Origin: Salinivirgaceae bacterium
GTDB lineage: Bacteria; Bacteroidota; Bacteroidia; Bacteroidales; SZUA-534
Reading direction: 5' to 3'
NCBI GenBank assembly: GCA_024405635.1
Contig: JAKSOL010000006.1
Span: 46,136 to 110,135, forward strand
DNA length: 64,000 nt
Shown here: piece after piece, positions 1 through 64,000 of the stretch
How positions within the stretch are numbered: the stretch's first letter is position 1
Layout: each line of letters begins with the position of its first letter
Program-made: the position numbers and the translations under genes
The notes under the pieces: generated by a model
Databases searched by the model: none
What the model saw: only the letters and a program-made list of their open reading frames with translations
Told to the model about the DNA's origin: nothing

Positions 1-710
1 GTTATCTTGGCCATTGACTTAACGCCACGAACAGAACGGAAATTGCAACTAGCAAAGTCGGCCTCATCATCAACTACAAGAACTTTTTTATGTTTGAGAT
101 ATGGCGACTTGGTGGTAAACAAGTCCTTAAGATGGTCGAGGTTTGTTTTTTCCTTTTTGCATACAATAACAATCTTTGCCTTGTTGGTTATTGACTCTTG
201 CAAGCCATTCTTCTTGAAATTTTCAAGAATATCAAATATTCTTACGACACCTTTCTGTCCAATGATTTGTTTGTCTTTGAAGCAAGCATAATCATCTTCA
301 AAGCGTTGTTGAGTCTGTGTCGCAAGCGTTTTTGTTCCTTTGGTCATTACAATGCAGATATCTATACCACGATCGAAAGAGAGTGCTATTATCTGCTCAA
401 AGGTGTTGGTTTTGCCACATTGTATCTTACCGAGGAGCAATACTGGCCATGTTGCATTCTGACAATCCTGTAGCAAAGCATCTACAGTGTTCCTGACGCA
501 CTTCTCCATATTTGACGAATGAGGTTGTACGACAGGATATGGCGAGTTACAACGAAGCGTGTTATACATATACTCTTCGTCATTATCTGCACCTTCAAGA
601 GTTGCAAGTTGCTTACGAAGAGGTGTTATAACATCATCACTCATACCAGCATTTTTCAAGTCGTTAATGCTGCGTCTGAGCGTCACAATTTGTTCTTGTT
701 TTGTAGCCAT
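1..710 (-). CDS. Z1-domain family protein, N-terminal SF2-helicase-like ATPase part (runs off the left edge; not in the ORF track)
   Basis: Manual translation from the ATG at 710 gives 236 open codons (MATKQEQIVTLRRS...). It contains LLGKIQCGKT (nt 431-408) and VLVVDDEADFAS (DDEAD at nt 71-57), matching the GxVQSGKT and IDDEADxAS motifs of Z1-family proteins. The Z1 domain itself would lie outside the window. Confidence 0.75.
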   Translation of the reverse strand, partial: MATKQEQIVTLRRSINDLKNAGMSDDVITPLRKQLATLEGADNDEEYMYNTLRCNSPYPVVQPHSSNMEKCVRNTVDALLQDCQNATWPVLLLGKIQCGKTNTFEQIIALSFDRGIDICIVMTKGTKTLATQTQQRFEDDYACFKDKQIIGQKGVVRIFDILENFKKNGLQESITNKAKIVIVCKKEKTNLDHLKDLFTTKSPYLKHKKVLVVDDEADFASCNFRSVRGVKSMAKI

Positions 711-742
711 ACATGTTGTGTTGTTTTTTTTCTATAATCATT

Positions 743-1963
743 TTACAATTTTAACCCCGAAGCTTTTGGCGAGAAGTCTTCGCGTATCTTAATACTAATA
801 GCACATGCAACCTCTGACTGAGGAAAGCCTAGTTTCTCACCAAAGTCATAGATGAGGTTCAACTCATTATCGCCAAGTTCGCCATCTGCAAATGCGACAT
901 CAATGAAATAACGGAGCATATTGTTTCGCATGTCAGGTGATATTTCGAGTACCTTGCTTACTGAGTCATTAAATGCCTGAGCCACATCGCCCTTCTCTAT
1001 TCGTTTCAACTTCTTATGGGGGAATAGGCAGTATGCTCCTAATTGTTTCACAATAAACTCTTCCTCGTTCTTGTCCGACTTTCCACCAAACTGAGATACG
1101 AAGATTCCTGCTGAAGCTATAAAGTCAGATAGGGCAGCATCCAAATCGTCGTATATAAAGTTCTGAAGGGCTATTATTAACTCGTTCATACCACGGGTGA
1201 GACCTGTCTGTGTCTTTGCTGTCGCAAATAACTCCAATGCCCTAATACGGATAGGATTAACAGGATGTGTACCTTCGCTGACACCATCACCTTTCATGAA
1301 GAACTCCAAACGCTTGCTATTCTCCGCCATCAAAGTGTCTATGCTTACATTCATCTTTTCGAGGAATAAGCCTGATGCCATCTTGAATACTGCTGTCACA
1401 CAAGCTTCAAGATTCTCGTTGGCCATATAACCGTAGCGGTCGGCCCCCAACTCTGCCAACTGACCATAGAGCTGTACTCGTTTACTCAAAAAGTCAGGAA
1501 CTTTTACTTTATCTTCTTCGGTTGGATAGATGAATCTAAATAATTGCGAGATTGTTGCATCGTTATTAATCAAGTGACCTATTTCGTGACCTATAACAAA
1601 CTTCAATTCTTCTTCGTTCAACAAATTGAATAGTCCTGAATTTATCTCTATAATATGTGGACGTTGCTCATCACCAGAGCAATACGAATAAGCGTTTACC
1701 ACACCGTCTCCTGTTATGTAAAAGTCAATATTACCTACAAATCCAAGTTTCTCTTTTACTTCTTGACAGATGACATAGAAGTGAGGCAACAATGTCTCAC
1801 TCACTTTTAGGCTATTGCCTTCCATCACACTGCGCAAGTTCATGTCAATGCCTGCGCCTTCACAATGCTGACGGATTATTTCTGTTACACTGCCTTGCAA
1901 TACGTTAAAAATCTGACGAGCAAGAAGATCTTGCATTTTGATTTTCGGATCTAGTTCTCTCAT
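743..1963 (-). CDS. Soluble M48-family Zn metallopeptidase fused to a C-terminal TerB-like domain
   Basis: Motifs FVIGHEIGH (HExxH), AELGADRYG (third ligand region) and THPVNPIRI. The C-terminus FIDVAFADGELGDNELNLIYDFGEKLGF has the TerB A-ADG-x3-E pattern. No hydrophobic TM segments. Confidence 0.8.
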   Translation of the reverse strand: MRELDPKIKMQDLLARQIFNVLQGSVTEIIRQHCEGAGIDMNLRSVMEGNSLKVSETLLPHFYVICQEVKEKLGFVGNIDFYITGDGVVNAYSYCSGDEQRPHIIEINSGLFNLLNEEELKFVIGHEIGHLINNDATISQLFRFIYPTEEDKVKVPDFLSKRVQLYGQLAELGADRYGYMANENLEACVTAVFKMASGLFLEKMNVSIDTLMAENSKRLEFFMKGDGVSEGTHPVNPIRIRALELFATAKTQTGLTRGMNELIIALQNFIYDDLDAALSDFIASAGIFVSQFGGKSDKNEEEFIVKQLGAYCLFPHKKLKRIEKGDVAQAFNDSVSKVLEISPDMRNNMLRYFIDVAFADGELGDNELNLIYDFGEKLGFPQSEVACAISIKIREDFSPKASGLKL

Positions 1964-2023
1964 TGTATCTAAGATTTGGAAGTTTCGAAATTTGCTGGAT
2001 TTATTTCCATAGGAATATTGTTT

Positions 2024-2542
2024 TTAGTACGTTTTTACATTAGCAATACTTTCGGGAGATGCCGTCTGTAAATCGACAGGCTGCGTTATTTCTATTTTGA
2101 AGTTTTTGCAAACAACATCAAAGTACCAAAGCGCGAGTTTGGGCCGAAAATCGTACATTAAGTGTTGCATGATATCCTTTACAGCCAAACTCTTTTTCCC
2201 CTTGACGAAGCAATAAAACCGAGTGATATGCAGGTTGTGGTACATCTGCATATTATAATTAGCCAATTTCATTTTTCCGTTAGGAGTTACAGCGTTTTTG
2301 TTAATAGCTGTAAGGTCGTTTTGGTATTCTGAAGTGTTACTTAAATAATCTATTTGCCCCATTACCGACAAAAGAAATTCCTTTTCAGAACGCTGCTCTA
2401 CAAGAAACTCTCGACTATCATTCCAAAGGTTATGAAGAAAGTCCATATATTCAGAATTCTTCATATTTTCTTGAATAATCATCTTGGCCAACGACTCTGG
2501 CAACAATTTTGTTAAGTATTCTTCTTCAGTGTATTTTGCCAT
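2024..2542 (-). CDS. Hypothetical protein (172 aa), translationally coupled to the upstream helicase
   Basis: Its ATG shares base 2542 with the helicase stop (TAATG). No recognisable motif. Confidence 0.7.
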   Translation of the reverse strand: MAKYTEEEYLTKLLPESLAKMIIQENMKNSEYMDFLHNLWNDSREFLVEQRSEKEFLLSVMGQIDYLSNTSEYQNDLTAINKNAVTPNGKMKLANYNMQMYHNLHITRFYCFVKGKKSLAVKDIMQHLMYDFRPKLALWYFDVVCKNFKIEITQPVDLQTASPESIANVKTY

Positions 2543-4803
2543 TATTCTTTGTCACTTTTTATTGTATTGCACTTTCTGCAAAGTAATTGTAGGTTTTCTG
2601 GAACCGACTTACCTCCGTTGTTCATAGCCTTTATGTGATCAACTTGGAACACGCTTTTAACGCGAGATGTTCTTCCGCAAATTGCGCACTTGTATTGGCC
2701 ATTTGGCTGTTTGGCTGCAAAGTACACACCTTCTCTCAATCGTTTTGCGTACATTGGATCTACTTCCTCAATTTGCTTAAGAGGAAGTTCGTCAAGATTG
2801 CGCTTTCCGTATTTTACATTGTTGTCCAATTGGTCGTAAATGTCGGGACGGCGAATTTTAAGTATCTCAACATCAACTTGTTTTAGGAAATAAGCCTTGC
2901 GTCCAAAGAACAATTTTATAATTTCTTCATCTTGGCTATCCCAAAGATTATCAAGATATTCGTCTTGTGCCCTTGCGCCCATATCTTGGTCGTAGATGTG
3001 TTGGGCTATTTTCTTTATGTCGAGGCGACTTCTGTCAACTTGCTCAAACTTGTAGAATTTAGGCGCATTGTCCTTTTGGCAGAAGTATCTGATAATGTTA
3101 ATGACATCTGACCTACGATATGGTGGAATCATGTAGTTATTGAAGTAGCTCTCGAAGCATCTTGCCTCCAATTCGTCAAGTATTTCATCGGTAGGATGCT
3201 CGACATCGGTAAGGTCGTATTCTTCAAGAAGATAAGGCATATCGTTCAGCATTGTGGCGTATGCTTCCATTGAGTTGTCGTAAACAATTACTTGACACTG
3301 CACATCGCCCTCGTTTTCTGTGGTGTATTGGAATACGTACATTCCCACAGGAATTCTCTGCATAAAGTCAACCTTTTCCAATTCTGAGGTATCAACCTGA
3401 CTGTCAAGTATCTTGGCAAACTCCTCGATTTTTGAAATTGCAATTGAACGAATGTTCTTAGTAAGATTATTGTATTCTGTTTCTCTGAATTCGTTGTCAC
3501 CATTGAATATAGTTTCAGGGTTAACCCACATAATGTTTTCGTTCCAATCGTCAACAAACGATACAATGTAAGCCTCTTCAGTACCACCAGCAGCAGGACC
3601 TCTTAGTGCGCGGCCTATCATTTGGGTCATTAAGATTGTGGAAGTTGTGGGGCGAGCCAAGAATACGGTTTTGGTTTGAGGAAGATCGACACCCTCGGTA
3701 AGTATATTTACGTTTACCAACACTTTCAGCGTTCCGTCTTGATATTCCTTTATCTTACGTTCGTTTTCTTCTTTTGAAATTGATGCTCCTGTTGCTGAAT
3801 CTTTTATCGATGATACAACATAATCGGCAATTCGTCCATTTTCGTTAAAAAGCTTGCAGAGCGATATTGCGTGTATTATGTTGGTTGCAAAAACGATTGT
3901 TGGTCCGTATAGTTCAGCATCTTCAAAATATTTGTTAACGATAAACCTATTACGGTTTGCATTCCCGGCCATTTTATCTGCTATGCTGTCTGGAAGAACA
4001 TCTAGTTGCATAATGTTGTTTATCTCGTCGAGACTGAGGTCGGTAAATTTTTCTTCGGTATAAAATATTTTCTGAATTGGTTTCGATAGTATTCGTCGGT
4101 TAATCAAATCTTGTAGGCTTACCGAGTACGCAATTCCAAGTTCGTTGTTAACTGCTATTCCGTCGCTGTTTACGCCGTCGGTAAAAATCTTGGCAAGCAA
4201 ACCCTGCTCGCTTTCCGATGTTCGGGTTGGTGTGGCTGTAAGACCAAGTATTTTAACATCCTCAACCTTTTCCCTAACGTATTGTATTACTCGGCGATAC
4301 GTTTTGGCGGTTGAGTGATGCGCCTCGTCAACAACAAGAAACAATCGGCTCTCGTTTTCAAGCCAAACATCAAGGCGGTCAAGATTGCGGCCTATGCTAT
4401 CTTTGCTTATTACCAACAAATTGTCGGTAGGTTCAATGTGGATTGTTTTGTCGTGGTGTGGTGCTCCTGAAACAACACGATAAGTGAAGTTTGGCACGCT
4501 TGGAAGGTTTTCGAGATAGGCAAACTTACGGAACGATTCCAGTGCTTGGTCCAAAAGCATGGTTCGGTGGGCAAGCCAGAGCACCTTAATTTTCTTGTCA
4601 ATAGCATTTTTGAGCAACCAAGTTGACGCTGTGTAGGTTTTACCTCCTCCAGTTGGCAGAACAACAAGTGTGCTGTATTTGTTGTTTTTGTTTATCACAC
4701 CAAGGTTTCTGAATGCTTCAACCTGATGTTGATATGGAGTACGCGGATTAGATGATTCTATGCGACTGATAACTCCAAATGATGTTGTTTCAACAGTTTG
4801 CAT
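2542..4803 (-). CDS. SF2 DEAH/ResIII-type helicase with a C-terminal HNH endonuclease
   Basis: Walker A LPTGGGKT, motif II VVDEAHH, motif III LGLTATP, motif V VNILTEGVDLP, motif VI QMIGRALRG. The C-terminus reads CAIC...QVDHIKAMNNGGKSVPENLQLLCRKCN (HNH with two CxxC). Confidence 0.9.
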   Translation of the reverse strand: MQTVETTSFGVISRIESSNPRTPYQHQVEAFRNLGVINKNNKYSTLVVLPTGGGKTYTASTWLLKNAIDKKIKVLWLAHRTMLLDQALESFRKFAYLENLPSVPNFTYRVVSGAPHHDKTIHIEPTDNLLVISKDSIGRNLDRLDVWLENESRLFLVVDEAHHSTAKTYRRVIQYVREKVEDVKILGLTATPTRTSESEQGLLAKIFTDGVNSDGIAVNNELGIAYSVSLQDLINRRILSKPIQKIFYTEEKFTDLSLDEINNIMQLDVLPDSIADKMAGNANRNRFIVNKYFEDAELYGPTIVFATNIIHAISLCKLFNENGRIADYVVSSIKDSATGASISKEENERKIKEYQDGTLKVLVNVNILTEGVDLPQTKTVFLARPTTSTILMTQMIGRALRGPAAGGTEEAYIVSFVDDWNENIMWVNPETIFNGDNEFRETEYNNLTKNIRSIAISKIEEFAKILDSQVDTSELEKVDFMQRIPVGMYVFQYTTENEGDVQCQVIVYDNSMEAYATMLNDMPYLLEEYDLTDVEHPTDEILDELEARCFESYFNNYMIPPYRRSDVINIIRYFCQKDNAPKFYKFEQVDRSRLDIKKIAQHIYDQDMGARAQDEYLDNLWDSQDEEIIKLFFGRKAYFLKQVDVEILKIRRPDIYDQLDNNVKYGKRNLDELPLKQIEEVDPMYAKRLREGVYFAAKQPNGQYKCAICGRTSRVKSVFQVDHIKAMNNGGKSVPENLQLLCRKCNTIKSDKE

Positions 4804-4860
4804 TTTAATAAATGTTTAGAGGTTTAATTAAATTTTAAGCAAACTATCAATCACATACGG

Positions 4861-5056
4861 ACAAAAAGAGAGGCGCGAACCGTTCTACTCACATTCACGA
4901 GGAGCCTCGGATGAACCTCGCTTACCAGTATAGAAAGTTCACGCCTATCGGCGGTTCTGTCATACTGGTAATAGGTCAGCGTAAGCTTCCCGTGAATTTG
5001 CTTTTATCCGATTATTCTAAACAATCAGTTTCCGAGGCTTTTTGTTTGAATGTGAA
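4861..5056 (-). promoter_or_regulatory. Structured 5' leader of the helicase operon; candidate attenuator or cis-regulatory RNA
   Basis: Perfect inverted pairs at 4889-4897/5047-5055, 4903-4911/5031-5039 and 4922-4931/4962-4971. An alternative stem (4871-4887 with 4931-4946) is followed on the sense strand by CUCUUUUU. Confidence 0.55.
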
Positions 5057-5094
5057 TAATAGCTAATGCGTTGTTATGTAATATGTTATATTTC

Positions 5095-5121
5095 TTTTAA
5101 AAGTTCTCTTTTCTGTTTTTT
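5095..5121. repeat. 27-bp direct repeat, copy 1
   Basis: TTTTAAAAGTTCTCTTTTCTGTTTTTT is identical to 5545-5571. Both copies are preceded by ATATGTTAT. Confidence 0.9.
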
Positions 5122-5178
5122 AACTAATTTATTTCTGTTTATAGTAAATTTATAACAAATACTTCAAAATCTAAACTT

Positions 5179-5367
5179 TCAATGCCTTTTTATGTCACCA
5201 ACACCATGCGTTTTCATTTGTTGGTGAAACACATCCTGTCTCACAAGAAAATCCTCTAAAGTCTTTTTGTCTGGGATTTGCAACATGTACGTTGACACAA
5301 AAAGTTTGTTGTCCATACCTGCCAATGCATATTCCACCATCTTCTTGCTTTTGTGGCATTTATATTG
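5179..5367 (-). pseudogene. C-terminal remnant of a YhcG/DUF1016 (PD-(D/E)XK nuclease) family gene
   Basis: The frame reads ...CHKSKKMVEYALAGMDNKLFVSTYMLQIPDKKTLEDFL..., which I recognise as the DUF1016 C-terminal signature. A TAA at 5370-5368 lies just upstream and the rest of the gene is absent. Confidence 0.65.
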
Positions 5368-5544
5368 TTATTGCCATAATATCTCTATTTTTCAAACTTT
5401 ACGAGATTACAAACCTATAGTTTTTCTACCATTCCACCATCATTGAATGTGGTTTGTATCAGAGAGAAAATGTAAGTTTCCGACGCTTCATTTTTTTTGA
5501 CGACCACAATGATAGTCTGATGCTGCTATGTTTTTTATATGTTA

Positions 5545-5571
5545 TTTTAAAAGTTCTCTTTTCTGTTTTTT
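5545..5571. repeat. 27-bp direct repeat, copy 2
   Basis: Identical to 5095-5121. Confidence 0.9.
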
Positions 5572-5634
5572 TAATCGTTAATCATCAATATAATCGATCA
5601 TCTCTTTCTCAAGTTTACTACCAATTTGTAGCGT

Positions 5635-5907
5635 TTATTCCCCAGCTATATAAACAACCGAATCCTCCGCCACTGTATGTTGGCACAGATTTGCTTGGGA
5701 AAACATGCCCTCAAAGCTAAGATCTTCGTCTAACAGAGGCCAATGAATGCCCGAATAGGAAAGAATGAAATTTTCTCGTTGAGACTGTGTGGCATTGCTT
5801 AAAGTTGGCCATTGAGAAAACAGATAACTAGCCACCTTGCCATCTTTTGTTTCTGCATACACCGCGCTATCATCCACCCAAACTCTCTTTATTGTCATCA
5901 TAGGCAT
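5635..5907 (-). CDS. DUF2442-family putative antitoxin
   Basis: Motif FPTL/WPTL..AT..QR.NF.LS..GIHWP.LDEDLS. It lies downstream of a DUF4160 gene with a TAATG overlap. Confidence 0.85.
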   Translation of the reverse strand: MPMMTIKRVWVDDSAVYAETKDGKVASYLFSQWPTLSNATQSQRENFILSYSGIHWPLLDEDLSFEGMFSQANLCQHTVAEDSVVYIAGE

Positions 5908-6140
5908 TACTTTTTAAAATAATTTTTCCACCTATCAATAATAACATCTCTATTTTCTTCAATAACAGATTCTATCAGTTTCAACTCATGAATCTTAAAC
6001 CCATGATTATATATCTGTTCAATTTTTTCAACATTGTATTTTGCCTCTTGATTATCCTTAATCACATGCACATGAATAGGCTCATGATCATCAGAATAAA
6101 ACATAAATCGAAAACCGAAAAAAATAAAAAGTGTAGGCAT
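5907..6140 (-). CDS. DUF4160-family putative toxin
   Basis: MPTL...GFRFMFYSDDHEPIHVHV...EAK...W..YF pattern; 77 aa. Confidence 0.85.
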   Translation of the reverse strand: MPTLFIFFGFRFMFYSDDHEPIHVHVIKDNQEAKYNVEKIEQIYNHGFKIHELKLIESVIEENRDVIIDRWKNYFKK

Positions 6141-6325
6141 GTTTGTTTAAAATATAAAACTTTTCTCAAAGTTAACTTTTTTCTCATCAAACAATAAAAT
6201 GATTGCACGCAAACAATGTAAACAAAACCTTATTTATGCTTAACTGATTTGATAGTCAAATAGTCTATAGTTCAATACTTTACTTTAGAGTAGAGGAGTG
6301 CGTAGCATTTTAAACCACACCCCAC

Positions 6326-6360
6326 AAAAAAAGGAGCTAGCGAATGCTAACTCCCTTTTT
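6326..6360 (-). terminator. Intrinsic terminator of hpt-adk
   Basis: On the minus strand, a GGAGTTAGC-ATTC-GCTAGCTCC stem followed by T7. Confidence 0.8.
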
Positions 6361-6384
6361 ATTTGTTTGTATGACAGTACTTTA

Positions 6385-6960
6385 TTACAAAGCAGAGTCA
6401 ATTGCCTTTGAAATGCGGCCAAACACCTCGTCAAGTGTACCAACTCCTTCAACCGAAACGTATTTGTTTTGTTTAGCGTAGAAGTCGATAACTGGCTGAG
6501 TTTGTTGTTTGTAAACAGCAATACGGTTGTTTACAATGTCAATGTTTTGGTCGTCGGCACGGCCCGATACTTTGCCACGTTCCATAATGCGAACGCGTAG
6601 TTCGTCATCGTTTACGTCAAGGGCAAGCATCATTGTAACCGATTCGCCAATTTCGCTCAACATTTGGTCAAGCCATGCGGCTTGGTCAGTTGTGCGAGGA
6701 AAACCATCGAAAATGAAACCTTTGGCATCGCGGTTTTTAACCACGTTGTTTTTTACCATTTCTTGTACCAATTCGTTTGGAACAAGGTTTCCTGCGTCAA
6801 TAATGTCTTTAATCTTTTTGCCAAGTTCAGAACCTGAGTTCTTTTCAGCACGAAGCAAATCGCCTGTTGAAAGGTGTTTAAAACCATACTTTGCAATAAT
6901 GTTTTCTGATTGAGTGCCCTTACCTGATCCTGGAGGGCCAAAAATTACAAGGTTGAACAT
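6385..6960 (-). CDS. adk: Adenylate kinase
   Basis: FGPPGSGKGTQ, HLSTGDLLR, GFIFDGFPRT. Confidence 0.97.
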   Translation of the reverse strand: MFNLVIFGPPGSGKGTQSENIIAKYGFKHLSTGDLLRAEKNSGSELGKKIKDIIDAGNLVPNELVQEMVKNNVVKNRDAKGFIFDGFPRTTDQAAWLDQMLSEIGESVTMMLALDVNDDELRVRIMERGKVSGRADDQNIDIVNNRIAVYKQQTQPVIDFYAKQNKYVSVEGVGTLDEVFGRISKAIDSAL

Positions 6961-6962
6961 AT

Positions 6963-7502
6963 TTATTTAATAATTGTGTAAATGTCTTTTAAGTTGCGAC
7001 CATAGCCGTCGTAATCGAGTCCGTAGCCTACTATAAAGTCGTTTGGAATTTTAAAACCGTAGTAGTCTATTGTAACATCTTCGCTGTAAACTGTTGGCTT
7101 AAACATTAGTGTGGCAATTTTAATGTTTGCCGGATTTTGTTGTTTAAGTTGGTTGGCTATCATTTTAATTGTTCGGCCAGTGTCAACAATGTCTTCAATA
7201 ACTATAACGTTCTTTCCTTCAAGGCTTTCGCTTATGCCAATAAGTTGTTTAACCTCGCCAGTTGAACTTGTTCCTTGGTACGATGATACTTTAATGAAAC
7301 TGATTTTACTAACTAGGTTTATGGACTTTAGCAAGTCGGCTGCAAACATAAAACTGCCGTTAAGAATGCCTATAAATACCACTTCTTGACCTTTAAAGTC
7401 GCTGTTTATTTGCTCAGCAACTTCGGCAACACGTTTTTGAATCTCGCTGCTTGTTAGCGATACTCCAAAGCGTTTTCCGTTAACGGTTATTTCGTTTTTC
7501 AT
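6963..7502 (-). CDS. hpt: Hypoxanthine phosphoribosyltransferase
   Basis: VIVIEDIVDTGRT PRPP motif; FIVGYGLDYD. Confidence 0.96.
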   Translation of the reverse strand: MKNEITVNGKRFGVSLTSSEIQKRVAEVAEQINSDFKGQEVVFIGILNGSFMFAADLLKSINLVSKISFIKVSSYQGTSSTGEVKQLIGISESLEGKNVIVIEDIVDTGRTIKMIANQLKQQNPANIKIATLMFKPTVYSEDVTIDYYGFKIPNDFIVGYGLDYDGYGRNLKDIYTIIK

Positions 7503-7727
7503 GTTTTGTTGTTTTGTGGCGAAAGTAGGTAAAATACTATTGTTGTTTGTGTCTAAATATCAACACTTTGAAAACAGTTTTTCAGTCTCTTAAGCATCTT
7601 TTTTATGTCAAATGTTGTGCCAAAGTTTATAGGTGACGTGTTTTTTAAACTTCTATACGTGTTTTGCGTATGCATCGGGTTACAAATTGCAGTTCAATGT
7701 ATTTACTGGCAATGGTTTGGGAAAAAC

Positions 7728-7764
7728 AAAAATCCCCGTCAGCGCATTGGTTGACAGGGATTTT
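7728..7764 (-). terminator. Probable terminator downstream of valS
   Basis: AAAATCCC.GTCA...TGAC.GGGATTTT inverted repeat, with an A-run on the plus strand. Confidence 0.6.
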
Positions 7765-7785
7765 GAATTGTATTGTAAGTCGATT

Positions 7786-10500
7786 TTATTTGCTCAAAGC
7801 GGCAATTTGGTCGGCAATAGCCTTCAATTTTGCCTCAGCATCGGCTTGTTTTTTGCGTTCGTTGTTTACAACAGCTTCAGGTGCTCCGCTTACAAATTTC
7901 TCGTTCGATAGTTTTTTCAATACCGAAGCAAGAAATTGTTCGTAATACTCTTTGTCTTTTGCAAGTTTAGCAAGTTCGGCTTCAACATCAACGTTGCTAG
8001 TGTTTAATGGAATGTAGAATTCGCTTGTCTTAACCATAAACACAGCAGCGGTAGCATCTTTTTCTTTTGCAGGTTCAATGCTATCGATGTTTGCCATTTT
8101 GCAAACCACACTGTTAAATGTAGCGTTGTAACCTTTGTCGGCCGCGTTTACTTTAAGCGACAAAGTTTCTTTCATGGCAATGTTTTTCGATTTACGAACG
8201 TTGCGAATTTCAGTAATTAGTTGTTCGGCATCTTCAAATGCAGTTAGGTAATCGGCATCGAATTTGCCAGCAACTGGCCACGACGAAACAACCAAACTAT
8301 CTTCAACCTTGCGGTCGGTAATGGTTTGCCAAATTTCTTCGGTAATAAATGGCATAAATGGATGCAACAACTTGAGTAGTTTTTCAAAAATCTCAATAGC
8401 TGCGTCGTAAGTTGTTTTGTCGCAAGCAGTTTGGTAAGATGGTTTAATAATCTCAAGGAACCACGATGAAAAATCGTCCCAAACAAGGCGATAAACAGTC
8501 ATAAGAGCCTCTGACAAGCGGAACTTGTCAAAGTGGTCGTTAAGTTGTTCAATGGTTGCGCTCAATTTTTGGTTAAACCATTCAATTGCTATGCGCGACG
8601 ATTCTGGTTGTGCCAATTTGTCGTCAACGTCCCAGTTATAAATCAAACGGAAGGCGTTCCAAAGTTTGCTAGCAAAGTTGCGGCCTTGCTCGCAAAGGCT
8701 TTCGTCAAACAAGATATCGTTTCCTGCTGGAGCCGATAGCATCATACCCATACGAACACCGTCAGCGCCAAAGTCGGCAATCAATTTTAGTGGGTCAGGC
8801 GAGTTTCCAAGCGATTTGCTCATTTTGCGACCAAGTTTATCGCGAACAATACCAGTAAAGTAAACGTTTCTGAATGGTATTTGTTTTTGATATTCGCAAC
8901 CAGCCATAATCATTCGAGCTACCCAGAAGAAAATAATATCGGGACCAGTTACAAGGTCTGATGTAGGGTAGTAGTAGCTAATTTCTTTGTTACCTGGGTT
9001 GTTAATTCCATCAAATAGCGAAACTGGCCACAACCACGACGAGAACCAAGTATCAAGAGCATCTTCGTCGCGATGAAGTTGGTCGGCTGTAATGTTTTCG
9101 CCATACTTAGCTTTTGCTTTTGCTAGTGCATCTTCTTCAGTAAGTGCAACAACAAAGCACTCTTCGTCACCTTCGGCACCGTCGATAAAGTAAGCTGGTA
9201 TGCGATGTCCCCACCAAAGTTGACGAGAGATACACCAGTCTTGAATATTCTCAAGCCAGTTTTTGTATGTTGTTACATACTTATTAGGATAGAATTTTAA
9301 CTCGCCTGAAAGTACTGGAGGAAGAGCAATGTCGGCCATGTGTTGCATTGCAAGGAACCATTGTTTGCAAAGACGAGGTTCAACGGCCGTGTCTTGGTTA
9401 CGTTCAGAATAGCCAACCTTGTTGTCGTAATCTTCAATGTGGTCCATAAGGCCAGCAGTTTGAAGGTCAACTGCAATTTGTTTACGAACATCCATACGGT
9501 CTTGGCCTACGTACATGCCTGCAGCCTCTGAAATTGTTCCGTCTGGGTTAAAGATGTCGATAGTCTCAAGATTGTGAGTTTTACCTAAGTTGTAGTCGTT
9601 TACGTCGTGGGCTGGAGTTACCTTTAAGCAGCCTGTACCAAATTCAATATCAACGTAACGGTCTTCAATAACAGGAATAACACGACCTACTAATGGAACG
9701 ATTACTTTGTGCCCGCGCAACCAGTGATTTTTAGGGTCTTTAGGGTTGATACACATAGCTGTATCGCCCATAATTGTTTCGGGACGAGTTGTAGCAACAA
9801 CTGCAAAATAGCCTTTTTCGTCTTTGTGGAAAACTTCGCCCTCTTCGTCAGTAAGAACAACTGGGTTTGTTTCGGCATCGGCAACGTAATATTTCAAGTG
9901 ATAGAGCTTTGATTTCTCTTCACGATAAATAACCTCTTCGGTTGAAAGTACGGTTTGTGCTTTTGGGTCCCAGTTTACCATGCGCAGACCGCGATAGATG
10001 TAACCTTTTTCGTAAAGGTCAACAAATACCTTAAGCACAGATTCGGAGCGAATGTCGTCCATTGTGAAAGCTGTACGATCCCAGTCGCATGAAGCACCAA
10101 GTTTTCGAAGTTGTTTCAAAATGATGCCACCATGCTCGTTGGTCCAATCCCAAGCGTGTTTCAGGAACTCTTCGCGAGTAAGGTCGGTTTTCTTAATACC
10201 TTGTTGTGCAAGTTTGTTTACAACCTTTGCCTCAGTTGCAATTGAAGCGTGGTCGGTTCCGGGTACCCAACACGCATTTTTGCCATCAAGGCGTGCCTTA
10301 CGTATAAGGATATCTTGAATTGTATTGTTAAGCATGTGACCCATGTGTAGCACACCAGTAACATTTGGTGGGGGAATAACCACTGTGTATGGTTTACGGC
10401 TATCGGGTTCGGAGTGGAAAAATTTGTTGTCCAACCAAAATTGATACCACTTTTCTTCAGCGGCGGTTGGGTTGTACTTTGCTTCTAACTCTTTTTTCAT
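7786..10500 (-). CDS. valS: Valine--tRNA ligase
   Basis: PPPNVTGVLHMGH (HIGH), KMSKS, DWCISRQLWWGHRIP, C-terminal coiled coil. Confidence 0.98.
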   Translation of the reverse strand: MKKELEAKYNPTAAEEKWYQFWLDNKFFHSEPDSRKPYTVVIPPPNVTGVLHMGHMLNNTIQDILIRKARLDGKNACWVPGTDHASIATEAKVVNKLAQQGIKKTDLTREEFLKHAWDWTNEHGGIILKQLRKLGASCDWDRTAFTMDDIRSESVLKVFVDLYEKGYIYRGLRMVNWDPKAQTVLSTEEVIYREEKSKLYHLKYYVADAETNPVVLTDEEGEVFHKDEKGYFAVVATTRPETIMGDTAMCINPKDPKNHWLRGHKVIVPLVGRVIPVIEDRYVDIEFGTGCLKVTPAHDVNDYNLGKTHNLETIDIFNPDGTISEAAGMYVGQDRMDVRKQIAVDLQTAGLMDHIEDYDNKVGYSERNQDTAVEPRLCKQWFLAMQHMADIALPPVLSGELKFYPNKYVTTYKNWLENIQDWCISRQLWWGHRIPAYFIDGAEGDEECFVVALTEEDALAKAKAKYGENITADQLHRDEDALDTWFSSWLWPVSLFDGINNPGNKEISYYYPTSDLVTGPDIIFFWVARMIMAGCEYQKQIPFRNVYFTGIVRDKLGRKMSKSLGNSPDPLKLIADFGADGVRMGMMLSAPAGNDILFDESLCEQGRNFASKLWNAFRLIYNWDVDDKLAQPESSRIAIEWFNQKLSATIEQLNDHFDKFRLSEALMTVYRLVWDDFSSWFLEIIKPSYQTACDKTTYDAAIEIFEKLLKLLHPFMPFITEEIWQTITDRKVEDSLVVSSWPVAGKFDADYLTAFEDAEQLITEIRNVRKSKNIAMKETLSLKVNAADKGYNATFNSVVCKMANIDSIEPAKEKDATAAVFMVKTSEFYIPLNTSNVDVEAELAKLAKDKEYYEQFLASVLKKLSNEKFVSGAPEAVVNNERKKQADAEAKLKAIADQIAALSK

Positions 10501-10522
10501 TCTAGAATATTTTTGAGAGTTG

Positions 10523-10530
10523 CAAAGGTA
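10523..10530 (-). promoter_or_regulatory. Bacteroidetes sigma-A -7 box for valS
   Basis: TACCTTTG matches TAnnTTTG, about 22 nt upstream of the ATG. Confidence 0.6.
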
Positions 10531-10628
10531 GAAAAATCAATTTGGAATTATTCGTTTGTGCATTTATAAACACAAAAAAGGGTAGAACAATTGTGCCTAC
10601 CCATAGATTTTTATGCTTAAAACAAGAT

Positions 10629-11516
10629 TTACTTAATTCGGTCTTTAGTGTAGTTGATTTTTACGCCTCTATCTTCAACTACTAAATTTAAGTTGCTAAT
10701 AACCGATTTAGGTTCATATTGTCCGTTCATAATGCCAAGACAAATTTCGCCCACGTCTTTCACTCGTTTTGGTGTTTCGATGTTGTCGCCATCATTATGT
10801 CCAGGGAAAAGATGTGTAATGCCGTATCTTTCAATTAGCAAATTCATGCGGTGGCACGTTGCAATTTCAGTTGATAGATTAGTGAATACAAGCAAATTGG
10901 TAGAACCAAAGGCATCGGCACTGAACCCATATTTTGCTTCGCGGTCAATAAACGAAGTTGAGCCGGGTGTATGTCCTGGGGTAAATACAATGTCGATATT
11001 ACGGTTGCCAAGTTTAATTTCTTCGCCATCGTTCATAAAGTGGATTTTGCCTTTGTACGATTCTGCAAATTTTGGAAACATAGCCAAGTCGGCTGAGTTT
11101 ATCCAAAGTTCGTCCCATTCGTTTATAGCCGAACCTGCGTGGTCGCTATGCAAATGACTCAAGTATAGTTTAACGGGCTTGTTGTGAACCAATTCTTCAG
11201 CAATTTTTCTCAAACCTGGCATTCTAACACCTGCGTCAATCAGCATTGCACAATTGTTACCTTCAATAAGATAAACCGACTCGTTGAAACAAAGATTTCC
11301 AAATCCATGCCAAGTGTGTTGGTCGATGCTTTGAATGGTTATGTTTTCGTTTTCTAACACTCGGTTTAAAGAAATTGACTTTTGTTGCTCAATGCTTTGA
11401 GTGGTTGTGTCTTCTTTGCTATTGACGTTTGAATCAACTGTTTTTGTGTGGCTTTTTGTGCATGATGTAGCAATCAATAAAAGAGCTGTGGTTACTGATA
11501 GAAGGGTATTTTTCAT
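10629..11516 (-). CDS. MBL-fold metallo-hydrolase, predicted lipoprotein
   Basis: HLHSDHAG, TPGHTPGS, PGH; signal peptide ending LIATS-C. Confidence 0.85.
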   Translation of the reverse strand: MKNTLLSVTTALLLIATSCTKSHTKTVDSNVNSKEDTTTQSIEQQKSISLNRVLENENITIQSIDQHTWHGFGNLCFNESVYLIEGNNCAMLIDAGVRMPGLRKIAEELVHNKPVKLYLSHLHSDHAGSAINEWDELWINSADLAMFPKFAESYKGKIHFMNDGEEIKLGNRNIDIVFTPGHTPGSTSFIDREAKYGFSADAFGSTNLLVFTNLSTEIATCHRMNLLIERYGITHLFPGHNDGDNIETPKRVKDVGEICLGIMNGQYEPKSVISNLNLVVEDRGVKINYTKDRIK

Positions 11517-11575
11517 TGGTTATGTTTTTTAGTTTGATAAAGGTAATAATTCTGTGTTAGAATATTTGGTGGTAT

Positions 11576-11610
11576 AAAAAAAGCGTTGCTCAACAAATGG
11601 GCAACGCTTT
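11576..11610 (-). terminator. Terminator of the rseC-rnf operon
   Basis: AAAGCGTTGC...GCAACGCTTT stem with a T-run on the minus strand. Confidence 0.8.
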
Positions 11611-11651
11611 AGTTTATTGTTAAAAACAAGAGATAAACTCTTGCTTTTTAA

Positions 11652-12227
11652 TTATTTAACCAATCCTGAGAATCCCATAAAGGCCATGGCTAAAATGCCT
11701 GCAGTTACAAGCGAAATAGGAAAACCTTGCATAGATTTTGGAGTGTCGCTAAGGTTAATTTGTTCGCGTATGCCAGCAAACAATACCAAAGCAAAGCCAA
11801 AACCAACTGCATTTGAAATGGCAAACACAACGCTTTGAAGCAAGTTGTAGTCTTTTTGAATAACCAACAAAGCAACGCCCAAGATGCAGCAGTTGGTGGT
11901 TATAAGAGGCAAGAATACACCCAAAGCTTGATATAACGATGGCGACACTTTTTTTAGCACAATCTCAACCATTTGCACCAAAGCAGCAATAATCAAAATA
12001 AATGTAATGGTGCGTAGGTAATCGATGTGGAGTGGGGCAAGTACGTAAGTTTGAACCAAGTAAGTTACAATGGTTGCAATGGTTAGCACAAATGCAACAG
12101 CACCCGACATGCCAAGTGCAGTGTCAACCTTTTTTGATACTCCCAAAAATGGGCAGATTCCAAGGAATTGCGACAGTACGATGTTATTTACAAAAACTGC
12201 AGCTACAAATATCAATATGTATTCCAT
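11652..12227 (-). CDS. rnfA: Rnf electron transport complex subunit A
   Basis: NNIVLSQFLGICPFLG, LITTNCCILG. Confidence 0.95.
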   Translation of the reverse strand: MEYILIFVAAVFVNNIVLSQFLGICPFLGVSKKVDTALGMSGAVAFVLTIATIVTYLVQTYVLAPLHIDYLRTITFILIIAALVQMVEIVLKKVSPSLYQALGVFLPLITTNCCILGVALLVIQKDYNLLQSVVFAISNAVGFGFALVLFAGIREQINLSDTPKSMQGFPISLVTAGILAMAFMGFSGLVK

Positions 12228-12240
12228 AATTGTCGGAGGT

Positions 12241-12828
12241 TTAAGATTTACGTAGTTTGTTAACAGCGGCTATTAGGAACCCAAGCACAATAAATGCTCC
12301 AGGTGCCAACACAAATACTAGCATTCCATACGATTCAGGATAGATAGACAATCCGAACATGTGACCAGTGCCAAGCAATTCGCGCACACAACCAATCATT
12401 GTTAGCGCAATGGTAAAACCAAGTCCCATGCCCAATCCGTCAAACAACGATGGAACAATGCCGTTTTTAGCAGCAAATGCCTCGGCACGACCAAGCACAA
12501 TGCAGTTAACCACAATAAGTGGAATAAACAATCCTAAACTAGCGTATAGAGCAGGAATATATGCTTGCATTACCATTTCAACCATTGTTACAAACGATGC
12601 TATAATAACAATGTAAGCAGGAATGTGAACCTTGTCTGGAATAAGGTTACGCAATAACGATATAACTACGTTTGAGCATATAAGCACAAATGTTGTGGCT
12701 AAGCCCATACTCATACCATTTATAGCCGACGATGTTGTTCCCAAAGTAGGGCACATGCCCAAAAGCAGGGCAAATGTCGGATTCTCTTTTATAATTCCGT
12801 TCAGCAGAACTTTCACGTTGTTATTCAT
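12241..12828 (-). CDS. rnfE: Rnf subunit E
   Basis: LLLGMCPTLGTT, IPLIVVNCIVLGRAE. Confidence 0.95.
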   Translation of the reverse strand: MNNNVKVLLNGIIKENPTFALLLGMCPTLGTTSSAINGMSMGLATTFVLICSNVVISLLRNLIPDKVHIPAYIVIIASFVTMVEMVMQAYIPALYASLGLFIPLIVVNCIVLGRAEAFAAKNGIVPSLFDGLGMGLGFTIALTMIGCVRELLGTGHMFGLSIYPESYGMLVFVLAPGAFIVLGFLIAAVNKLRKS

Positions 12829-12830
12829 TG

Positions 12831-13505
12831 CTATAGCCCTCCATTTGTTGTGGCGCCAGAGTTGGCGTCGGTGTTAGTAGGTTGTGGTTTGTCGTTTGCT
12901 GCAGCGTATGCGGCGTATGCAACACGAACCGATTCCAAAAATGCTCGTGAACTTATGGTTGATGCTGTTATGGCATCAATGTCGCCACCATCTTTGCTTA
13001 CGGTCATGTTTACTTCGGCTGGGTTTTTACCAATAATTGAACTATTCTTTTCAATTGTTTTTACCTCATAGCCAAAGATGGTTTCAAGTAAACTTTTTGT
13101 TTTTTCGCCTTGTGGTTTGAACCATGTAACCATTTGAGTTCCAAGTCCTGGTGTTTCTTTTTGTTCCAAAACTGAATAACCTGTAATAATGCCTTGTGCA
13201 TCAAAACCCACCATAACTTTTATTTCGCCACCAAAACCATTTGCCGATTTTGACTCAACAGCTGCACCAACAAATTCGCCGCCTTTGTAGGCTTTGTTTA
13301 TGTTTAAACCATTTGCTTCTTCAGCTTTAATTTCGTCAAAATCAGAAATAACTGCCTTTATAGCCTCTTGTTGTTTAGCTGCTTTCGATTGCTCAATTGG
13401 TCCGCTAGTTATGTTGTTCAGAATTGCCAATAGCCCAGCAGCCACCACCGCTATCACCGATAGCGACACTACCATGTTTTTAAATGATGATTCTAACTTA
13501 GCCAT
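12831..13505 (-). CDS. rnfG: Rnf subunit G (FMN-binding)
   Basis: N-terminal TM anchor, ETPGLG, DAITASTISS FMNylation motif. Confidence 0.93.
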   Translation of the reverse strand: MAKLESSFKNMVVSLSVIAVVAAGLLAILNNITSGPIEQSKAAKQQEAIKAVISDFDEIKAEEANGLNINKAYKGGEFVGAAVESKSANGFGGEIKVMVGFDAQGIITGYSVLEQKETPGLGTQMVTWFKPQGEKTKSLLETIFGYEVKTIEKNSSIIGKNPAEVNMTVSKDGGDIDAITASTISSRAFLESVRVAYAAYAAANDKPQPTNTDANSGATTNGGL

Positions 13506-14464
13506 TATTTTACCTCCCCGAATCTTTTTGGTTTAATATATGTATTGATGAGTGGTGTTACGGCATTCATAATCAAAATGGCAAAACTCATACCCTCTGG
13601 ATATGCTCCAAAGTTGCGGATTACAACTGTAATTACTGCAATGCCTATTGCATAAACCACACAACCCATTTTGCTCATTGGCGATGTAACATAGTCAGTT
13701 GCCATAAAAATAGCACCAAGCATTAAACCTCCTGAAAGCAAGTGAGTTACAGGGCTTGCAAAGTCGGCTGGCGATGCAGCAAACAAAATGCCTTGAAAAA
13801 CAAACACTGTAGCAAAAATAGTTACAGGTATGTGCCATGTAATAACCTTACGATAAAGCAAGAATGCAAAGCCCAACAACAATGCAACTGCTGATACTTC
13901 GCCAAGCGAACCTCCCATATTACCAAGCAATAGGTCAATGTCGGTTGGAACTGTGCCAAAGTGATTTTTAATCATTGCTAGGGTAGTGGCTCCAGTTTCG
14001 CCATCGATGTATTTGGTTGCAAATCCCATTGGTTTTGGCCATGTGGTCATTTGTACTGGGAACGACAACAACAAGAACACACGTCCAACCAATGCAGGGT
14101 TGAATGGGTTTTGTCCCAATCCGCCAAACGACATTTTACCAATAACAATTGCCACAAACGCACCAACAATAACAATGCCTATTGGCAAGTTTGCTGGTAG
14201 GTTAAATGCAAGCAACAAACCTGTTAAAATGGCCGAGCAATCAGCAATAGTTGATTTCTTTTTAAGGAAGAAACGTGTAATCAGGTACTCAAATGCCAAG
14301 CAACTGATAACCGATGTGAGAGTTACGATAATTGCGCCCAAACCAAAGTGGATTACAGAAACCACCAAAGCGGGGATCAATGCTATGATTACCGATAGCA
14401 TCAATTCTTGAGTTGTCACCTCACTGCGTACGTGTGGCGACGGAGATACTACTAAACTGTTCAT
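13505..14464 (-). CDS. rnfD: Rnf subunit D
   Basis: SPSPH, FGGLGQNPFNPALVGR, GETGATTL, FMATDYVTSP. Confidence 0.95.
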   Translation of the reverse strand: MNSLVVSPSPHVRSEVTTQELMLSVIIALIPALVVSVIHFGLGAIIVTLTSVISCLAFEYLITRFFLKKKSTIADCSAILTGLLLAFNLPANLPIGIVIVGAFVAIVIGKMSFGGLGQNPFNPALVGRVFLLLSFPVQMTTWPKPMGFATKYIDGETGATTLAMIKNHFGTVPTDIDLLLGNMGGSLGEVSAVALLLGFAFLLYRKVITWHIPVTIFATVFVFQGILFAASPADFASPVTHLLSGGLMLGAIFMATDYVTSPMSKMGCVVYAIGIAVITVVIRNFGAYPEGMSFAILIMNAVTPLINTYIKPKRFGEVK

Positions 14465-15792
14465 TGTTTTCTTGATCTGATTATTTTACCAACAGTGTTT
14501 TTTCCAAGTCTAATATAGTCGAGCAATGGCCTATTTGCGGGGCATGTAAACAAGCACGAACCGCATTCAATGCAGTCCATTACGTGGTTTTGTTCTTCCT
14601 CGTCCCACATTTGCTTTTGGCTATATAGCGATAGCAAATAAGGTTCAAGTCCCATTGGACAAGCCTCAATGCACTTGCCGCAACGTACGCATGCCGATGC
14701 TTCTGGTCTAACCGACTCTTCTTTGCTCATAAGCAATAGTCCCGATGTACCTTTAGTTATAGTAGAATCGAGATTGCTCATTGCTTTACCCATCATAGGG
14801 CCTCCACTTATCACTTTACCAGTTAATTCTAAATTGCCACCAGCAGCAGCAATTAGTTCGCTAACAGGAGTTCCGATGCGTGCCAAGAAGTTTGTGGGGT
14901 TGGCTACTGTTTTACCTGTAACGGTTACAACACGCTCTATAAGTGGTTTGTTTTTTTGTACGGCTTCGTAAACTGCAAATGCAGTACCAACGTTTTGCAC
15001 CACTGCATTCACATCAATTGGCAAACGTCCCGATGGAACTTCGCGGCCTGTAACAGCGTTAATAAGTTGTTTTTCGCCGCCTTGTGGATATTTAAGTTTT
15101 AGTGGTACAATTTCAATTTCTGGAGAGTTGGCTGTTGCTTTTTGTAGCTTTTCAATTGCATCTGGCTTGTTGTTTTCAACACCAATAAATGCTTTGTTTA
15201 CGTTGATGGCTTTCATTAAAATGCGAACACCAACTAGCAACTCTTCGGTTTTTTCAAGCATTAAACGATGGTCGGCAGTCAAATATGGCTCGCACTCCAC
15301 GCCATTAATTATCAAGAATTCTGCTTTTTTACCCTCAGGTATTGCTAATTTAACGTGAGCAGGAAAAGTTGCACCGCCCATACCAACAATACCAGCATCT
15401 TTAATTTTGCCAATAATTGTAGCAGCGTCGTCTTTAATTTCGGTTACAAGTGTGGCAGAACGGTCAATTGTTTCAATCCACTCGTCGCCTTCAACGGTGA
15501 TGTGAACGGCTGGTTTTTTAAATCCTGCAACGTCAATAGTATCTTCAACTTTTAATACTGTACCCGAAACAGGAGAGTGAATGTTGGCCGATACAAAGCC
15601 TGTTGCTGTACCAATCAGTTGACCAACTTTTACCACATCGCCTTTAGCTACTGCGGCTGTTGCAGGGGCGCCAATGTGTTGTCCAAGTGGCACAATGGCA
15701 ACTTTGGGCAAGTTGGCTGTTTGTATTGGATTTTGTGCAGAGAGTTTGTTTGCCTCTGGATGCACACCTCCTTTGTTAAATGTTTTTAGCAT
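14461..15792 (-). CDS. rnfC: Rnf subunit C
   Basis: GIVGMGGATFPAHVK, NGVECEPYLTAD, two CxxCxxCxxxCP ferredoxin motifs. Confidence 0.95.
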   Translation of the reverse strand: MLKTFNKGGVHPEANKLSAQNPIQTANLPKVAIVPLGQHIGAPATAAVAKGDVVKVGQLIGTATGFVSANIHSPVSGTVLKVEDTIDVAGFKKPAVHITVEGDEWIETIDRSATLVTEIKDDAATIIGKIKDAGIVGMGGATFPAHVKLAIPEGKKAEFLIINGVECEPYLTADHRLMLEKTEELLVGVRILMKAINVNKAFIGVENNKPDAIEKLQKATANSPEIEIVPLKLKYPQGGEKQLINAVTGREVPSGRLPIDVNAVVQNVGTAFAVYEAVQKNKPLIERVVTVTGKTVANPTNFLARIGTPVSELIAAAGGNLELTGKVISGGPMMGKAMSNLDSTITKGTSGLLLMSKEESVRPEASACVRCGKCIEACPMGLEPYLLSLYSQKQMWDEEEQNHVMDCIECGSCLFTCPANRPLLDYIRLGKNTVGKIIRSRKQ

Positions 15793-15803
15793 AGGTAATG
15801 TAT

Positions 15804-16730
15804 TTATGCGTTTGTGTTATCTGTTTTTGATTGCTCCGAAACCTCTACTTTTGGAGCCTCAGCGGTTGCTATTTTAGGTTCAGCAGGGGTTGCAGCTGGC
15901 TTTGGAGGCAATGGAGGGAAGTTTGGCGTGTGAATTGCGCCAGTTGGGCACTCTGCAGCGCACTTGCGGCATAAACGGCATTTGTTGTAGTCGATGTATG
16001 CAACATTGTTTTCAATAGTAATTGCCTCAAATGCACAAACTTTAGCACATTTACCGCAACCAATGCAGGCCGCTGTACAAGCTTTGCGAGCCACAGCTCC
16101 TTTGTCTTTGTTTACACACGATACAAATATGCGGCGGTCTTTAGGTCCTTTGTTGCGAATTTCAATAACGCCTTTTGGACAAGAGCGTGCACAAGCGCCA
16201 CATCCACCACATTTGTCTTGATCAACTTCAGGTAGTCCTGTTTCGTTGTTGATGCTTATTGCTCCCCAATTGCATGCAGCAACGCAATCGCCACAACCAA
16301 GACAACCATACGAACATCCTGTTTCGCCAGCAAATAAAGTTGCTGCAAAAGCACACGATTGAGCACCATCGTACTTGCTTGTTTTTGGTCGGTTTTGGCA
16401 TGTACCATTGCAACGTACAACAGCAATTTTTGGCGCTGCTGCCTTTATTTCTTGACCAAGCACTACACCAATTTGTTGCATTACTTCGTTGCTTGATACA
16501 GGACATCTTAAACCTTCGATGTTAGGAGCAGTAACCAATGCTGTGGCTAATCCTCTACAACCGGGAAATCCACAACCTCCACAATTTGCTCCGGGAAGCA
16601 TCTCTACAATTTGGTCGATGCGGGGGTCTTCTTCAACCTTAAATTTTTGAGCTACTATGTATAGCACCACTGCTAATACCAAACCCAAAACGCCAAGTGC
16701 AATAACACTGTACAAAACAATTTCGTTCAT
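15804..16730 (-). CDS. rnfB: Rnf subunit B (polyferredoxin)
   Basis: LPGANCGGCGFPGC and several 4Fe-4S motifs. Confidence 0.95.
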   Translation of the reverse strand: MNEIVLYSVIALGVLGLVLAVVLYIVAQKFKVEEDPRIDQIVEMLPGANCGGCGFPGCRGLATALVTAPNIEGLRCPVSSNEVMQQIGVVLGQEIKAAAPKIAVVRCNGTCQNRPKTSKYDGAQSCAFAATLFAGETGCSYGCLGCGDCVAACNWGAISINNETGLPEVDQDKCGGCGACARSCPKGVIEIRNKGPKDRRIFVSCVNKDKGAVARKACTAACIGCGKCAKVCAFEAITIENNVAYIDYNKCRLCRKCAAECPTGAIHTPNFPPLPPKPAATPAEPKIATAEAPKVEVSEQSKTDNTNA

Positions 16731-16734
16731 TTTG

Positions 16735-17148
16735 CTATTCTTTAATTATAAAAACGAATTTATTATTCAGTTTGTGGCGGAACATATACAGAACCGCATA
16801 ATAGGGTATTAGTATCAAAATTGATACCAATCCGCTTTGCAACTCGCTAAAACAGCATTGCAAGCATACAATTAACGTAATTACAACTAAAACAAACGGC
16901 ACTATATAAGCCAATGCTATTGCGCTGTTTGCCATTGCTTTGCTGCCCGATACTAACACTCGTTGACCAACAGTGTATGTGCGTCCATTGGTTTGCGCAA
17001 CAACTTGTTTTTCTGCTTTTTCCGACGATAGGCACATGTCTTTTGAATGGCATGCAGAACAAGCACTACTGCACTCAATTTGTACAGTTACGGTGTTACC
17101 GTTACTTGAAATAATTGTGCCGCTTTTTGAGAAATCGGTTGTGCCCAT
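16735..17148 (-). CDS. rseC: SoxR-reducing system RseC family protein
   Basis: SACSACHSKDMC motif, two C-terminal TM helices, first gene of the rnf operon. Confidence 0.85.
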   Translation of the reverse strand: MGTTDFSKSGTIISSNGNTVTVQIECSSACSACHSKDMCLSSEKAEKQVVAQTNGRTYTVGQRVLVSGSKAMANSAIALAYIVPFVLVVITLIVCLQCCFSELQSGLVSILILIPYYAVLYMFRHKLNNKFVFIIKE

Positions 17149-17370
17149 TAATTGTAATTATTCGTTGGCGAAAGTAAGAAAAATAGGTAATTGGAAATAA
17201 GTATTGTGCTTGTAGTTATGAGCAATAAATAACAATTGATGATTACTGAGCGAAAAGTGTTGCTTTAAATGAATATTGTTTTGACCCCAAACACAATATA
17301 TGATTAAAGGTGGAATAGGGAATGAGCAATAAAAAAATCCAGCTGAATATTATTTCAACTGGATTTGCTT

Positions 17371-17457
17371 TGGTGCCCAGAACAAGACTCGAACTTGCAC
17401 GAACTAATGTTCACCACCCCCTCAAAGTGGCGCGTCTACCAATTTCGCCATCTGGGC
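17371..17457 (-). tRNA. tRNA-Leu(GAG)
   Basis: Acceptor GCCCAGA...TCTGGGC-A-CCA; anticodon arm CCACT-TTGAGGG-GGTGG; long variable arm; T-loop GTTCGAGTC. Confidence 0.95.
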
Positions 17458-17465
17458 TTATGATG

Positions 17466-17549
17466 TGCCTAAAACAGGACTCGAACCTGCACGTTCTTGC
17501 AAACGCTAGTCCCTGAAACTAGTGCGTCTACCTATTCCGCCATTTAGGC
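17466..17549 (-). tRNA. tRNA-Leu(CAG)
   Basis: Acceptor GCCTAAA...TTTAGGC-A; anticodon arm CTAGT-TTCAGGG-ACTAG; long variable arm; CCA not fully encoded. Confidence 0.95.
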
Positions 17550-17559
17550 AACGGGTGCG

Positions 17560-17567
17560 CAAAAGTA
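17560..17567 (-). promoter_or_regulatory. -7 box of the tRNA-Leu pair
   Basis: TACTTTTG lies 10 nt upstream of the first tRNA. Confidence 0.65.
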
Positions 17568-17744
17568 AATAATTATTGAAACAAACAAGCACATTATTAA
17601 TGTGTGGTACTTTTTATTTGTCTCGTTAACATTATTAATCTATCCGTATTAGTGTAAATCGTAAGGTATAACGCCATCAAGAGCGTCGCATGCCAATGCA
17701 AGTGTTTTCAATCCAAAAATTATGACTGCGAGCAAAAGACTCAA

Positions 17745-17966
17745 TTATTTTTTCTGTGAGTACATTGGATGAGTTTGCAGCAATTCTTCGTTCCTCTTCA
17801 TCTGTTCTAAATCATCTTTCCGCGATATAGGTTGCTGCCGTAATTTTTCTATTGCAGCCAAACAACTCTCGCTTCTCTTTTTGTGTTCCTCGTTCAAATA
17901 TACTGGTTCGTAACCAAGAAGATGAGCAAATCGATATGCCATATTTGTATATTTTTTCTGTTTCAT
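17745..17966 (-). CDS. Small hypothetical protein (73 aa)
   Basis: ORF in an otherwise gene-poor kilobase; no recognisable motif. Confidence 0.4.
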   Translation of the reverse strand: MKQKKYTNMAYRFAHLLGYEPVYLNEEHKKRSESCLAAIEKLRQQPISRKDDLEQMKRNEELLQTHPMYSQKK

Positions 17967-18288
17967 GCAAAATTACATCAATATTCTTCATTAAAACAAT
18001 CTCCATTATTATTCTAATTCTTAACTAATTTACTGAAAATTTTTCGGATTAGCAAGACTAAAATGTTGTTTGTTAGCGCTTTTTTCCAACCAAACGGAAG
18101 TGTGCCATCGTTGTTAGCTTAAATGTAGTTTACGACCTTAACATTAAGGCCTGCTCTCGTTTCTGCTTCGGTACAGTAATAAACATTTTCGTTGCCACGT
18201 AGGCTGAAATATTGATTAACGCCTCGCTATCTAGGCGTTGCTGTTTTGCCCTCAATGCAGTTGTTTCAGCGTTGAACATTAAATCTGA

Positions 18289-18450
18289 TTAGCGCGGATA
18301 GACGTATTCAACATTTGCGTTGTTTTCTGCATTGTAACGATCAATAATACGGCGTGTTTCCTCGTCGCTCAGTATGCGAACTATGCGTATTGCATCAGCA
18401 ATATACCAGTCCATTTTGTCGTCTTGCGCTGCTTTTTATTGCGTAACAAA
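18289..18450 (-). pseudogene. Degraded gene fragment, possibly phage or mobile-element derived
   Basis: The frame EFVTQ*KAAQDDKMDWYIADAIRIVRILSDEETRRII...YPR* has an internal stop. The W-IA...RILSDEE pattern looks protein-like. Confidence 0.3.
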
Positions 18451-18555
18451 TTCAGTAGATTAACGTTTGCTCCAACTAAATGTTTTGATGCAAAACAAGG
18501 TTCAATAACCATAAACATAAAGTTGTTTTATATTCGCCGAGTTAAATAGTAGATT

Positions 18556-19296
18556 ATGGATATTACGTATAAAACTGAGTATCAAATACTTTCGAATCAT
18601 GTTGGAGCTGATTACAAGGCTCGTCTTTCTACTTTAATGTGTTTTTTCTTAGAGTCGGCCTATCATCATGCAGTAAAATTGGGTGTTGGTAGTGAGTTGT
18701 TGCGCGACAAACACAATGTTTTTTGGGCATTGTACCGCATACATATCGAAATGAATGAGTATCCAAAATGGCGCGACAAAATAACCATTGAAACATGGCC
18801 GGCTGGCACTAACCGTTCGTTTGCTTACCGTTGTTTTCGTATTTATGCCGAAGATGGCAGTTTGCTTGGACAAGGCATAACCGATTGGATTATAATGAGT
18901 TTTGAAACACGTAAGTTGGCCGATGCAACACAGATTTTTGCATCGAGCAATTTGCCAACCGAGAATATGGGCGATAAATTAGGTTTGTCAAATACCAAAA
19001 TAAGATTGCCAAAAGAGAATCCTATAAGTCAAATTCAGCGCATGACCGTTTATAGCGACATTGATATAAACAATCACGTAAATAGTGCTCGTTATCTCGA
19101 TTATGCTGTAGATGCTTTGGATATTAACGAGGTACAATCAAAACCAATAACAGTGGCAGACATTAATTATAATGCCGAAGTGGCAGTTGGTCAACCTATT
19201 GATATAAAGGTATATAACACCGAAAAAGGGTATATTGTATCGGGCGAAAAAGCTGACGGTACACAATCGTTTACTGCCCAAATAAAACTAGGGTAG
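18556..19296 (+). CDS. Acyl-ACP thioesterase (FatA/FatB-like)
   Basis: Double hotdog fold; DIDINNHVNSARYLDY motif. Confidence 0.9.
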   Translation: MDITYKTEYQILSNHVGADYKARLSTLMCFFLESAYHHAVKLGVGSELLRDKHNVFWALYRIHIEMNEYPKWRDKITIETWPAGTNRSFAYRCFRIYAEDGSLLGQGITDWIIMSFETRKLADATQIFASSNLPTENMGDKLGLSNTKIRLPKENPISQIQRMTVYSDIDINNHVNSARYLDYAVDALDINEVQSKPITVADINYNAEVAVGQPIDIKVYNTEKGYIVSGEKADGTQSFTAQIKLG

Positions 19297-19392
19297 GTGT
19301 TTTATAATGTATGGTTATGGTACTTTTATCAAAAACCAAAAGTGCTCATATAAAATGTGGTCTATTTTAGCTTGATTAAAAATTTTTGAGAA

Positions 19393-20448
19393 ATGAAAAA
19401 AACGTTTGCTGCAGTTGCATTACTATGTGCCACATTTACCATGTCGGCGCAAAACATAGTTGGCAACGACTCTACACTAGTGCTAGTAGGCGACCAAGAT
19501 GCCGAAGTGGCATTTAATGCAGGAAATCAAAAAGTAAGTCAAGGCAAGTATGCCGAGGCAATAACAAGTTTTAACGAGGCTTTGTCGCATAATCCAAACT
19601 TTGTGAAAGCGCTAGTTAACCGAGGTTTTGCAAAATCGGAATTGGCAGACTACAACGGTGCGATAAGCGATTTTAGCAAGGCTCTAAGTCTTGACCAATC
19701 GTTGGCACAAGTGCAATATGGTAGGGGATTGGCCTATTTTAACTTAAACAAATCGGCCGAAGCTTTAACCGATTTTGAAGATGCCATTAAAAATGGATAC
19801 AAAGAAGCCAATGTTTACTACTACGCTGGCATCGCTTGTTTTGAAACAGGAGTTTATGAAGAGGCTATTAGTAATCTTACATTGGCAATAGGTTTAAATC
19901 CAAACAATGCACAAGCATATAACGACCGAGGCAGCGCCAAACGAATGAAAGAAGATTATGATGGTGCAATAGCCGATTATCAAGCTGCAATTAAAATTGA
20001 CATGAAGTTGGCAACTGCATACAACAATTTGGGTAGTTGCTTGCTAAAAAAAGGAAAGGTTGATGATGCTATTACCAATTATAATATGGCCATAAGCCTC
20101 GATCCAAAATACTACATTGCAGTAAACAACCGAGCTCGAGCCAAGTACGAGAAAAAACTATATGACGAAGTGGTTGCCGATTGCAAAAAAGCAATTGAAA
20201 TAAACCCAGATTATGCATACGCATACAACAACATGGGCATTGCTCAAATGAAATTGCGCGATTATGAGAATGCCTACGCATCATTTAGTAAAGCCATTGA
20301 ACTGAATAAAAATTTTGCAGAGGCTTATTTGAATCGTGGTAGTTGTCAAGAGATGCAACGCCAATTTGAAAAAGCTTGCGCCGATTGGCAAAAGGCTTAT
20401 GATTTGGGCATCAGCAAAGCAAAAAACTACATTTCGTTTTACGAGTAA
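19393..20448 (+). CDS. Secreted TPR-repeat protein
   Basis: Signal peptide and about nine AY.NRG/A..DF..AI repeats. Confidence 0.9.
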   Translation: MKKTFAAVALLCATFTMSAQNIVGNDSTLVLVGDQDAEVAFNAGNQKVSQGKYAEAITSFNEALSHNPNFVKALVNRGFAKSELADYNGAISDFSKALSLDQSLAQVQYGRGLAYFNLNKSAEALTDFEDAIKNGYKEANVYYYAGIACFETGVYEEAISNLTLAIGLNPNNAQAYNDRGSAKRMKEDYDGAIADYQAAIKIDMKLATAYNNLGSCLLKKGKVDDAITNYNMAISLDPKYYIAVNNRARAKYEKKLYDEVVADCKKAIEINPDYAYAYNNMGIAQMKLRDYENAYASFSKAIELNKNFAEAYLNRGSCQEMQRQFEKACADWQKAYDLGISKAKNYISFYE

Positions 20449-20460
20449 AATTTGAAAGAT

Positions 20461-22500
20461 ATGCGTAGATTAATATATACCACAGCATTATTTCTTGTTG
20501 CTTTTGCAGCATCGGCACAAGATGTGCCATTTGACAAGAATCTATTCCCAGAACAAAGGGATGCCTTTAAAATGGCAAACAACGATTTCAAAACAGGCGA
20601 AAACAATTTTGCAGTTGAACGTTATGCCGAGGCATTGTACAACTATCTTGAAGCATACAAATTTAACCCCGACTATTCGATACTAAACTACAAAATAGGA
20701 GTGTGTTATATGAACACAGCAACTCGCTACAAGGCATTACCATACTTTGAGCGAGCTTTTCAACTTAACCGAAATGTAGCACCAGACATACATTTAATGA
20801 TGGCAAAAGGCTATCACCTAAATAACAAGTTTGATTTGGCGATAAACGAATACAAAGCACACGAGGCCCAACTTACACCAGTTGAAGCAAGCTCAATGCG
20901 CGAAGAAATTGCCAAGCACATTGAAGAGTGCAATACCGCCAAAGAACTAATTGCTGAGCCAGCCCGCGCTTTTGTTGACAACATAGGCTCAGTTATCAAC
21001 TCACGTTTTAACGACCACAGTCCACTTATTTCCGCCGATGAATCGATGATGATTTTTACATCGACACGAAACAACGGCCACCGAGTTGTTGATGATCAAT
21101 ACGACGAAGATATATATGTGAGTGAAAGTGCTGGTAAAAGCTGGCAAGCTCCACAATCAATAGGCGAACCTATTAATACACAGTTTGACGATGCTACAGT
21201 AGGTGTTACCCCCGACGGACAACAATTGCTTATTTATAATGGCAAGAAAAACGGAGGCGATATAGAGATTTGTCAACTAAAAGGCGATAAATGGGAATAC
21301 CCAAAAGCATTGCCTAAACCAATCAACTCTGAATATCACGAAACATCGGCTTGCTTTTCGCCCGATGGTCGCACAATTTATTTTGTAAGCGATCGTCCTG
21401 GCGGTTACGGAGGAAGCGATATATATATGTGTTCGCGAACATATAAAGGCAAATGGGGCGAGGCTATCAACTTAGGTCCAGTCATCAACTCAAAATACGA
21501 CGAAGAGGCTGTGTTTATGCACCCTGATGGACGAACTTTGTACTTCAGCTCAAACGGACACAAAACTATGGGCGGTTTCGACATATTTATGTCGCAACTT
21601 AACGATAACGGAACTTGGTCAGAACCAGTAAACCTTGGCTATCCAATAAACTCAACCGACGACGACCTTTGCTTTGTTATTTCAGCAAGTGGACGTCACG
21701 GATATTGTAGCAGCGTTCGTCCCGATGGCATTGGCGGTTTTGATATTTATCGTTCAACATTTTTGGGCCCCGAAAAACCATTGGTGTTAAGTAGCGAAGA
21801 CAACCTTATATCGGCTCGCGAACAACCAGTGTCTGATATGGTTATGGAGGCTTCGGTTGAATTGAAAACCATACGTTTGACTATTGTTAAAGGTATTGTA
21901 CGCGATGCTATTAGCAACGAGCCTGTTAGCGCCCAAATTGATATTGTTGACAACGAGAAAAACGAGGTTATTTTTACATCGCAAACCAACTCGTCAACAG
22001 GTAAATTCTTGGTGTCGTTGCCTTCAGGTAAAAACTATGGTTTGGCAGTTAAGGCCGAAAATTACTTGTTCCACTCTGAAAACTTCGATATCCCTGGAGC
22101 AACAGAATATCAAGAGATTAACAAAGAAATTGCACTGAATAACATTAAAAAGGACGTAAAGATTATTTTGAAAAACGTGTTCTTTGAGACAGGAAGTGCA
22201 AAACTTAAACCAACATCGTATGCCGAGCTTGGTCGCTTAACCAAATTGATGACCGACATGCCAACCATGCGAATAGAGATTTCAGGTCACACCGATAATC
22301 AAGGAAGTTATGCAACAAACCAACGTTTGTCAGAGGCTCGTGCAAAATCGGTTGTTGACTTTATGATTTCAGAAGGAATTGCAGCAAACCGACTAGAATA
22401 CAAGGGTTACGCATTTGATCAACCAATTGCCGATAACAGCACAAAAGACGGTAGAGCAATGAACCGTAGGGTGGAGTTTAAGGTGTTGAGTACAGAGTAG
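20461..22500 (+). CDS. TPR-PD40-OmpA_C peptidoglycan-binding protein (PorE-like architecture)
   Basis: Signal peptide, TPR, PD40 repeats (SPDGRTIYFVSDRPGG), and C-terminal ISGHTDN...LSEARA...NRRVEF. Start moved to the ATG at 20461. Confidence 0.9.
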   Translation: MRRLIYTTALFLVAFAASAQDVPFDKNLFPEQRDAFKMANNDFKTGENNFAVERYAEALYNYLEAYKFNPDYSILNYKIGVCYMNTATRYKALPYFERAFQLNRNVAPDIHLMMAKGYHLNNKFDLAINEYKAHEAQLTPVEASSMREEIAKHIEECNTAKELIAEPARAFVDNIGSVINSRFNDHSPLISADESMMIFTSTRNNGHRVVDDQYDEDIYVSESAGKSWQAPQSIGEPINTQFDDATVGVTPDGQQLLIYNGKKNGGDIEICQLKGDKWEYPKALPKPINSEYHETSACFSPDGRTIYFVSDRPGGYGGSDIYMCSRTYKGKWGEAINLGPVINSKYDEEAVFMHPDGRTLYFSSNGHKTMGGFDIFMSQLNDNGTWSEPVNLGYPINSTDDDLCFVISASGRHGYCSSVRPDGIGGFDIYRSTFLGPEKPLVLSSEDNLISAREQPVSDMVMEASVELKTIRLTIVKGIVRDAISNEPVSAQIDIVDNEKNEVIFTSQTNSSTGKFLVSLPSGKNYGLAVKAENYLFHSENFDIPGATEYQEINKEIALNNIKKDVKIILKNVFFETGSAKLKPTSYAELGRLTKLMTDMPTMRIEISGHTDNQGSYATNQRLSEARAKSVVDFMISEGIAANRLEYKGYAFDQPIADNSTKDGRAMNRRVEFKVLSTE

Positions 22501-22530
22501 TGCTTTATTGTTTATTTTGAAAAATAACAG

Positions 22531-24357
22531 ATGTTATCGATTTTTAAGTTAAAAGAACGTTTTTTTAAAGCCTACTTTAGGGTTCAAGACGGTTTTAAGA
22601 TTTTTTGCAAATACCTTGCAGCTATTAGCAATGTGGTAATGATGGTGAGTATGCTCACTTTTATTGCTTTGCTAATTGTTAACGTGGGCGATTTTTTCTC
22701 GCGCGAAAGTATTGTATATCAAGAGATTTTATTGTCGGCATCAAAATACTTGCTTTTAGTTACATACATAACTAAGTATTTGCACGATTTTGTTCTTGTG
22801 CGTTACCATAAAGTAATGCCATGGATTAACGAGATTGTGATGTTTTTAGCGGTGACTGTGGTTGTGTGTGCTTCGTTTCCAAACTCTTTCCCATCGTTAG
22901 GAAATACTTTTTTGGCTCACCACAATGTGCAGTTGCTCACCATTGCAATTATGACGGTTACAGAAATGTACCGCATATTTAAAATCATTAACTCAATCCG
23001 CATTTCTCCTTCGATGCTTTTGGCCGCCAGTTTTTTGGTGGTTATTTTCATCGCTTCGGGTTTGTTTCTGTTGCCAAGTATGCATACTCAAAAGTTGAGT
23101 TATCTCGACTCGTTGTTTTTTGCAACAAGCGCAACATGTGTAACTGGAATGTCAACCTTTGATATTGCACAAACACTTACACATAAGGGATACGTTTTGT
23201 TACTTTTTGTAATTCAGTTGGGTGGTATAGGTGTAATGTTTTTTACAGCATTTTTTGCTTATGCATTTACTGGAACATTCTCATTTAAAGACCGATTACT
23301 ACTTAAAGATGTGTTCTCGTCAGACACTATGAACGACCTTTTTCGTTTAATGGCTCATGTGTTGGGCATTACATTCTTCTTTGAACTAATAGGTACTAGC
23401 ATTATTTATTTTTCAGTACGAAACGCAGTGGCAAACCCACTATTCTTTTCGTTATTTCACTCAATTTCGGCTTTCTGTAATGCAGGATTATCCACACTTC
23501 CATTAGGATTGTCTGACCCAGCTGTTGCAGGAAACAATGTTTTGTACTCAACTTTAACAGTGCTAATAATTCTTGGAGGTATTGGTTTCCCAATAATTAT
23601 ATCGTTGCTACTATGGTTGCGAAGCAAGTTGAATACATCGTTTTCAATACTACCCAATAAACGCATCGATTATAGTGCATTGCACGAAAGTGAAATATCG
23701 AACCGAATTGTAATAGTAACCACCATTATTTTATTGATAATAGGAACCTTTGTTTACTTTATATTAGAGCGAAATGCATCGCTTAGCGACAATTCGTTTG
23801 CAGTAAAAGTGATAAAGTCATTCTTCTTCAGTGCATCAGCCCGAACATCAGGATTCTGCTTGACAGATTTGTACGAATGGCGCCCAGCAACTATTGTGTT
23901 TACAATGATACTGATGTGGATAGGTGCTTCGCCAGGTTCAACTGGTGGTGGTATTAAAACAACCGCATTTGCAATTGCAGTGTTATCGGTTTTTTATTTT
24001 TTACGAGGAAGCCGCTACATTGAAATAGGATATCGCCGCATTGGATTTGAAACCATTTCGCGTGTGCTAACGCTTATTACATTGTCAGTTATTATATTGA
24101 GTGTGAGCGTGATACTGATAATGGTTATGGAACCTGATAAAGATCCTTTGGCATTGGTTTTTGAGGTTGTTGCTGCATTCTCAACCACAGGAATGTCCAT
24201 TGTTGGAACAATGAACTTGGGCATACCTGCACGAATCCTAATCATTTTTCTTATGTTTATCGGTCGTATCGGACCTTTGGCTTTGCTATCGGGACTATTT
24301 ATATCGCGAAAGCCTAAATATTCAAAGTATCCATATAAAAACCTGACTATCAACTAA
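22531..24357 (+). CDS. trkH: TrkH/KtrB potassium uptake membrane subunit
   Basis: SATCVTG, SAFCNAG, ARTSG, AFSTTG pore loops; GASPGSTGGGIK. Confidence 0.9.
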   Translation: MLSIFKLKERFFKAYFRVQDGFKIFCKYLAAISNVVMMVSMLTFIALLIVNVGDFFSRESIVYQEILLSASKYLLLVTYITKYLHDFVLVRYHKVMPWINEIVMFLAVTVVVCASFPNSFPSLGNTFLAHHNVQLLTIAIMTVTEMYRIFKIINSIRISPSMLLAASFLVVIFIASGLFLLPSMHTQKLSYLDSLFFATSATCVTGMSTFDIAQTLTHKGYVLLLFVIQLGGIGVMFFTAFFAYAFTGTFSFKDRLLLKDVFSSDTMNDLFRLMAHVLGITFFFELIGTSIIYFSVRNAVANPLFFSLFHSISAFCNAGLSTLPLGLSDPAVAGNNVLYSTLTVLIILGGIGFPIIISLLLWLRSKLNTSFSILPNKRIDYSALHESEISNRIVIVTTIILLIIGTFVYFILERNASLSDNSFAVKVIKSFFFSASARTSGFCLTDLYEWRPATIVFTMILMWIGASPGSTGGGIKTTAFAIAVLSVFYFLRGSRYIEIGYRRIGFETISRVLTLITLSVIILSVSVILIMVMEPDKDPLALVFEVVAAFSTTGMSIVGTMNLGIPARILIIFLMFIGRIGPLALLSGLFISRKPKYSKYPYKNLTIN

Positions 24358-24365
24358 TTAAAGAT

Positions 24366-25052
24366 ATGAAATTTATTGTTATTGGCTTGGGCTATTTTGG
24401 TTCAACTTTGGCCATCAGCCTAATTGAACAAGGACACGAAGTAATTGGAGTTGACAACCGTTGGAACCGCGTTGATGAACTTAAAAACCTGATTCCAAAC
24501 GTGATGGAGATGGATACAACCAACGAACAGGCTGTAAAAACCCTTCCGCTTGACGACACCGATTCGGTTATAGTTGCCATTGGCGAAGATGTTGGTTCAT
24601 CGTTGCTTACGCTATCTATTTTGCAAAATTTAGGAGTAAAAAACATTATTGGGCGTGTTATTAGTCCAATTCACCAAAACATTTTAAAACAAATTGGCAT
24701 TGAACACACTGTTCACCCTGAGTTTGCAACAGCTATTCGTGTTGGTTTGAAACTACAACTGCGCGATGCTATTGATGTGTTTGAACTTGACGACAATAAT
24801 GTGATTGCTGAATTTAAAGTTCCTTCAAAATATGATGGTCACACAGTTGGTACAATGAACTTAACTCAGCGTTTCAAATTGCGTTTAATGGCTGTTAAAA
24901 CACCATCGAGCCAACGTGGTGTGATGTCAATTATTAGCAAAAACGAGTATATGACCAACTTTGAACCTTCTGACGAAATGGTTGTTCATGAGAGCGATGT
25001 GTTGGTTTTAGCTGGTTCGATGAACGATATGAAGAAATTTGCTGCTGAGTAG
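24366..25052 (+). CDS. trkA: TrkA/KtrA RCK-domain subunit
   Basis: IGLGYFG Rossmann motif plus RCK-C. Confidence 0.9.
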   Translation: MKFIVIGLGYFGSTLAISLIEQGHEVIGVDNRWNRVDELKNLIPNVMEMDTTNEQAVKTLPLDDTDSVIVAIGEDVGSSLLTLSILQNLGVKNIIGRVISPIHQNILKQIGIEHTVHPEFATAIRVGLKLQLRDAIDVFELDDNNVIAEFKVPSKYDGHTVGTMNLTQRFKLRLMAVKTPSSQRGVMSIISKNEYMTNFEPSDEMVVHESDVLVLAGSMNDMKKFAAE

Positions 25053-25076
25053 ATTTTTTAATCAAATTAGAATAAC

Positions 25077-25110
25077 AAAAAAAAGCCCCGCAAAATTGCG
25101 AGGCTTTTTT
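25077..25110. terminator. Bidirectional terminator between convergent genes
   Basis: A8-GCCCCGCAAAATTGCGAGGC-T6. Confidence 0.8.
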
Positions 25111-25129
25111 GTTGTGTATGGTTAAAGTT

Positions 25130-26488
25130 TTATTTGTTGGCAGTTTCAATTTGTTGCAACCAAAATGCTTTAACGTCATTCCATTTGTAGTAAGGGAAAT
25201 TGCCATCGATAGGCAATTGGGCCTCGTTTTCGTTTTGCAGAATTTTTACAAGAATGTCGTCGTTCGCATTTGACGAACGATAGAATATAATTTGCATGTT
25301 AGCAGCCATTGGAACGTAACGTGCTGTAGTCCATTTATTTGCAAGTTGCGACAGGTCGTCAATTTGTTCGCCAGCTTTATTTACACCAAGAAGTGCAAGT
25401 AATGGCATAAGGCCATTGTCGTGACCAAAACGAAGGTTTGCACGAAGGTTGCTAGTTCCATTTATCACAGCGTCGGCTTCTTCAATAATTTTGTTTGCCA
25501 AGTATTGTGCGTTTTTAACGTTTTTAAGTCCGCCCAATTGTGGAGCGCAACTATAGTTTGTGTACCAATAAAAGTTGCTGCTTTTATATTGATCAATCAA
25601 TTCGGCAGGAGTAAAGAAGTTGAAAATTTCGCTAACTCCATCAACAAACACACCTTGACCAATTCCGGCAGCGTTGTAAATGCCAGAAGCTATACGATGA
25701 AGGTTAAAGCGTTTTGCGGCAGCTTCGGCATCAATAAACAAACGTTTAGCTGGCAATTCGCGGCTCAAACTGCCATAAAACTTAAACGATTGTGCGCGCC
25801 ATTCGGCACTATCGCGGTATGGATTGCGATCGGGTTCGTGCAATAAGTAGTATTGAAAACAAAGTCCGCAGTCGTTGCTAATGGTTAGAGTAGGATATTT
25901 GGCTTTAAGTTCTTGACAAAAAGCGTCCATACTCAAAATACAGCGAGTAACTACGGTTGATTTTGCATCGATATAAGCGTTTGGACCTTCAAAAACTTGA
26001 GGGAAATTTTTCATCATTCGTTGTGCAATGCCTTGATGTTGAGTGCGGCCAGCTGCAGAAAGGTCGCCTGCTCGTAGTTTAGCATCAGCATTGATTAGTG
26101 CTAGTTCGTTGGCAATTTTTAGACCTTGCTCGTTTAGCATACCTTCGTTTTTAGCCGAATCGAGAGTGGCTGCCCACCATTGGTACTCGCGTTGTCCCCA
26201 GTGATAGCGCGACCCGTGGCGTCCATAGTGACTAATGTAGAATGGTTTGTAGCCTTTTGGGGCTGCGGTAAGTGTTGGATAATCGAAAACGCCGTTGTCA
26301 ATTTCGTTGCAAATCATAACGGCTGTGTCGTAATAAATGTGGTTGGTGTAGGTGAGTTTTGTGTACTTTGTTAAAATAGAATCGCTTGCTTCTGTTTTAA
26401 GCGTACACTGCTTGGTTGATTGTTGATTTTGTGCACATGATGCCAATGTTGCCAATGCAATTAGCAATGCACTTGTTTTAATTTTCAT
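25130..26488 (-). CDS. Histidine acid phosphatase / phytase-like lipoprotein
   Basis: HYGRHGSRY (RHGxRx) and FGHD motifs; lipobox LAS-C. Start moved to MKIKTS. Confidence 0.85.
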   Translation of the reverse strand: MKIKTSALLIALATLASCAQNQQSTKQCTLKTEASDSILTKYTKLTYTNHIYYDTAVMICNEIDNGVFDYPTLTAAPKGYKPFYISHYGRHGSRYHWGQREYQWWAATLDSAKNEGMLNEQGLKIANELALINADAKLRAGDLSAAGRTQHQGIAQRMMKNFPQVFEGPNAYIDAKSTVVTRCILSMDAFCQELKAKYPTLTISNDCGLCFQYYLLHEPDRNPYRDSAEWRAQSFKFYGSLSRELPAKRLFIDAEAAAKRFNLHRIASGIYNAAGIGQGVFVDGVSEIFNFFTPAELIDQYKSSNFYWYTNYSCAPQLGGLKNVKNAQYLANKIIEEADAVINGTSNLRANLRFGHDNGLMPLLALLGVNKAGEQIDDLSQLANKWTTARYVPMAANMQIIFYRSSNANDDILVKILQNENEAQLPIDGNFPYYKWNDVKAFWLQQIETANK

Positions 26489-26540
26489 AATATGTTTTTT
26501 TATGGTTTGGGTGTCCAAATTAGTAAAAAATGTTTTGCAA

Positions 26541-27167
26541 CTATGGTATAATTGATGCTTTTATGATTTGTGCAGATTCGGGACCGCAATTCATAACTAA
26601 ATCGAGTATTGATAGATTTGGAGCAAATCCTAAACGTTCGGCAAAGACTTGTTGGTAATGTGCCGCAACAAAATTTGGGTCGGGAATTGAGTGTTTTGGG
26701 GTTATTGTGTTGCGAAAATCGGGTAGGGTTGGCTGTTTTTCAAAATCGGTGGTAAAGTTCAATTTTGCAGGCAACTTTAGCCATTTAAGGCATAGTTCGG
26801 TAATTGAATTGTTGTATTCGATTAAATAGTTGTACTTGTTTCGGTAAAAAAGTTCAATGTCGTCGATGTAGTAATCGTAAAACGGTGATGAATGGTATAG
26901 CGACTCGATGGTTGCAAAGTGATTTTTTTGCCAAAGCGAGTTGTATGCTATGCGTATGTCTTTAACCAATTGGTTTACTCGACCTTTTTCAACTGGTACT
27001 TGCAACGATTGAATGCAGTTTGGACCATAAAGCACGCATCGGTTTCGGTATGTTTGTTTGGGATAAGTTTCCCATTGCTCAATCAAAACTTGCTCATACT
27101 CAACAAATTTTGCAAAATATTGTATGGGGCCCCAATATGCGGTGCTTACAAGGCAGCTATTTTTCAT
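26541..27167 (-). CDS. WbqC-family protein
   Basis: KQTYRNRC, W...H...I...Y..SPFY, NLSILDL..N.GP. Confidence 0.9.
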   Translation of the reverse strand: MKNSCLVSTAYWGPIQYFAKFVEYEQVLIEQWETYPKQTYRNRCVLYGPNCIQSLQVPVEKGRVNQLVKDIRIAYNSLWQKNHFATIESLYHSSPFYDYYIDDIELFYRNKYNYLIEYNNSITELCLKWLKLPAKLNFTTDFEKQPTLPDFRNTITPKHSIPDPNFVAAHYQQVFAERLGFAPNLSILDLVMNCGPESAQIIKASIIP

Positions 27168-27186
27168 AAGTTAAAAGTTGAGTTGT

Positions 27187-27576
27187 CTATTCTCCGTCAT
27201 CTTCAAAAAAATGTTTCACAGCACCAATGTAATACTCGTGCCAGCCTTCTTCAATGTTTTCAAAGGCATCGTCGGGAATGTTGGTGTGACAAACTTCAAC
27301 GTTAGTGCCACTTTTGTGCTGATGGAGTTTAATTGTGGCAATTGAAGGTTGAGCATTGTCGTCGCCAAAGTACCATTCTTGCTCAATCATTTGGTTTGGC
27401 ACCATACGTAGGTTTTTGCCACATATATCGCCGTCGAAAATTGAAAATTCAAAACCTTCTTGGTCGTTCATTTCAGCGGGTTGTCCGCTCCAAAGCAAAA
27501 TGGTGAATGGGTTTGTTAGCGCAATGTAAATCTCCTCGGGAGTGCCTTCAATGTATTGGTAAAATTTAAGGTTCAT
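27187..27576 (-). CDS. SRPBCC/AHSA1 (START-like) domain protein
   Basis: PEEIYIALT...WSG...F..FDGDI.G...Q.W...GW..YY. Confidence 0.85.
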   Translation of the reverse strand: MNLKFYQYIEGTPEEIYIALTNPFTILLWSGQPAEMNDQEGFEFSIFDGDICGKNLRMVPNQMIEQEWYFGDDNAQPSIATIKLHQHKSGTNVEVCHTNIPDDAFENIEEGWHEYYIGAVKHFFEDDGE

Positions 27577-28609
27577 AGTTCAACAAATTAGTTTTTTGGT
27601 TGAATATCTGTTCGTTGGTGCTTTTAAGTTCTTCGCCAGGATTGTCGATAAAGAAGAAAGTTGCGCCCCAACTATGTTTCACTTTAAGATAAATGCACAC
27701 ATTGTCGTTTATGTTCATAATAACTCTAGTGATGTGTTTGCCAGGTTGATCAAGTTCTTCAACTGTTTTTTGGTTTGGGTATTGTTTGCGTAGTCGTTCT
27801 TGTTCTTGACGCACAAATTCGGCATGTTGCTCGGGAGTTTGCTGTGTTTTTTGAGTCACAGGCAAAGGTTTTGGCTGAGGTTTTGCGGGGGTAGGCGTTG
27901 GTTCTGTTTTTTTAGGTTCTTCAACTGTTTTTTTAGGCATTGGAGGCGTCACTATTGGGGCGGGAATAGGTTTTTGCGGAATAGCTTTTGCTTGTTTTCT
28001 TTTAGCTTCTGGCGAAACAACTTGCCTATTGCCAACCACATCGTCAACTTTGGTTTCTTCAACTTCAATTGGTTCCTCGTCAATCTCGATGCGTTCAATT
28101 GCTGTTTTACTAGCAACCACATCGGCTACAGGTTCATCGTCTATGCTTATAGCATCTTCGGTAATGTTTAGTTGTTCAATGGCTTGCTTAGTTTCTGCAA
28201 TGTCGGCAATTACTGCATCATCGTCAAAAGAAACATCTTCGTTAATATCGATTGATGTTGCAACTCTGATGCTTTCAATTTCGTTTTGCGTTTTAATTAC
28301 ATCTTGTTCAATTTGAGCATCGGCACTTTGCTCGGCAATGATGCGCGATTGATTTTGCTCCATATTGCGGTCGATGTAAATGGTGCGTATGTCCTCAATT
28401 TTGTATTGTGGTAGTTTGGCATCGGGTTTTACACGCAAAGCTTCGCGATAAAAGAACACAGCCTCCGAATAATGCTGAGCCTCAAATGCTGTTTTTGCGT
28501 TTTGCATGGCGGCTTTGTATTGTTGTTCGGTTGCGTTTTGTGCCGAAGCTCCAAAGTACATCAGCAAAGCAATTGATACGTAAAGTATTTTATTAAGTGA
28601 TTGCAACAT
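27566..28609 (-). CDS. Secreted hypothetical protein (TPR-like N-terminus, acidic and Pro/Lys-rich linker, C-terminal globular domain)
   Basis: Signal peptide from MLQSLNK, low-complexity middle, KVKHSWGATFFF at the C-terminus. Confidence 0.7.
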   Translation of the reverse strand: MLQSLNKILYVSIALLMYFGASAQNATEQQYKAAMQNAKTAFEAQHYSEAVFFYREALRVKPDAKLPQYKIEDIRTIYIDRNMEQNQSRIIAEQSADAQIEQDVIKTQNEIESIRVATSIDINEDVSFDDDAVIADIAETKQAIEQLNITEDAISIDDEPVADVVASKTAIERIEIDEEPIEVEETKVDDVVGNRQVVSPEAKRKQAKAIPQKPIPAPIVTPPMPKKTVEEPKKTEPTPTPAKPQPKPLPVTQKTQQTPEQHAEFVRQEQERLRKQYPNQKTVEELDQPGKHITRVIMNINDNVCIYLKVKHSWGATFFFIDNPGEELKSTNEQIFNQKTNLLNYEP

Positions 28610-28637
28610 AGTATTGTTTTTCAGTTGTTTGTGTTTG

Positions 28638-30587
28638 TTACAAAAAGCTAAACTCACGACCTAAACGCATCATTTGATCGGTATAGTTTTCGGTGTAATC
28701 AACGGCCACATCAACCCAATTATTGCCTTCCATTACTTTTGAAAGCACTGGATTTACAAATCCTCCGTAAGGTGCAAGGTTTAGTTTACGATAGCGCTCC
28801 AACACTTCGGCATGTAGTTGTTGGTCAATTTTAACTGCGTATGTTTCAACCAAATTTTTTCCAGCATCATAATCACCTTCGGACTTAATGCGCTGAATTT
28901 CAGCAAGTAATTTACCAAACAACGAGCGTAGTTTAGTGTAATCGTTAATTGCTGTGTAAGTTTTGCCGTTAACCTTTTTCAGTTCAATTACGTTATCGGC
29001 TTGGCCATGTTCAAAGCACCATTTGGCAATGAGTTGGCGGTTGCGCATGTGCGATTCTTCAAGATCTTTTCCCAATTCAATGCGAACCAACTGCCCCATA
29101 AGTCCGTTGCGGATATAGCTGTCGTATTCTGCTTTGTAAGCTTCAGAGTCGGGTAGCAAACCAAGTTCAACTATTTTGTTATCAGCAATATAGTACAGAG
29201 CGAACAAATCGGCACGAGCCTCTTCAAGAGTTGAACTATAGTTTTTAAGCGCCTCGCCACTCACTCCAGGTAGCAGTTGACCAGAACCATGACCAAGACA
29301 TTCGTGCAAATCGGTGTGAAGGTTGCTTGCTTGGTATCCATACTTGCGAGTGCGAGCAATAACTTCATCATCGCAGCAAAATTCAGCAAGCGAGCCGCTA
29401 CCAAGGCTTGCGCGGTCGTATGCGTAGGTTATGTTTTCAATTGTAACCGATTTTGAACCATGCTCTTTGCGAATCCAATCGGCGTTTGGCAAGTTTATGC
29501 CAATTGGTGTTGATGGATAACAGTCGCCACCAAGTTGAACCATTGTTATAACCTTGGCTGTCACGCCTTTAACCTGTGCTTTCTTAAAGTTTTGGTTTAT
29601 GGGTGCATTGTCTTCAAACCACTGTGCATTTTGGCTTATTACTTCGGTTCGGTGGGTGGCTTTAAGGTCTTTAAAATTCACTACCGATTCCCATGTTGCT
29701 TTAGTTCCAAGTGGGTCGCCATAAACTTCAATAAAGCCGTTTACAAAATCAACGCGCGAATCTAAATCTTTGACCCACAATATATTGTATTCGTCCCAAG
29801 CAACAAGACTACCAGTTTTATAATACTCAATTAGTTTTTCAATTGTTTTGCGTTGATGTTCGTTTTCGGCAAATTGTTCTGCTTCAGTTAACCATTTGAT
29901 AATCTGCTCAATAGCTGCACTATATTTGCCACCTACACAATAAACTTCTTCGCAAATTTTACCATCAATCTTAACTAAACGGCTATTTAGTCCTATTGAA
30001 AGAGGACGTTCAGCATCGGGTTGTGGTTGTGCTGCATTGTATTGTTCAACTTCGGTTTGCGACACTCCTTTGTAAAAATTGCAAGCCGAAGTGCTAACCA
30101 AATCGGCATCACCACTTAGGTTTACGCGTTTTTGATTGGTTGTATGGTCATAAATTATATCGGTTATGCGTTGAGCAAACTGAATTGCATTTTCACCCTT
30201 TTGAGCAGGCATTTTGCTAAAATCAGAACAAACAATCAGTTCTTTGAACTCCGATTGCTCAATATCGGGGAAAAATTTGTCGGTACTGTAATGGTGATGT
30301 ATTCCGTTGCTGAACCAAACTCGCTTGGCATAGGTCAAAAATCCTTGATACTGATTGCTTGAACGGTCGGCTGTGCATGTTTCAACAACAGCATCAATAG
30401 TTTTTCTAATGCTGAGATTGTGCTCAAAAAACTGGTCAAACAAAATGTCGCGACCACAGTTTGCTGCTTGACTTAAGCAGTATAGCAATTTGCGTTGTTG
30501 CGCAGTAAGTGTTTCAAATTCAGGAATTTGATAGCGCATAATTTTTATGTCGGCAAATCGGTCAATTACGTATTCAAAATTTGACAT
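28638..30587 (-). CDS. Dipeptidyl-peptidase III (M49)
   Basis: HECLGH (HExxGH) and EEARAD motifs. Confidence 0.95.
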   Translation of the reverse strand: MSNFEYVIDRFADIKIMRYQIPEFETLTAQQRKLLYCLSQAANCGRDILFDQFFEHNLSIRKTIDAVVETCTADRSSNQYQGFLTYAKRVWFSNGIHHHYSTDKFFPDIEQSEFKELIVCSDFSKMPAQKGENAIQFAQRITDIIYDHTTNQKRVNLSGDADLVSTSACNFYKGVSQTEVEQYNAAQPQPDAERPLSIGLNSRLVKIDGKICEEVYCVGGKYSAAIEQIIKWLTEAEQFAENEHQRKTIEKLIEYYKTGSLVAWDEYNILWVKDLDSRVDFVNGFIEVYGDPLGTKATWESVVNFKDLKATHRTEVISQNAQWFEDNAPINQNFKKAQVKGVTAKVITMVQLGGDCYPSTPIGINLPNADWIRKEHGSKSVTIENITYAYDRASLGSGSLAEFCCDDEVIARTRKYGYQASNLHTDLHECLGHGSGQLLPGVSGEALKNYSSTLEEARADLFALYYIADNKIVELGLLPDSEAYKAEYDSYIRNGLMGQLVRIELGKDLEESHMRNRQLIAKWCFEHGQADNVIELKKVNGKTYTAINDYTKLRSLFGKLLAEIQRIKSEGDYDAGKNLVETYAVKIDQQLHAEVLERYRKLNLAPYGGFVNPVLSKVMEGNNWVDVAVDYTENYTDQMMRLGREFSFL

Positions 30588-30650
30588 GGTATATTGTTTT
30601 AGTTATTTACATTAAATGTTGATTTTTAGATACTTATAGTGGTTTTTGGT

Positions 30651-31670
30651 TTATTTATAAAAGTTCTTTACAAATCCAGTAGTATCAAATTGTTGTTTTA
30701 AAATCAGTCGGCACCAAACTGCTTTAACAAATCCCATTCCGTATCCACACAATTGCACCCAAGCCGCAGGAACGGATTTTATGCCAACCAAAAAACCATT
30801 GCGTGCGGTTGAGTCGGCAAGAATCAGTAATGAAAACAACAACTGTGGAACGATGCACAACAAGCTGAACATTAAGCTTTTAAAGGTTATTGAAACAGCC
30901 AAACAAACTATTAGAAACACATTGCCTAAAAAGAAAGCTGCAGGCAAAGTATGAACAAGTTTTAACGACCCTTTGTGGCGCACATTTAAGTTGATGCGGG
31001 CGCAACCCGAATTAAATACCTGGCGATAGAATTTGCGCAAATCGGTGCGGCGTTTATGGTAAACAAAAGCATCTTTAATCAACTTGGTTGACAAACCAGC
31101 TTCCAATATTCGAAGTGTGAGGTCAATGTCTTCGCCAAAACGCATGGTAGAGTAGCCGCCAGTTTTTGCAAACGCATCTTTGGCAATTCCCATATTGAAA
31201 CTGCGAGGGTGAAATTTTCCTGCTTTTTCGCTACCACCTCTAATTCCGCCAGTGGTTAAAAACGATGTCATTGCGTACCCTATGGCTTTTTGTGTAACGG
31301 TAAAGTTGGGAAGAGTGGCATCGGGGCCACCAAAAGCATCAACATATTCTTTTTCAAGCGATTGCAACACTATCTCGATGTAGTTTTGGGGAATAATGCA
31401 GTCGGAGTCGAAAAAGATGAGATAATTGCCGCTTGCGCGTTCTGCTCCATAATTACGGGTTTGGCCTGGTCCTGAATTGTCTTTGTAAAAGTATTTAACG
31501 TTCAATTTGTTAGCATAACCATTTACAATGTCTTCGCTTTTGTTGGTTGACCCATCTTCAACTACAATCACCTCAAAATTCTTATTTGTTTGATTAACAA
31601 GACTTTGTAGCAATTCGTCAATTTCTTGCGGTCTGTTGTAAAGTGGGACTATAATTGAAATCTGAATCAT
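30651..31670 (-). CDS. Glycosyltransferase family 2
   Basis: IIVPLYNR, VEDGS, FFDSDC, GEDIDL; C-terminal TM segments. Confidence 0.92.
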   Translation of the reverse strand: MIQISIIVPLYNRPQEIDELLQSLVNQTNKNFEVIVVEDGSTNKSEDIVNGYANKLNVKYFYKDNSGPGQTRNYGAERASGNYLIFFDSDCIIPQNYIEIVLQSLEKEYVDAFGGPDATLPNFTVTQKAIGYAMTSFLTTGGIRGGSEKAGKFHPRSFNMGIAKDAFAKTGGYSTMRFGEDIDLTLRILEAGLSTKLIKDAFVYHKRRTDLRKFYRQVFNSGCARINLNVRHKGSLKLVHTLPAAFFLGNVFLIVCLAVSITFKSLMFSLLCIVPQLLFSLLILADSTARNGFLVGIKSVPAAWVQLCGYGMGFVKAVWCRLILKQQFDTTGFVKNFYK

Positions 31671-31688
31671 GGTTGTTTTTTAATTAAC

Positions 31689-33689
31689 TTACTTACTTGC
31701 CAATATTTTTTGGAGTTCAAACATCTCGTCGCGTAAACGCGCAGCCTCTGCAAATTCCATTTTTTCAGCAGCTTTTTCCATTTGTCGTTTTGTTTTTTCA
31801 ATGGCTTTATGCAGTTGGTCTTTGGTCATGTAGCCCACAACTGGGTCGGCAGCTATACTTGGACTTTCAGGCTCTTCGTAATATTGTTTGTTAGGCTCGG
31901 CATTGAGCGTATTGTGCTTGTTTTTAACAATTTGGGTTGGAGTTATTCCATTTTCTTCGTTATAACGAATTTGTTTTTCGCGTCGACGGTTGGTTTCGTC
32001 AATAGTTCTTTGCATCGAGTCGGTAATAGTATCGGCATACATAATCACCATTCCGTTTACGTTACGAGCAGCACGTCCTGCAGTTTGGGTAAGCGAACGT
32101 GTATCGCGCAAAAAACCTTCTTTATCGGCATCAAGAATAGCAACTAACGAAACTTCGGGAAGGTCCAAACCTTCGCGCAAAAGGTTAACTCCAACAAGCA
32201 CATCAAACAGCCCATTTCGCAAGTCCTCTAGTATTTGCACACGGTCAAGTGTCGAAACATCGCTGTGAATGTAGTTTGAACGTATGCCCATTTTTGTAAG
32301 ATATTTCTGAAGCTCTTCTGCCATGCGTTTGGTTAGGGTAGTAACCAAAATTCGTTCGTCTTTGGCGGCGCGAATGTTTATTTCGGCTATTAAATCGTCA
32401 ATTTGGTTCAAACTTGGGCGTACATCAATTTTAGGATCTAGCAAACCTGTTGGACGTATAACCTGATCGACTACAATGCCTCCGCTTTTAACAAGTTCAT
32501 ATTCGGCAGGAGTGGCGCTAACGTAAACCATTTGGTCGGTTAATGCTTCAAACTCGTCGAATTTTAGCGGACGGTTATCAAGCGCAGCAGGTAAACGGAA
32601 ACCATATTCAACCAAGTTCTCTTTGCGTGCTCTATCGCCTCCAAACATTGCACGTATTTGCGGAACGGTTACGTGACTTTCATCAATTACAGTTACAAAA
32701 TCTTTTGGGAAATAGTCGAGTAGGCAGAAAGGGCGCGAACCTGCCGCTCGGCCATCAAAGTAGCGCGAATAGTTTTCAACACCAGGACAATAGCCAATCT
32801 CTTTAATCATTTCCATGTCGTAGTTTACGCGTTCTTCAAGGCGTTTTGCTTCAAGCGTACGGCTACATTCACGCAAATCGTTTAGTCGCAAAGTAAGGTC
32901 GTCTTGTATTTGGCTAATTGCCTTGTGAATGCGTTCTTGTGTGGTTACAAACATGTTGGCTGGATAGATGTTAATTTGGTCTATTCGGTCAAGAATGTTG
33001 CCACTCACAGGGTCAATCATCATTAGTTCGTCAATGTCGTCGCCCCAAAACGATACGCGGCAAGCTGTGTCGCCGTAAGCCATAAACACATCAACCGAAT
33101 CGCCCCGAACACGGAATGTACCACGCTCAAAAGCCACTTCGTTTCGAAAATAGAGCGCATCGACTAAACGGCGCAAAAAGTTGTTGCGACCAATGGAATC
33201 GCCAACCTTTAAAGCTATGCTGTTGCTATAAAAATCCTCGGGATTGCCAATGCCATACAAGCACGATACCGACGAAATAACAATAACATCGCGGCGGCCC
33301 GACAATAATGCCGAGGTGGCACTTAATCGCAGTTTTTCAATCTCGTCGTTTATTGCCAAATCTTTTTCAATGTATGTGTCGGTTACTGGCAAATAGGCTT
33401 CGGGCTGATAGTAATCGTAGTACGAAACAAAGTACTCAACTGCGTTATCGGGAAAAAACGATTTGAACTCTTGATAAAGTTGAGCCGCCAACGTTTTGTT
33501 GTGACTCAAAATAAGAGCAGGGCGTTGCACACGCTCAAGCATATTGGCAATGGTAAACGTTTTTCCAGAGCCAGTTACACCAAGCAAAGTTTGATGCTGA
33601 ACGCCATCAAGTATGCCTTGTGCCAGTTCGTCAATTGCGTGAGGCTGGTCGCCTGTGGGTTTATATGGCGATACTAATTTTAGGTTCAT
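31689..33689 (-). CDS. uvrB: Excinuclease ABC subunit B
   Basis: LGVTGSGKT, YYDYYQPEAY, IDESH, C-terminal UVR domain. Confidence 0.98.
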   Translation of the reverse strand: MNLKLVSPYKPTGDQPHAIDELAQGILDGVQHQTLLGVTGSGKTFTIANMLERVQRPALILSHNKTLAAQLYQEFKSFFPDNAVEYFVSYYDYYQPEAYLPVTDTYIEKDLAINDEIEKLRLSATSALLSGRRDVIVISSVSCLYGIGNPEDFYSNSIALKVGDSIGRNNFLRRLVDALYFRNEVAFERGTFRVRGDSVDVFMAYGDTACRVSFWGDDIDELMMIDPVSGNILDRIDQINIYPANMFVTTQERIHKAISQIQDDLTLRLNDLRECSRTLEAKRLEERVNYDMEMIKEIGYCPGVENYSRYFDGRAAGSRPFCLLDYFPKDFVTVIDESHVTVPQIRAMFGGDRARKENLVEYGFRLPAALDNRPLKFDEFEALTDQMVYVSATPAEYELVKSGGIVVDQVIRPTGLLDPKIDVRPSLNQIDDLIAEINIRAAKDERILVTTLTKRMAEELQKYLTKMGIRSNYIHSDVSTLDRVQILEDLRNGLFDVLVGVNLLREGLDLPEVSLVAILDADKEGFLRDTRSLTQTAGRAARNVNGMVIMYADTITDSMQRTIDETNRRREKQIRYNEENGITPTQIVKNKHNTLNAEPNKQYYEEPESPSIAADPVVGYMTKDQLHKAIEKTKRQMEKAAEKMEFAEAARLRDEMFELQKILASK

Positions 33690-34699
33690 TTGCAGAATAT
33701 CATATAAACGGGAAAATGATCGCTAACACCGCCTTTGTAGCTATTGCCAACGTATGTTCGTGAAGGAACATTTGCTCCGCTTTTGTCGGCAAAGCAAATC
33801 CATTCAGGAGTATGTATAAATCCTTCGTCGCCATAAAGCCTGAAACCACTTTTGCATGTTGTAAGGTTGCGGCTAACAATCAAATTGTCGAGCATCGAAA
33901 AATCGTTTTGGTAGAAATATGTTCCCCAGTCGTTAACTTCAAACTGATACATAATGTTTACCAAATCGCTTTGAGCACTTATCTCTTTAGCGCCAAGTAT
34001 TTTGTACGGACTGTCGTTTGCTGGTTCATCGTTAAAGTCGCCCATAATAAGCACATTTGCATCTTTGTTTATAGCAAAAAGCGAGTCAACCGAATGGCGT
34101 AGAGTAGCGGCACAGCGTTCGCGTTTGGGTTGCGATTCAAGCATTCCTCCAATGCGCGACGACCAATGGTTTACAAAAAGATGCAAAGTATCGGTTCCAC
34201 ATAATCCTTTAACATACAAAATGTTGCGTGTAGGTTTGCCCGATTTGAGCACAACACGAATCGATTTGTGGCTGATGTAATTGAATGTTTTTGGATTGTA
34301 AAGCAAACCGCAATCAATGCCACGCGGATCGGGCCCTTCGTCAAGAATGGCTTTGTAACCAGCTTTTGCCAATGCAGATTGGGCTGCAAGGTCGTTTAGT
34401 ACGTTAATGTTTTCGGCCTCAATAATGCCAACCACATCGGGTAAACTTTTGGGGCAGATGCTGCTGATAACTTTTGCTACATCGGCCAATTTTTTATTGT
34501 AACGCTCGGTTGTCCATTTGTACTTTCCATTTGGTGTAAAATCCGAATCTTGTTTTCCTGCAACGTCAATCGTATCAAACAGATTTTCAACATTATAACT
34601 TGCAACAGTAAAGTATCGTTTCGATTTCCATCGGCTTGGTTGAGCAATTAAAACAACCGTAGTAAAAATGGCAATGCAAACAAGTGTAGTCTTTTTCAT
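33686..34699 (-). CDS. Secreted endonuclease/exonuclease/phosphatase family protein
   Basis: YNVENLFD, NHWSSR, MGDFND, SDHFPV; signal peptide. Confidence 0.9.
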   Translation of the reverse strand: MKKTTLVCIAIFTTVVLIAQPSRWKSKRYFTVASYNVENLFDTIDVAGKQDSDFTPNGKYKWTTERYNKKLADVAKVISSICPKSLPDVVGIIEAENINVLNDLAAQSALAKAGYKAILDEGPDPRGIDCGLLYNPKTFNYISHKSIRVVLKSGKPTRNILYVKGLCGTDTLHLFVNHWSSRIGGMLESQPKRERCAATLRHSVDSLFAINKDANVLIMGDFNDEPANDSPYKILGAKEISAQSDLVNIMYQFEVNDWGTYFYQNDFSMLDNLIVSRNLTTCKSGFRLYGDEGFIHTPEWICFADKSGANVPSRTYVGNSYKGGVSDHFPVYMIFCK

Positions 34700-34826
34700 A
34701 GTTCAGCTTTTAACAAACCGCAAATCTACTATTTTTTGACCGTGTTTAGGGCGCATTTTCCACCTTATGACGTTTGTAAAAACATTATTTTTGCCAACAA
34801 TGTATCAATCAAATTATCAATTGAAT

Positions 34827-35456
34827 ATGAAAAAACAGCTATTCTTTTTAATGGCAATTGCATCGGTAATGATTACTAGTTGCCAAAGTAAAACTAACGA
34901 GCAACCAACAACCGAACAAGTTGTGGTTGACAATATTATGGCTCGCCGCAGTGTTCGACAATACAAACAAGAGCCAGTTAAGCGCGAGCAAATGGAAACA
35001 ATAGTAAAATGTGGCATTAACGCTCCAAATGCTATGAACAAGCAGGCTTGGGAAGTGCGCGTGTTAGATAACAAGGCCGATATTGATAGCATCAGTAAAA
35101 TTTATTTGGCAGCCAATCCTCGTTATGCTGCCGAATCAACTTTCCGCAACATGTTTCGCAATGCACCTACTGTTGCATTTTTAGCCGCACCTGCAAACCC
35201 AAATTTTATGGAGGTAATAAACATTGGTCTTATGGCCGAAAACATGATGCTAGCTGCACAATCAATGGGCATTGGCACATGTTGCTTGGGCGGCCCGGTT
35301 TATTTCCTTAACGATAATCCTGATGCCAAATTCTTTATCAACAAACTCAACTTTAGTGCCGACTACCAATTGGTGCTAGTTTTAGCGTTTGGTTATCCCG
35401 ACGAAAATCCCGGAGCTAAACCTCGCGACGAAAGCAAAGTGATATTCATTGACTAA
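34827..35456 (+). CDS. Nitroreductase family lipoprotein
   Basis: RRSVRQY, APNAMNKQAW, AQSMGIGTC; lipobox ITS-C. Start moved to the ATG at 34827. Confidence 0.88.
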   Translation: MKKQLFFLMAIASVMITSCQSKTNEQPTTEQVVVDNIMARRSVRQYKQEPVKREQMETIVKCGINAPNAMNKQAWEVRVLDNKADIDSISKIYLAANPRYAAESTFRNMFRNAPTVAFLAAPANPNFMEVINIGLMAENMMLAAQSMGIGTCCLGGPVYFLNDNPDAKFFINKLNFSADYQLVLVLAFGYPDENPGAKPRDESKVIFID

Positions 35457-35462
35457 CAAAAT

Positions 35463-35492
35463 AAAGGGTTGACAAAACGTCGGCCCTTTTTT
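35463..35492 (+). terminator. Terminator after the nitroreductase gene
   Basis: AAAGGGTTGAC-AAAAC-GTCGGCCCTTTTTT. Confidence 0.75.
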
Positions 35493-35604
35493 GTTTAAAC
35501 TCACCAACGGACAGCATTATACTTAGTGCATGTCCGTTTTTATTATTTTTACGCCCAAAATTTAAGGTTACATCAACCTTGCTTCACTTTTTGATATATT
35601 TCTT

Positions 35605-37071
35605 ATGAGACGATACTTTCTTGTTGATTATGAGAATGTTCCGGGCGGAATAGTTGGAATAAACCAACTAGAAAAAACCGATACCGTTTGCATATTTTAT
35701 AGCGAAAAATCGAAACAAAGCTTGCCTATGATTGACACCAAAGCAGCCATTGAGTCAATTTTGGTAAAAACCATAGGAACAGGCAACACATACGCTAGCC
35801 AAGCTCTTGATTTTCAACTTGCAACCTACCTGGGTTCTATGGCAGTAAAACGTTCAAATCCACAAGTGTACGTTGTATCGCGCGACACTGGTTTTGACTT
35901 TGTTTGCTCGTTTTGGAAAGAGCGAAGCGTATCGGCCGAACGCGTTACATCGATATTAAAAGTTGTTGACCCAAATTCAGAAAGTTCAGGTTTGCTTTTG
36001 CCAGAAAATGCCGAGCAAGCCATTGCAACAATACGCAACATACAATCAATGGTGTTTGATGTTGTTGCCGATAAAGTGATAGCCTATCGCATTGTGGAAT
36101 TACTATTGGTTGAACATAGCGACACAATTCTTGGTGCAACTAACAAGTATTTAGCCAAAACAATGCACTCTAACGAAAAAGTGCAAAGCTTGTTTAATCA
36201 ACTTAAACCTTTGTTGCTGAAACTGCAAAGCGGTGGCCATGTGTTGCCCAAAACTAAACTCGCAGCAAACGTTGATTTAGCCTTGTTTGACGAAATTTAC
36301 GCCATAACAAACAACCGCGCAATGGCTTGCATGATTCTCGACTGCATTGAGCAAAAACTTGGTCGTCAAGAAATTAACCTGATGCTTACACGCTATTTGC
36401 GCGACCCTGAAAAAATGAAGGTATTGCACACAACCCTAAAACCAATACTTGTTGCTCATTGCCCTAAAAATTCAACAAATAAAGCCGAACAACTTGTGCA
36501 AAAAGCCGAAAAAGAAGTAGGCGAGTCTGTTGAAAAAACATCAACCAACAAAAAAAAGAAAAACCAACCCAACAATCAAAAAACCAAAGCGCAAACTGAA
36601 CCAAAAACTAAAGCCAAATCAAAGGCAAAAACCAAGGCCGAAACAAAAGAGCAACCCGAACCTAAGACCAAAATAACTCCACGCTATACCGAGTCGCACA
36701 CCAACATTGACGAACTGCGCAACCAAATTGAAACCATTACCGCAAATAGCAACTTTGCAAGCCAAATTGCACCACAATTGCTTGATGCCGAAAATTGGGG
36801 AGACCCAACGTTTGAAAAATTTGCAAAAGCAATGCGAATTAAACTCACAAACAACCCAAATCTACCTAATTTGTACCACCAAATGCAAAAAGCCATTTCC
36901 GACGAGTTTTTGGCTTATTTAATTACATGCTTAGCCGATGCAAATATTTCATATAGTGATATTTACGGTTATGTATTTAGTTATAAACGCACCAATTCCG
37001 AGTCGGGTATGGCATACCAAAAAGTTAAAAACTTTTTACGCCAATTTTTTGCAAAAATCGAAGCTAAATAA
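35605..37071 (+). CDS. PIN/NYN-like nuclease domain protein with repeated helical C-terminal modules
   Basis: FLVDYEN, ALDFQL and VSRDTGFD carry the acidic PIN residues (D8, D69, D94, D98). About 60-aa helical repeats follow. Confidence 0.75.
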   Translation: MRRYFLVDYENVPGGIVGINQLEKTDTVCIFYSEKSKQSLPMIDTKAAIESILVKTIGTGNTYASQALDFQLATYLGSMAVKRSNPQVYVVSRDTGFDFVCSFWKERSVSAERVTSILKVVDPNSESSGLLLPENAEQAIATIRNIQSMVFDVVADKVIAYRIVELLLVEHSDTILGATNKYLAKTMHSNEKVQSLFNQLKPLLLKLQSGGHVLPKTKLAANVDLALFDEIYAITNNRAMACMILDCIEQKLGRQEINLMLTRYLRDPEKMKVLHTTLKPILVAHCPKNSTNKAEQLVQKAEKEVGESVEKTSTNKKKKNQPNNQKTKAQTEPKTKAKSKAKTKAETKEQPEPKTKITPRYTESHTNIDELRNQIETITANSNFASQIAPQLLDAENWGDPTFEKFAKAMRIKLTNNPNLPNLYHQMQKAISDEFLAYLITCLADANISYSDIYGYVFSYKRTNSESGMAYQKVKNFLRQFFAKIEAK

Positions 37072-37188
37072 TTGTAATTCAAAACATTATTCAATAGGGT
37101 AGTGCTCAACCCACAACACTTTATGAACACACCAAAAATGGCACGTTTTTTTGCCTAATTTTACACCGCATTAAAAGTCTGAAACACA

Positions 37189-38232
37189 ATGATTAGCAAA
37201 TACATTAAACGGATTATTGAGACCGAACTTAAAGACAACAATAAAGTTCGAGTTATTATCCCAACATTTGGTGCACTTTTGGTCGATGGTGATACTAATG
37301 GAATTAAAGATATTCGCTTTAATTCATATCTAAAATGGCCCGATGGCGTCATTGTTAACGAAATGATTAAGAACGGTGATGTAAAACAAAGTTCAGAAGG
37401 CCAAACCATTATCAATAAATTTATTGAAGAAGTAAAACAAACAACCAATAAAGGTGAAGCTTATCCAATTGCCGATTTGGGCTATTTTACACGCAATCAG
37501 CAAGATTTGGTGTTTGTAGTTGGCGAAATGCCAAAAAACAATGCAACCGAAAATGTTGCTGAAGAAACACCCAAAACTGAGCAACCATTACAAGCAGAAG
37601 ACTCAGAACAAGCAGAGCAACAAATTGAAATAGAGCCTATGCTTGAACCCGAGCCAGAAGAGACAACCGAACAAAAATCGGAGCCAGCAGAAACAACTTC
37701 TACCACAAAAAAAGAAACAACAACAATTACAAATAACTATCAGAAAATGGAAATTAAAACAAAATCAAACGTTGGCAAAATAGCGGTTATTGTTGCCATA
37801 GTAGTAATTCTTGTAGCAACTGCATGGGCTGTTTACAGTTTCGGATTGCTAAACAATCTTTTCAAATCAAAAACTGAACCAGCTCCAGTTCAAGAAGTTG
37901 TGGTTGATACAATGCCAGCAATTGACACTGTTGCTGTTGATTCGGTTGAAGTTGTTGATGTTGAAGAGGAAGTGGCAGTTGAAGAACCTACACAAATCGA
38001 CCCAAATGCTCGCATGTTCTATGTAGTTGCTGGTAGTTTTATGGAGGCTAAATATGCCGAGGCTTATAGCCAAAAATTATCTTCTGAAGGCTTTACAACT
38101 CGTGTAGTTGTAGGTCGCAGCGGTTTCAACTATGTTACACTTGGTGCATTTGAAACTCGCCCAGAAGCCGTTTCAATGATGCGCGAACAACGCAACCAGT
38201 TTGCTGAGCAACTTTGGATTCTTTATAAATAA
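37189..38232 (+). CDS. HU-like (CCDC81-type) / TM / SPOR domain protein
   Basis: N-terminal VIIPTFGA and YPIADLGYF HU-like repeats, one TM helix, C-terminal FYVVAGSF...SPOR. Confidence 0.8.
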   Translation: MISKYIKRIIETELKDNNKVRVIIPTFGALLVDGDTNGIKDIRFNSYLKWPDGVIVNEMIKNGDVKQSSEGQTIINKFIEEVKQTTNKGEAYPIADLGYFTRNQQDLVFVVGEMPKNNATENVAEETPKTEQPLQAEDSEQAEQQIEIEPMLEPEPEETTEQKSEPAETTSTTKKETTTITNNYQKMEIKTKSNVGKIAVIVAIVVILVATAWAVYSFGLLNNLFKSKTEPAPVQEVVVDTMPAIDTVAVDSVEVVDVEEEVAVEEPTQIDPNARMFYVVAGSFMEAKYAEAYSQKLSSEGFTTRVVVGRSGFNYVTLGAFETRPEAVSMMREQRNQFAEQLWILYK

Positions 38233-38250
38233 ACAACCAAAAGCAAAAAC

Positions 38251-38281
38251 AAAAGGCTGCTTGCTTTGCGGGCGGCCTTTT
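38251..38281 (+). terminator. Terminator after the SPOR gene
   Basis: AAAAGGCTGCTTGC-TTT-GCGGGCGGCCTTTT. Confidence 0.7.
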
Positions 38282-38305
38282 CGTTTATAATAACGACTAC
38301 TCATT

Positions 38306-40222
38306 ATGAACTCGTTTTTGAAAATTGCAGCCGTTTCGCCAACCATCAAAGTGGCCGACTGCCAATACAACACCAATTCTATTATCAATAGCCTTTCTAA
38401 AGCCGACCAACAAGGTGTACAAATTGCTGTTTTGCCCGAATTGTGCGTTTGTGGCTACACTTGCGCCGATTTGTTGAGCCAACCTTTCTTTGTAAACAAA
38501 TGCGCTGAAGCTCTTGGTATAATAGTTGAAAAAACAAAATCATTCAATTTGCTTTCGGCTATAGGTTTGCCCGTAGCTGTTGACGGTCGTTTATACAACT
38601 GTGCCGCTATAATTGGCAAAGGCACCATTTACGGATTGGTTCCCAAAACATATCTGCCAAACTACAACGAGTTTTACGAGCAACGTTGGTTCACTGCTGG
38701 TCCAAATTTGCAACGCTCTGAAATTGAATTGTGCGGACAAACCGTGCCAATTGGTACCGATTTGCTATTTGAAACAGGAAACGTGGTGATAGGTGCCGAA
38801 ATTTGCGAAGACATGTGGGTACCAATTCCACCATCGTCGTTTATGGCACTTGCAGGTGCTAATGTTTTGATAAACCTATCGGCCAGCAACGAAATGGTTG
38901 GCAAAAACGAGTATCGCCGACAATTAATAATGCAACAAAGCGCTCGCAACATTGCAGCATACGTTTATGCTTCGTCGGGTCAAGGCGAGTCAACAACCGA
39001 CTTGGTTTTTGGTGGCGCAACTTTCATTGCCGAAAATGGTTCAATATTAGCCGAAGGTGAACGTTTTACCCACGACGGTTGCATGATTGTTAGCGAAATT
39101 GATTTGGATAAACTTCAATCACAACGACTAAAGACTAGCACATTCACCACTCAAATACAAACACCAACATTCCGCCTTGTTCAAGTTCAAACATTAAATA
39201 CTCAAGTTGAAAAACTAACGCGCAAATTCAATCCGCATCCATTTATTCCAAACGATGCTCGCAGTTTGAACGAACGCTGCAGCGAAATTTTCAACATTCA
39301 AATATGTGGCCTTGCTCAACGTTTTGTGGCAAGCCATTCAAAATGCGCAGTAGTTGGCATTTCAGGCGGATTAGACTCAACCTTGGCTTTGCTTGTTGCT
39401 GTTGGAGCAATTGACCACCTAAATTTGCCACGCACCAACATTGTAGGCATCACAATGCCTGGATTTGGTACTACCGGACGAACATACAACAACGCTATAA
39501 ATATGATGCGCTTTTTGGGTGTTACTATTCGTGAAATTAGCATAGCCGACGCTTGCAATCAGCATTTTAAAGACATTAACCTTGACCCATCGGACCGAAG
39601 TGTAACTTATGAAAATAGCCAAGCTCGCGAACGTACTCAAATACTGATGGATGTGGCTAACAAAGAGGGTGGAATGGTGGTTGGCACTGGCGATTTGAGC
39701 GAACTTGCACTTGGTTGGGCAACCTACAACGGCGACCACATGAGCATGTATGGTGTAAATGCTAGTGTGCCCAAAACCCTTGTAAAGCACCTTGTTGAGT
39801 GGGCCGCAAACGAACCACAATATGCAGCAGCTCGCGAAACTCTGCTAGACATTATTGACACACCTATCAGCCCAGAATTGTTGCCAGCCGATAACGAAGG
39901 AAAAATTGCACAAAAAACCGAAGATTTGGTTGGCCCCTATGAACTGCACGACTTTTTCTTATACAATTTTCTACGTTTCGGATACTCACCAAAACGCTTA
40001 TACTCAATGGCTTTGGTAGCTTTTGATGGCAAGTACACTGCCGTTGTTGTAAAAAAATGGTTGCTAACTTTCCTCCGTCGATTCTTCAACCAACAATTTA
40101 AACGCTCGGCTTTACCCGATGGACCAAAAGTTGGTTCGGTTAGTCTTTCGCCTCGTGGAGATTGGCGCATGCCTAGCGACACAACTGCACAAATGTGGAT
40201 GAGCGAAATTGAAAACCTATAA
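38306..40222 (+). CDS. nadE: Glutamine-dependent NAD+ synthetase
   Basis: Nitrilase domain (LPEL, EICEDMW) plus GISGGLDST synthetase domain. Confidence 0.96.
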   Translation: MNSFLKIAAVSPTIKVADCQYNTNSIINSLSKADQQGVQIAVLPELCVCGYTCADLLSQPFFVNKCAEALGIIVEKTKSFNLLSAIGLPVAVDGRLYNCAAIIGKGTIYGLVPKTYLPNYNEFYEQRWFTAGPNLQRSEIELCGQTVPIGTDLLFETGNVVIGAEICEDMWVPIPPSSFMALAGANVLINLSASNEMVGKNEYRRQLIMQQSARNIAAYVYASSGQGESTTDLVFGGATFIAENGSILAEGERFTHDGCMIVSEIDLDKLQSQRLKTSTFTTQIQTPTFRLVQVQTLNTQVEKLTRKFNPHPFIPNDARSLNERCSEIFNIQICGLAQRFVASHSKCAVVGISGGLDSTLALLVAVGAIDHLNLPRTNIVGITMPGFGTTGRTYNNAINMMRFLGVTIREISIADACNQHFKDINLDPSDRSVTYENSQARERTQILMDVANKEGGMVVGTGDLSELALGWATYNGDHMSMYGVNASVPKTLVKHLVEWAANEPQYAAARETLLDIIDTPISPELLPADNEGKIAQKTEDLVGPYELHDFFLYNFLRFGYSPKRLYSMALVAFDGKYTAVVVKKWLLTFLRRFFNQQFKRSALPDGPKVGSVSLSPRGDWRMPSDTTAQMWMSEIENL

Positions 40223-40226
40223 GCCA

Positions 40227-40841
40227 ATGGGAATTGTTGAAATACTTTTTTTGGCCGTAGGACTTTCAATGGACGCCTTTTCGGTATCGCTATGCAAAGG
40301 GCTTAAAATGCCCAAACTGAATATGCGTCATGGTTTGGTTATTGCTCTTTTCTTTGGAATTTTTCAAGGCGTTATGCCAATAATTGGCTGGTTGTTAGCC
40401 GTTAGTTTTGCCGAATATGTTACGTTGGTTGACCATTGGATTGCCTTTGTGCTTTTAACTTACATTGGTGGAAAAATGGCTTTTGAATCGTTTAAATCTG
40501 ATGAAGAAAAGCACTGCGACCACAACTGCGCAGTGTGTAGCCAAACAAATTGCAACATTCTAAAACTAGATTACAAAGAACTATTTGTGCTAGCCATTGC
40601 TACAAGTATCGATGCTTTGGCTGTTGGTATAACTTTTGCTTTTACGTCAAACATGCCCACAATACGAGTTCTTGGAGCATCTGGGTTAATTGCAATCACC
40701 ACTTTCGCCTTTTCAATAGTTGGTGTAGCCATAGGAAACCGCTTTGGAGTACGCTACAAAAGCAAAGCCGAATTGGCGGGCGGAATAATACTTATTGGTT
40801 TAGGCATTAAAATATTGATAGAAGGACTTTGCGGAAATTAG
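40227..40841 (+). CDS. mntP: Manganese efflux pump MntP
   Basis: GLSMDAFSVS and ATSIDALAVG repeats. Confidence 0.92.
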   Translation: MGIVEILFLAVGLSMDAFSVSLCKGLKMPKLNMRHGLVIALFFGIFQGVMPIIGWLLAVSFAEYVTLVDHWIAFVLLTYIGGKMAFESFKSDEEKHCDHNCAVCSQTNCNILKLDYKELFVLAIATSIDALAVGITFAFTSNMPTIRVLGASGLIAITTFAFSIVGVAIGNRFGVRYKSKAELAGGIILIGLGIKILIEGLCGN

Positions 40842-40888
40842 TACACCGCCAAATCAAAACAACGAATAACCAAAACAATAAACCCAAT

Positions 40889-41578
40889 ATGAGTTTAATA
40901 GTAATTGAAGGCCTTGATGGCGCAGGAAAATCAACACAATTAAAACTACTTCGCCAATATCTTGACGAAAAAGGACAACCATTTGAATATCTTCACTTTC
41001 CTCGTGTTGATAACGGAATTTTTGGCGACCTTGTTTCTCGTTTTCTACGTGGCGATTTGGGCGCAAACAACCAAGTTAACCCTTACCTTGTAGGCTTAAT
41101 ATACGCAGGCGATCGTAACGATGCTCAATCAACAATCAGACAATGGCAAAACGAAGGAAAACTGGTAATTATTGACCGTTACATATATTCAAACATGGCT
41201 TATCAGGGTGCAAAACTGAAAACAGTAGAGGAGAAGCAACAACTTCGCCAATGGATAAACAACCTTGAGTATGGTTACTACAACATTCCGCAACCCGATT
41301 TGAGTTTATTCCTCGATGTGCCATTTTCATTCACCCGACGCAGTTTAGAATCGGTTCGTACTGGCGACGATAGAGCTTATCTTGCTGGTAAACAAGACAT
41401 TCACGAGGCAGATCTTAACTTTCAAGAAACTGTGCGTCAAGAATACTTGGACCTAATTCGCACCGAAAACAAGTTTGAGTTGATTGAGTGCTTTGATGAC
41501 AACAACAACATGTTGACTCCAGACACTATTTTCGACAAAATTGTTGATAAACTAACATCATATAACATTTGTAAATAA
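40889..41578 (+). CDS. tmk: Thymidylate kinase
   Basis: IEGLDGAGKST, IIDRYIYSNMAYQG. Start moved to the ATG at 40889. Confidence 0.93.
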   Translation: MSLIVIEGLDGAGKSTQLKLLRQYLDEKGQPFEYLHFPRVDNGIFGDLVSRFLRGDLGANNQVNPYLVGLIYAGDRNDAQSTIRQWQNEGKLVIIDRYIYSNMAYQGAKLKTVEEKQQLRQWINNLEYGYYNIPQPDLSLFLDVPFSFTRRSLESVRTGDDRAYLAGKQDIHEADLNFQETVRQEYLDLIRTENKFELIECFDDNNNMLTPDTIFDKIVDKLTSYNICK

Positions 41579-42826
41579 TTGAATATGAAACCAATAACAA
41601 GGAATATTCTACTAGTTTGCCGCATCGTTCTTGGCGTAACTTTCATCTTTTCGGGATTTGTAAAAGCTGTCGATCCGCTTGGTAGTACATACAAATTTGT
41701 CGATTACTTCAACGCTTTCAACATTGGTTGGGCAAGCGGTTTGGCTTTAACATTGTCGTTTTTGCAGTCGGCTGCCGAATTTGTTGTTGGAGTGGCAATT
41801 TTGTTCAATCTGCTCATGCGCTATAGTTCGGTAATTGCGTTGGCTTTTATGGTAATTTTTACACCACTCACGCTTTACATTGCCATTTTTAATCCCGTTC
41901 ACGATTGCGGTTGCTTTGGCGAAGCTTTGGTTATAACCAACTGGCACACTTTTTTCAAAAACATAGTTCTGCTTGCAGCTGCAATAATCATTTATCTGTA
42001 TAGGAACAAAACCGATAATAAATACTCAAACGTTTGGCAGTCAGCGTTTTGCATTATAGCCACATTTGCCATTTCGATTTTTGAGGTTCACTCGTACCAT
42101 CACACTCAAGTGCTCGATTTTCGTGCATTTAAAGTTGGTTCGTCAATTCCCGACAAAATGAGCATTCCATCTGATGCGCCAACCGATGTTTGGGAAAGTT
42201 CGTTTGTTTATCAAAAAGATGGCAAGAAACAAGAGTTTTTGCTTACAAATTTGCCCGATAGCACATGGGAATTTGTTGAAGCCAAACACAAACTTATAAG
42301 CAAAGGCTACGAGCCTCCAATTACCGATTTTACAATAACAACACTTGAGGGCGACGACATAACCGACAATATTCTGCAAAGTTCAAACTACACATTCTTA
42401 TTGGTGGCTTATAATTTGGACAAAACCGAATTATCGTGCTACAATCGCATGAACCAAATATCGTCTGTAGCACAATCGCAAGGCTATACATTTATAATGT
42501 TAACCGCATCAACCGACGAGGCAATTGAGCGTTTTGTTGAAGCTGCCAACCCCAATTTTGGCATCTGTGTTGCCGACGAAACAATGCTAAAAACCATTGT
42601 TCGTTCAAATCCAGGACTAATGATTCTTCGCGACGGCGTTATAGTTGGAAAATGGAATTGGCGCGATGTGCCACAAACCAAATTCTTTGAGGGCAATATT
42701 CTTGCAAATAGTATGGAACAGCAACGCCAAAAGGCTGCTAATTTTTACACTTGGGCGCTAATCTTATTGTTTGCTTTTATCGCTTGCATTTGCTTACTTG
42801 CGGCAAATAATAAAAAAGATAAATAA
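41579..42826 (+). CDS. DoxX/MauE-like membrane protein (BT_3928 family)
   Basis: SGFVKAVDPLG, DCGCFG, thioredoxin-like C-terminal part; typical neighbour of tpiA. Confidence 0.85.
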   Translation: MNMKPITRNILLVCRIVLGVTFIFSGFVKAVDPLGSTYKFVDYFNAFNIGWASGLALTLSFLQSAAEFVVGVAILFNLLMRYSSVIALAFMVIFTPLTLYIAIFNPVHDCGCFGEALVITNWHTFFKNIVLLAAAIIIYLYRNKTDNKYSNVWQSAFCIIATFAISIFEVHSYHHTQVLDFRAFKVGSSIPDKMSIPSDAPTDVWESSFVYQKDGKKQEFLLTNLPDSTWEFVEAKHKLISKGYEPPITDFTITTLEGDDITDNILQSSNYTFLLVAYNLDKTELSCYNRMNQISSVAQSQGYTFIMLTASTDEAIERFVEAANPNFGICVADETMLKTIVRSNPGLMILRDGVIVGKWNWRDVPQTKFFEGNILANSMEQQRQKAANFYTWALILLFAFIACICLLAANNKKDK

Positions 42827-42867
42827 TAGTTTAACTACTTATAAATCAATATTTAATAAAACACGTT

Positions 42868-43623
42868 ATGAGAAAAAAAATTGTTGCAGGCAACTGGAAA
42901 ATGAATACCACCCTGCAAGAAGGTGTTGCTTTGGCAAACGACTTGAAAAATGCATTGGCTGGTAAAACAGTAAACTGCGATGTTGTAGTATGCACTCCTT
43001 ACATTTCAGTAGCTGCAGTTGCTGAAACTGTAAAAGGTTCAGTAATTGGTGTTGGTGCTGAAGATTGCTCAGCAAACGACAAAGGTGCTTACACTGGTGA
43101 AGTTTCAGCAAGCATGGTTGCATCAACTGGTGCAAAATATGTAATCTTGGGACACTCTGAGCGTCGTCAATATCATGGTGAGAACAACGAGATTCTTATC
43201 AAAAAACTTAACCAAGCAATTGCAAACGGCTTAACTCCAATCTTCTGCGTAGGTGAGGTTAAAGAGGAGCGCGAGTCTAACACCTTCAAATCAGTTATCG
43301 AAGGTCAAATGGCTGCAATCTACACTCTTTCAGCTGCTGATTTTGCAAAATGCGTTATCGCTTACGAGCCAGTTTGGGCTATCGGTACCGGTTTGACCGC
43401 TACTAGCGAGCAAGCACAAGAGGTTCACGCTTTCATTCGTGCTTCAATTGCTGCTAAATACGATGCTGCAACAGCTGACAACACTTCAATCCTTTACGGT
43501 GGTTCATGCAAAGGTAGCAACGCTCCTGAGTTGTTTGCTCAACCTGACATCGACGGTGGTTTGATTGGTGGTGCTGCTCTTAAAGCTGACACATTTATGC
43601 CAATCATCGAGGCTTGGAAGTAA
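42868..43623 (+). CDS. tpiA: Triosephosphate isomerase
   Basis: [24 protein letters not shown]. Confidence 0.98.
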
Positions 43624-43643
43624 TATTCACGTAGCTTTATAAT

Positions 43644-43686
43644 AAATAAGCGTGCATCTCTTTTTGAAATGCACGCTTATTTTTTT
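43644..43686. terminator. Bidirectional terminator between tpiA and map
   Basis: AAATAAGCGTGCAT...ATGCACGCTTATTT. Confidence 0.85.
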
Positions 43687-43708
43687 GTCCTATAAAATAG
43701 GTGATTTA

Positions 43709-44485
43709 TTAAGTAATAGGGTATTCGTCGTGAATGTCGGACAAAACCTCGTAACCGGTTTCGGTAACAAGAATGGTATGCTCAAATTGAGTTGAAAGTT
43801 TTCCATCAATTGAGCGAGCGGTCCAACCGTCGTTTGAGTCAATCACAACGCGCGATTTGCCGGCGTTAATCATTGGCTCAATGGTAAAAATCATGCCTGG
43901 ACGCATTTTGTAGCCGCTGTTTTTGCGTGCAATGTGGTCAATTTGAGGTTCCTCGTGAAATTCAACTCCAACACCATGTCCACAAAATTCCCAAACTACA
44001 CTATAACCTTTAGCTTGAGCATATCGGGCTATAAAAAAGCCAATGTTGCCGGTCATATTGTCGGGTCTAACTTGCTCAATGCCCAAATCTAAACAGTGTT
44101 TTGTTGCCTCAATTTGCTTGCGAGCTTTTTCCGAAATTTCACCAACTGCATACATTCTACTAGTGTCGCCATAATAACCATTCAAAATGGTGGTAACATC
44201 AATGTTAATCACGTCACCTTCTTTCAAAATAGTGTTGGGCGAGGGTATTCCGTGACAAACAACTTCGTTTGGCGAAATGCAAGTGTATTTTGGATAACCG
44301 CTATATCCTAAACAAGCTGAAATTGCGTGATTATCAGCAATATATTCAGCAATTATATTGTCAAGATATTCGGTATTTACACCTGGTTTTACGTATGGTT
44401 CAATAATATCGAGGCACGAAGCTGCCAGTTTTGCGCTTTTTCTGATGCCTTCAATCTGTTCGGCATTCTTTATTAAAATTGACAT
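43709..44485 (-). CDS. map: Methionine aminopeptidase type I
   Basis: NEVVCHGIP, GYYGDTSR, CGHGVG, FTIEPMIN, FEHT. Confidence 0.97.
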   Translation of the reverse strand: MSILIKNAEQIEGIRKSAKLAASCLDIIEPYVKPGVNTEYLDNIIAEYIADNHAISACLGYSGYPKYTCISPNEVVCHGIPSPNTILKEGDVINIDVTTILNGYYGDTSRMYAVGEISEKARKQIEATKHCLDLGIEQVRPDNMTGNIGFFIARYAQAKGYSVVWEFCGHGVGVEFHEEPQIDHIARKNSGYKMRPGMIFTIEPMINAGKSRVVIDSNDGWTARSIDGKLSTQFEHTILVTETGYEVLSDIHDEYPIT

Positions 44486-44571
44486 GTTGGTTTTTGTTTT
44501 TAATAACGCAAATGTAGGCAAGTCTGCTCAATTATTACCAATAAAGAGTGTAAAAGGTTGGTTTATTGCAC

Positions 44572-44606
44572 AAAAAAAGCGGAATTCGATATTGAACTCC
44601 GCTTTT
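44572..44606 (-). terminator. Terminator after the porin gene
   Basis: AAAAGCGGA...TCCGCTTTT with a T7 run on the minus strand. Confidence 0.7.
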
Positions 44607-44629
44607 ATATTGGTTTATAAATCAGTTGT

Positions 44630-45790
44630 TTAGAAGTAGAATTGCAAACGGCCTTGAATCATGTGTAAACCTTTGTCGCAAGCAACAGGATTAACTACAG
44701 TAGCATGGTCGTCGTTAGCTTTAGCATAAATGTAGTTCAAGCGAGCGTTGATGAATTTGTTAAAGAAGTAGTTAACCCCCAAGGTGATATCGAATTGGCT
44801 TGCTTTAATTTCTTTAGCATCTTCAAGAGCGCTTTCATATTCTTTTAAGCTTACAAAATCAACACGAGCAAGAACCTCAAGAGTTTTAGCTCCAGAGTTT
44901 GCAGCCAATGCGGTGCTCTTGTTATAGTTTTGTTTTTCGCCAATCAAAATGTACGATGCTTGAGCAAAAGCACCCGACAAGGTTGTGTTGTTTTCAGAAC
45001 CTGCAACGTTTACAAATGCGCTTTGGAAACGAGCCTCGGTGTAAAGTTTACCGCTGATAAACAAAGCCTCAGCCTCAATACGGTTAACATTTGAAGCATC
45101 TGCAGCAGTAATTGAAATTAAAGAGCTGCTACCCAATGTGCTTGGGAACTTTGACGCCATTGAAACTGCGTTGTATTTGTTGCGAGTGTACATTGGAGCT
45201 ACACCAAATTGAAGAACTTGGTCGTCGCTCAAAATAGGACGAACAATAGCTTTAGCACTTAATGATACACCTTTGTTCATTCCATCTTGATCAGCACTTG
45301 CGTCAGAGAACAAACCAGCACGCAACAACAATAAGTCGCTTGAGTAGGTGTATAATGCACCTAATTTACGTGCAGGGCAAAGAACATTATCAATTGAAGC
45401 ATCTTCAATGAATTTGTAAGCTGTGCCAGCAATCTTCAAACCAAAAGGTTGGAATTGGTTACCAACGCTTATTGAGTGTGCATCATTAATCTTGTAACCC
45501 ATTGTTACATCGCGGAAACTGATTGTTGAATTTTTAGCAAATTGAAGTTCAACTTTAGTTGTCCATTTTTCGTCAAACGATGCGGTAAAACCAAAACGAG
45601 TGTCGTTAACACCAACACCTCGGCGAGTGTCGCCCAAAGTTGTTGTGTCGTTTAAAAATGTTCCAGCATCAATGTGGGTACGTCCAGCAAAGCGAATTGT
45701 AATGTCGCCAGCATCTGACTTAACTTTTACTTGTGCGTTTGCGCACATTGCAGCAACCATCAAAGCCACTGCCATAATCAATTTTCTCAT
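44630..45790 (-). CDS. Outer-membrane porin, phosphate-selective OprO/OprP-like
   Basis: Signal peptide, alternating beta-strand pattern, TLGVNYF, C-terminal QFYF. Confidence 0.65.
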   Translation of the reverse strand: MRKLIMAVALMVAAMCANAQVKVKSDAGDITIRFAGRTHIDAGTFLNDTTTLGDTRRGVGVNDTRFGFTASFDEKWTTKVELQFAKNSTISFRDVTMGYKINDAHSISVGNQFQPFGLKIAGTAYKFIEDASIDNVLCPARKLGALYTYSSDLLLLRAGLFSDASADQDGMNKGVSLSAKAIVRPILSDDQVLQFGVAPMYTRNKYNAVSMASKFPSTLGSSSLISITAADASNVNRIEAEALFISGKLYTEARFQSAFVNVAGSENNTTLSGAFAQASYILIGEKQNYNKSTALAANSGAKTLEVLARVDFVSLKEYESALEDAKEIKASQFDITLGVNYFFNKFINARLNYIYAKANDDHATVVNPVACDKGLHMIQGRLQFYF

Positions 45791-46019
45791 TGTTATTTAT
45801 TATTTAGAATTCCATTTTTTGGGGGTGCAAAATTGAGGCTTTTTTATGAAAATCTATCAATAAAATGCACACTATTTAAAAGATTGGTAGGTGGTAAAAA
45901 AGAGTATCCCAAAGCTATGTGATTGATATTAAAAACTAATGAAAGTGCTATAAACAACGAATAACAAAAACTATCGGCAAACTTTCGCTAAATTCGCCTC
46001 AAACTAAATAAACACGAAA

Positions 46020-46838
46020 ATGGAACGTAAATGGCAGACTATCAAAGAGTATGAAGATATTCTATTTGAATATTTTGAGGGAATTGCAAAAATAACAATC
46101 AACCGACCAGAGGTTCGCAACGCTTTTCGTCCACAAACTGTTATGGAAATGTGCGAGGCAATGGAAATTTGTCGCAACGACGAAAACATTGGTTGTGTGG
46201 TGCTTACCGGTGCGGGCGACAAAGCATTTTGCAGCGGTGGTGACCAACGTGTGAAAGGCCGTGCTGGCTATGTTGGCAACGATGGAATTCCTCGTCTGAA
46301 TGTGCTTGAATTACAGAAACTTATACGTTATTTACCAAAACCTGTTGTGGCTATGGTTAATGGTTACGCCATTGGCGGTGGTCATGTGTTGCACTTGGTT
46401 TGCGACCTTTCAATTGCATCCGACAATGCTTTTTTTGGTCAAACGGGACCTAAAGTTGGCAGTTTTGACGGAGGTTTTGGCTCATCATATTTAGCTCGAA
46501 TTGTGGGACAAAAAAAGGCTCGCGAAATTTGGTTCCTTTGTCGCCAATATTCAGCTGCCGAGGCTTTAGATATGGGTTTGGTTAACAAGGTTGTGCCTTT
46601 TGACAAACTTGAAGACGAAGTGGTGGAATGGTGCCAAATAATGTTAGAGCGTTCGCCAATGGCTTTGCGTATGATTAAAGCAGGTTTGAATGCCGAACTC
46701 GACGGACAAGTTGGTATTCAACAACTTGCAGGCGATTGCACCTTGTTGTTCTACCAAACCGATGAGGCGCAAGAAGGAAAAAATGCGTTTCTTGAAAAAC
46801 GTAAACCCGATTTTAGCAAATACAAACGCTTGCCATAA
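46020..46838 (+). CDS. menB: 1,4-dihydroxy-2-naphthoyl-CoA synthase
   Basis: [28 protein letters not shown]. Confidence 0.97.
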
Positions 46839-46879
46839 AAACAGGCCAATGTGTGGTTTTTGTTGCAAACAAACAGAAC

Positions 46880-47791
46880 ATGAATAAGAAAAAAACTAAA
46901 GCGTGGATTGAGGCTGCTCGTTTGCGAACATTGCCGCTATCCATTTCGGGTATTTTAGCAGGTAGCGCCGTTGCTTGGCATCATAATTTGATGAGCATAA
47001 GCGTGTTTGTGCTTTTGTTACTTACAACAATTGCGTTGCAAGTTCTTTCAAATATGGCAAATGACCTTGGCGACTATCAACATGGTGCCGATACCGAAGA
47101 ACGTGTTGGCCCACAACGAGGTTTGCAAGGAGGAGTATTGAGCGAAAAAGAGATGCGCATCGGCGTTATAGTTTGTGCAATTGTGTCGTTTTTGGTTGGC
47201 GTTGCAATGCTTGCTGCCGCATTTATTCCTAAAAACGAGTGGATTTTCTTCGGTTGCTTTGTTGCTTTTGGCATTCTTACAATTATTGCTGCACTAAAAT
47301 ATACAATGGGCAAAAATCCCTACGGATACAGCGGCAAAGGCGACCTTATGGTGTTCATTTTCTTTGGGTTAGCAACCGTTGCAGGATCGTACATAATACA
47401 CTCTGCCAGTTTAAACCTTTTACCAGCTTTGTTCCCCGCCATCAGCATTGGATTGTTTAGTATGGGCGTGCTGAACGTCAACAACTTACGCGATAACGAG
47501 AGCGACAAAAAAACAGGCAAAAACACGCAAATAGTAAAACATGGTGTTTCTTATGGACAGCGTTACCACTTGTTTCTTTGCGTTGGCGGAATTGCAAGCA
47601 TGGCAGTTTATTTTGTTGCTATTCAGCAATTTTGGGGCTTAGCATGGATAGCCGTTCCTTCGTTTATTATTCTCAAACACGCACTTCGCATATTCAATGC
47701 AAAAGAGATTAAAGCTATTGATCCTGAGCTAAAAAAACTATCACTAAGCACTTTGCTGATGGCTATACTAATGTGGTGCGCGCTGATTTAA
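46880..47791 (+). CDS. menA: 1,4-dihydroxy-2-naphthoate prenyltransferase
   Basis: ARLRTLPLS, NDLGD, NVNNLRD; multiple TM helices. Confidence 0.93.
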   Translation: MNKKKTKAWIEAARLRTLPLSISGILAGSAVAWHHNLMSISVFVLLLLTTIALQVLSNMANDLGDYQHGADTEERVGPQRGLQGGVLSEKEMRIGVIVCAIVSFLVGVAMLAAAFIPKNEWIFFGCFVAFGILTIIAALKYTMGKNPYGYSGKGDLMVFIFFGLATVAGSYIIHSASLNLLPALFPAISIGLFSMGVLNVNNLRDNESDKKTGKNTQIVKHGVSYGQRYHLFLCVGGIASMAVYFVAIQQFWGLAWIAVPSFIILKHALRIFNAKEIKAIDPELKKLSLSTLLMAILMWCALI

Positions 47792-47847
47792 GCGTTACGT
47801 CATAATTTGCTGATTATTAACCAATAACAACACGCAACTAAAATACT

Positions 47848-48885
47848 ATGCTGCAAGCATCGGTTACAAAACACATATTAAAATTCAACGAACCTAGCGG
47901 AACATCGCGCGGCATTTTAACCGAAAAACCATCATGGTTTCTGCGCATTTGGGACTCTGAAAATCCAGAAATTGTTGGCATTGGCGAAATATCAACCATA
48001 CCAAAACTATCGCCTGAAACCGATAAAGTAGTAGAACATCAACTTGAACAAAAACTGCGCAACCTTAATGCTGTTAATGTGTCCGATGATGAACAATGGC
48101 GCAATTTGCCAGCCTTAAGATTTGGTTTTGAAACAGCTTTGCTTGATTTACAAAATGGAGGCAAACACATTCTTTATCAATCAGATTTTACAAGTGGAAA
48201 AACGGGCATTCCAATCAATGGCTTGGTTTGGATGGGCGATTTTGAAACAATGGGTCGCCGTGTTCAGCAAAAGATTGATGAGGGTTTTCGTTGCATTAAA
48301 CTTAAAATTGGAGCTATTGATTTTCAGCAAGAATTACGCCTAATAGAATTCATTGCAAATAACTTTCCCGAAATTGAAATTCGCCTTGATGCCAACGGCG
48401 CATTTAATCCAAATGATGCGCTGCAAAAGTTGAACACAATAAGCAAATTTCCCATACATTCAATTGAACAGCCTATTCGTGCAGGGCAGTGGCAGCAAAT
48501 GGCTCAACTTTGCAAACAGTCGCCAATACGCATTGCTCTCGATGAGGAACTGATTGGTATTGAGGACAATATTGACGCTATGCTTGATGCCATTATGCCT
48601 CAATTTATAATATTAAAACCATCGCTTATTGGCGGACTTAAACAAAGCGAGCGTTGGATTAAAGCAGCCGAAAATCGTGGAATAGGATGGTGGGCAACTT
48701 CGGCTTTAGAAAGCAACTTTGGACTTAATGCCATTGCGCAATGGGTTTATAATCACGGATTTAATATGCCGCAAGGGCTTGGAACTGGAAAAATATACTC
48801 AAACAACATTCCTTCGCCACTCGATATGCACAATGCTCATTTGTGGCATTTGGCAACCGAAAAATGGGACGAAACAAAAATTTAA
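47848..48885 (+). CDS. menC: o-succinylbenzoate synthase
   Basis: Enolase superfamily motifs KLKIG, RLDANG, EQP, ALDEEL. Confidence 0.9.
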   Translation: MLQASVTKHILKFNEPSGTSRGILTEKPSWFLRIWDSENPEIVGIGEISTIPKLSPETDKVVEHQLEQKLRNLNAVNVSDDEQWRNLPALRFGFETALLDLQNGGKHILYQSDFTSGKTGIPINGLVWMGDFETMGRRVQQKIDEGFRCIKLKIGAIDFQQELRLIEFIANNFPEIEIRLDANGAFNPNDALQKLNTISKFPIHSIEQPIRAGQWQQMAQLCKQSPIRIALDEELIGIEDNIDAMLDAIMPQFIILKPSLIGGLKQSERWIKAAENRGIGWWATSALESNFGLNAIAQWVYNHGFNMPQGLGTGKIYSNNIPSPLDMHNAHLWHLATEKWDETKI

Positions 48886-48904
48886 CCACCAAAAAACTTC
48901 AACA

Positions 48905-49951
48905 ATGACGTTTAAGCTAAACGATACACTGATTGATACCGAAAACTTTTCGGCAGAAAATGTACGGCAAGCTTTGGGCAACACCGAAGGAAACAACGAA
49001 ATTGTTGACTTTTTAGAACGTTGGTGCAACAAAAGTGCAACCATAACACTTAAAACATCGGGCTCAACGGGAACGCCAAAGGTAATTGAGGCTCAAAAAA
49101 CGCACATGCTAGCATCTGCAAAACGCACTTGCAGTTTCTTTGGTTTAGAACCAAAATCGATTATGCTACTATGCTTGCCTGCTACTTACATAGCTGGACA
49201 AATGATGATTGTGCGCGCAATGGTTTCGGGCGCCAATTTGCTTGTAGTTTCACCTCGCGGAAACATTGTTGATCAAATAAATCAACCCATTGATTTTGCT
49301 GCAATGGTGCCAAATCAAGTGCTAAAAAACTTGACTTCAGCACAAAAATTCAACCAAATAAAAACATTAATAATTGGTGGTGGTAAAGTAGGGTATAACA
49401 TTGTAAATCAGCTATCTGAAATAACCACAACTTGCTACGAAACTTTCGGAATGACCGAAACGCTATCGCACATTGCGGTGCGAAAAATTTGGCCAAATGT
49501 TCAGCCTAATTTTGTAGCCTTTGATGGAGTTTTGGTTTCGGCAACAAACAACAACAATCTCGTCATTTCCGATAACAGTTTGAACATCAGCCAAATGCAA
49601 ACAAACGACATTGTGCGAATAATATCCGCAACCGAATTTGAATGGCTTGGTCGCACCGATTTTGTAATAAACAGCGGAGGCATAAAAACATCGCCCGAAA
49701 GCATTGAACAAATACTTGAACCGTTGATTGGCAAGCAGTTATGTATCACATCAAAGCCCGATGAAAAACTGGGTAACCGCATTGTGCTTGTGGTTGAAGG
49801 TGAAAAAACCAACATTACCACACAACTCAACATATTGGAACAAAAAGTAAGTCGCTACAGCGTGCCAAAAGAAGTTATTTGGATTAACCAACTACCTCGC
49901 AATAAAAACGGCAAACTCGACCGCTTAGCTTTGAGCGATATGATAAAATAA
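48905..49951 (+). CDS. menE: o-succinylbenzoate-CoA ligase (short Bacteroidetes type)
   Basis: TSGSTGTPK, ETFGMTET, GRTDFVINSGGIK, NGKLDR. Start moved to the ATG at 48905. Confidence 0.88.
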   Translation: MTFKLNDTLIDTENFSAENVRQALGNTEGNNEIVDFLERWCNKSATITLKTSGSTGTPKVIEAQKTHMLASAKRTCSFFGLEPKSIMLLCLPATYIAGQMMIVRAMVSGANLLVVSPRGNIVDQINQPIDFAAMVPNQVLKNLTSAQKFNQIKTLIIGGGKVGYNIVNQLSEITTTCYETFGMTETLSHIAVRKIWPNVQPNFVAFDGVLVSATNNNNLVISDNSLNISQMQTNDIVRIISATEFEWLGRTDFVINSGGIKTSPESIEQILEPLIGKQLCITSKPDEKLGNRIVLVVEGEKTNITTQLNILEQKVSRYSVPKEVIWINQLPRNKNGKLDRLALSDMIK

Positions 49952-50000
49952 GTTGCTCACGCAAGCCAAAAAAAAACTATATTAGGAAAAAAATAATACT

Positions 50001-51473
50001 ATGGAACGCTCAGTTGTAATATTCAACCATCCGCTCATTCATCATAAACTATCGGTATTACGCAGCACCAAAACAGACTCAAAGCAATTTCGTGAACTGA
50101 TTACTGAAATTGCAGCGCTAATGATGTTTGACGCAACCAAAAACTTGCCACTTGAAAATGTTAACGTTGAAACACCATGCGGAACAGCACACTGCAAACA
50201 AATTGCAGGCAAAAAGCTGGTGTTTGTGCCCATTTTGCGAGCAGGTTTAGGCATGGTTGAAGGCGCTTTGCAAGTTGTACCAACCGCACGTGTTGGACAC
50301 ATTGGATTGAGCCGCGACGAGCAAACCCTATTGCCCGTTGAATATTACTGCAAATTGCCCCAAGATATTGACCAACGCGATGTGTTTGTGCTCGACCCCA
50401 TGCTAGCAACTGGAGGTTCGGCCATTGACGCTATTGGCCAAATTAAAAAACGCAATCCTCGCAGCATAAAATTCCTTTGCATAATAGCGGCTCCCGAAGG
50501 TCTTGAGGCTTTGAAAAATGCGCACCCCGATGTCGATATTTTCTGTGCTGGACTCGATGACCATTTGAACGAACACGGATACATTGTTCCTGGTCTTGGC
50601 GATGCTGGCGACCGCACCTTTGGAACTGTAGTAAAAGAATCGAAACAAGAGAGTAAAAAATCGTTGTGTACTGATGCTGGCGAACGCACCTTTGGAACTG
50701 TAGTAAAAGAAACGAAACAAAAGAGTAAAAAATCGTTGTGGATTTTTGCAAGCATAGCTGTATTGTTGTGTGCAGCGGTATTCTTATGCAAACCAACTTA
50801 CCACTACTGGAAAAAACATTTTCAAAGGAAAAACCATATTGGAATAGTCTCAAAGAACAATAATTCAAAAAACAACGGAAATTTCAACGGCATTGATGTG
50901 TCACATTATCAAGGTAACATTGACTGGAAATTAGTTTCACAAAACCCTAATATTCAATATGTGTATATTAAGGCAACCGAGGGTTCTACTAAGGTTGATC
51001 ATAAATACAAGAAAAACAATAGAGAGGCTCGTGAAATGGGCATGAAAGTAGGTGCCTACCATTTCTTTACAACAACAAGTAGCGCAAGAAAACAAGCAGA
51101 AAATTTCATTTCAAACGCACCTGTTAAAGATCAAGACCTTATCCCTATGATTGATTTTGAAAACAACAGAGGTAAATGGAGCAAAAAACAAATACGTGAT
51201 AGCTTAAACGTATTTATCGATATAATTAAAAAGCACTATGGAAAAGACCCTATTTTTTATAGTGTGAATTCTCACTTCAACAAGTATTTGGCGCAAGATT
51301 TTAACACATATCATTCAATGATAGGCAGATATAATAAAGGAAAACAACCTCCGACTGCAAATTATTCTATTTGGCAATATTCCGACCGTGGAAGAATAAA
51401 TGGCATTCCAAAATTTGTGGACTTGTCAAGATTTCACCCAAAATACAATATTGATATACTTCTCTTGAACTAA
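50001..51473 (+). CDS. upp: Uracil phosphoribosyltransferase fused via a TM helix to a GH25 muramidase
   Basis: aa 1-209: [35 protein letters not shown]. aa ~247-263 form a hydrophobic helix. From aa ~295: [31 protein letters not shown]. One continuous frame. Confidence 0.9.
50601..50740 (+). repeat. Tandem duplication (68-bp unit, 72-bp period, 3 mismatches) at the Upp/GH25 junction
   Basis: 50601-50668 against 50673-50740, encoding [22 protein letters not shown] and [22 protein letters not shown]. Confidence 0.95.
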
Positions 51474-51847
51474 TTACTCTTTTTCGGAACTTCGCTTGCA
51501 AGATATTCTGTATAATAAACGTGTTCTTTGTAGAAAACTTTTTCGTGTTCAATAAATGAACTTTCTTCGTCTTTACTCTTAAAGGTTATGCCTACCTTGC
51601 ATTTGCCTATTTTACCTATAAAATTCTTTGATTTAGCATTATGGTCGGAAATTCTTATCCTGTAACTGCCGTTAAGTTCGTCAACAGCATAATGCGAATT
51701 ATTTTTTGAAGTTTCTAATGGTGGTAATTTGCTTAAAACATATAGTATAAACACTAAATGGTCTGCTATTGGTTCTTTTTCCCAATTTGCAATTTTGCGC
51801 TCGAAAATTTTTATTGTTTTATTTATATTTTCTATATTTGCAGTCAA
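51470..51847 (-). CDS. Hypothetical protein (SHY...RIRISDHNA motif); probably the 3' part of a longer ORF
   Basis: TTG start. The frame stays open upstream to 52018. Confidence 0.5.
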
Positions 51848-52018
51848 CTCTCCCAGCGATGTTGCAGTAGTTGAAATATGACGAAATGCCCTCGCTGCCT
51901 TTGATAAAACGCCACTTAATTGCGTTGCTGTCGGTAGGACGGAAGTCCGAGATAGGGAGTTTTTAGAAATAATTATTTCTAAATCAAAGCCGTTAGTTCC
52001 TTTACTTTCGGCTTTTTT

Positions 52019-52288
52019 TTATGCTGCTATGCTGCTAAATGCACGTTCAATAATTGTATTGTAGTCGGTTATATTTTCGTCGTAGTACCATTTGTTGATT
52101 GTTACAAAATTTGGTAGTCCGTTTGGTGTAGTCCAAATAAACTCTACCGCACTTTCGGCTTTACTTTTTATTGCTTTGTATAGGCTTTTGCGTTGGTCGC
52201 CTGTGTAGTTTTGGTAGGCTAACCAACTTTTTATTGATTCTTTGTAAGCATCAATATAGCCTTGTGATTTGTTTTCAATCTTATTCAT
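52019..52288 (-). CDS. Hypothetical protein (89 aa); in frame with 51470-51847 across one TAA
   Basis: Its ATG overlaps the MFS stop. Its TAA is followed by 57 sense codons that lead into the next ORF. Confidence 0.5.
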   Translation of the reverse strand: MNKIENKSQGYIDAYKESIKSWLAYQNYTGDQRKSLYKAIKSKAESAVEFIWTTPNGLPNFVTINKWYYDENITDYNTIIERAFSSIAA

Positions 52289-53510
52289 AAACTTTCATAC
52301 CCATTCCCTTGTATTTTGTGCCCATAAGCCACAAAAAGCAACCTGCCGAAATGGTAATCAACGTTAGCATAAAACAGCACCAACCTCCAGTTGAAAGCAA
52401 CGAGCCGGTTGACGTGCCAAGTATCGACGACCCCAAATAATAGAATAACCAATACAGCGAAGTGGCTGAACTGCGTCCTTCTCCTGCATTTTGCGACACC
52501 GTGCGACTAGCCATTGCATGTGTTGCAAAAAAGTTGAAAGTAAACACACACAAACCTAAAACAAGCAACCATAGTTGTTGGCTCAACATCATTAGCTGAC
52601 CAATAATGCTGCCAGCAACAAAATAACGTATAAGCACACGGGTACTATGTTTGTCAGACAATCGGCCTGCATAAAGTGACCCCAAAATGCCCAAAATGTA
52701 CATAAAGAAAATGCTGGCAATAATGGTATGCGGCAACGAATAGGGCGGCGCCTCTAAATGAAAACCAGTGTAGTTGTAAATGCTCACAAATCCTCCCATA
52801 AGCAAAAACGCACACAAGTACATTTGAATCATCAACGGAGTGCGCAAATAACCACGCATCTGTTTAAATTTTGTGCCGATGCTGAATTTGCTAGGCGTAA
52901 AGTGTTGCGAACTTGGAAAAATGCGATAAAACACAATTGCAATGCTAAACGTAATTAAACCAACAACAAACAATGTAGCTCGCCAACCTATTAACCCCGA
53001 AAGAAAAGCTGACACAATTCGGCCCGACATGCCACCAACTGCGTTGCCCGACAAGTAAAGACTTATTGCCAATCCAATTATCTTTTCGTCAACCTCTTCG
53101 TTAAGGTAAGTTAAAGCCACTGCCGAAACGCCCGACAAAAGCGCTCCACGAACAAAACTCACAGCCGACAAGGTTGCAAACCATGGCACGAATGCCGAAA
53201 TAAGCGTTAAAATCGACGAACTGAACAACGCAAAAGTCATCAACTTTTTCCGCGACCAACTATCGGCTTTTAACGAAAAGAAAAACAAACCAAAAGCCAT
53301 TCCTGCTGTTGCCATCGATACCGACCAACTACTTGTAGCTGGTGCAATTCCAAAATCTTTGCACAAATGCGGCAACATTGGCTGAAAAATATATAGTTGC
53401 GCAAAGACTGCCAATCCTGTCAAAAAAATACCGCGCTTTATTCTTGCAAAGCGCAAACTGCCTTTTTGTGCTTTGGGTTTATTGTGCTGAATATGTTGTT
53501 GTAAATGCAT
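52281..53510 (-). CDS. MFS transporter (YnfM-like)
   Basis: About 12 TM segments; ADSWSRK and AGRLSDKHS motif A variants; GLYLSGNAVGGMSGR-like motif. Confidence 0.9.
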   Translation of the reverse strand: MHLQQHIQHNKPKAQKGSLRFARIKRGIFLTGLAVFAQLYIFQPMLPHLCKDFGIAPATSSWSVSMATAGMAFGLFFFSLKADSWSRKKLMTFALFSSSILTLISAFVPWFATLSAVSFVRGALLSGVSAVALTYLNEEVDEKIIGLAISLYLSGNAVGGMSGRIVSAFLSGLIGWRATLFVVGLITFSIAIVFYRIFPSSQHFTPSKFSIGTKFKQMRGYLRTPLMIQMYLCAFLLMGGFVSIYNYTGFHLEAPPYSLPHTIIASIFFMYILGILGSLYAGRLSDKHSTRVLIRYFVAGSIIGQLMMLSQQLWLLVLGLCVFTFNFFATHAMASRTVSQNAGEGRSSATSLYWLFYYLGSSILGTSTGSLLSTGGWCCFMLTLITISAGCFLWLMGTKYKGMGMKVYE

Positions 53511-53707
53511 TGTAGATACTTGTTTTTGCCCACAAAAGTACGTTTACACCTAACATTGAAAAGCAAATAAGTTGCACAATTATGAACAAAATAACTTCGC
53601 CCAAAAAACTGTAAGTTTATAGGTAAAAAAGGGTAGTTATTGGATTAAAATTCAGCAGAAAAAAAAATTTTTAAAAAATATTTCAAAAAAGATGTAACCC
53701 TAATGCT

Positions 53708-53715
53708 TACTTTTG
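53708..53715 (+). promoter_or_regulatory. -7 box with no downstream plus-strand ORF (candidate sRNA promoter)
   Basis: TACTTTTG matches TAnnTTTG. Confidence 0.55.
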
Positions 53716-53719
53716 CGTT

Positions 53720-53825
53720 ATAAGGACCAGAAAACAGAAAATGATTGTTGTTTTTCATAAGGTTTTTAGGTTGGTTAATTGGGTTATAGGTCTCCAAACG
53801 AAAGTGCGGAGGCCTTCTCTTTTTT
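53720..53825 (+). ncRNA. Candidate ~105-nt small RNA
   Basis: A -7 box lies immediately upstream. The body is U/G-rich. A 3' stem AGGTCTCC/GGAGGCCT with an AC-GAAA-GT cap is followed by TCTCTTTTTT. Both flanking genes are on the minus strand. Confidence 0.5.
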
Positions 53826-53881
53826 ATACGACCCAAGTTTTTTTCTGTTAACTACAACTAACAACCTTATTTAGGTTAAAA

Positions 53882-54298
53882 TCAACCATTTAGATTGGCT
53901 AAAGTTTGCTTAATAATTGGGAGGCACTCTTGTGCGGTTTGACAACCAATGCAAGCTGTTTCAATAGGGCAAAGTCCGTTTTTTGCTCGGTTTTGAATAG
54001 ATGGAACTAAGTTGTCGAAGGTTAATTGAACCGAATAGTTTAATAACAAATCAACAGCAGGTTGACTTATTGTTATTGCATGCAGTTGCTTTACTTTACC
54101 AATAACCATTAAAGCGGCTGCACCTTTGCCCACAACTTTGTCGGCTATTTGCGCGCCCACAAGAATATCAGGTTGATTTTCAAGCAAATGCAGCAAATCT
54201 TTAACTCCACGTTGCGTATATTGGCTAATTTGAGCTTGTTGATTACGAATTACCAACGAGCAGCCGCTTTCAATCAGTATTTGTTTAAGTTGTTGCAT
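53882..54298 (-). CDS. DUF1893 (TM1506-like) protein
   Basis: GVKDLL...ADKVVGKGAAALM...NR...GLCPIE. Confidence 0.88.
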   Translation of the reverse strand: MQQLKQILIESGCSLVIRNQQAQISQYTQRGVKDLLHLLENQPDILVGAQIADKVVGKGAAALMVIGKVKQLHAITISQPAVDLLLNYSVQLTFDNLVPSIQNRAKNGLCPIETACIGCQTAQECLPIIKQTLANLNG

Positions 54299-54364
54299 AA
54301 TAAAAGTGAATACTAACAATGGTTGCAATTTTAAATGTTTTAGTTTTTCTGCAAATACGTTTAT

Positions 54365-54402
54365 AAAAAAAGCGCCAATGCAAAATAAGCAAAGGCGCTT
54401 TT
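54365..54402 (-). terminator. Terminator after the GH43 gene
   Basis: AAAAGCGCC...GGCGCTTTT with a T7 run on the minus strand. Confidence 0.7.
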
Positions 54403-54421
54403 GAAACGTTAGGCTAATAAT

Positions 54422-56029
54422 TTACTTGTCAAGTACTTTAAATATAAAATCGTACAACTCGCAAATTGATGTGTTCGATTTTGAACTAAACACAATGAAA
54501 AAAGCTTGTTTGCCAGTCACTTTGCTAGTATTTAGCAAGGCGGTGAGTTCGGTTTCGACTTGTGGCATATCGGCTTTTAGTTGCATTTTACCAATCTCCA
54601 TTCCTCCTCGACTTTTCCATGGACTACCAACCATAAAAGTTAACTCGCCATCAACACCTTGAGGCATCAATCGCACTTTTAGTTCAGTCTTTTTGGCCGA
54701 ATTCAGTTTAGCAAAGTTGAAATATTTGTATCCAACAATTGACCCGTTAGTGTTATTTACCACAGGCGAATAAACTGTTTTGTGAGCCATTGGGGCTTGA
54801 TATGACGATGCATCAAAATAAACTGGTTTAATGTACGAGCCCGCGTAAACATAGTTAGGATAAACCTCTTTTGCTCCATCGGGATGTGTATGCCAGCAAG
54901 CCAAACCTGCCCATTGTCGAATAGTAGGATCGAGTCCTGCTGTTGCAAAACCTTGAGAGTTGTATTCGCCCTCGCTTATGGTTACTTTGCCGCCTTTACC
55001 TTTTTCAACCTTTACACTGATTGGCGCTACCATAGCTTGGCGTGCATAGCAGTCGGTGCCAATTTGGCGATGGTAAAAAACCCACCATTGGTTGCCAATT
55101 TTACAAATACTGCCATGTGTATTTCCGCCTGGCATAGCAGTTACAATAACATTTCCATTTTCGTCAGTTTCGCGTGCGCGGCAGTCGATAATTGTTCCAC
55201 CATAGGTAAATGGGCCCATTGGATTGTCGCTATATGCGTAGGCTAGAGTATAGTTGCATTTGTTTGGCAAACCAAATTCACCGGGTTCGGTGTAACGGCT
55301 GTAAATGAACACGTATTTGTCTTCGATTTTGCGGATTGACGAAGCCTCAAAAAAACGGGAAATGCCCTCTTGTTCGTGGCCGTTTACCATGTCTTCAACA
55401 ACACTTGTTCCAGCCTTAACGGTACACATTGTGGCAGGATCAAGCTCTGCAGCATACGAGCGATTAAATCCCCAGTAACCGTAAACTCGGCCATCGTCGT
55501 CAATAAGCACAGCAGGGTCAAAACCCAATGTGCCGTAACATTTAAACTTATCGTTTTCGTCCCAGTTGCAAACCTCAAATGGGCCATCGGGACGCGCTGA
55601 TTTGGCTATCATTGAATTTCGGCCACCTCCTTGATTGTTTGGATACAAATAGTAAGTCTTTACACCATTAGCATCAATGGCTTCGGTAACATCAGGAGCA
55701 TAAAGAATGTCGGCCTCGCCATTAGCATTAAGTTGCTGTCCATCAACGGTTTTATCAACCTTAAAAATTAAACCATCGTAACGCCAGTTGCTCAAATCGT
55801 CAACAGGAGCCGACCACACCACTTGGTCGCGACCACAGTACAAGTTTTTAAGCATGTCGTGCGATCCGTAAACATAAACTCGGTATTTGCCAGGACAATC
55901 AGGATCTTCAAATACATAAGGTTCGCCATCGGGTATAAACTCCCACAAAGGCAAATAAGGATTCTGAGCCGATGCAGTAATAACACACGCAACCGCAATG
56001 GCCAAAAAGGTAAAGAGTCGTTTTTTCAT
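54422..56029 (-). CDS. Secreted glycoside hydrolase family 43
   Basis: Signal peptide; IPDGEP (base), FDPAVLIDDDG, FFEASS (acid); C-terminal beta-sandwich. Confidence 0.88.
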   Translation of the reverse strand: MKKRLFTFLAIAVACVITASAQNPYLPLWEFIPDGEPYVFEDPDCPGKYRVYVYGSHDMLKNLYCGRDQVVWSAPVDDLSNWRYDGLIFKVDKTVDGQQLNANGEADILYAPDVTEAIDANGVKTYYLYPNNQGGGRNSMIAKSARPDGPFEVCNWDENDKFKCYGTLGFDPAVLIDDDGRVYGYWGFNRSYAAELDPATMCTVKAGTSVVEDMVNGHEQEGISRFFEASSIRKIEDKYVFIYSRYTEPGEFGLPNKCNYTLAYAYSDNPMGPFTYGGTIIDCRARETDENGNVIVTAMPGGNTHGSICKIGNQWWVFYHRQIGTDCYARQAMVAPISVKVEKGKGGKVTISEGEYNSQGFATAGLDPTIRQWAGLACWHTHPDGAKEVYPNYVYAGSYIKPVYFDASSYQAPMAHKTVYSPVVNNTNGSIVGYKYFNFAKLNSAKKTELKVRLMPQGVDGELTFMVGSPWKSRGGMEIGKMQLKADMPQVETELTALLNTSKVTGKQAFFIVFSSKSNTSICELYDFIFKVLDK

Positions 56030-56130
56030 TGTATGATTTTGTTTGAATTAAATTTTTGTGGCTCTAAACTATATTTTTTCTTTGCAATTGCGTTTGTCGC
56101 ACAATAAAGTTTTACGAAATACTAAAAATA

Positions 56131-56649
56131 TTGAATATGAAAGAGCTTACTGTTGAACAACTCAACGACAATGTATTTGAAACAATTGGCAAAGAATGGA
56201 TGATTGTTACCGCAGGTACAATTAACAAATACAACAACATGACAGCCTCGTGGGGCGGTTTGGGTTGGCTTTGGAACAAACCAGTTGCGTTTATCTTTAT
56301 TCGCCCCGAACGCCACACAATTGGGTTTATTGAAGAAGCAAACTCTTTAACGCTAAGTTTTTTAGGCAATAGCAAGCAGGCTCGCGACATATACAATTTG
56401 CTTGGTTCAAAATCAGGTCGTGATATTGATAAAATGCACATTGAAGGACTATCACCAATTGCAACCGAAAATAATAGTGTGGCTTATGCCGAAGCTCGAT
56501 TAACATTAAACTGCCGCAAATTATTTGTTACCGACATGAACGAATCAAACTTTATTGACAAAAGTCTTGTTGATCGTTGGTATGGCCCTAACAATGGATA
56601 CCATCGTATCTACGTGGTTGAAATTGAGAAAATTACAGCAAACGACTAA
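56131..56649 (+). CDS. Flavin reductase-like (flavoredoxin) protein
   Basis: NNMTASWGGLG.LWNKP...FIRPERHT, GSKSGRD.DK. Confidence 0.88.
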   Translation: MNMKELTVEQLNDNVFETIGKEWMIVTAGTINKYNNMTASWGGLGWLWNKPVAFIFIRPERHTIGFIEEANSLTLSFLGNSKQARDIYNLLGSKSGRDIDKMHIEGLSPIATENNSVAYAEARLTLNCRKLFVTDMNESNFIDKSLVDRWYGPNNGYHRIYVVEIEKITAND

Positions 56650-56679
56650 CTACATGTATAATTAAGAGTTAAAAGCATA

Positions 56680-57495
56680 TTGGTAAGAATAAGTGTAATA
56701 GTAGAAAACAATAGCACAAAGCCCAACATTATTGCTGAGCATGGTCTTAGTTTGTATATTGAGGCTTGTGGGCATCAATTTTTCTTTGACTTAGGACAAG
56801 GCCATTTATTTGCTCAAAACGCAGTATCAATGGGCATAAATGTTGCCGATGCTGAATTTGCAATAGTGTCGCATGGACACTACGACCATGGAGGAGGCAT
56901 TGCTAACTTTATGCAACTTAACAAAACAGCCAAGGTTTATCTGCACAGCGACGGCTTTGGCATGCATTACTCGCTGAAAGACAACAACTTTTATAAATAT
57001 ATTGGGCTTGACCAAACACTAGTTAACCACAAAAGAATAGAGTTAACAAATGGTGTGTTGCAATTAGCAAACGGACTAACACTTTTTAGCGGAATCCAAA
57101 ATAACAATTGCATATCGCCAGCCAATAACCTGATATTTAAAAAGGTAGGAGAGTGTTACATAAACGACAACTTTACTCACGAGCAAAGCCTAATTATTTC
57201 AGACGGTAACAACACAATTTTGCTAGCAGGTTGCGCCCATTCAGGCATACTGAACATTATAAACAAAGCTCAGCAAATTACACAAAGGCAAATCACACAC
57301 GTACTTTCAGGGTTTCACATTAAAGGTGTTGATAATAAAGAGTTTATAAGCAAAATGGCCAATCAACTTTTGCAAATAAATTGCAAATACTACACATGCC
57401 ATTGTACAGGCAACGAACAATATGCCCAATTAAAAGCCATAATGGGAAACCGCATTGAATATGCAACAGCAGGAACAGTGATAGAGATTGAATGA
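56680..57495 (+). CDS. MBL-fold metallo-hydrolase (dihydropterin-synthase-like subgroup)
   Basis: AEHGLSLYIE, SHGHYDHGGG, HEQSL, GCAHSG, CHCTG; TTG start. Confidence 0.88.
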   Translation: MVRISVIVENNSTKPNIIAEHGLSLYIEACGHQFFFDLGQGHLFAQNAVSMGINVADAEFAIVSHGHYDHGGGIANFMQLNKTAKVYLHSDGFGMHYSLKDNNFYKYIGLDQTLVNHKRIELTNGVLQLANGLTLFSGIQNNNCISPANNLIFKKVGECYINDNFTHEQSLIISDGNNTILLAGCAHSGILNIINKAQQITQRQITHVLSGFHIKGVDNKEFISKMANQLLQINCKYYTCHCTGNEQYAQLKAIMGNRIEYATAGTVIEIE

Positions 57496-57680
57496 TGCAA
57501 ACTGTTCAATTATTCACAATTTGATGCATATATTCATATTTTTCTGCAAAAATATACAAAAAATATGCAAAAAGTATCAATTAAAAAAAGCGCAAAAATC
57601 AGTTAAGCAGTGAATTTTAATAAGGAAAAATTAACATCTCAAGGCAAAAAAATTGATACACAAAATGTGCATTTTATTAT

Positions 57681-57688
57681 TACCTTTG
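57681..57688 (+). promoter_or_regulatory. -7 box of the acn-icd-gltA operon
   Basis: TACCTTTG. Confidence 0.6.
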
Positions 57689-57766
57689 CGAAAAAGATAA
57701 GATAGGGTTACAAATTCAGCTAACACCTTGAAATTGAATAAAAATAACAAACTAAATAAACACCAA

Positions 57767-60034
57767 ATGCTATTCGATTTACCAATGATTGAGCAGTTTT
57801 ATAACGAACTGCCAGCAAAAATCTCTGAAGCTAAAAAGATGTTGGGCCGACCAATGACTTTGAGCGAAAAAATACTTTATGCACATTTGTCAAACGAGGC
57901 AGAACGCAAAAATTACGAACGAGGTGCAAGTTATGCGTTGTTTGCTCCAAACCGCGTTGCAATGCAAGACGCAACAGCACAAATGGCGCTATTGCAATTT
58001 ATTAACGCAGGAAAAGACAAAGCCGCAGTTCCTTCAACTGTACACTGCGACCACCTTATTCAAGCAAATGTTGGCGCAAAAGCTGACCTTGAAGTTGCAT
58101 TAAAGCAAAACGAAGAGGTTTATGGTTTCTTGAAGAATGTTGCAGCAAAATACGGAATCGGCTTTTGGAAACCAGGAGCAGGTATTATTCATCAAGTATT
58201 GCTTGAAAACTATGCATTCCCTGGCGGAATGATGGTTGGAACCGACTCGCACACTGTAAACGCAGGAGGCTTGGGCATGGTTGCAATTGGTGTTGGCGGC
58301 GCCGACGCTGTTGACGTTATGGTTGGCCTACCTTGGGAGCTTAAAATGCCTAAGTTGATTGGTATTAAACTAACTGGCAAATTAAACGGTTGGGCGTCAC
58401 CAAAAGACATTATTCTTAAAGTTGCTGGTATGCTTACCGTAAAAGGTGGTACAGGTTGCATTGTTGAATACTTTGGCGAGGGTGCCGATAGCCTATCATG
58501 CACAGGTAAAGGAACTATTTGTAACATGGGTGCCGAAATTGGTGCTACTACATCAATCTTTGCATTCGACAAAAAAATGTATGATTATTTAGTTGCTACA
58601 GGTCGCGAGCAGATTGCTAAAATGGCCATGGCCAACAAAGAAAACCTTGCTAGCGATGCAGAGGTTTATGCAAATCCTGAAAAATACTACGACCAACTAA
58701 TTGAGATTGACCTTGCAACTGTTGAACCTTACATTAATGGTCCATTTACACCAGATGCAGCAACTCCAATTTCTCAATTTGCCGATTACATTAAAAAGAA
58801 CAATTATCCTGAAACTCTTGAAGTTGGTTTAATTGGATCGTGTACCAACTCATCATACGAAGACCTTGACCGCGCTGCTTCAGTTGCTAAATTTGCCGTA
58901 GCAAACAATATCAAAGTAAAAGCAGAATTTATTGTATCGCCAGGTTCAGAGCAAGTGCGTAAAACAACCGAGCGCGACGGCCAACTTGATGCATTTAAAG
59001 CAATTGGCGGCGTTATGATGACTAACGCATGCGGACCTTGCATCGGTCAATGGAACCGCCACACCGACAATCCAACCGCAAAAAACAGCATCATACACTC
59101 GTTTAACCGCAACTTTGCAAAACGTACCGATGGTAACCCAAACACATGCGGTTTTGTTGCTTCTCCTGAAATGGTTACAGCAATGGCTATTTCTGGTTCA
59201 ATGTTGTTCAACCCATTGACTGACAAGCTTAAAACCGAAGACGGTCGCGAGATTATGCTACAAGCGCCAAATGGTAACGAACTTCCAACCGAAGGTTTCC
59301 TAACTGACCCTAACGGATATCAAGAACCTCCAGTTGATGGTTCAAGCATCGAAATAAAAGTTGATCCAAATAGCGAACGTTTACAACTATTGGAGCCATT
59401 TAAACCATGGGATGGCGCTGATTTTACTAATGTTCATCTGCTTATTAAAGCAAAAGGCAAATGTACAACCGACCACATTAGTATGGCTGGTAAATGGTTA
59501 CGTTATCGTGGTCACCTAGACAACATTAGCAACAACTTGCTAATTGGCGCCATTAACGCATTTAACGAAACAGCCAATAGCGTTCTAAACCCAATGGATG
59601 GAAATTACATTCCAGTTCCAGATTTGGCTCGTACATACAAAGCAGCAGGCATTAAATCAATAATTATTGGTGACGAAAACTATGGTGAAGGTTCAAGCCG
59701 CGAACATGCAGCAATGGAGCCTCGTCATTTAGGCGCATACGCTGTACTAGCAAAATCGTTTGCCCGTATTCACGAAACAAACCTTAAAAAACAAGGTATG
59801 TTGGCATTAACATTTGCTAACAAAGACGACTACAACAAGATTAAAGAAAACGACACCTTTGATATTATTGGTTTAACAACATTTGCAGAAAATACACCTT
59901 TACAAATGGTGATTAAACATGCCGATGGTTCACAAGACCAAATCACCTTGAACCACACATATAACAATGCTCAAATAGAGTGGTTTAAACTAGGTGGCGC
60001 ATTAAACTTAATTCGTAAACAATCAAAAAAATAA
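57767..60034 (+). CDS. acnA: Aconitate hydratase (mitochondrial-type)
   Basis: [37 protein letters not shown]. Start moved to the ATG at 57767. Confidence 0.96.
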
Positions 60035-60038
60035 TACT

Positions 60039-61304
60039 ATGGCAGCAGAAAAAATTACAATCGCTAACGGTAAACTAAATGTACCTAACAACCCAATCAT
60101 CCCATTTATTGAGGGCGACGGCATTGGCATTGATATTTGGCCAGCAACACAAAAAGTAATTGACGCAGCAGTTGAGAAATTTTACAAAGGCGAGCGTAAA
60201 ATTGAGTGGAAAGAAGTGCTTGCAGGCGAAAAAGCCTTCAAAAACACAGGTAGTTGGTTGCCTGACGAAACATTGCAAGCTTTTCGCGACTACCTAGTTG
60301 GTATAAAAGGCCCATTGACTACACCAATTGGTGGTGGCATTCGTTCATTGAACGTTGCTTTGCGTCAACAACTTGACTTGTATGTTTGCCTTCGTCCAGT
60401 TCAATACTACGAAGGAACACCTTCACCTGTAAAAAAACCAGAGTTGGTTGACATGTGCATTTTCCGCGAGAACACCGAAGATATTTATGCTGGTATTGAA
60501 TACATGAACGGAACACCTGAAAATCAAAAGATTAAGAAATTTTTGATTGAAGAAATGGGCGTTTCAAAAATCCGTTTCCCCGAATCGTCTTCAATTGGCA
60601 TTAAACCAGTAAGCCAAGAAGGTACAGAGCGTTTAGTTCGTGCAGCCATTCAATATGCAATTGACCACAAAAAACCATCGGTAACCTTTGTACACAAAGG
60701 CAACATTATGAAATTTACCGAGGGTGCATTCAAAATTTGGGGATACGATTTGACAGAACGCGAATTTGGCGATGTGGTTTACACTTGGAACACATGGGGT
60801 AAAACCAAAGAAGCAAAAGGCGAGGAAGCTGCAAATGCAGAAATGGAAGCCGCTGTAAAAGCAGGCAAAATCATCATTAAAGACTGCATTGCAGACGCAT
60901 TCCTTCAACAAATACTTACCCGTCCTGCCGAATATTCAGTAATTGCTACATTGAACCTAAACGGCGACTATATTTCAGACGCACTTGCAGCATGTGTTGG
61001 TGGCATTGGCATAGCACCAGGAGCAAACATTAACTACATGAGCGGTTATGCAATTTTTGAAGCAACCCATGGAACAGCTCCAAAATATACAGGCAAAAAC
61101 GTTTCAAACCCAGGTTCGTTGTTGCTTTCAGGCGCAATGATGCTTGACTACATGGGCTGGACCGAAGCTGCAGACGGTATTCGTGCATCAATGAGCAAAA
61201 CCATTTCGCAAAAAACCGTTACATACGATTTTGAACGCTTTATGGAAGGTGCAACAAAACTCTCAACATCAGAGTTTGCCGATGCATTGGTTAAAAACCT
61301 TTAA
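60039..61304 (+). CDS. icd: NADP-dependent isocitrate dehydrogenase
   Basis: [32 protein letters not shown]. Confidence 0.96.
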
Positions 61305-61316
61305 TTGATTTTAATA

Positions 61317-62660
61317 ATGGAAAATTTTATAACAGATATTTCGCGCATCGTTCATCAATCTTGCCAAATCGACAAAGAATTGTTTGACAAGTTTAATGTT
61401 AAACGAGGCTTACGAAATGCTGACGGTTCAGGTGTTTTGGTTGGACTAACCAACATCGGTGATGTTGTAGGTTATCGCCGCGAGGGCGATACTATAGTGC
61501 CAGTAAAGGGCGATTTGCGCTATCGTGGATTCCCAATTCGCGAGTTGGTTAAAGGCTTTCAAGCTGAAAAACGTCACGGATTTGAGGAAACAACATTCTT
61601 GTTACTTACTGGACATTTGCCAACCAAACTACAACTTGAAGAATTGCGCAACAACTTGGCCAGCAAACGCGACCTTGACGATGTGTTTACCAACATGATT
61701 TTGTCGCTACGTGGTCGCGATTTGATGAACATGCTTTCGCGTTCGGTACTAATTCTTTATACACTTGACGACAATGCTGAAGATTATTCATTGCCAAGTT
61801 TGGTTAAACAATCGATAAACTTGATTGCTAAACTACCAGTAATTGTAGCTTATTCGTACCACGGAATGCGTCATGCTTACTATCGTAAGTCAATGATAAT
61901 TCGTCACCCACAAGCAAACTTGTCAACAGCAGAGAACTTTCTTTACATGCTAAAAGGTGAAAAATACACTCCACTTGAAGCTGAAATATTAGACTTGATG
62001 ATGATATTGCATGCAGAACATGGAGGTGGAAACAACTCAACCTTTACAATGCGACTTGTATCGTCGGCAATGACAGATACATATTCAGCAACAGCAGCAG
62101 CCATTGGCTCGTTAAAAGGACGCTTACATGGAGGTGCAAACCTTAAAGTGCTTGACATGATGAACAATATAAAAGCAAATGTACGCGACTGGGAGAATAA
62201 AGAAGAAATTCGCCAATATTTGCTTAAGATATTGAATAAAGAAGCATACGACAAGTCGGGCAAGATTTATGGTATTGGTCACGCTGTTTACACATTATCG
62301 GACCCTAGATGCGAATTGCTTAAAGAAAAAGCCATTGAACTTGCAAAAGAGAAAGGCCTTGAACGTGAATTAAATTTGTATTTAAACATTGAAGAGCTTG
62401 CACCAAAAGTACTTGCAGAGTTCAAAGGTGGAAAAGTTAAACCAGTGTGCGCTAATGTCGATTTTTATTCAGGCTTTGTTTATGAAGCAATTGACATTCC
62501 TCGCGAACTATTTACTCCAATGTTTGCAATAGCTCGTATGGCTGGTTGGGCGGCTCACCGTTTGGAGGAAATAACCTTCGAATCGCGCCGAATAATTCGT
62601 CCAGCATACAAAAACGTTATTCCAAACGAATACCACTACGTTCCACTCGATAACCGATAG
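61317..62660 (+). CDS. gltA: Citrate synthase
   Basis: HAEHGGGNNST, LHGGAN, GIGHAVY, NVDFYSG. Confidence 0.95.
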   Translation: MENFITDISRIVHQSCQIDKELFDKFNVKRGLRNADGSGVLVGLTNIGDVVGYRREGDTIVPVKGDLRYRGFPIRELVKGFQAEKRHGFEETTFLLLTGHLPTKLQLEELRNNLASKRDLDDVFTNMILSLRGRDLMNMLSRSVLILYTLDDNAEDYSLPSLVKQSINLIAKLPVIVAYSYHGMRHAYYRKSMIIRHPQANLSTAENFLYMLKGEKYTPLEAEILDLMMILHAEHGGGNNSTFTMRLVSSAMTDTYSATAAAIGSLKGRLHGGANLKVLDMMNNIKANVRDWENKEEIRQYLLKILNKEAYDKSGKIYGIGHAVYTLSDPRCELLKEKAIELAKEKGLERELNLYLNIEELAPKVLAEFKGGKVKPVCANVDFYSGFVYEAIDIPRELFTPMFAIARMAGWAAHRLEEITFESRRIIRPAYKNVIPNEYHYVPLDNR

Positions 62661-62680
62661 ATTGAGAGAATAACAACTAT

Positions 62681-62720
62681 AAAGCCGTCAGAAACCAACG
62701 AGTTTTTTGACGGTTTTTTT
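62681..62720 (+). terminator. Terminator of acn-icd-gltA
   Basis: AAAGCCGTCAGAAA...TTTTTTGACGGTTTTTTT. Confidence 0.8.
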
Positions 62721-62808
62721 GTTTTTACGCAACAAAACCAGCAACAATTTACTCATCGGTTTGTATGGCAATAATTACTAAATTTACCCGTTAATATGTA
62801 ATGTAACT

Positions 62809-64000
62809 ATGCAAAAACCAATACACGCTTTTTCACTGGGCCACAAGCTATTACGCTCGTATTCCGACTTTTATATGAGCATCTTTTACAAAACTAGAAC
62901 TATTGTTGGCCTTGAAAATATTCCACAAGGAGTTCCAATAATATTTGCACCAAACCACCAAAACACATTGATGGATGCCTTGTCGGTGCTATATACTATT
63001 AAAGGACAACCTGTATTTATGGCTCGTAGCGATATTTTTCGAGCAAAAGCAGTTGCTAAAATATTGCGTGCATTTAAAATTCTACCAATCTACCGTATTC
63101 GTGACGGTGTAAAAAACTTGCAAAACAACGACGCTGTATTTGAAGAAGCAGCTGATGTACTTGAAAATAAAAAGCGACTAGTAGTATTGCCAGAAGGATC
63201 GCATTTAGGTCAACGCCGTTTGCGACTACTAAAAAAAGGTATTGCACGCATTGCCTTTATGGCCGAAGAACGCAACAACTTTGAACTTGGCACTGTAATT
63301 ATCCCAGTAGGATTGGATTATTCAAACTACACAAACTTTGGTTCAAGACTAATGGTAAACATTGGACATCCAATTCCAGTGGCTAAGTACAAAGACTTGT
63401 ACAAAGAGAACGACCAACGTGCAATGGCAAAACTAATGGAAGACATTCGCGAAGGTCTTGTTCCTCTGATGATTAACATTGATAATGAGCAAGAATACTA
63501 TGTACTTGAAGCCTTTAAGGATATTTATATGCAGATTTTGCACAACGGAAAATTAAGCAAAATTGACCATAGACAAATCTTGTCAGAAGCACAACAGTTC
63601 ACAAGCAATGCTCTTCGTTTGGTTAAAGAAGACGAGCAAACATATAGCAAAGTAAAAACTGCTGTAGAGAGCATAAAATCAATAGTATCACGCCACAATT
63701 TGCGTATGTGGGCTATAGCAAAACGTCATTACTCGTGGTTTGGCATAATTGTTAGTTTAATATTTCAACTATTTCTTCTTCCTGTATTTGTGTTGGGATT
63801 TGCACTTAACATAGCTCCATTTGGTTTACCAGTTCACTTTGCACGAAACATTAAAGACCGTCAGTTTTTAAGTTCGTTCCATTTTGTAATAGGAGTTGTA
63901 ACGTTCACAGTATTCTATCTATTATATCTTATTTTGTTATTGTGTTTTGCTCCTAAAATTTGGATTGCACTATTAGCATTTTTAAGCATCATGCCATTAG
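62809..64000 (+). CDS. 1-acyl-sn-glycerol-3-phosphate acyltransferase family protein (runs off the right edge; not in the ORF track)
   Basis: Manual translation from the ATG at 62809 gives MQKPIHAF...PIIFAPNHQNTLMDAL...FMARSDIF...LPEG...LKKGIARIA, with HxxxxD and PEG motifs. Confidence 0.9.
   Translation, partial: MQKPIHAFSLGHKLLRSYSDFYMSIFYKTRTIVGLENIPQGVPIIFAPNHQNTLMDALSVLYTIKGQPVFMARSDIFRAKAVAKILRAFKILPIYRIRDGVKNLQNNDAVFEEAADVLENKKRLVVLPEGSHLGQRRLRLLKKGIARIAFMAEERNNFELGTVIIPVGLDYSNYTNFGSRLMVNIGHPIPVAKYKDLYKENDQRAMAKLMEDIREGLVPLMINIDNEQEYYVLEAFKDIYMQILHNGKLSKIDHRQILSEAQQFTSNALRLVKEDEQTYSKVKTAVESIKSIVSRHNLRMWAIAKRHYSWFGIIVSLIFQLFLLPVFVLGFALNIAPFGLPVHFARNIKDRQFLSSFHFVIGVVTFTVFYLLYLILLLCFAPKIWIALLAFLSIMPL

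Follow-up and report, generated by a model that had tools for sequence, protein, structure and literature searches.

A probable composite restriction-type operon behind a covarying structured leader in a Salinivirgaceae bacterium

A five-gene cluster and its leader

The window, i.e. the whole 64,000-nucleotide stretch of a Salinivirgaceae contig that was analysed, begins within a cluster of co-oriented genes coding for a helicase-HNH fusion, a small partner protein, an M48 protease with a TerB-like domain (M48-TerB), and a DEAD-Z1 motor (Table 1). The open reading frames and the Pfam and PADLOC matches bear out the four genes with the positions, spacing, and domains reported by an initial annotation, which had also left the operon open at the left edge and had assigned all of its parts to defence or restriction-type functions, as they are here. 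Specifically, the first two genes overlap by 1 nt and gaps of 60 and 32 nt follow, while retrieval of the sequence left of position 1 shows that the contig continues, completing the Z1 gene and adding an ASCH-like gene that brings the cluster to five.

Table 1. Genes and other features of the locus, with positions in the window or, where noted, in the coordinates of L003 and G000
Feature	Position in window	Other coordinates	Strand	Description
Structured 5' leader	4825..5070		minus	hairpin and U-run ending ~20 nt ahead of the helicase-HNH start codon
Helicase-HNH	2542-4803		minus	753 aa ORF
Helicase-HNH partner	2024-2542		minus	172 aa ORF
M48-TerB protease	743-1963		minus	406 aa ORF
DEAD-Z1 gene, part in window	3-710 (feature 1..710)		minus	first 236 of 999 codons, open at the edge
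DEAD-Z1 gene, full length		L003 11711-14710 = G000 C33:43846-46845		999 aa
ASCH-like gene (gene 5)	left of window	L003 10839-11705	co-oriented	288 aa, begins 5 nt past the Z1 gene
Terminator-like hairpin		L003 10747-10725		past gene 5

The terminator scan detects no minus-strand terminator-like site in the three intergenic gaps and one past gene 5. The Bacteroides -7 motif is found neither in the internal gaps nor in the leader, and, because the leader also lacks it, its absence from the gaps is a weak negative for internal promoters of this type. The sigma-70 promoter scan remains at background level, with a model that is ill-suited to Bacteroidota, and the metatranscriptome run X3 covers little of the locus. 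The five genes under the one leader probably form one transcript. As for the surroundings, the adjoining genes initially read as a TA pair are DUF4160/DUF2442, and a YhcG remnant beside the operon is a by-eye reading only. A type I RM remnant was sought upstream of the island, where only DUF4160/DUF2442, adk, hpt, and valS are present. The modules cannot be told apart by GC or GC3; GC is uniform, with no trace of a recent single transfer.

The leader, already described as structured in the initial annotation, is a real structured element that belongs to a family with covariation. Its predicted fold comprises 55 pairs (RNAalifold), with 92.9% of cells paired, and 13 pairs are changed on both sides, against 6.1 ± 1.7 in shuffles (0/500) and 0-6 in slid controls; Rfam holds no matching family. 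Copies occur in 14/151 relatives, and six full copies each lie ahead of the opening gene of an RM or defence-like operon, a different one each time. Specifically, a copy with 75% identity (G000 C7:46005-46252) precedes a 260-aa ORF, which only its position marks as REase-like, along with an N6/N4 MTase pair, and at two loci (L013 and L014) copies lie upstream of helicase-HNH homologues with 85% identity.

The helicase-HNH gene and its coupled partner

Helicase-HNH matches the Pfam families ResIII (7.8e-25), Helicase_C (1.3e-11), HNH (3e-12), and also DEAD, and carries a Walker A motif (GGGKT, K55), a DEAH box (residues 159-162), an uncharacterised middle domain (residues ~430-700), and a Zn-ribbon HNH (residues 706-752, H723). 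When an AF2 model of residues 418-753 is compared with the PDB by Foldseek, the HNH part alone finds a match (4h9d, probability 0.99) and the middle domain finds none. The best PADLOC match is mREase_IV (2.8e-24, residues 3-472), which covers the helicase core only, and the best PDB match is SauUSI (7clg, 2.1e-21, residues 4-197 and a second stretch), both in keeping with a SauUSI-type SF2 motor. SauUSI is an ATP-dependent type IV restriction endonuclease (PMC7913695, PMC3141236) that, like helicase-HNH, combines motor and nuclease on a single polypeptide and has no cognate methyltransferase; none adjoins helicase-HNH in any family context examined, which is only an indirect hint that its cleavage may depend on modified (5mC/5hmC) DNA. 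In contrast, Pfam recognises neither the N-terminal PLD nor the C-terminal DUF3427/SRA-like domain of SauUSI in helicase-HNH, which, unlike SauUSI, has a C-terminal Zn-ribbon HNH and an obligate small partner gene. Judged by these matches, the motor is closest to that of SauUSI, with the Zn-ribbon HNH replacing the PLD nuclease. More than 4,793 homologues share the length and architecture of helicase-HNH, mostly in gut Clostridia at 57-58% identity, and the occurrence of the gene is patchy (4/101 relatives).

The partner is translationally coupled to helicase-HNH through the 1-nt overlap. At L013, L014, L015, L028-30, L031-34, G004, and G020, the stop codon of the helicase gene is likewise overlapped by a small homologous ORF; a coupled partner of ~180 aa is kept by every helicase-HNH homologue examined, and no other gene is constant. 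A transitive BLASTP chain unites these ORFs in one fast-evolving family, a single-sequence phmmer search retrieves only 6 clusters among 1.8e9 representatives, and Pfam, PADLOC, and NCBIfam give no family match for the 172-aa protein. Its AF2 model (pLDDT 75.9) shows a helical N-domain and a helix/strand C-terminal region that, from its topology, may be winged-helix-like; Foldseek finds no fold of significant similarity (best E 0.8).

Beyond the partner, the neighbours of helicase-HNH change. Two genomes (G004 and G020) hold the helicase-HNH module at a syntenic site with differing downstream cargo, including, in one and not in the other, an unnamed nuclease-like protein referred to as X. Neither M48-TerB nor Z1 adjoins helicase-HNH at any of the other loci examined, a small sample of about 12 contexts. 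In run X2, from another metagenome, a near-identical strain is represented by contigs at least 99% identical for the left flank and for the partner, helicase, and leader; no contig covers L003 10553-16020, where the three further genes lie, in Logan data that show presence better than absence. One X2 contig departs from the reference at L003 16021, 3 nt past the partner stop codon, and its divergent end, which finds no counterpart in the genome or among the retrieved loci, is positive evidence for a different junction. A near-identical strain appears to be without the three downstream genes.

The protease, DEAD-Z1, and ASCH-like genes

M48-TerB matches Peptidase_M48 (Pfam, 1.7e-14), with a single HEIGH motif at residues 126-130, and the absence of a TM segment indicates a soluble protein. 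The TerB match is weak (2.1e-4, under the Pfam cut-off), with precomputed PF05099 matches on many homologues, and no PDB sequence matches the protein. The family counts 1,166 proteins of ~405 aa and is found in 2/401 genomes in a phylum-wide search, an uninformative yield. In 11 of 14 independent contexts, a small sample that includes this window, M48-TerB lies behind a restriction-type nuclease on the same strand, namely an EcoR124-like type I HsdR (eight), protein X (two), or helicase-HNH with its partner (the window); in the other three, the upstream same-strand neighbour is a 264-aa protein in one and missing in two. Helicase-HNH and Z1 adjoin it in 0/13 of the other independent contexts. 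An ASCH protein follows M48-TerB in two contexts (L025, L044/45), while in L005 and L027 the protease stands alone among housekeeping genes. The only EcoR124-like hsdR of this genome, on contig C31, has no peptidase after it.

A gene for an M48-family peptidase is also found downstream of hsdR in the EPEC RptR-RMS-DarTG-M48 (RRDM) island (PMC12255303). This position, directly after hsdR on the same strand, is matched by eight independent M48-TerB relatives, and the likeness is one of position. The window protease does not share the RRDM arrangement, as the genes upstream are helicase-HNH and its partner, with no adjoining type I system, and it differs from the RRDM peptidase by its TerB-like C-terminal domain.

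The Z1 protein carries a DEAD-like Walker A (residues 94-101), a DDEAD motif (214-218), and the Pfam Z1 domain (5.2e-23), and matches the PADLOC model Helicase_II (9.3e-44, residues 68-782), which we take, from its description and the common DEAD-Z1 architecture, to represent the CglI/NgoAVII H-subunit class. The PADLOC BrxHII models and PDB sequences give no match. The CglI/NgoAVII H-subunit is the prototype DEAD-Z1 motor (PMC5861437), and its succession of DEAD, Z1, and C-terminal regions recurs in the Z1 protein, which, at 999 aa against 632 aa, has an extra C-terminal ASCH-like domain; neither the PLD-B3 R-subunit nor the methyltransferase of CglI/NgoAVII is present among the five genes or in the flanks. 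Pfam and PADLOC recognise no nuclease domain in the Z1 motor, and no nuclease partner for it is evident in the locus. Homology links residues 821-962 with the C-terminal half of the 288-aa protein (E 7e-8) and with stand-alone ASCH proteins, some so named by NCBI and one with PF04266. Pfam makes no direct ASCH call on the 288-aa protein, and the ASCH-family profile matches no PDB sequence, so that the Z1 C-terminus and the 288-aa protein are termed ASCH-like on the strength of family names and one precomputed Pfam match. A 291-aa ASCH protein occurs alone among housekeeping genes in L039-43.

The Z1-ASCH family was followed through 58 metagenome loci, only 38-62% identical and with many near-duplicates, where PglZ (50), BrxA-like (46), PglXI (44), and BrxC (38) genes lie upstream and a gene for an SprT-like Zn-protease lies ~33 nt downstream in 31/58. 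The resulting order in this sister clade, BrxC-PglXI-PglZ-BrxA-Z1ASCH-SprT, is BREX type-3-like, and it is through this clade that the locus resembles BREX type 3; membership is rejected, BrxC, PglX, and PglZ all being absent. Closer Z1 relatives lie beside a BPTD_3080 REase and an MTase or beside WYL and X, and a second contig scan with the Z1 alignment recovered the same three loci. M48-TerB or a close helicase-HNH is found at 0/61 of the other Z1-family loci.

The initial annotation knew of no described system with a helicase-HNH, an M48-TerB fusion, and a Z1 ATPase, and PADLOC and NCBIfam likewise contain no catalogued match for the gene set. Mza is rejected, as the NCBIfam MzaC model reaches 46.7 bits where the cut-off is 1500 and no other Mza component is found. 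Shango consists of SngA (TerB-N/TerB-C), the SngB ATPase, and the SngC helicase, whereas the TerB-like domain is here fused to an M48 protease, and no PADLOC Sng model is among the matches listed for the five proteins (for helicase-HNH, the best 25 of 34 families). Gao_Hhe, counted among the HEPN-containing systems (bioRxiv 10.1101/2024.10.26.620412), joins helicase and HEPN in one protein; helicase-HNH has an HNH and no Pfam HEPN, and no Hhe model is among its best 25 of 34 PADLOC families. Lastly, membership in MANTIS was considered and rejected.

Interpretation of the gene cluster

The explanation that we favour, with a probability of roughly 0.68, is that the locus is a composite operon in which two evolutionary units stand under one leader. 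The first, helicase-HNH with its partner, would be a two-gene module, autonomous, very widespread, and missing from the catalogues. The second would be a detachable, mobile cassette of 3' riders, comprising M48-TerB, DEAD-Z1 with its ASCH-like end, and the ASCH-like protein, each of which is found elsewhere as a 3' rider in other translocating, methylation-based defence operons. The best reading of the combination is that it is itself new and every part of it uncharacterised, and yet that it is a mosaic.

As to biochemistry, we infer that the first unit may translocate on foreign, possibly modified DNA that is cut by the HNH, and that the fast-evolving partner may tune its specificity or activity. 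More speculatively, and as the weakest part of the proposal, the riders might act as an accessory layer, in which a PUA-like reader would work with a motor to find modified DNA or a restriction complex on DNA, and the Zn-protease would next clear away or inactivate the nuclease motor stalled there, leading to restriction alleviation or turnover. The analogy, which would be functional only, is with the proteolysis of a translocating restriction motor, as in the restriction alleviation of EcoKI, where ClpXP degrades translocating HsdR (PMC12707154); unlike M48-TerB, an operon-encoded Zn-peptidase, ClpXP depends on ATP and serves general housekeeping. A tentative generalisation, to which we give limited credence, is that Zn-proteases (M48-TerB or SprT-like), ASCH readers, and DEAD-Z1 motors constitute an unrecognised accessory layer appended 3' to translocating restriction systems (type I RM, BREX-3-like, X, and helicase-HNH), which they would control proteolytically or back up, and which would here have been captured by helicase-HNH and its partner and driven by a new attenuator- or riboswitch-like leader common to several RM operons of this bacterial family.

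The adjacency of riders and nucleases could also reflect defence-island hot spots rather than function. On this account, which we hold to be unlikely, the locus is a pure stack of autonomous immune or Abi genes without interplay, the 3' ends of restriction operons being where defence genes pile up and are swapped; M48-TerB, for instance, could serve as an Abi protease in its own right, and Z1-ASCH as a modification-dependent motor resembling type IV enzymes. M48-TerB and the 291-aa ASCH protein are each found alone and therefore may be autonomous, and the highly variable partners of every part and the uniform GC are equally in line with such a stack. Nevertheless, three associations recur in independent lineages, i.e. 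a Zn-protease with a translocating nuclease (11/14), Z1-ASCH with a different Zn-protease (31/58), and M48-TerB with ASCH, and their recurrence, together with a typical same-strand spacing of 14-37 nt, argues for more than loose co-location in an island; a Z1 motor devoid of its own nuclease domain also speaks against such a stack.

The initial annotation had instead proposed one integrated system, in which TerB senses a phage or envelope cue, M48 cleaves the 172-aa protein as an inhibitor, and the freed helicase-HNH, aided by Z1, degrades DNA. The tight co-oriented spacing behind one leader without internal terminators, the lack of a catalogued PADLOC match, and the tendency of M48-TerB to follow nuclease genes would suit this model, which is nonetheless very improbable. 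Because the genes do not co-occur elsewhere, a single dedicated system is unsupported, and the model largely refuted, by the neighbourhood check that the annotation itself had named as decisive; moreover, the helicase family alone exceeds 4,700 members, and a near-identical strain appears to do without protease and Z1. The partner is kept with helicase-HNH in all other contexts examined, with an adjacent protease in none, and since it accompanies helicase-HNH even where a genome has no protease, it is not a protease-specific inhibitor; with the partner as the only gene that helicase-HNH keeps, cleavage by the protease therefore fails as a model for nearly all family members. Least probable of all is a back-up trigger of the PrrC/RloC type, for which PrrC/EcoprrI is the precedent: the riders would stay silent until a phage anti-restriction protein blocks the upstream enzyme, whereupon the protease would destroy a host or phage target, and, although the position is analogous, with an accessory gene inside a type I RM operon or added to it, and the TerB-like domain could be a sensor, no toxin-like effector domain is recognised besides the protease, and M48-TerB is also found without an adjoining nuclease gene.

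The composite-operon reading exchanges the tempting view of a new four-gene system for a modular picture that can be tested. Helicase-HNH and its partner, a module whose members number in the thousands across gut Firmicutes and Bacteroidales, are missing from the defence catalogues and are a straightforward candidate for phage or plasmid restriction. The operon-encoded Zn-proteases behind translocating nucleases (HsdR, X, and Z1 in BREX-like operons) suggest a dedicated proteolytic control of restriction motors, which is known so far only through the housekeeping ClpXP, and the covarying leader common to several RM operons points to RNA-level control of restriction in Bacteroidales.

Locus architecture and separability

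The layout proposed by the initial annotation, four minus-strand ORFs with a 1-nt overlap between helicase-HNH and partner followed by gaps of 60 nt and 32 nt before the protease and Z1 genes, is confirmed, and its domain assignments hold in Pfam and PADLOC matches on the helicase-HNH, the protease and the Z1 protein. The sequence fetched from the left of position 1 completes the edge gene as a 999-aa Z1 protein and adds a fifth co-oriented gene of 288 aa, which starts 5 nt beyond the Z1 gene end. A terminator scan found no minus-strand terminator-like hairpin in the three intergenic gaps; one stands after gene 5, beside a strong bidirectional hairpin. The island is bordered on the left by an OMP beta-barrel gene and on the right by a DUF4160/DUF2442 pair, then adk, hpt and valS, and the five genes do not differ from the genome average in GC or GC3. 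In the public call, the ASCH-like gene 5 begins at an internal Met and yields 166 aa (P0246). Its homologues, 280-300 aa long, favour the 288-aa reading, in which an uncharacterised N-terminal domain and an acidic linker are present.

Features of the locus and related sequences (C7, C31 and C33, contigs of the source genome, C33 being that of the window, which spans C33:46136-110135; L003, C33:32136-52135, with positions equal to window position + 14000; other L-numbers, loci from other genomes or metagenomes)
Feature	Coordinates	Strand	Remarks
Helicase-HNH	window 2542-4803	minus	753 aa, ORF call
Partner gene	window 2024-2542	minus	172 aa, ORF call
M48-TerB protease	window 743-1963	minus	406 aa, ORF call
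Z1 gene	window 3-710	minus	open at the left edge; full length 999 aa from the fetched left flank
ASCH-like gene 5	L003 10839-11705	as the other four	288 aa; left of the window
Terminator-like hairpin	L003 10747-10725		after gene 5
Structured leader	window 4825-5070	minus	75% copy at C7:46005-46252
Direct repeats, ~26 nt	window ~5094-5120, ~5546-5572	minus	AAAAACAGAAAAGAGAACTTTTAAAA as read on the minus strand
Short ORF between the repeats	window 5180-5360		reads like the C-terminus of YhcG/DUF1016
Copied segment	window 5436-5547		83% copy at C7:53258-53362
Distant second Z1-domain paralogue	C7:4610-6013		25% identity, 731-aa open frame
Type I RM operon	C31:45126-54143
Family X	L004:8233-9798, L011:13746-15866, L012:13311-14861, L135:4414-5967, L086:2740-4314
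Family X	L048:10112-11665	minus
Broken Z1 homologue	L012:10019-13285		595-aa and 474-aa ORFs

The gene combination is new, yet it is a mosaic. The expectation that these genes travel together as one dedicated system is not borne out, as helicase-HNH, M48-TerB and Z1 stand apart in the other contexts examined: neither an M48-TerB nor a Z1 gene lies near the helicase-HNH at the helicase loci examined, and the 58 Z1-ASCH loci retrieved by a metagenome scan contain neither M48-TerB nor a close helicase-HNH. Moreover, X2, a run from a different gut metagenome with a near-identical strain, yields contigs of at least 99% identity for the left flank (L003 9500-10488) and for the partner, helicase-HNH and leader (L003 16021-19069), and no contig for the ASCH, Z1 and M48-TerB genes (L003 10553-16020), contigs proving presence better than absence. 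The X2 contig departs from the reference exactly at L003 16021, 3 nt past the partner stop codon, and continues into at least 255 nt of sequence absent from the source genome; as positive evidence, this divergent junction indicates that the 3' cargo can be exchanged as one block. Membership in Mza, Shango, Gao_Hhe, MANTIS, BREX or CglI-type systems is rejected, the defining components being absent or far below cut-offs.

The helicase-HNH, its partner and the leader

The locus would work most like a SauUSI-type motor-nuclease, here with appended accessories. The helicase-HNH combines ResIII/DEAD/Helicase_C domains with an HNH at residues 706-752; its motor is nearest to SauUSI in a PDB sequence search (7clg, E 2.1e-21; PMC7913695), and the protein also matches the PADLOC type IV model. 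Its Zn-ribbon HNH nuclease matches 4h9d (prob 0.99) and Hpy99I in the AF2 model, and the middle domain of ~270 aa has no fold match when the model is compared with PDB structures. More than 4,793 homologues share its length and architecture, most of them coming from gut Clostridia and showing 57-58% identity; the gene occurs in only 4 of 101 relatives.

The helicase-HNH was examined in a pair of Bacteroidales MAGs (85%), in a clade at 64% where Abi_2/HepT lies alongside, in a Lachnospiraceae MAG, in one Clostridia species that has it between housekeeping genes and metK/rpsL, and in two species from a neighbouring genus. In every one of these contexts, the start of a small ORF overlaps the helicase stop. 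A transitive BLASTP chain joins these partners into one fast-evolving family, of which single-sequence phmmer recovers 6 clusters only. The 172-aa partner has no family match, and its AF2 model (pLDDT 75.9), a helical domain followed by a helix/strand C-terminal region, has no significant fold match. The pair occupies a syntenic site in two related genomes, G004 and G020, with a third gene, X, behind it in G004 only, and no methyltransferase adjoins it in any context examined. We infer that the pair acts on its own as an ATP-dependent restriction nuclease, which may depend on DNA modification and in which the partner may serve as a specificity or regulatory subunit. The suggestion that the protease cleaves the 172-aa protein as an inhibitor finds no support, since the partner is kept with the helicase at loci without M48-TerB.

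The structured leader belongs to a family of ~230 nt, without a match in Rfam, whose consensus fold contains 55 pairs, 92.9% of the cells being paired. Compensatory changes on both sides affect 13 pairs; shuffles give 6.1+-1.7 such pairs (0/500) and slid controls 0-6. A U-run comes after its last hairpin, right ahead of the start codon, an end that looks like an attenuator. Copies occur in 14 of 151 relatives and also ahead of the 85% helicase-HNH homologues. Each of the six full copies (including those at L112, L114, L115 and L120) stands directly ahead of the opening gene of a different RM or defence-like operon of this bacterial family, namely the helicase-HNH, a 260-aa ORF with an N6/N4 MTase pair (twice, once on C7), a Dcm-like MTase and two unknowns. 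Across L003 18884-19678 (window 4884-5678), the summed contig depth in metagenome runs reaches ~960 versus 24.6 for the genome, with many alternative joints skipping 67-115 nt, so relatives of the leader/repeat element appear abundant and variable in the community.

Protease, Z1 motor and ASCH proteins

The protease matches Peptidase_M48 (Pfam, 1.7e-14) and has one HEIGH, at 126; its 406 aa contain no TM segment. The TerB match is weak (2.1e-4, below the Pfam cut-off), and many homologues carry a precomputed PF05099 match; the M48-TerB family counts 1,166 members, each ~405 aa long. Across 14 independent contexts, the upstream same-strand neighbour, usually 14-37 nt away, is the HsdR of an EcoR124-like type I RM system in eight (L006, L009, L016, L017-24, L025, L026, L044/45, L132), X in two (L004, L135/136), the helicase-HNH with its partner in one (the window) and a 264-aa unknown in one, with nothing relevant in two. 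Directly 3' of M48-TerB, L025 and L044/45 encode an ASCH homologue of gene 5. The single EcoR124-like hsdR of the source genome, 54-58% identical to those preceding M48-TerB, closes an operon on C31 (hsdM, two inserted genes, hsdS, another inserted gene, hsdR). No peptidase gene follows it, the only M48-TerB of the genome being on C33, and action in trans is therefore conceivable.

The Z1 protein carries a Walker A motif (GKIQCGKT), DDEAD and a Pfam Z1 match (5.2e-23), and is a motor without a nuclease domain. Residues 68-782 match PADLOC 'Helicase_II' (9.3e-44), which, from the model description and common architecture, we read as the CglI/NgoAVII H-subunit class, the prototype of DEAD-Z1 dsDNA translocases (PMC5861437). 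Homology links residues 821-962 both to the C-terminal half of the gene 5 product (E 7e-8) and to stand-alone proteins named ASCH by NCBI. ASCH is a PUA-like fold, a predicted reader of modified bases, with only one bacterial member characterised, an N4-acylcytosine amidohydrolase (PMC11037411, PMC12707154). Of the nearest Z1 relatives, that in L010 follows a BPTD_3080-family REase and MTase, and those in L011 and L012 have a WYL regulator on one side and X on the other; the L012 homologue is broken by an in-frame stop, which marks a pseudogene or else a sequencing error.

Clustering the neighbours of the 58 Z1-ASCH loci and annotating the clusters reveals a conserved operon, BrxC(DUF6079)-PglXI-PglZ-BrxA-like-Z1ASCH-SprT-like peptidase (L054-L110, e.g., L082, L087 and L093), with BrxC at 38 loci, PglXI at 44, PglZ at 50 and BrxA-like at 46. 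In these BREX type-3-like operons, the DEAD-Z1-ASCH protein occupies the helicase position, and at 31 loci the SprT-like Zn-peptidase follows ~33 nt downstream. Some carry optional AlbA_2/HATPase_c_4 or X-like inserts. In different genomes, X itself (516-706 aa) adjoins each of the three modules (helicase-HNH with partner, M48-TerB and Z1); it has no firm match in Pfam, PADLOC or NCBIfam, and its C-terminus gives a weak HSDR_N-like (PD-(D/E)xK) signal.

A Zn-protease adjoining Z1-ASCH or ASCH recurs with two unrelated families, M48-TerB and SprT-like. An uncharacterised Zn-peptidase also lies behind hsdR in the EPEC RRDM island (PMC12255303), and EcoKI HsdR is degraded by ClpXP only during translocation (PMC12707154). 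On this basis we tentatively favour the idea, with the odds still against it, that the protease, Z1 motor and gene 5 would control or clear DNA-bound restriction motors by proteolysis. The value for follow-up lies in the uncatalogued helicase-HNH and partner module, the protease/ASCH/Z1 theme of the accessory genes, and the common leader.

Follow-up and report, generated by a model that had tools for sequence, protein, structure and literature searches.

The window analysed here is a 64,000-nt stretch of a contig from a Salinivirgaceae bacterium of the Bacteroidales. The element that concerns us lies in a 376-nt gap (4804-5179), 5' of a helicase-HNH gene on the minus strand. Downstream of that gene, the operon continues with a 172-aa ORF, an M48-TerB protein and another ORF, and PADLOC returned type IV REase-like and PbeA-like matches for it. 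Just 5' of the element, a 53-aa fragment on the minus strand (5179-5340) matches the C-terminal end of a YhcG PDDEXK nuclease. Between the element and the adk/hpt/valS genes is a DUF4160/DUF2442 pair (5635-6140, minus strand; 77 aa and 90 aa), in which the first stop abuts the second start codon, resembling a small toxin-antitoxin-like module. Further along the window, two neighbouring tRNA-Leu genes with anticodons GAG and CAG occupy 17371-17549 on the minus strand. A tRNA/tmRNA scan of the region of the element returned nothing.

A first-pass annotation had placed a two-state RNA leader at 4861-5056, and the pairings that it proposed are all present in the window copy. In the nested fold A, TCACATTCA (4889-4897), AGCCTCGGA (4903-4911) and TTACCAGTAT (4922-4931) are the exact reverse complements of 5047-5055, 5031-5039 and 4962-4971, respectively, and the AGAA/TTCT and CGCC-GATA-GGCG segments sit within the last of these repeats, as had been stated. 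In fold B, on the minus strand, AGGCGUGAAC-U-UUCUA (4946-4931) pairs with UAGAA-CG-GUUCGCGCCU (4887-4871) through a duplex of -22.5 kcal/mol that contains a single U.G wobble. The CUCUUUUU tract (4870-4863) comes next, with 60 nt to the ATG at 4803. When a 216-nt stretch was folded on the minus strand, it had a z-score of -4.7, and none of 200 shuffled sequences folded as well. Fold A and fold B also recur with compensatory changes in 74 parsed homologues, and the pairings are not due to chance. The annotated element is thus real, although its boundaries were drawn too small: the sense strand is the window minus strand from 5069 to about 4843, the conserved RNA starts at 5069, and in canonical members the RNA continues through an extra hairpin up to the start codon. 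The parts of the window copy, listed from upstream to downstream on the sense strand, are as follows.

5070-5088: moderately conserved AT-rich, promoter-like stretch, 1-19 nt upstream of the 5' block
5056-5069, minus strand: conserved 5' block GCAUUAGCUAUUAU, the probable RNA 5' tail and the block behind the search pattern
5047-5055, minus strand: P1 5' strand UCACAUUCA, partner 4889-4897
5040-5046, minus strand: joiner J1/2, AACAAAA, A-rich in 133 of 137 pattern hits
5032-5039, minus strand: P2 5' strand AGCCUCGG, partner 4903-4910
5008-5028, minus strand: P3 hairpin CUGAUUGUU-UAG-AAUAAUCGG, from minimum free energy (MFE) prediction, found family-wide with variable shape
4998-4989: conserved fold C strand AUUCACGG, whose last GG is the first two bases of P4 and which can pair with 4892-4901
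4974-4991, minus strand: P4 hairpin, GG-GA-AGC UUAC GCU-GA-CC
4962-4971, minus strand: P5 5' strand UUACCAGUAU, partner 4922-4931
4942-4953, minus strand: P6 remnant of 4 bp, CGCC-GAUA-GGCG
4931-4946, minus strand: switch strand, comprising the P6 3' strand and UUCUA and forming the fold B 5' strand, partner 4871-4887
4922-4931, minus strand: P5 3' strand AUACUGGUAA, exact complement of 4962-4971
4916-4921, minus strand: Palt 5' strand GCGAGG, partner 4897-4902 (CCUCGU)
4889-4910, minus strand: unbroken 3' strand P2b-Paltb-P1b, CCGAGGCU CCUCG UGAAUGUGA
4867-4886, minus strand: degenerate P7 hairpin, AGAACGG UUCGCG CCUCUCU, whose loop and flanks form the fold B 3' strand
4863-4870, minus strand: U-rich tract CUCUUUUU, directly after fold B
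4843-4854, minus strand: left arm GUGAUUGAUAGU of the start-codon hairpin H, whose right arm ACUAUCAAUCAC is missing in the window
2542-4803, minus strand: first cargo gene, encoding a 753-aa SF2 helicase with a C-terminal HNH nuclease (Pfam ResIII/DEAD/Helicase_C/HNH)

BLAST-type searches identified a second copy in the source genome, on contig C7, that is 74% identical, has the canonical form and lies upstream of Tsp45I RM genes. The same type of search found copies in 14 of 61 related genomes, with one to three in each. We collected the wider family from a species-representative genome collection using a 22-nt degenerate pattern from the 5' end. The matches listed comprise more than 118 loci, with at least 96 distinct full-length copies that form 63 clusters at <85% identity. 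All hosts among the matches listed are uncultured MAGs labelled Bacteroidales, 'Paludibacteraceae' or 'Salinivirgaceae', from rumen, horse and other guts. In Rfam 15, the best match of the window copy scored 23 bits against a threshold of 79 and the matched families are unrelated, while the canonical copy L041 reached 16 bits against 51; scans of window and canonical copies to an E-value of 10 gave noise. No description of the family was present in the full-text literature searched, and no conserved short ORF that might encode a leader peptide was seen by eye in the family copies. Carriage by phages or plasmids was rejected, as a pattern scan of IMG/VR viral contigs and a blastn search of PLSDB plasmids returned no family match.

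To quantify the conservation of pairing, we scored 74 parsed copies in registers that we anchored ourselves, the register of P2, P6 and P7 being picked from 3-7 options per sequence. The values per helix are given as the share of alignment cells that are paired and the number of positions with changes on both sides.

P1: 99.8% of cells paired, both-side changes at 3 of 9 positions
P2: 98.0% of cells paired, both-side changes at 6 of 8 positions
Palt (GCGGGG/CCCCG): 99.7% of cells paired, both-side changes at 1 of 5 positions, with 81 G.U and 0 A.C
P6: 84.5% of cells paired, both-side changes at 4 of 9 positions, some copies probably being mis-registered by the anchoring
P7: 94.4% of cells paired, both-side changes at 3 of 7 positions, a soft register in that slid controls reach up to 85%
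Fold B: 95.3% of cells paired, both-side changes at 4 of 9 positions, slid controls reaching at most 62.5%

All six helices beat every one of 500 partner permutations, and P1, P2, Palt and fold B also exceed every slid register. Summed over the 74 copies, G.U outnumbers A.C by 416 to 25 on the sense strand, which identifies the RNA as the window minus strand. P5 is hypervariable in sequence yet always paired and fixed in position (mean 9.7 bp, compared with 6.5 bp in shuffled sequences). Since P2, Palt and P1 have their 3' strands in one uninterrupted run, Palt would either stack between P1 and P2 as a pseudoknot or form an alternative hairpin; its window copy has an A-U pair where other members show G-C or G.U. 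For fold C, the longest helix averages 8.0 bp, against 5.5 bp in shuffles. This helix joins RUUCACGG, where P4 begins, to CCGUGAAY of Palt-b/P1b, and RUUCA covaries with the UGAAY of P1b. In 47 of the 74 members, the 5' tail GCAUUAGCU is complementary at 8-9 of 9 positions to AGUUGAUGC, which immediately precedes P6 and is deleted in the window copy. We also considered that the 5' block might pair with the left arm of H to close the structure, but dropped this idea as the L030 subfamily, viewed by eye, did not support it.

In all subfamilies, the fold B 3' strand is followed by a U-rich tract of 9-12 nt, so the reported adjacency of fold B and a U-rich tract is a family property. Most members carry hairpin H, whose stem averages 11 bp, with 108 G.U in all, and whose end is usually 0-5 nt away from the ATG. 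The loop of H often holds an in-frame ATG, for example GAATGCAAAA, so that automatic gene calls give the methyltransferases about 6-7 N-terminal residues too many (MQKLSI..., MHKLNT...). Conservation on the upstream side of the 5' block ends about 19 nt out. A sigma-70-type promoter scan of the window copy and two canonical copies gave no more matches than in shuffles, and no Bacteroidetes -33/-7 promoter was found upstream by eye.

Position relative to the downstream gene is conserved as well. In all 19 loci that we mapped in detail, the element is on the same strand as the next gene and its 5' end lies 235-275 nt before the start codon, while the upstream neighbours are unrelated housekeeping genes. 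More broadly, 119 of 136 pattern hits have a same-strand downstream ORF, which in most cases starts at a distance of 220-280 nt from the 5' end; the hits lacking one are mostly at locus ends. We tallied 91 distinct first cargo genes. More than half of them encode EcoRI-family adenine methyltransferases (n = 52). Also encoded are 815-835-aa proteins with no Pfam match in which an NPPY motif was seen by eye (n = 6; probable methyltransferase fusions), MmeI-like type IIG enzymes (n = 5), N6_Mtase fusion proteins (n = 2), Tsp45I restriction enzymes (n = 2), Dcm (n = 2), a D12 methylase (n = 1), an N6/N4 methylase (n = 1) and the helicase-HNH protein of the window (n = 1). The surface-glycan genes encode sulfatase-family membrane enzymes (n = 6), GT2 (n = 4) and GT25 (n = 1) glycosyltransferases, acyltransferase-3 proteins (n = 3), a DUF2334 deacetylase-like protein (n = 1) and GtrA (n = 1).

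Because this cargo consists of varied accessory modification genes, the leader is specific neither to nucleases nor to defence. It had first been read as a device that could keep a toxic nuclease operon silent until infection. The tally speaks against a device specific to such operons, with 52 of 91 distinct cargos being EcoRI-family methyltransferases and about 15 surface-glycan enzymes, and nothing ties the switch to phage infection. A separate antitoxin-like ncRNA, suggested as the alternative, is unlikely given that the same leader precedes unrelated cargo. The mixture of DNA methyltransferases, nucleases, glycosyltransferases and acyltransferases does not point to any ligand.

The cargo genes are horizontally exchanged. 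Pairwise comparison showed leader and cargo moving together into different flanks (L029 versus L031 and L021 versus L022). Between L025 and L039, both the flanks and the leader are the same and the cargo differs, with homology breaking a few nucleotides before the ATG, at the start-codon palindrome. Truncated forms also occur, in which only the first 25-60 nt of the leader precede the ATG of another gene (L045, L107, L155, L097 and, with two in tandem, L138). In L138, two copies of the first ~30 nt of the leader (4715 and 6164, plus strand) are 1.45 kb apart, each with an ATG within 10-15 nt; judging by eye from their N-terminal sequences, the genes encode an AlbA_2/Schlafen-like (450 aa) and a RhuM-like (283 aa) protein. 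The truncated forms suggest that the 5' block carries the promoter-proximal part of the leader, and the block alone may act as a portable promoter with a short leader.

Further traces of exchange were observed around the leader. In L045, L107 and L155, its first 40-45 nt stand directly before a full-length protein that is YhcG-like by eye from its N-terminal sequence; together with the YhcG fragment in the window, such remnants at the leader suggest earlier cassette turnover at the site. GC-rich palindromic repeats follow right after the cargo stop in L025 (+2715 to +3125 from the leader 5' end), L039 (+1100 to +1470), L029 and L031. Their units, GCGCGCTGAAAGCGCAAC... and CCCAACG...CGTTGGG, could be REP/MITE-like and delimit the exchanged cassette on its 3' side. 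At L055 (6264, plus strand), an insertion of ~80 nt separates P1a from J1/2. As the inserted sequence is in part a palindrome (TGCCTTAGGGCAGA...), it may stem from a small mobile element that entered the leader.

The transcription data consist of assembled RNA contigs without direction or true 5' or 3' ends. In one metatranscriptome, contigs cover 4744-5039 at a depth of 9-19, and depth is zero at 5040-5187 and over most of the gene. In four other RNA runs, depth is limited to the L041 leader and its conserved ends, and some metatranscriptome contigs extend beyond the 5' block by more than 130 nt on the upstream side. The leader is therefore transcribed, and it exceeds its flanks in abundance or stability. 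The original reading had been made to hinge on a transcript crossing the region, and directionless metatranscriptome contigs do span it and cross the U-run.

Taken together, these results support a cis-located, sense-strand leader with two mutually exclusive pairings on a shared strand that is conserved family-wide, much as the first-pass annotation described; covariation across the 74 copies in anchored registers shows that both pairings have been selectively kept across a large family. It is likely that we are dealing with an uncatalogued family of cis-acting, multi-state leader RNAs of ~260 nt, made up of a ~210-nt structured core and the start-codon hairpin. With the same degree of confidence, the stretch in the window is probably a degenerate member of this family and the 5' leader of the helicase-HNH operon on the minus strand. 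The leader fronts accessory, horizontally exchanged modification genes.

The core of the putative switch is a set of nine bases, GGYGYGRRC, that P6 and fold B share. Both helices exceed slid and permuted controls, and as they use the same bases they are mutually exclusive. The partner strand of fold B spans the P7 loop, together with one flanking base on the 5' arm and two on the 3' arm, and fold B is extended by CUAU:AUAG. In canonical copies, P6 (-13 to -16 kcal/mol) and P7 (-7.4 to -8.5 kcal/mol) stand against fold B (-20 to -23 kcal/mol), so the trade is roughly balanced locally. A divergent subfamily without the AGAAAGG arm has a continuous 14-bp fold B of -17.5 kcal/mol right before U10 and a local hairpin of only -4 to -5 kcal/mol. 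Fold B is thus a stable, long-range helix (-17 to -23 kcal/mol) that abuts the U-rich tract throughout. When only nested structures are allowed, the P1-P6 fold has an advantage of about 21 kcal/mol over a fold B state, which implies that fold B needs a pseudoknot with P1, P2 and P5, or kinetic or trans-acting help. A terminator scan scored none in the window copy or in two canonical copies; the canonical P7 was likewise unscored.

The family core folds into the nested helices P1-P6, and the P6 3' strand and CUAU can alternatively pair with the sequence just after P1 to give fold B, ending exactly at the U-rich tract. We propose that the balance between P6/P7 and fold B would set the amount of transcription into the cargo, and the start-codon hairpin might add translational gating. 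The trigger may be a small molecule, a protein, an RNA or folding kinetics alone. We slightly favour the polarity in which fold B and the U-tract would form a terminator and the P6/P7 fold the read-through state, considering that fold B is strong, abuts a U-rich tract of 9-11 nt in all subfamilies and can zip from the CUAU:AUAG toehold while the RNA emerges, and that P7 is weak.

Under the opposite polarity, which we hold to be a real but doubtful possibility, the leader would be a three-structure attenuator with P7 (AGAAAGG-loop-CCUUUCU plus UUUU) as terminator, fold B as antiterminator and the P6 5' strand as anti-antiterminator. The layout fits attenuators of the 1:2 / 2:3 / 3:4 type and the balance of P6 plus P7 against fold B agrees with it, while P7 has compensatory changes at 3 of 7 positions. 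An RNA contig from a close relative of the fold-B-biased window copy runs 117 nt past the U-run and into the gene, which suits this polarity better. A zipper-type attenuator is described as setting a long-range antiterminator against a local terminator (PMC13401043). Yet P7 is a weak hairpin (-7 to -8 kcal/mol, with A-U base pairs at its foot), is followed by only 3-4 U and was not scored by the terminator scan, and in one subfamily the local hairpin has just -4 to -5 kcal/mol while fold B is strong and abuts U10. Moreover, fold B ends at the U-rich tract, which antiterminators normally do not.

The window copy departs from this design in a manner that the initial reading overlooked. Compared with its nearest relatives (e.g., L066 and L136), it has lost GUUGAUGCUCGCG, that is, the P6 5' strand together with the partner of the 5' tail; in the alignment, the canonical 9-bp 5' strand of P6, GCUCGCACC, and the preceding GUUGAUG are missing. 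P7 has two internal mismatches, one of which is the C at 4870 that is U in related strains in four runs. The start-codon hairpin has no right arm in this copy, which shows only a 7-bp, chance-like stem there, and fold B has gained pairs to reach 15 bp. The resulting energies are -6.0 kcal/mol for P6, -2.9 kcal/mol for P7 and -22.5 kcal/mol for fold B. As the short P6 form is also present in contigs of three other runs, it represents a real lineage and not an assembly error. With P6 mostly lost, P7 broken, H missing and fold B strengthened, the window copy is probably fixed in the fold B state and no longer switches, whichever the polarity. So the two-state design is borne out for the family, whereas this particular copy may have ceased to switch. 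Transcription would always be terminated if fold B is the terminator and always read through if the polarity is reversed. Under the reversed polarity, the window copy would be locked ON through weakened P6 and P7 and a strengthened fold B, and we regard this, too, as a doubtful possibility. The window copy and the canonical C7 copy in the same genome thus form a natural 'locked' mutant and control from which polarity could be read.

One alternative to a switch is that the RNA adopts a single compact, pseudoknotted fold, in which Palt, the fold B toehold and the pairing of the 5' tail with J5/6 would all be tertiary contacts. Such an RNA might offer proteins a binding platform, aid stability or processing, act as a ribozyme, or be a stand-alone small RNA whose end is the U-tract. 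The continuous 3' strand of P2b, Palt-b and P1b would suit this, as would the A-rich J1/2 and a pyrimidine-rich linker, which are positioned as in triplex pseudoknots. P1 and P5 are of similar length, which would bring both tails beside the P6 arm, and RNA-contig depth is higher on the leader than on the gene. We nevertheless consider a single fold improbable, because P6 and fold B use the same nine bases and cannot coexist, and fold C and P1 also share a strand. The fixed distance before the start codon and the movement of the leader with, or in front of, its cargo argue for action in cis.

Still less credible, to the point of being very unlikely, is that the repeats matter as DNA, be it as an inverton, as a MITE or as a site of cassette recombination. 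The ends, GCATTAGCTATTATTCAC and GTGATTGATAGTnnATGC, do resemble terminal inverted repeats, the cargo classes are typical of contingency genes, the cargo exchange between L025 and L039 falls exactly on the start-codon palindrome, and truncated 5' modules stand before other genes, twice in tandem in L138. Against this, the internal helices covary with a sense-strand excess of 416 G.U over 25 A.C, which is unexpected for DNA sites, and both orientation and distance to the start codon are fixed. No integrase or invertase was seen by eye in the ORF maps of ~±6 kb around the 19 mapped loci, for which some of the proteins were Pfam-scanned. An inverton had come to mind from the phase-variable-like cargo and the inverted-repeat ends, and was rejected as the interior is inverted in 0 of 137 copies and strand-changing joints were not seen in DNA runs. 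The same-strand ORF in 119 of 136 hits and the internal covariation argue against a MITE or REP-like repeat. Integron attC-type sites were discarded given single copies 5' of the cargo, the lack of an integrase in the 19 ORF maps inspected by eye, and the sense-strand G.U excess indicative of RNA.

Attenuators and riboswitch expression platforms, such as the trp leader and the pbuE adenine ON-switch, work through mutually exclusive terminator and antiterminator helices. The family shares with them the location in a 5' leader, a strand with two partners, a helix that abuts a U-rich tract, energy-balanced alternatives and a complex multi-helix domain upstream. Unlike them, it has no known leader peptide, ligand or binding protein, and its candidate terminator is a long-range helix enclosing ~55 nt. 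At least three of its strands serve more than one helix (P6b, P1b/Palt-b and perhaps the 5' tail), and its cargo consists of swappable mobile genes, not one pathway. The zipper-type attenuator cATT of pLS20-family conjugation operons resembles the family in concept: it is described as a long, structured leader that precedes a horizontally mobile operon and has no known ligand, and in it complementary segments on either side of a central stem compete with a terminator (PMC13401043). However, cATT belongs to Gram-positive plasmids, spans 456 nt with one long imperfect stem and bears no sequence relation to the family, in which the long-range helix itself ends at the U-tract.

The controller (C) proteins of type II RM systems are DNA-binding and act on operators (PMC2377437, PMC2275141). 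Like C-protein loops, the family leader precedes RM genes, where post-transfer timing and dosage matter, but there is no C gene, the conserved feature is an RNA structure, and non-RM genes are fronted as well. Bacteroidales invertible promoters resemble the family in their flanking inverted repeats, their length of 200-250 bp and the RM and surface-structure genes downstream (PMC7641763). They differ from it in that none of 137 family copies is inverted and the interior covaries as RNA.

RM genes are known to be controlled by C proteins, methyltransferase autoregulation and antisense RNAs, and translation initiation and regulation in the phylum of the Bacteroidales differ from those of model bacteria. 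The size of the leader and its network of competing helices make it a strong candidate for an orphan riboswitch or attenuator. Its hosts are abundant, uncultured Bacteroidales of the rumen and gut, and as the leader marks sites of cargo exchange, it is useful for finding new defence genes. It is conceivable, if rather unlikely, that the family is a class of trans-sensing RNA switches, either a riboswitch for an unknown metabolite or alarmone or the target of a host antitermination factor, that offers acquired RM and surface-modification genes a portable 'socket' under one common signal. If true, this would be the first case of contingency and defence cassettes under a global control based on RNA structure. 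A covarying leader common to dozens of RM, type IV nuclease and glycan-modifying cassettes would in itself represent a new layer of control on mobile defence and surface-variation genes.

Follow-up and report, generated by a model that had tools for sequence, protein, structure and literature searches.

The window, a stretch of 64,000 nucleotides from a Salinivirgaceae bacterium (contig JAKSOL010000006.1 of assembly GCA_024405635.1), contains a gene in which a complete uracil phosphoribosyltransferase (Upp) runs in frame into a GH25 muramidase domain. The features of the locus are the following.

49926 to 49933, + strand: TAGCTTTG, which fits the -7 promoter motif of Bacteroidota (TAnnTTTG) and lies 68 nt before the upp ATG
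50001 to 51473, + strand: fused open reading frame (ORF), a single 490-aa frame (55.4 kDa, pI 9.4) with Upp, duplicated junction, transmembrane helix and GH25
50025 to 50627, + strand: uracil phosphoribosyltransferase domain (aa 9-209; Pfam, TIGR01091)
50601 to 50744, + strand: 72-bp in-frame tandem duplication (TRF period 72, 1.9 copies, 95% matches)
50640 to 50642, + strand: former stop-codon position, from the allele alignment (TCG, Ser214, here; TAG in the sister species)
50736 to 50792, + strand: single predicted transmembrane helix (aa 246-264; hydropathy, flank charges)
50892 to 51407, + strand: GH25 muramidase domain (aa 298-469; Pfam, full-length profile)
51266 to 51415, + strand: cluster with 20 of the 24 nucleotide differences between two GH25 haplotypes
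51488 to 52306, - strand: strain-variable 819-bp insert that follows the GH25 stop and lies outside the fusion (joint 51487 to 52307 in X2, X3, X5 and X8)
52281 to 53510, - strand: convergent MFS transporter gene, whose stop abuts the GH25 stop directly in alleles without the 819-bp insert

An earlier note on this DNA had described one 490-aa frame with a complete Upp, a basic linker, one transmembrane helix and a GH25 domain, and this description is borne out by the ORF, the Pfam matches and the hydropathy profile. Zero stops occur across the 490 residues of the translation, and the other five frames of 50631-51470 contain 10 to 27 stops each. Gene calls on Logan SRR17543910 and on GCA_024500545.1 give the identical ORF as a single gene of 490 aa, and a JGI contig from another metagenome (L211, JGI 3300020112) carries a 490-aa allele with the same architecture and the same synteny. 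Misassembly at the junction was tested with metagenome contigs from other studies that span it. Independent metagenomes yielded contigs that cross it without a gap in X4 (50559-50956, 0 differences) and X5 (50363-50762, 1 difference), and X2 crosses it through 50527-50723 plus 50700-51134. The ORF is free of indels and stops in X2, X3, X5, X7 and L211. Because independent contigs cross the junction, misassembly is rejected, and the fusion is confirmed as genuine. It is a translational fusion, with a continuous frame that holds neither an internal stop nor a canonical internal start.

The Upp half matches UPRTase (PF14681) with 253 bits over aa 9-209 (profile positions 3-206 of 206). It also matches the NCBIfam upp equivalogs with 292-296 bits (TIGR01091, 291.6 against a cut-off of 208.35; NF001097, 295.6), so that it is a full-length member above the curated cut-off. 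The nearest solved structure is PDB 1I5E (E 7.5e-88). As in bacterial Upps such as that of Bacillus caldolyticus (1I5E), the domain is full-length, and both the PRPP-binding loop and the C-terminal uracil-binding loop can be read in the sequence; it is predicted to convert uracil and PRPP to UMP (EC 2.4.2.9). Five positions that are at least 95% conserved deviate (Q14H, R47K, A74V, Y104S and I206T), of which I206T alone falls inside the PRPP-loop and uracil-loop motifs; the strain of the window has Thr at this position, where 99% of the relatives have Ile. This domain is the sole PF14681 match above the cut-off in a 99.8%-complete genome, and it is strongly constrained (pN/pS 0-0.3). Its position in the tree, nested among Clostridia Upps (66-79% identity to the fused Upp) and far from the family-type Upp, indicates a Clostridia-type xenolog.

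Every other Upp examined stops one residue after FGT, whereas the fused chain continues for 281 residues. The 80 closest Upp genes all end in FGTK* or FGTL*, at 206-210 aa. Matches by tblastn that appeared to extend past residue 209 in relatives (L022, L063, L076 and others) were discarded, as they read through stop codons; these Upps, too, truly end in FGTK* or FGTL*. Because no other Upp seen, the RpiB-Upp fusions included, has anything attached to its C-terminus, the extension might harm Upp.

The GH25 half matches Glyco_hydro_25 (PF01183) over the full length of the profile (positions 1-180 of 180) with 149.5 bits against a cut-off of 27. The catalytic D299 (GIDVS, 50895-50897) and the DxE motif D385-F-E387 (IDFE, 51153-51161) align with columns invariant in 12 homologues, and 34 of the 36 columns invariant across these homologues are retained. 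With a full-length domain and intact catalytic residues, this half is a predicted muramidase. It is the sole GH25 in the genome, and a GH25 is found in 1 of 24 genomes of the same family. The nearest relatives are at most 57% identical and are mostly standalone, signal-anchored chromosomal proteins of Bacteroidales. Such proteins, for example P0134 of Paludibacteraceae (241 aa), P0140 (268 aa) and L143 (295 aa), have the layout of the fused protein, in which a basic tail at the N-terminus leads into one hydrophobic helix and, after a short spacer, the GH25 domain; they are 39-57% identical to it and likewise keep the catalytic D and DxE. They differ in being separate genes with an ATG of their own, whereas the fused GH25 has no ATG and is preceded by a tail that runs on from the end of Upp. 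Structurally characterised GH25 lysozymes (2WAG, 4KRU/4KRT Psm autolysin, 1JFX cellosyl and PlyB 2NW0) resemble the fused half in sequence-level membership and in possessing the whole catalytic domain, and three of them are its PDB matches (2WAG, E 1.5e-32; 4KRU; 1JFX). These lysozymes stem from Gram-positive bacteria or from phages and are either soluble or joined to modules that bind the wall; to our knowledge, a cytoplasmic enzyme serves as the tether in none of them.

The basic linker contains a tandem duplication that the earlier note had overlooked. Each copy (copy 1, 50601-50672; copy 2, 50673-50744) comprises the last 9 Upp codons and 15 K-rich linker codons. The copies are 93-95% identical, differing at 3-5 positions, and both are present in X2, X4, X5 and L211. 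An attachment-site origin of the repeat was considered and ruled out, because the copies are adjacent, do not flank the GH25 insert and occur nowhere else in the genome. The counterpart in copy 2 of the former stop codon is ACG (Thr238, 50712-50714).

Behind the duplication, aa 246-264 form the sole strongly hydrophobic 19-mer of the protein (Kyte-Doolittle 2.52; next best, 1.41). The net charge is +4 on each side of the helix, so that the positive-inside rule alone cannot fix the topology. In standalone GH25 homologues the GH25 domain is preceded by an N-terminal basic tail and a hydrophobic anchor, and we read the helix as the probable signal anchor of a captured GH25 gene. In its predicted topology, a single N-proximal helix that keeps a muralytic domain on the periplasmic face of the inner membrane, the protein resembles SAR endolysins and the inner-membrane glycan-strand cleavers of the MltG type; MltG is not a GH25 enzyme. 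SAR helices are N-terminal, weakly hydrophobic and rich in Gly and Ala, and able to leave the membrane. In contrast, the helix of the fused ORF is internal, lying behind 245 residues that are predicted to be cytoplasmic, is strongly hydrophobic and rich in I, L, V, F and C, and has no phage context.

Two alleles from a sister species (L209 and L210, two runs), with a nucleotide identity of 85-88% in the flanks (about 86%), carry a standalone upp of 213 aa that ends VVKE-TAG, exactly where the window has TCG. The gene order there is menE, upp, a hairpin terminator (12 bp with a U-run, z = -3.0) and the convergent MFS gene, and GH25 is absent. Within the species of the window, the MAG GCA_045643365.1 (L208) has a GH25 destroyed by a 272-nt deletion and a T-run frameshift; the deletion removes one repeat copy, the transmembrane helix and D299. 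The decayed state is known from this one MAG. The GH25 half is accessory and dispensable.

The species has two GH25 haplotypes that are 3.3% apart, whereas the flanks differ by 0.2-1.2%. Between the haplotypes, GH25 has a pN/pS of 0.32-0.39, higher than that of the flanking genes. Of the 19 GH25 changes in X2, 8 are synonymous, where neutrality predicts 19% (binomial p = 0.016), and the frame is under some constraint.

The 819-bp insert carries an orphan ORF, which is split in the window into 125 and 89 aa and forms one ORF of 269 aa in L208; L211 lacks the insert. Neither of the two small ORFs downstream of the fusion has a Pfam, PHROG or PADLOC match. Relatives in the family keep menC-menE, with nothing else from the fusion locus within the following 1.5 kb, and none of menE, MFS and GH25 lies near the 80 closest Upp loci.

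Transcripts were found from both halves of the gene. In metatranscriptome contigs the depth is 13-16 on upp and 11.4 on GH25; on menE it is 2.7, against 16 on upp, and one contig begins at 49947. The repeat interrupts the RNA contigs, and hence none of them shows one molecule running through the junction. The TAnnTTTG box at 49926-49933, the sole one on the + strand within 49801-50900, is the candidate promoter of the whole fused ORF. A scan for sigma-70 promoters and terminators gave nothing above shuffled sequences, and Rfam reported two tRNAs and nothing else in the window.

We propose that this gene is a young, species-restricted read-through fusion in one uncultured gut species, and we consider this reading probable. 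The ancestral state would be menE, upp, terminator and convergent MFS, as preserved in the sister species. Some 75 nt between the two genes, the terminator among them, would have been replaced by about 0.84 kb encoding a signal-anchored GH25 muramidase of a kind common in Bacteroidales, which would have arrived without a promoter, without an ATG and without a spacer on either side. The upp stop would have turned into a sense codon, now TCG in copy 1 and ACG in copy 2, and the 24-codon junction would later have been duplicated in tandem, lengthening the tether between Upp and the helix from 12 to 36 residues. Parsimony favors a gain here over a loss in the sister species, with no outgroup carrying upp at this site. 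The upp promoter would drive transcription, and ribosomes starting at the upp ATG would make a single chain. Upp would fold in the cytoplasm, the helix would act as an internal type II signal anchor, and Sec would export the C-terminal GH25. This chain of 55 kDa would sit in the inner membrane and keep its muramidase tethered on the periplasmic side, and the GH25 output would be tied to upp expression. Both enzyme activities are expected from the conserved residues.

On this proposal, the locus offers a natural snapshot of a new multidomain membrane protein arising, with three stages alive: pre-fusion in the sister species, fusion with a duplicated tether in most strains, and decay in one strain. 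Loss of a stop codon would let a housekeeping cytoplasmic gene carry the gene of a secreted enzyme that has neither promoter nor start, with the signal anchor of the latter serving as an internal export signal. The importance for the organism is probably small, and the fusion looks like a tolerated, weakly selected insertion accident and not an integrated bifunctional machine.

A different possibility is that the fused chain is made but its GH25 has no selected function, a promoterless and start-less fragment of an accessory gene having landed behind upp and been carried along, as a decaying C-terminal passenger, after the stop was lost; only Upp would then be selected. The deletion and frameshift in L208, the absence of GH25 from the sister species, its rarity in the family (1 of 24 genomes) and a divergence and pN/pS above those of the flanking genes, with the differences clustered in the 3' third, are consistent with this. 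However, the AT-rich frame of 255 codons is intact in at least 5 samples and in two haplotypes 3.3% apart, its pN/pS of 0.32-0.39 is not about 1, and the protein keeps every catalytic residue along with 34 of 36 family-invariant columns. Moreover, the differences at 3-5 positions between the repeat copies indicate that the fusion predates the diversity among strains, and still most strains are lesion-free. We regard a GH25 without selected function as unlikely on this evidence, although it deserves serious consideration.

As to the source of the segment, the earlier note had suggested, as one of two readings, that a phage-lysin gene was captured onto the end of upp. Capture is essentially right, given the upp-TAG-terminator-MFS arrangement without GH25 in the sister species. 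The mostly chromosomal setting of the nearest relatives, a best viral match of 43% and flanks free of phage genes weigh against a phage origin. A prophage endolysin remnant, which would be compatible with the read-through fusion proposed above, is suggested by matches to PHROG endolysin families (E 3e-39) and by the closest homologue, P0127 (57%), which lies in a same-strand run of unannotated genes with a Peptidase_C92 match. The PHROG matches reflect the GH25 domain alone. Neither a holin nor structural genes nor an integrase was found at the locus, whose neighbors are menA, menC, menE, MFS, DUF1893 and GH43. In addition, the 43% match is the best in the IMG/VR viral contigs, many close homologues on long chromosomal Bacteroidales contigs have the same layout of basic tail and anchor, and the GC3 of 0.37 resembles that of neighboring genes. 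A phage source thus appears rather improbable. Separately, the idea that a low-GC island marks a recent transfer is weakened: total GC falls from 0.46 to 0.34, yet GC3 is 0.41 versus 0.37, with 0.39 in menE.

It could also be that two proteins are made, Upp with a tail from the ATG and a signal-anchored GH25 from an internal TTG created or preserved by the duplication. The earlier note was right that there is no in-frame ATG between Upp and the GH25 core, and GTG is absent as well between M134 and V300. The classical alternative starts in this interval are TTG codons at 50664, 50736, 50763 and 50766, and no others. Those at aa 222 and 246 (50664 and 50736) each follow an A-rich stretch AGAGTAAAAAATCG, and start sites in Bacteroidota lack a Shine-Dalgarno sequence and favor A-rich leaders. 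Initiation at 50664 would give a 31-kDa protein with a normal basic n-region and anchor, as in the standalone homologues; initiation at 50736 would give MWIFASIAV..., of 29 kDa, which has no basic n-region. Against an internal start, TTG starts are a small minority in Bacteroidota, no TAnnTTTG box lies between the Upp core and GH25, and the read-through product would remain because there is no stop. A two-protein arrangement seems improbable, and we retain the single chain read from the upp ATG.

The link between nucleotide status and wall remodelling that had been envisaged for this protein is unsupported, as the sister species lacks GH25, one strain has deleted it and it evolves faster than its neighbors. 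In its strongest form, the fusion would function as a unit, an oligomeric, membrane-tethered Upp coupling uracil salvage to peptidoglycan cleavage, with GH25 clustered or gated by the ligand-dependent oligomeric state of Upp and the 24-residue duplication selected to tune the tether. UMP, the product of Upp, is the precursor of the wall precursors UDP-MurNAc and UDP-GlcNAc and a by-product of lipid I synthesis. If the halves cooperated, pyrimidine salvage would be linked to wall turnover, which is unsupported here; we consider such a unit very improbable.

The view that the combination has no precedent stands across the material searched. No protein with PF14681 and PF01183 appears in the lists from an index of 5.8 billion proteins, none is encoded at the 80 closest Upp loci in GTDB genomes, none was found elsewhere in a metagenome scan with the junction, and no paper combining Upp and GH25 was found in the literature. 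Upp and GH25 each join other fusions, namely RpiB-Upp (Synergistaceae and Clostridia, about 365 aa) and Acyl_transf_3-GH25 (about 600 aa). In the latter, GH25 is likewise the C-terminal module of a membrane protein. In RpiB-Upp, unlike in the present fusion, Upp is C-terminal with a free FGTK end, and its partner is metabolically related.

An artefact of assembly or sequencing, either a chimeric join or the loss of a stop in one MAG, might be suspected, since the window derives from a metagenome bin and the tandem repeat exceeds assembly k-mers and breaks many Logan contigs, but the chance of it is negligible given the gap-free contigs over the whole junction in samples from other studies (X4, X5, X2), the same 490-aa ORF in the same synteny in the JGI contig, and an ORF without a joint or indel. 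A loose end at 50740 in X3 and X6 resembles an alternative junction; it reflects just 21 nt that agree by chance with a 34.8-kb contig from a different organism.

The fusion is also relevant to annotation, as it is missed in the NCBI record of the contig. The record instead gives a GH25 protein of 191 aa with GTG 50898 as its start, which leaves out the catalytic Asp.

The fusion of uracil phosphoribosyltransferase (Upp, UPRTase) to a GH25 muramidase is real, unprecedented, young and dispensable, and is of the read-through type. It combines an accidental gene fusion with an anchored muramidase, both of known kinds, and is not a new system. The frame at 50001..51473 (+) runs uninterrupted for 490 codons. 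Judged by sequence, both of its domains satisfy the tests for their families:

aa 9-209, + strand: UPRTase domain (Pfam, profile 3-206 of 206, 253 bits)
aa 298-469, + strand: Glyco_hydro_25 domain (Pfam, profile 1-180 of 180, 149.5 bits)

The Upp half scores 292-296 bits against the NCBIfam upp equivalogs, and its nearest solved structure is Bacillus caldolyticus Upp (1I5E, E 7.5e-88); those nearest to the GH25 half are 2WAG, 4KRU and 1JFX. The PRPP loop, the uracil loop, D299 (in GIDVS) and D385-F-E387 are all kept. The protein contains a sole strongly hydrophobic 19-mer (Kyte-Doolittle 2.52; runner-up 1.41), with a net charge of +4 on either flank. No in-frame ATG or GTG occurs from M134 to V300, and the other five frames of 50631-51470 contain 10-27 stops apiece. 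Since the frame, domain, helix, motif and start-codon results agree, the earlier note correctly described one frame with a complete Upp, a transmembrane helix and a catalytic GH25, with no ATG between Upp and the GH25 core.

The same note knew of no precedent, and none emerged. The UPRTase+GH25 architecture was absent from the best 120 matches to the whole protein, from the best 120 of the 192 proteins (270-857 aa) matching residues 190-490, at the best 80 Upp loci in GTDB genomes, and from a metagenome scan seeded with the junction; no paper combining Upp and GH25 was found in the literature. A distant second case is possible because these searches cover best matches only. Other fusions of the two domains were observed. 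Ribose-5-phosphate isomerase B is joined to the Upp N-terminus in proteins of ~365 aa (P0017-P0120, e.g. P0052, P0021), a form common across Synergistaceae and found in some Clostridia. The pairing makes metabolic sense (R5P to PRPP to UMP). Upp is C-terminal there, with a free end. In the Acyl_transf_3-GH25 proteins (PF01757; P0333, P0335, P0338, P0340; ~600 aa), GH25 is the C-terminal, outer module of a membrane protein. Among long proteins, the nearest Upp match is P0004 (510 aa, on a Logan contig of 72 kb; 78% identical), in which Upp adjoins a xanthine/uracil permease domain (PF00860). Its Upp part ends abruptly at GYIVPGLG, without DAGDRIFGTK, and it may be a true Upp-permease fusion or a frameshift.

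The history of the gene can be followed in alleles retrieved via shorter members of the 490-aa protein's 90%-identity cluster. The contigs carrying them share the gene order menB-menA-menC-menE-upp-...-MFS-DUF1893-GH43. State A is found in L209 and L210 (two runs), which belong to a sister species, since their flanking genes are 85-88% identical to the window at the nucleotide level. Here upp encodes 213 aa and ends with TAG; ~75 nt, containing a 12-bp hairpin and a U-run (-20.4 kcal/mol, z = -3.0), separate it from the MFS stop, and no GH25 is present at the locus in either contig. State B comprises the window, L211 and the contig sets X2, X4 and X5 from independent runs. The codon aligned with the state A TAG is TCG in the first copy of a repeat (50640-50642) and ACG in the second, and ~0.84 kb of GH25 coding sequence replaces the intergenic terminator; in L211, the GH25 stop immediately adjoins the MFS stop. 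State C is known from one assembly, L208 (MAG GCA_045643365.1; flanks 98.9% identical). It has a single repeat copy, and a 200-nt deletion between two A-runs takes out the helix and D299. In total 272 nt are missing (deletion plus absent copy), shifting the frame, and a further 1 nt is lost in a T-run. The products are a 225-aa Upp followed by a 101-aa GH25 remnant. The state C joint was not found in the eight runs examined.

The simplest ancestor is state A, because all other Upps stand alone and its convergent genes are separated by a proper terminator. A GH25 segment lacking promoter, ATG and spacers would have taken the place of the intergenic region in the window's species, the stop position becoming sense. 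TAG may have changed to TCG, and ACG would have appeared once the codon had been duplicated; equally well, the junction may have formed at the donor's own ATG (ATG-AAA-CAA-AAG..., which would encode an N-terminus typical of preproteins), and this codon would since have become ACG and TCG. The search for an outgroup carrying upp at this locus gave none, so GH25 may alternatively have been lost in the sister species rather than gained in the window's species. The earlier idea of a gene captured onto the end of upp fits the GH25-less state A and the replaced terminator in state B; the phage source it invoked seems unlikely. The best viral-contig match to the GH25 half is 43% identical, and the flanking genes are menA, menC, menE, MFS, DUF1893 and GH43. 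Of the close homologues, one sits among a series of phage-like genes and another is in a chromosomal setting.

The earlier note recognized the linker as basic and overlooked that it consists of a tandem duplication with a 72-bp unit (50601-50672 and 50673-50744; 93-95% identical, in frame), found nowhere else in the genome. Each unit comprises the final nine Upp codons and fifteen lysine-rich codons, and the second unit extends the tether from 12 residues to 36. The duplication is later than the fusion, because Upp codons and GH25-tail codons occur together in either copy. All state-B strains have the two copies, which differ from each other at 3-5 positions; therefore, the fusion is older than the diversity within the species. 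Codon 206 (position 50617) is ACC (Thr) in the window, X4, X5 and L208, and ATC (Ile) in X2 and L211. Ile is conserved here in 99% of relatives, and T206 takes its place in the window's strain. The second copy has ACC in all alleles. Retention of Ile in the first copy and Thr in the second by X2 and L211 suggests that gene conversion has carried sequence of the non-catalytic copy into the C-terminus of the functional Upp.

The Upp half is the genome's single Upp. With the Upps of 38 family and order relatives it shares only 28-35% identity; their type occurs in 38 of 41 relatives (comparison with the relatives' genomes G001-G040) and is absent from this genome. With those of gut/rumen Clostridia and some Bacteroidales MAGs it shares 66-79%. 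In the tree it nests within Clostridia sequences, distant from the family type. From these sequence relationships, the Clostridia-type upp (50001-50630) is a xenologous replacement of the family-type gene; this type is common to several rumen/gut Bacteroidales MAGs. The best 80 Upp matches are 206-210 aa long and all end in GDAGDRIFGTK or ...GTL, and no GH25 lies within 4 kb of their loci. The GH25 half is likewise the genome's single GH25, a domain rare in relatives. Its nearest homologues (≤57% identical; 220-300 aa) are standalone proteins of Paludibacteraceae, Prevotella, Bacteroidaceae and Muribaculaceae. The tail and helix are most plausibly a signal anchor that belongs to the captured gene itself, not a purpose-built linker, because these homologues open with a basic tail and hydrophobic anchor, e.g. 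MPKTKKKNSRKR...RRSRWALLAIGVLCCLSL. GC3 is 0.41 and 0.37 in the two halves, similar to neighbouring genes; thus, neither half is a fresh arrival.

Upp is well constrained (pN/pS 0-0.3). The GH25 half shows signs of constraint as well. It retains 34 of the 36 columns invariant across 12 homologues, a figure inside the range that those homologues show themselves. Two GH25 haplotypes exist in the species (window type in X4, X3 and L208; L211 type in X2, X5 and X7), differing at 24 of 735 nt, with no stop or indel. GH25 pN/pS is 0.32-0.39; in X2, 8 of 19 changes are synonymous versus 19% expected under neutrality (binomial p = 0.016). Other results speak against strong constraint: pN/pS is lower in the flanking genes (0.07-0.30), divergence is 3.3% in GH25 compared with 0.2-1.2% in the flanks, and 20 of the 24 differences are confined to 51266-51415, which could be a recombination tract with a foreign signature. 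As state C demonstrates, the GH25 half can be lost, and whether it performs selected work is close to an even call.

We propose that transcription would start from the upp promoter and translation from the upp ATG. The Upp part would fold in the cytoplasm and the helix would serve as an internal type II signal anchor exporting the GH25 domain, giving a 55.4-kDa inner-membrane protein with its muramidase in the periplasm. Membrane proteins commonly have internal anchors after large cytoplasmic domains, and in the standalone GH25 homologues the same helix and spacer are predicted to act as anchor. The fused chain is probably made. Metatranscriptome contigs of X7 cover upp (49947-50197 and 50410-50641, depth 13-16) and GH25 (50889-51120, depth 11.4), compared with a depth of 2.7 on menE. 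The first begins 14 nt past TAGCTTTG (49926-49933), the sole TAnnTTTG box on the + strand within 49801-50900. These contigs stop at the repeat, so that separate ones cover the two halves. A separate GH25 could be initiated at one of the in-frame TTG codons upstream of its core (50664, 50736, 50763, 50766); we regard this as improbable. The suggested link between nucleotide status and wall remodelling, with Upp and GH25 cooperating, found no indication in any result.

The window belongs to a metagenome bin of gut origin (2.66 Mb in 36 contigs, 99.8% complete), and an assembly artefact, a concern of the earlier note, is rejected by gap-free junction contigs from independent assemblies of other samples and studies and by a 490-aa allele in L211 (JGI metagenome 3300020112) with the window's gene order. 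X4 spans 50559-50956 with 0 differences, starting at the uracil loop of Upp, crossing the two repeat copies and the helix and reaching into GIDVS; X5 spans 50363-50762 with 1 difference; X2 crosses by two overlapping contigs (50527-50723 and 50700-51134). No indel, joint or stop within the frame was found in X2, X3, X5, X7 or L211.

The main value of the locus is as a natural before/during/after series that documents how a fused gene is born. Its second value is a correction of annotation: the NCBI/nr record for the contig (P0357) lists only a 191-aa GH25 starting at GTG 50898 (50898-51473), one codon past the catalytic Asp D299, leaving out the anchor and D299. The lack of an ATG seems to have forced this start call.

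Rfam matches in the window comprise only two adjacent tRNA genes (17374-17549, -). Between the GH25 stop and MFS lies an 819-bp insert (51488-52306, -; L208 5197-6006), present in the window and L208 and missing from L211, X2, X3, X5 and X8, which substitutes for the final MFS codons. It encodes an orphan 269-aa protein without Pfam, PHROG or PADLOC matches; in the window, a 9-nt insertion (52019-52027) adds an in-frame stop, splitting the orphan frame into 89 + 125 aa. As the GH25 segment and this insert lie at the same convergent junction, single-gene segments have been taken up there twice.
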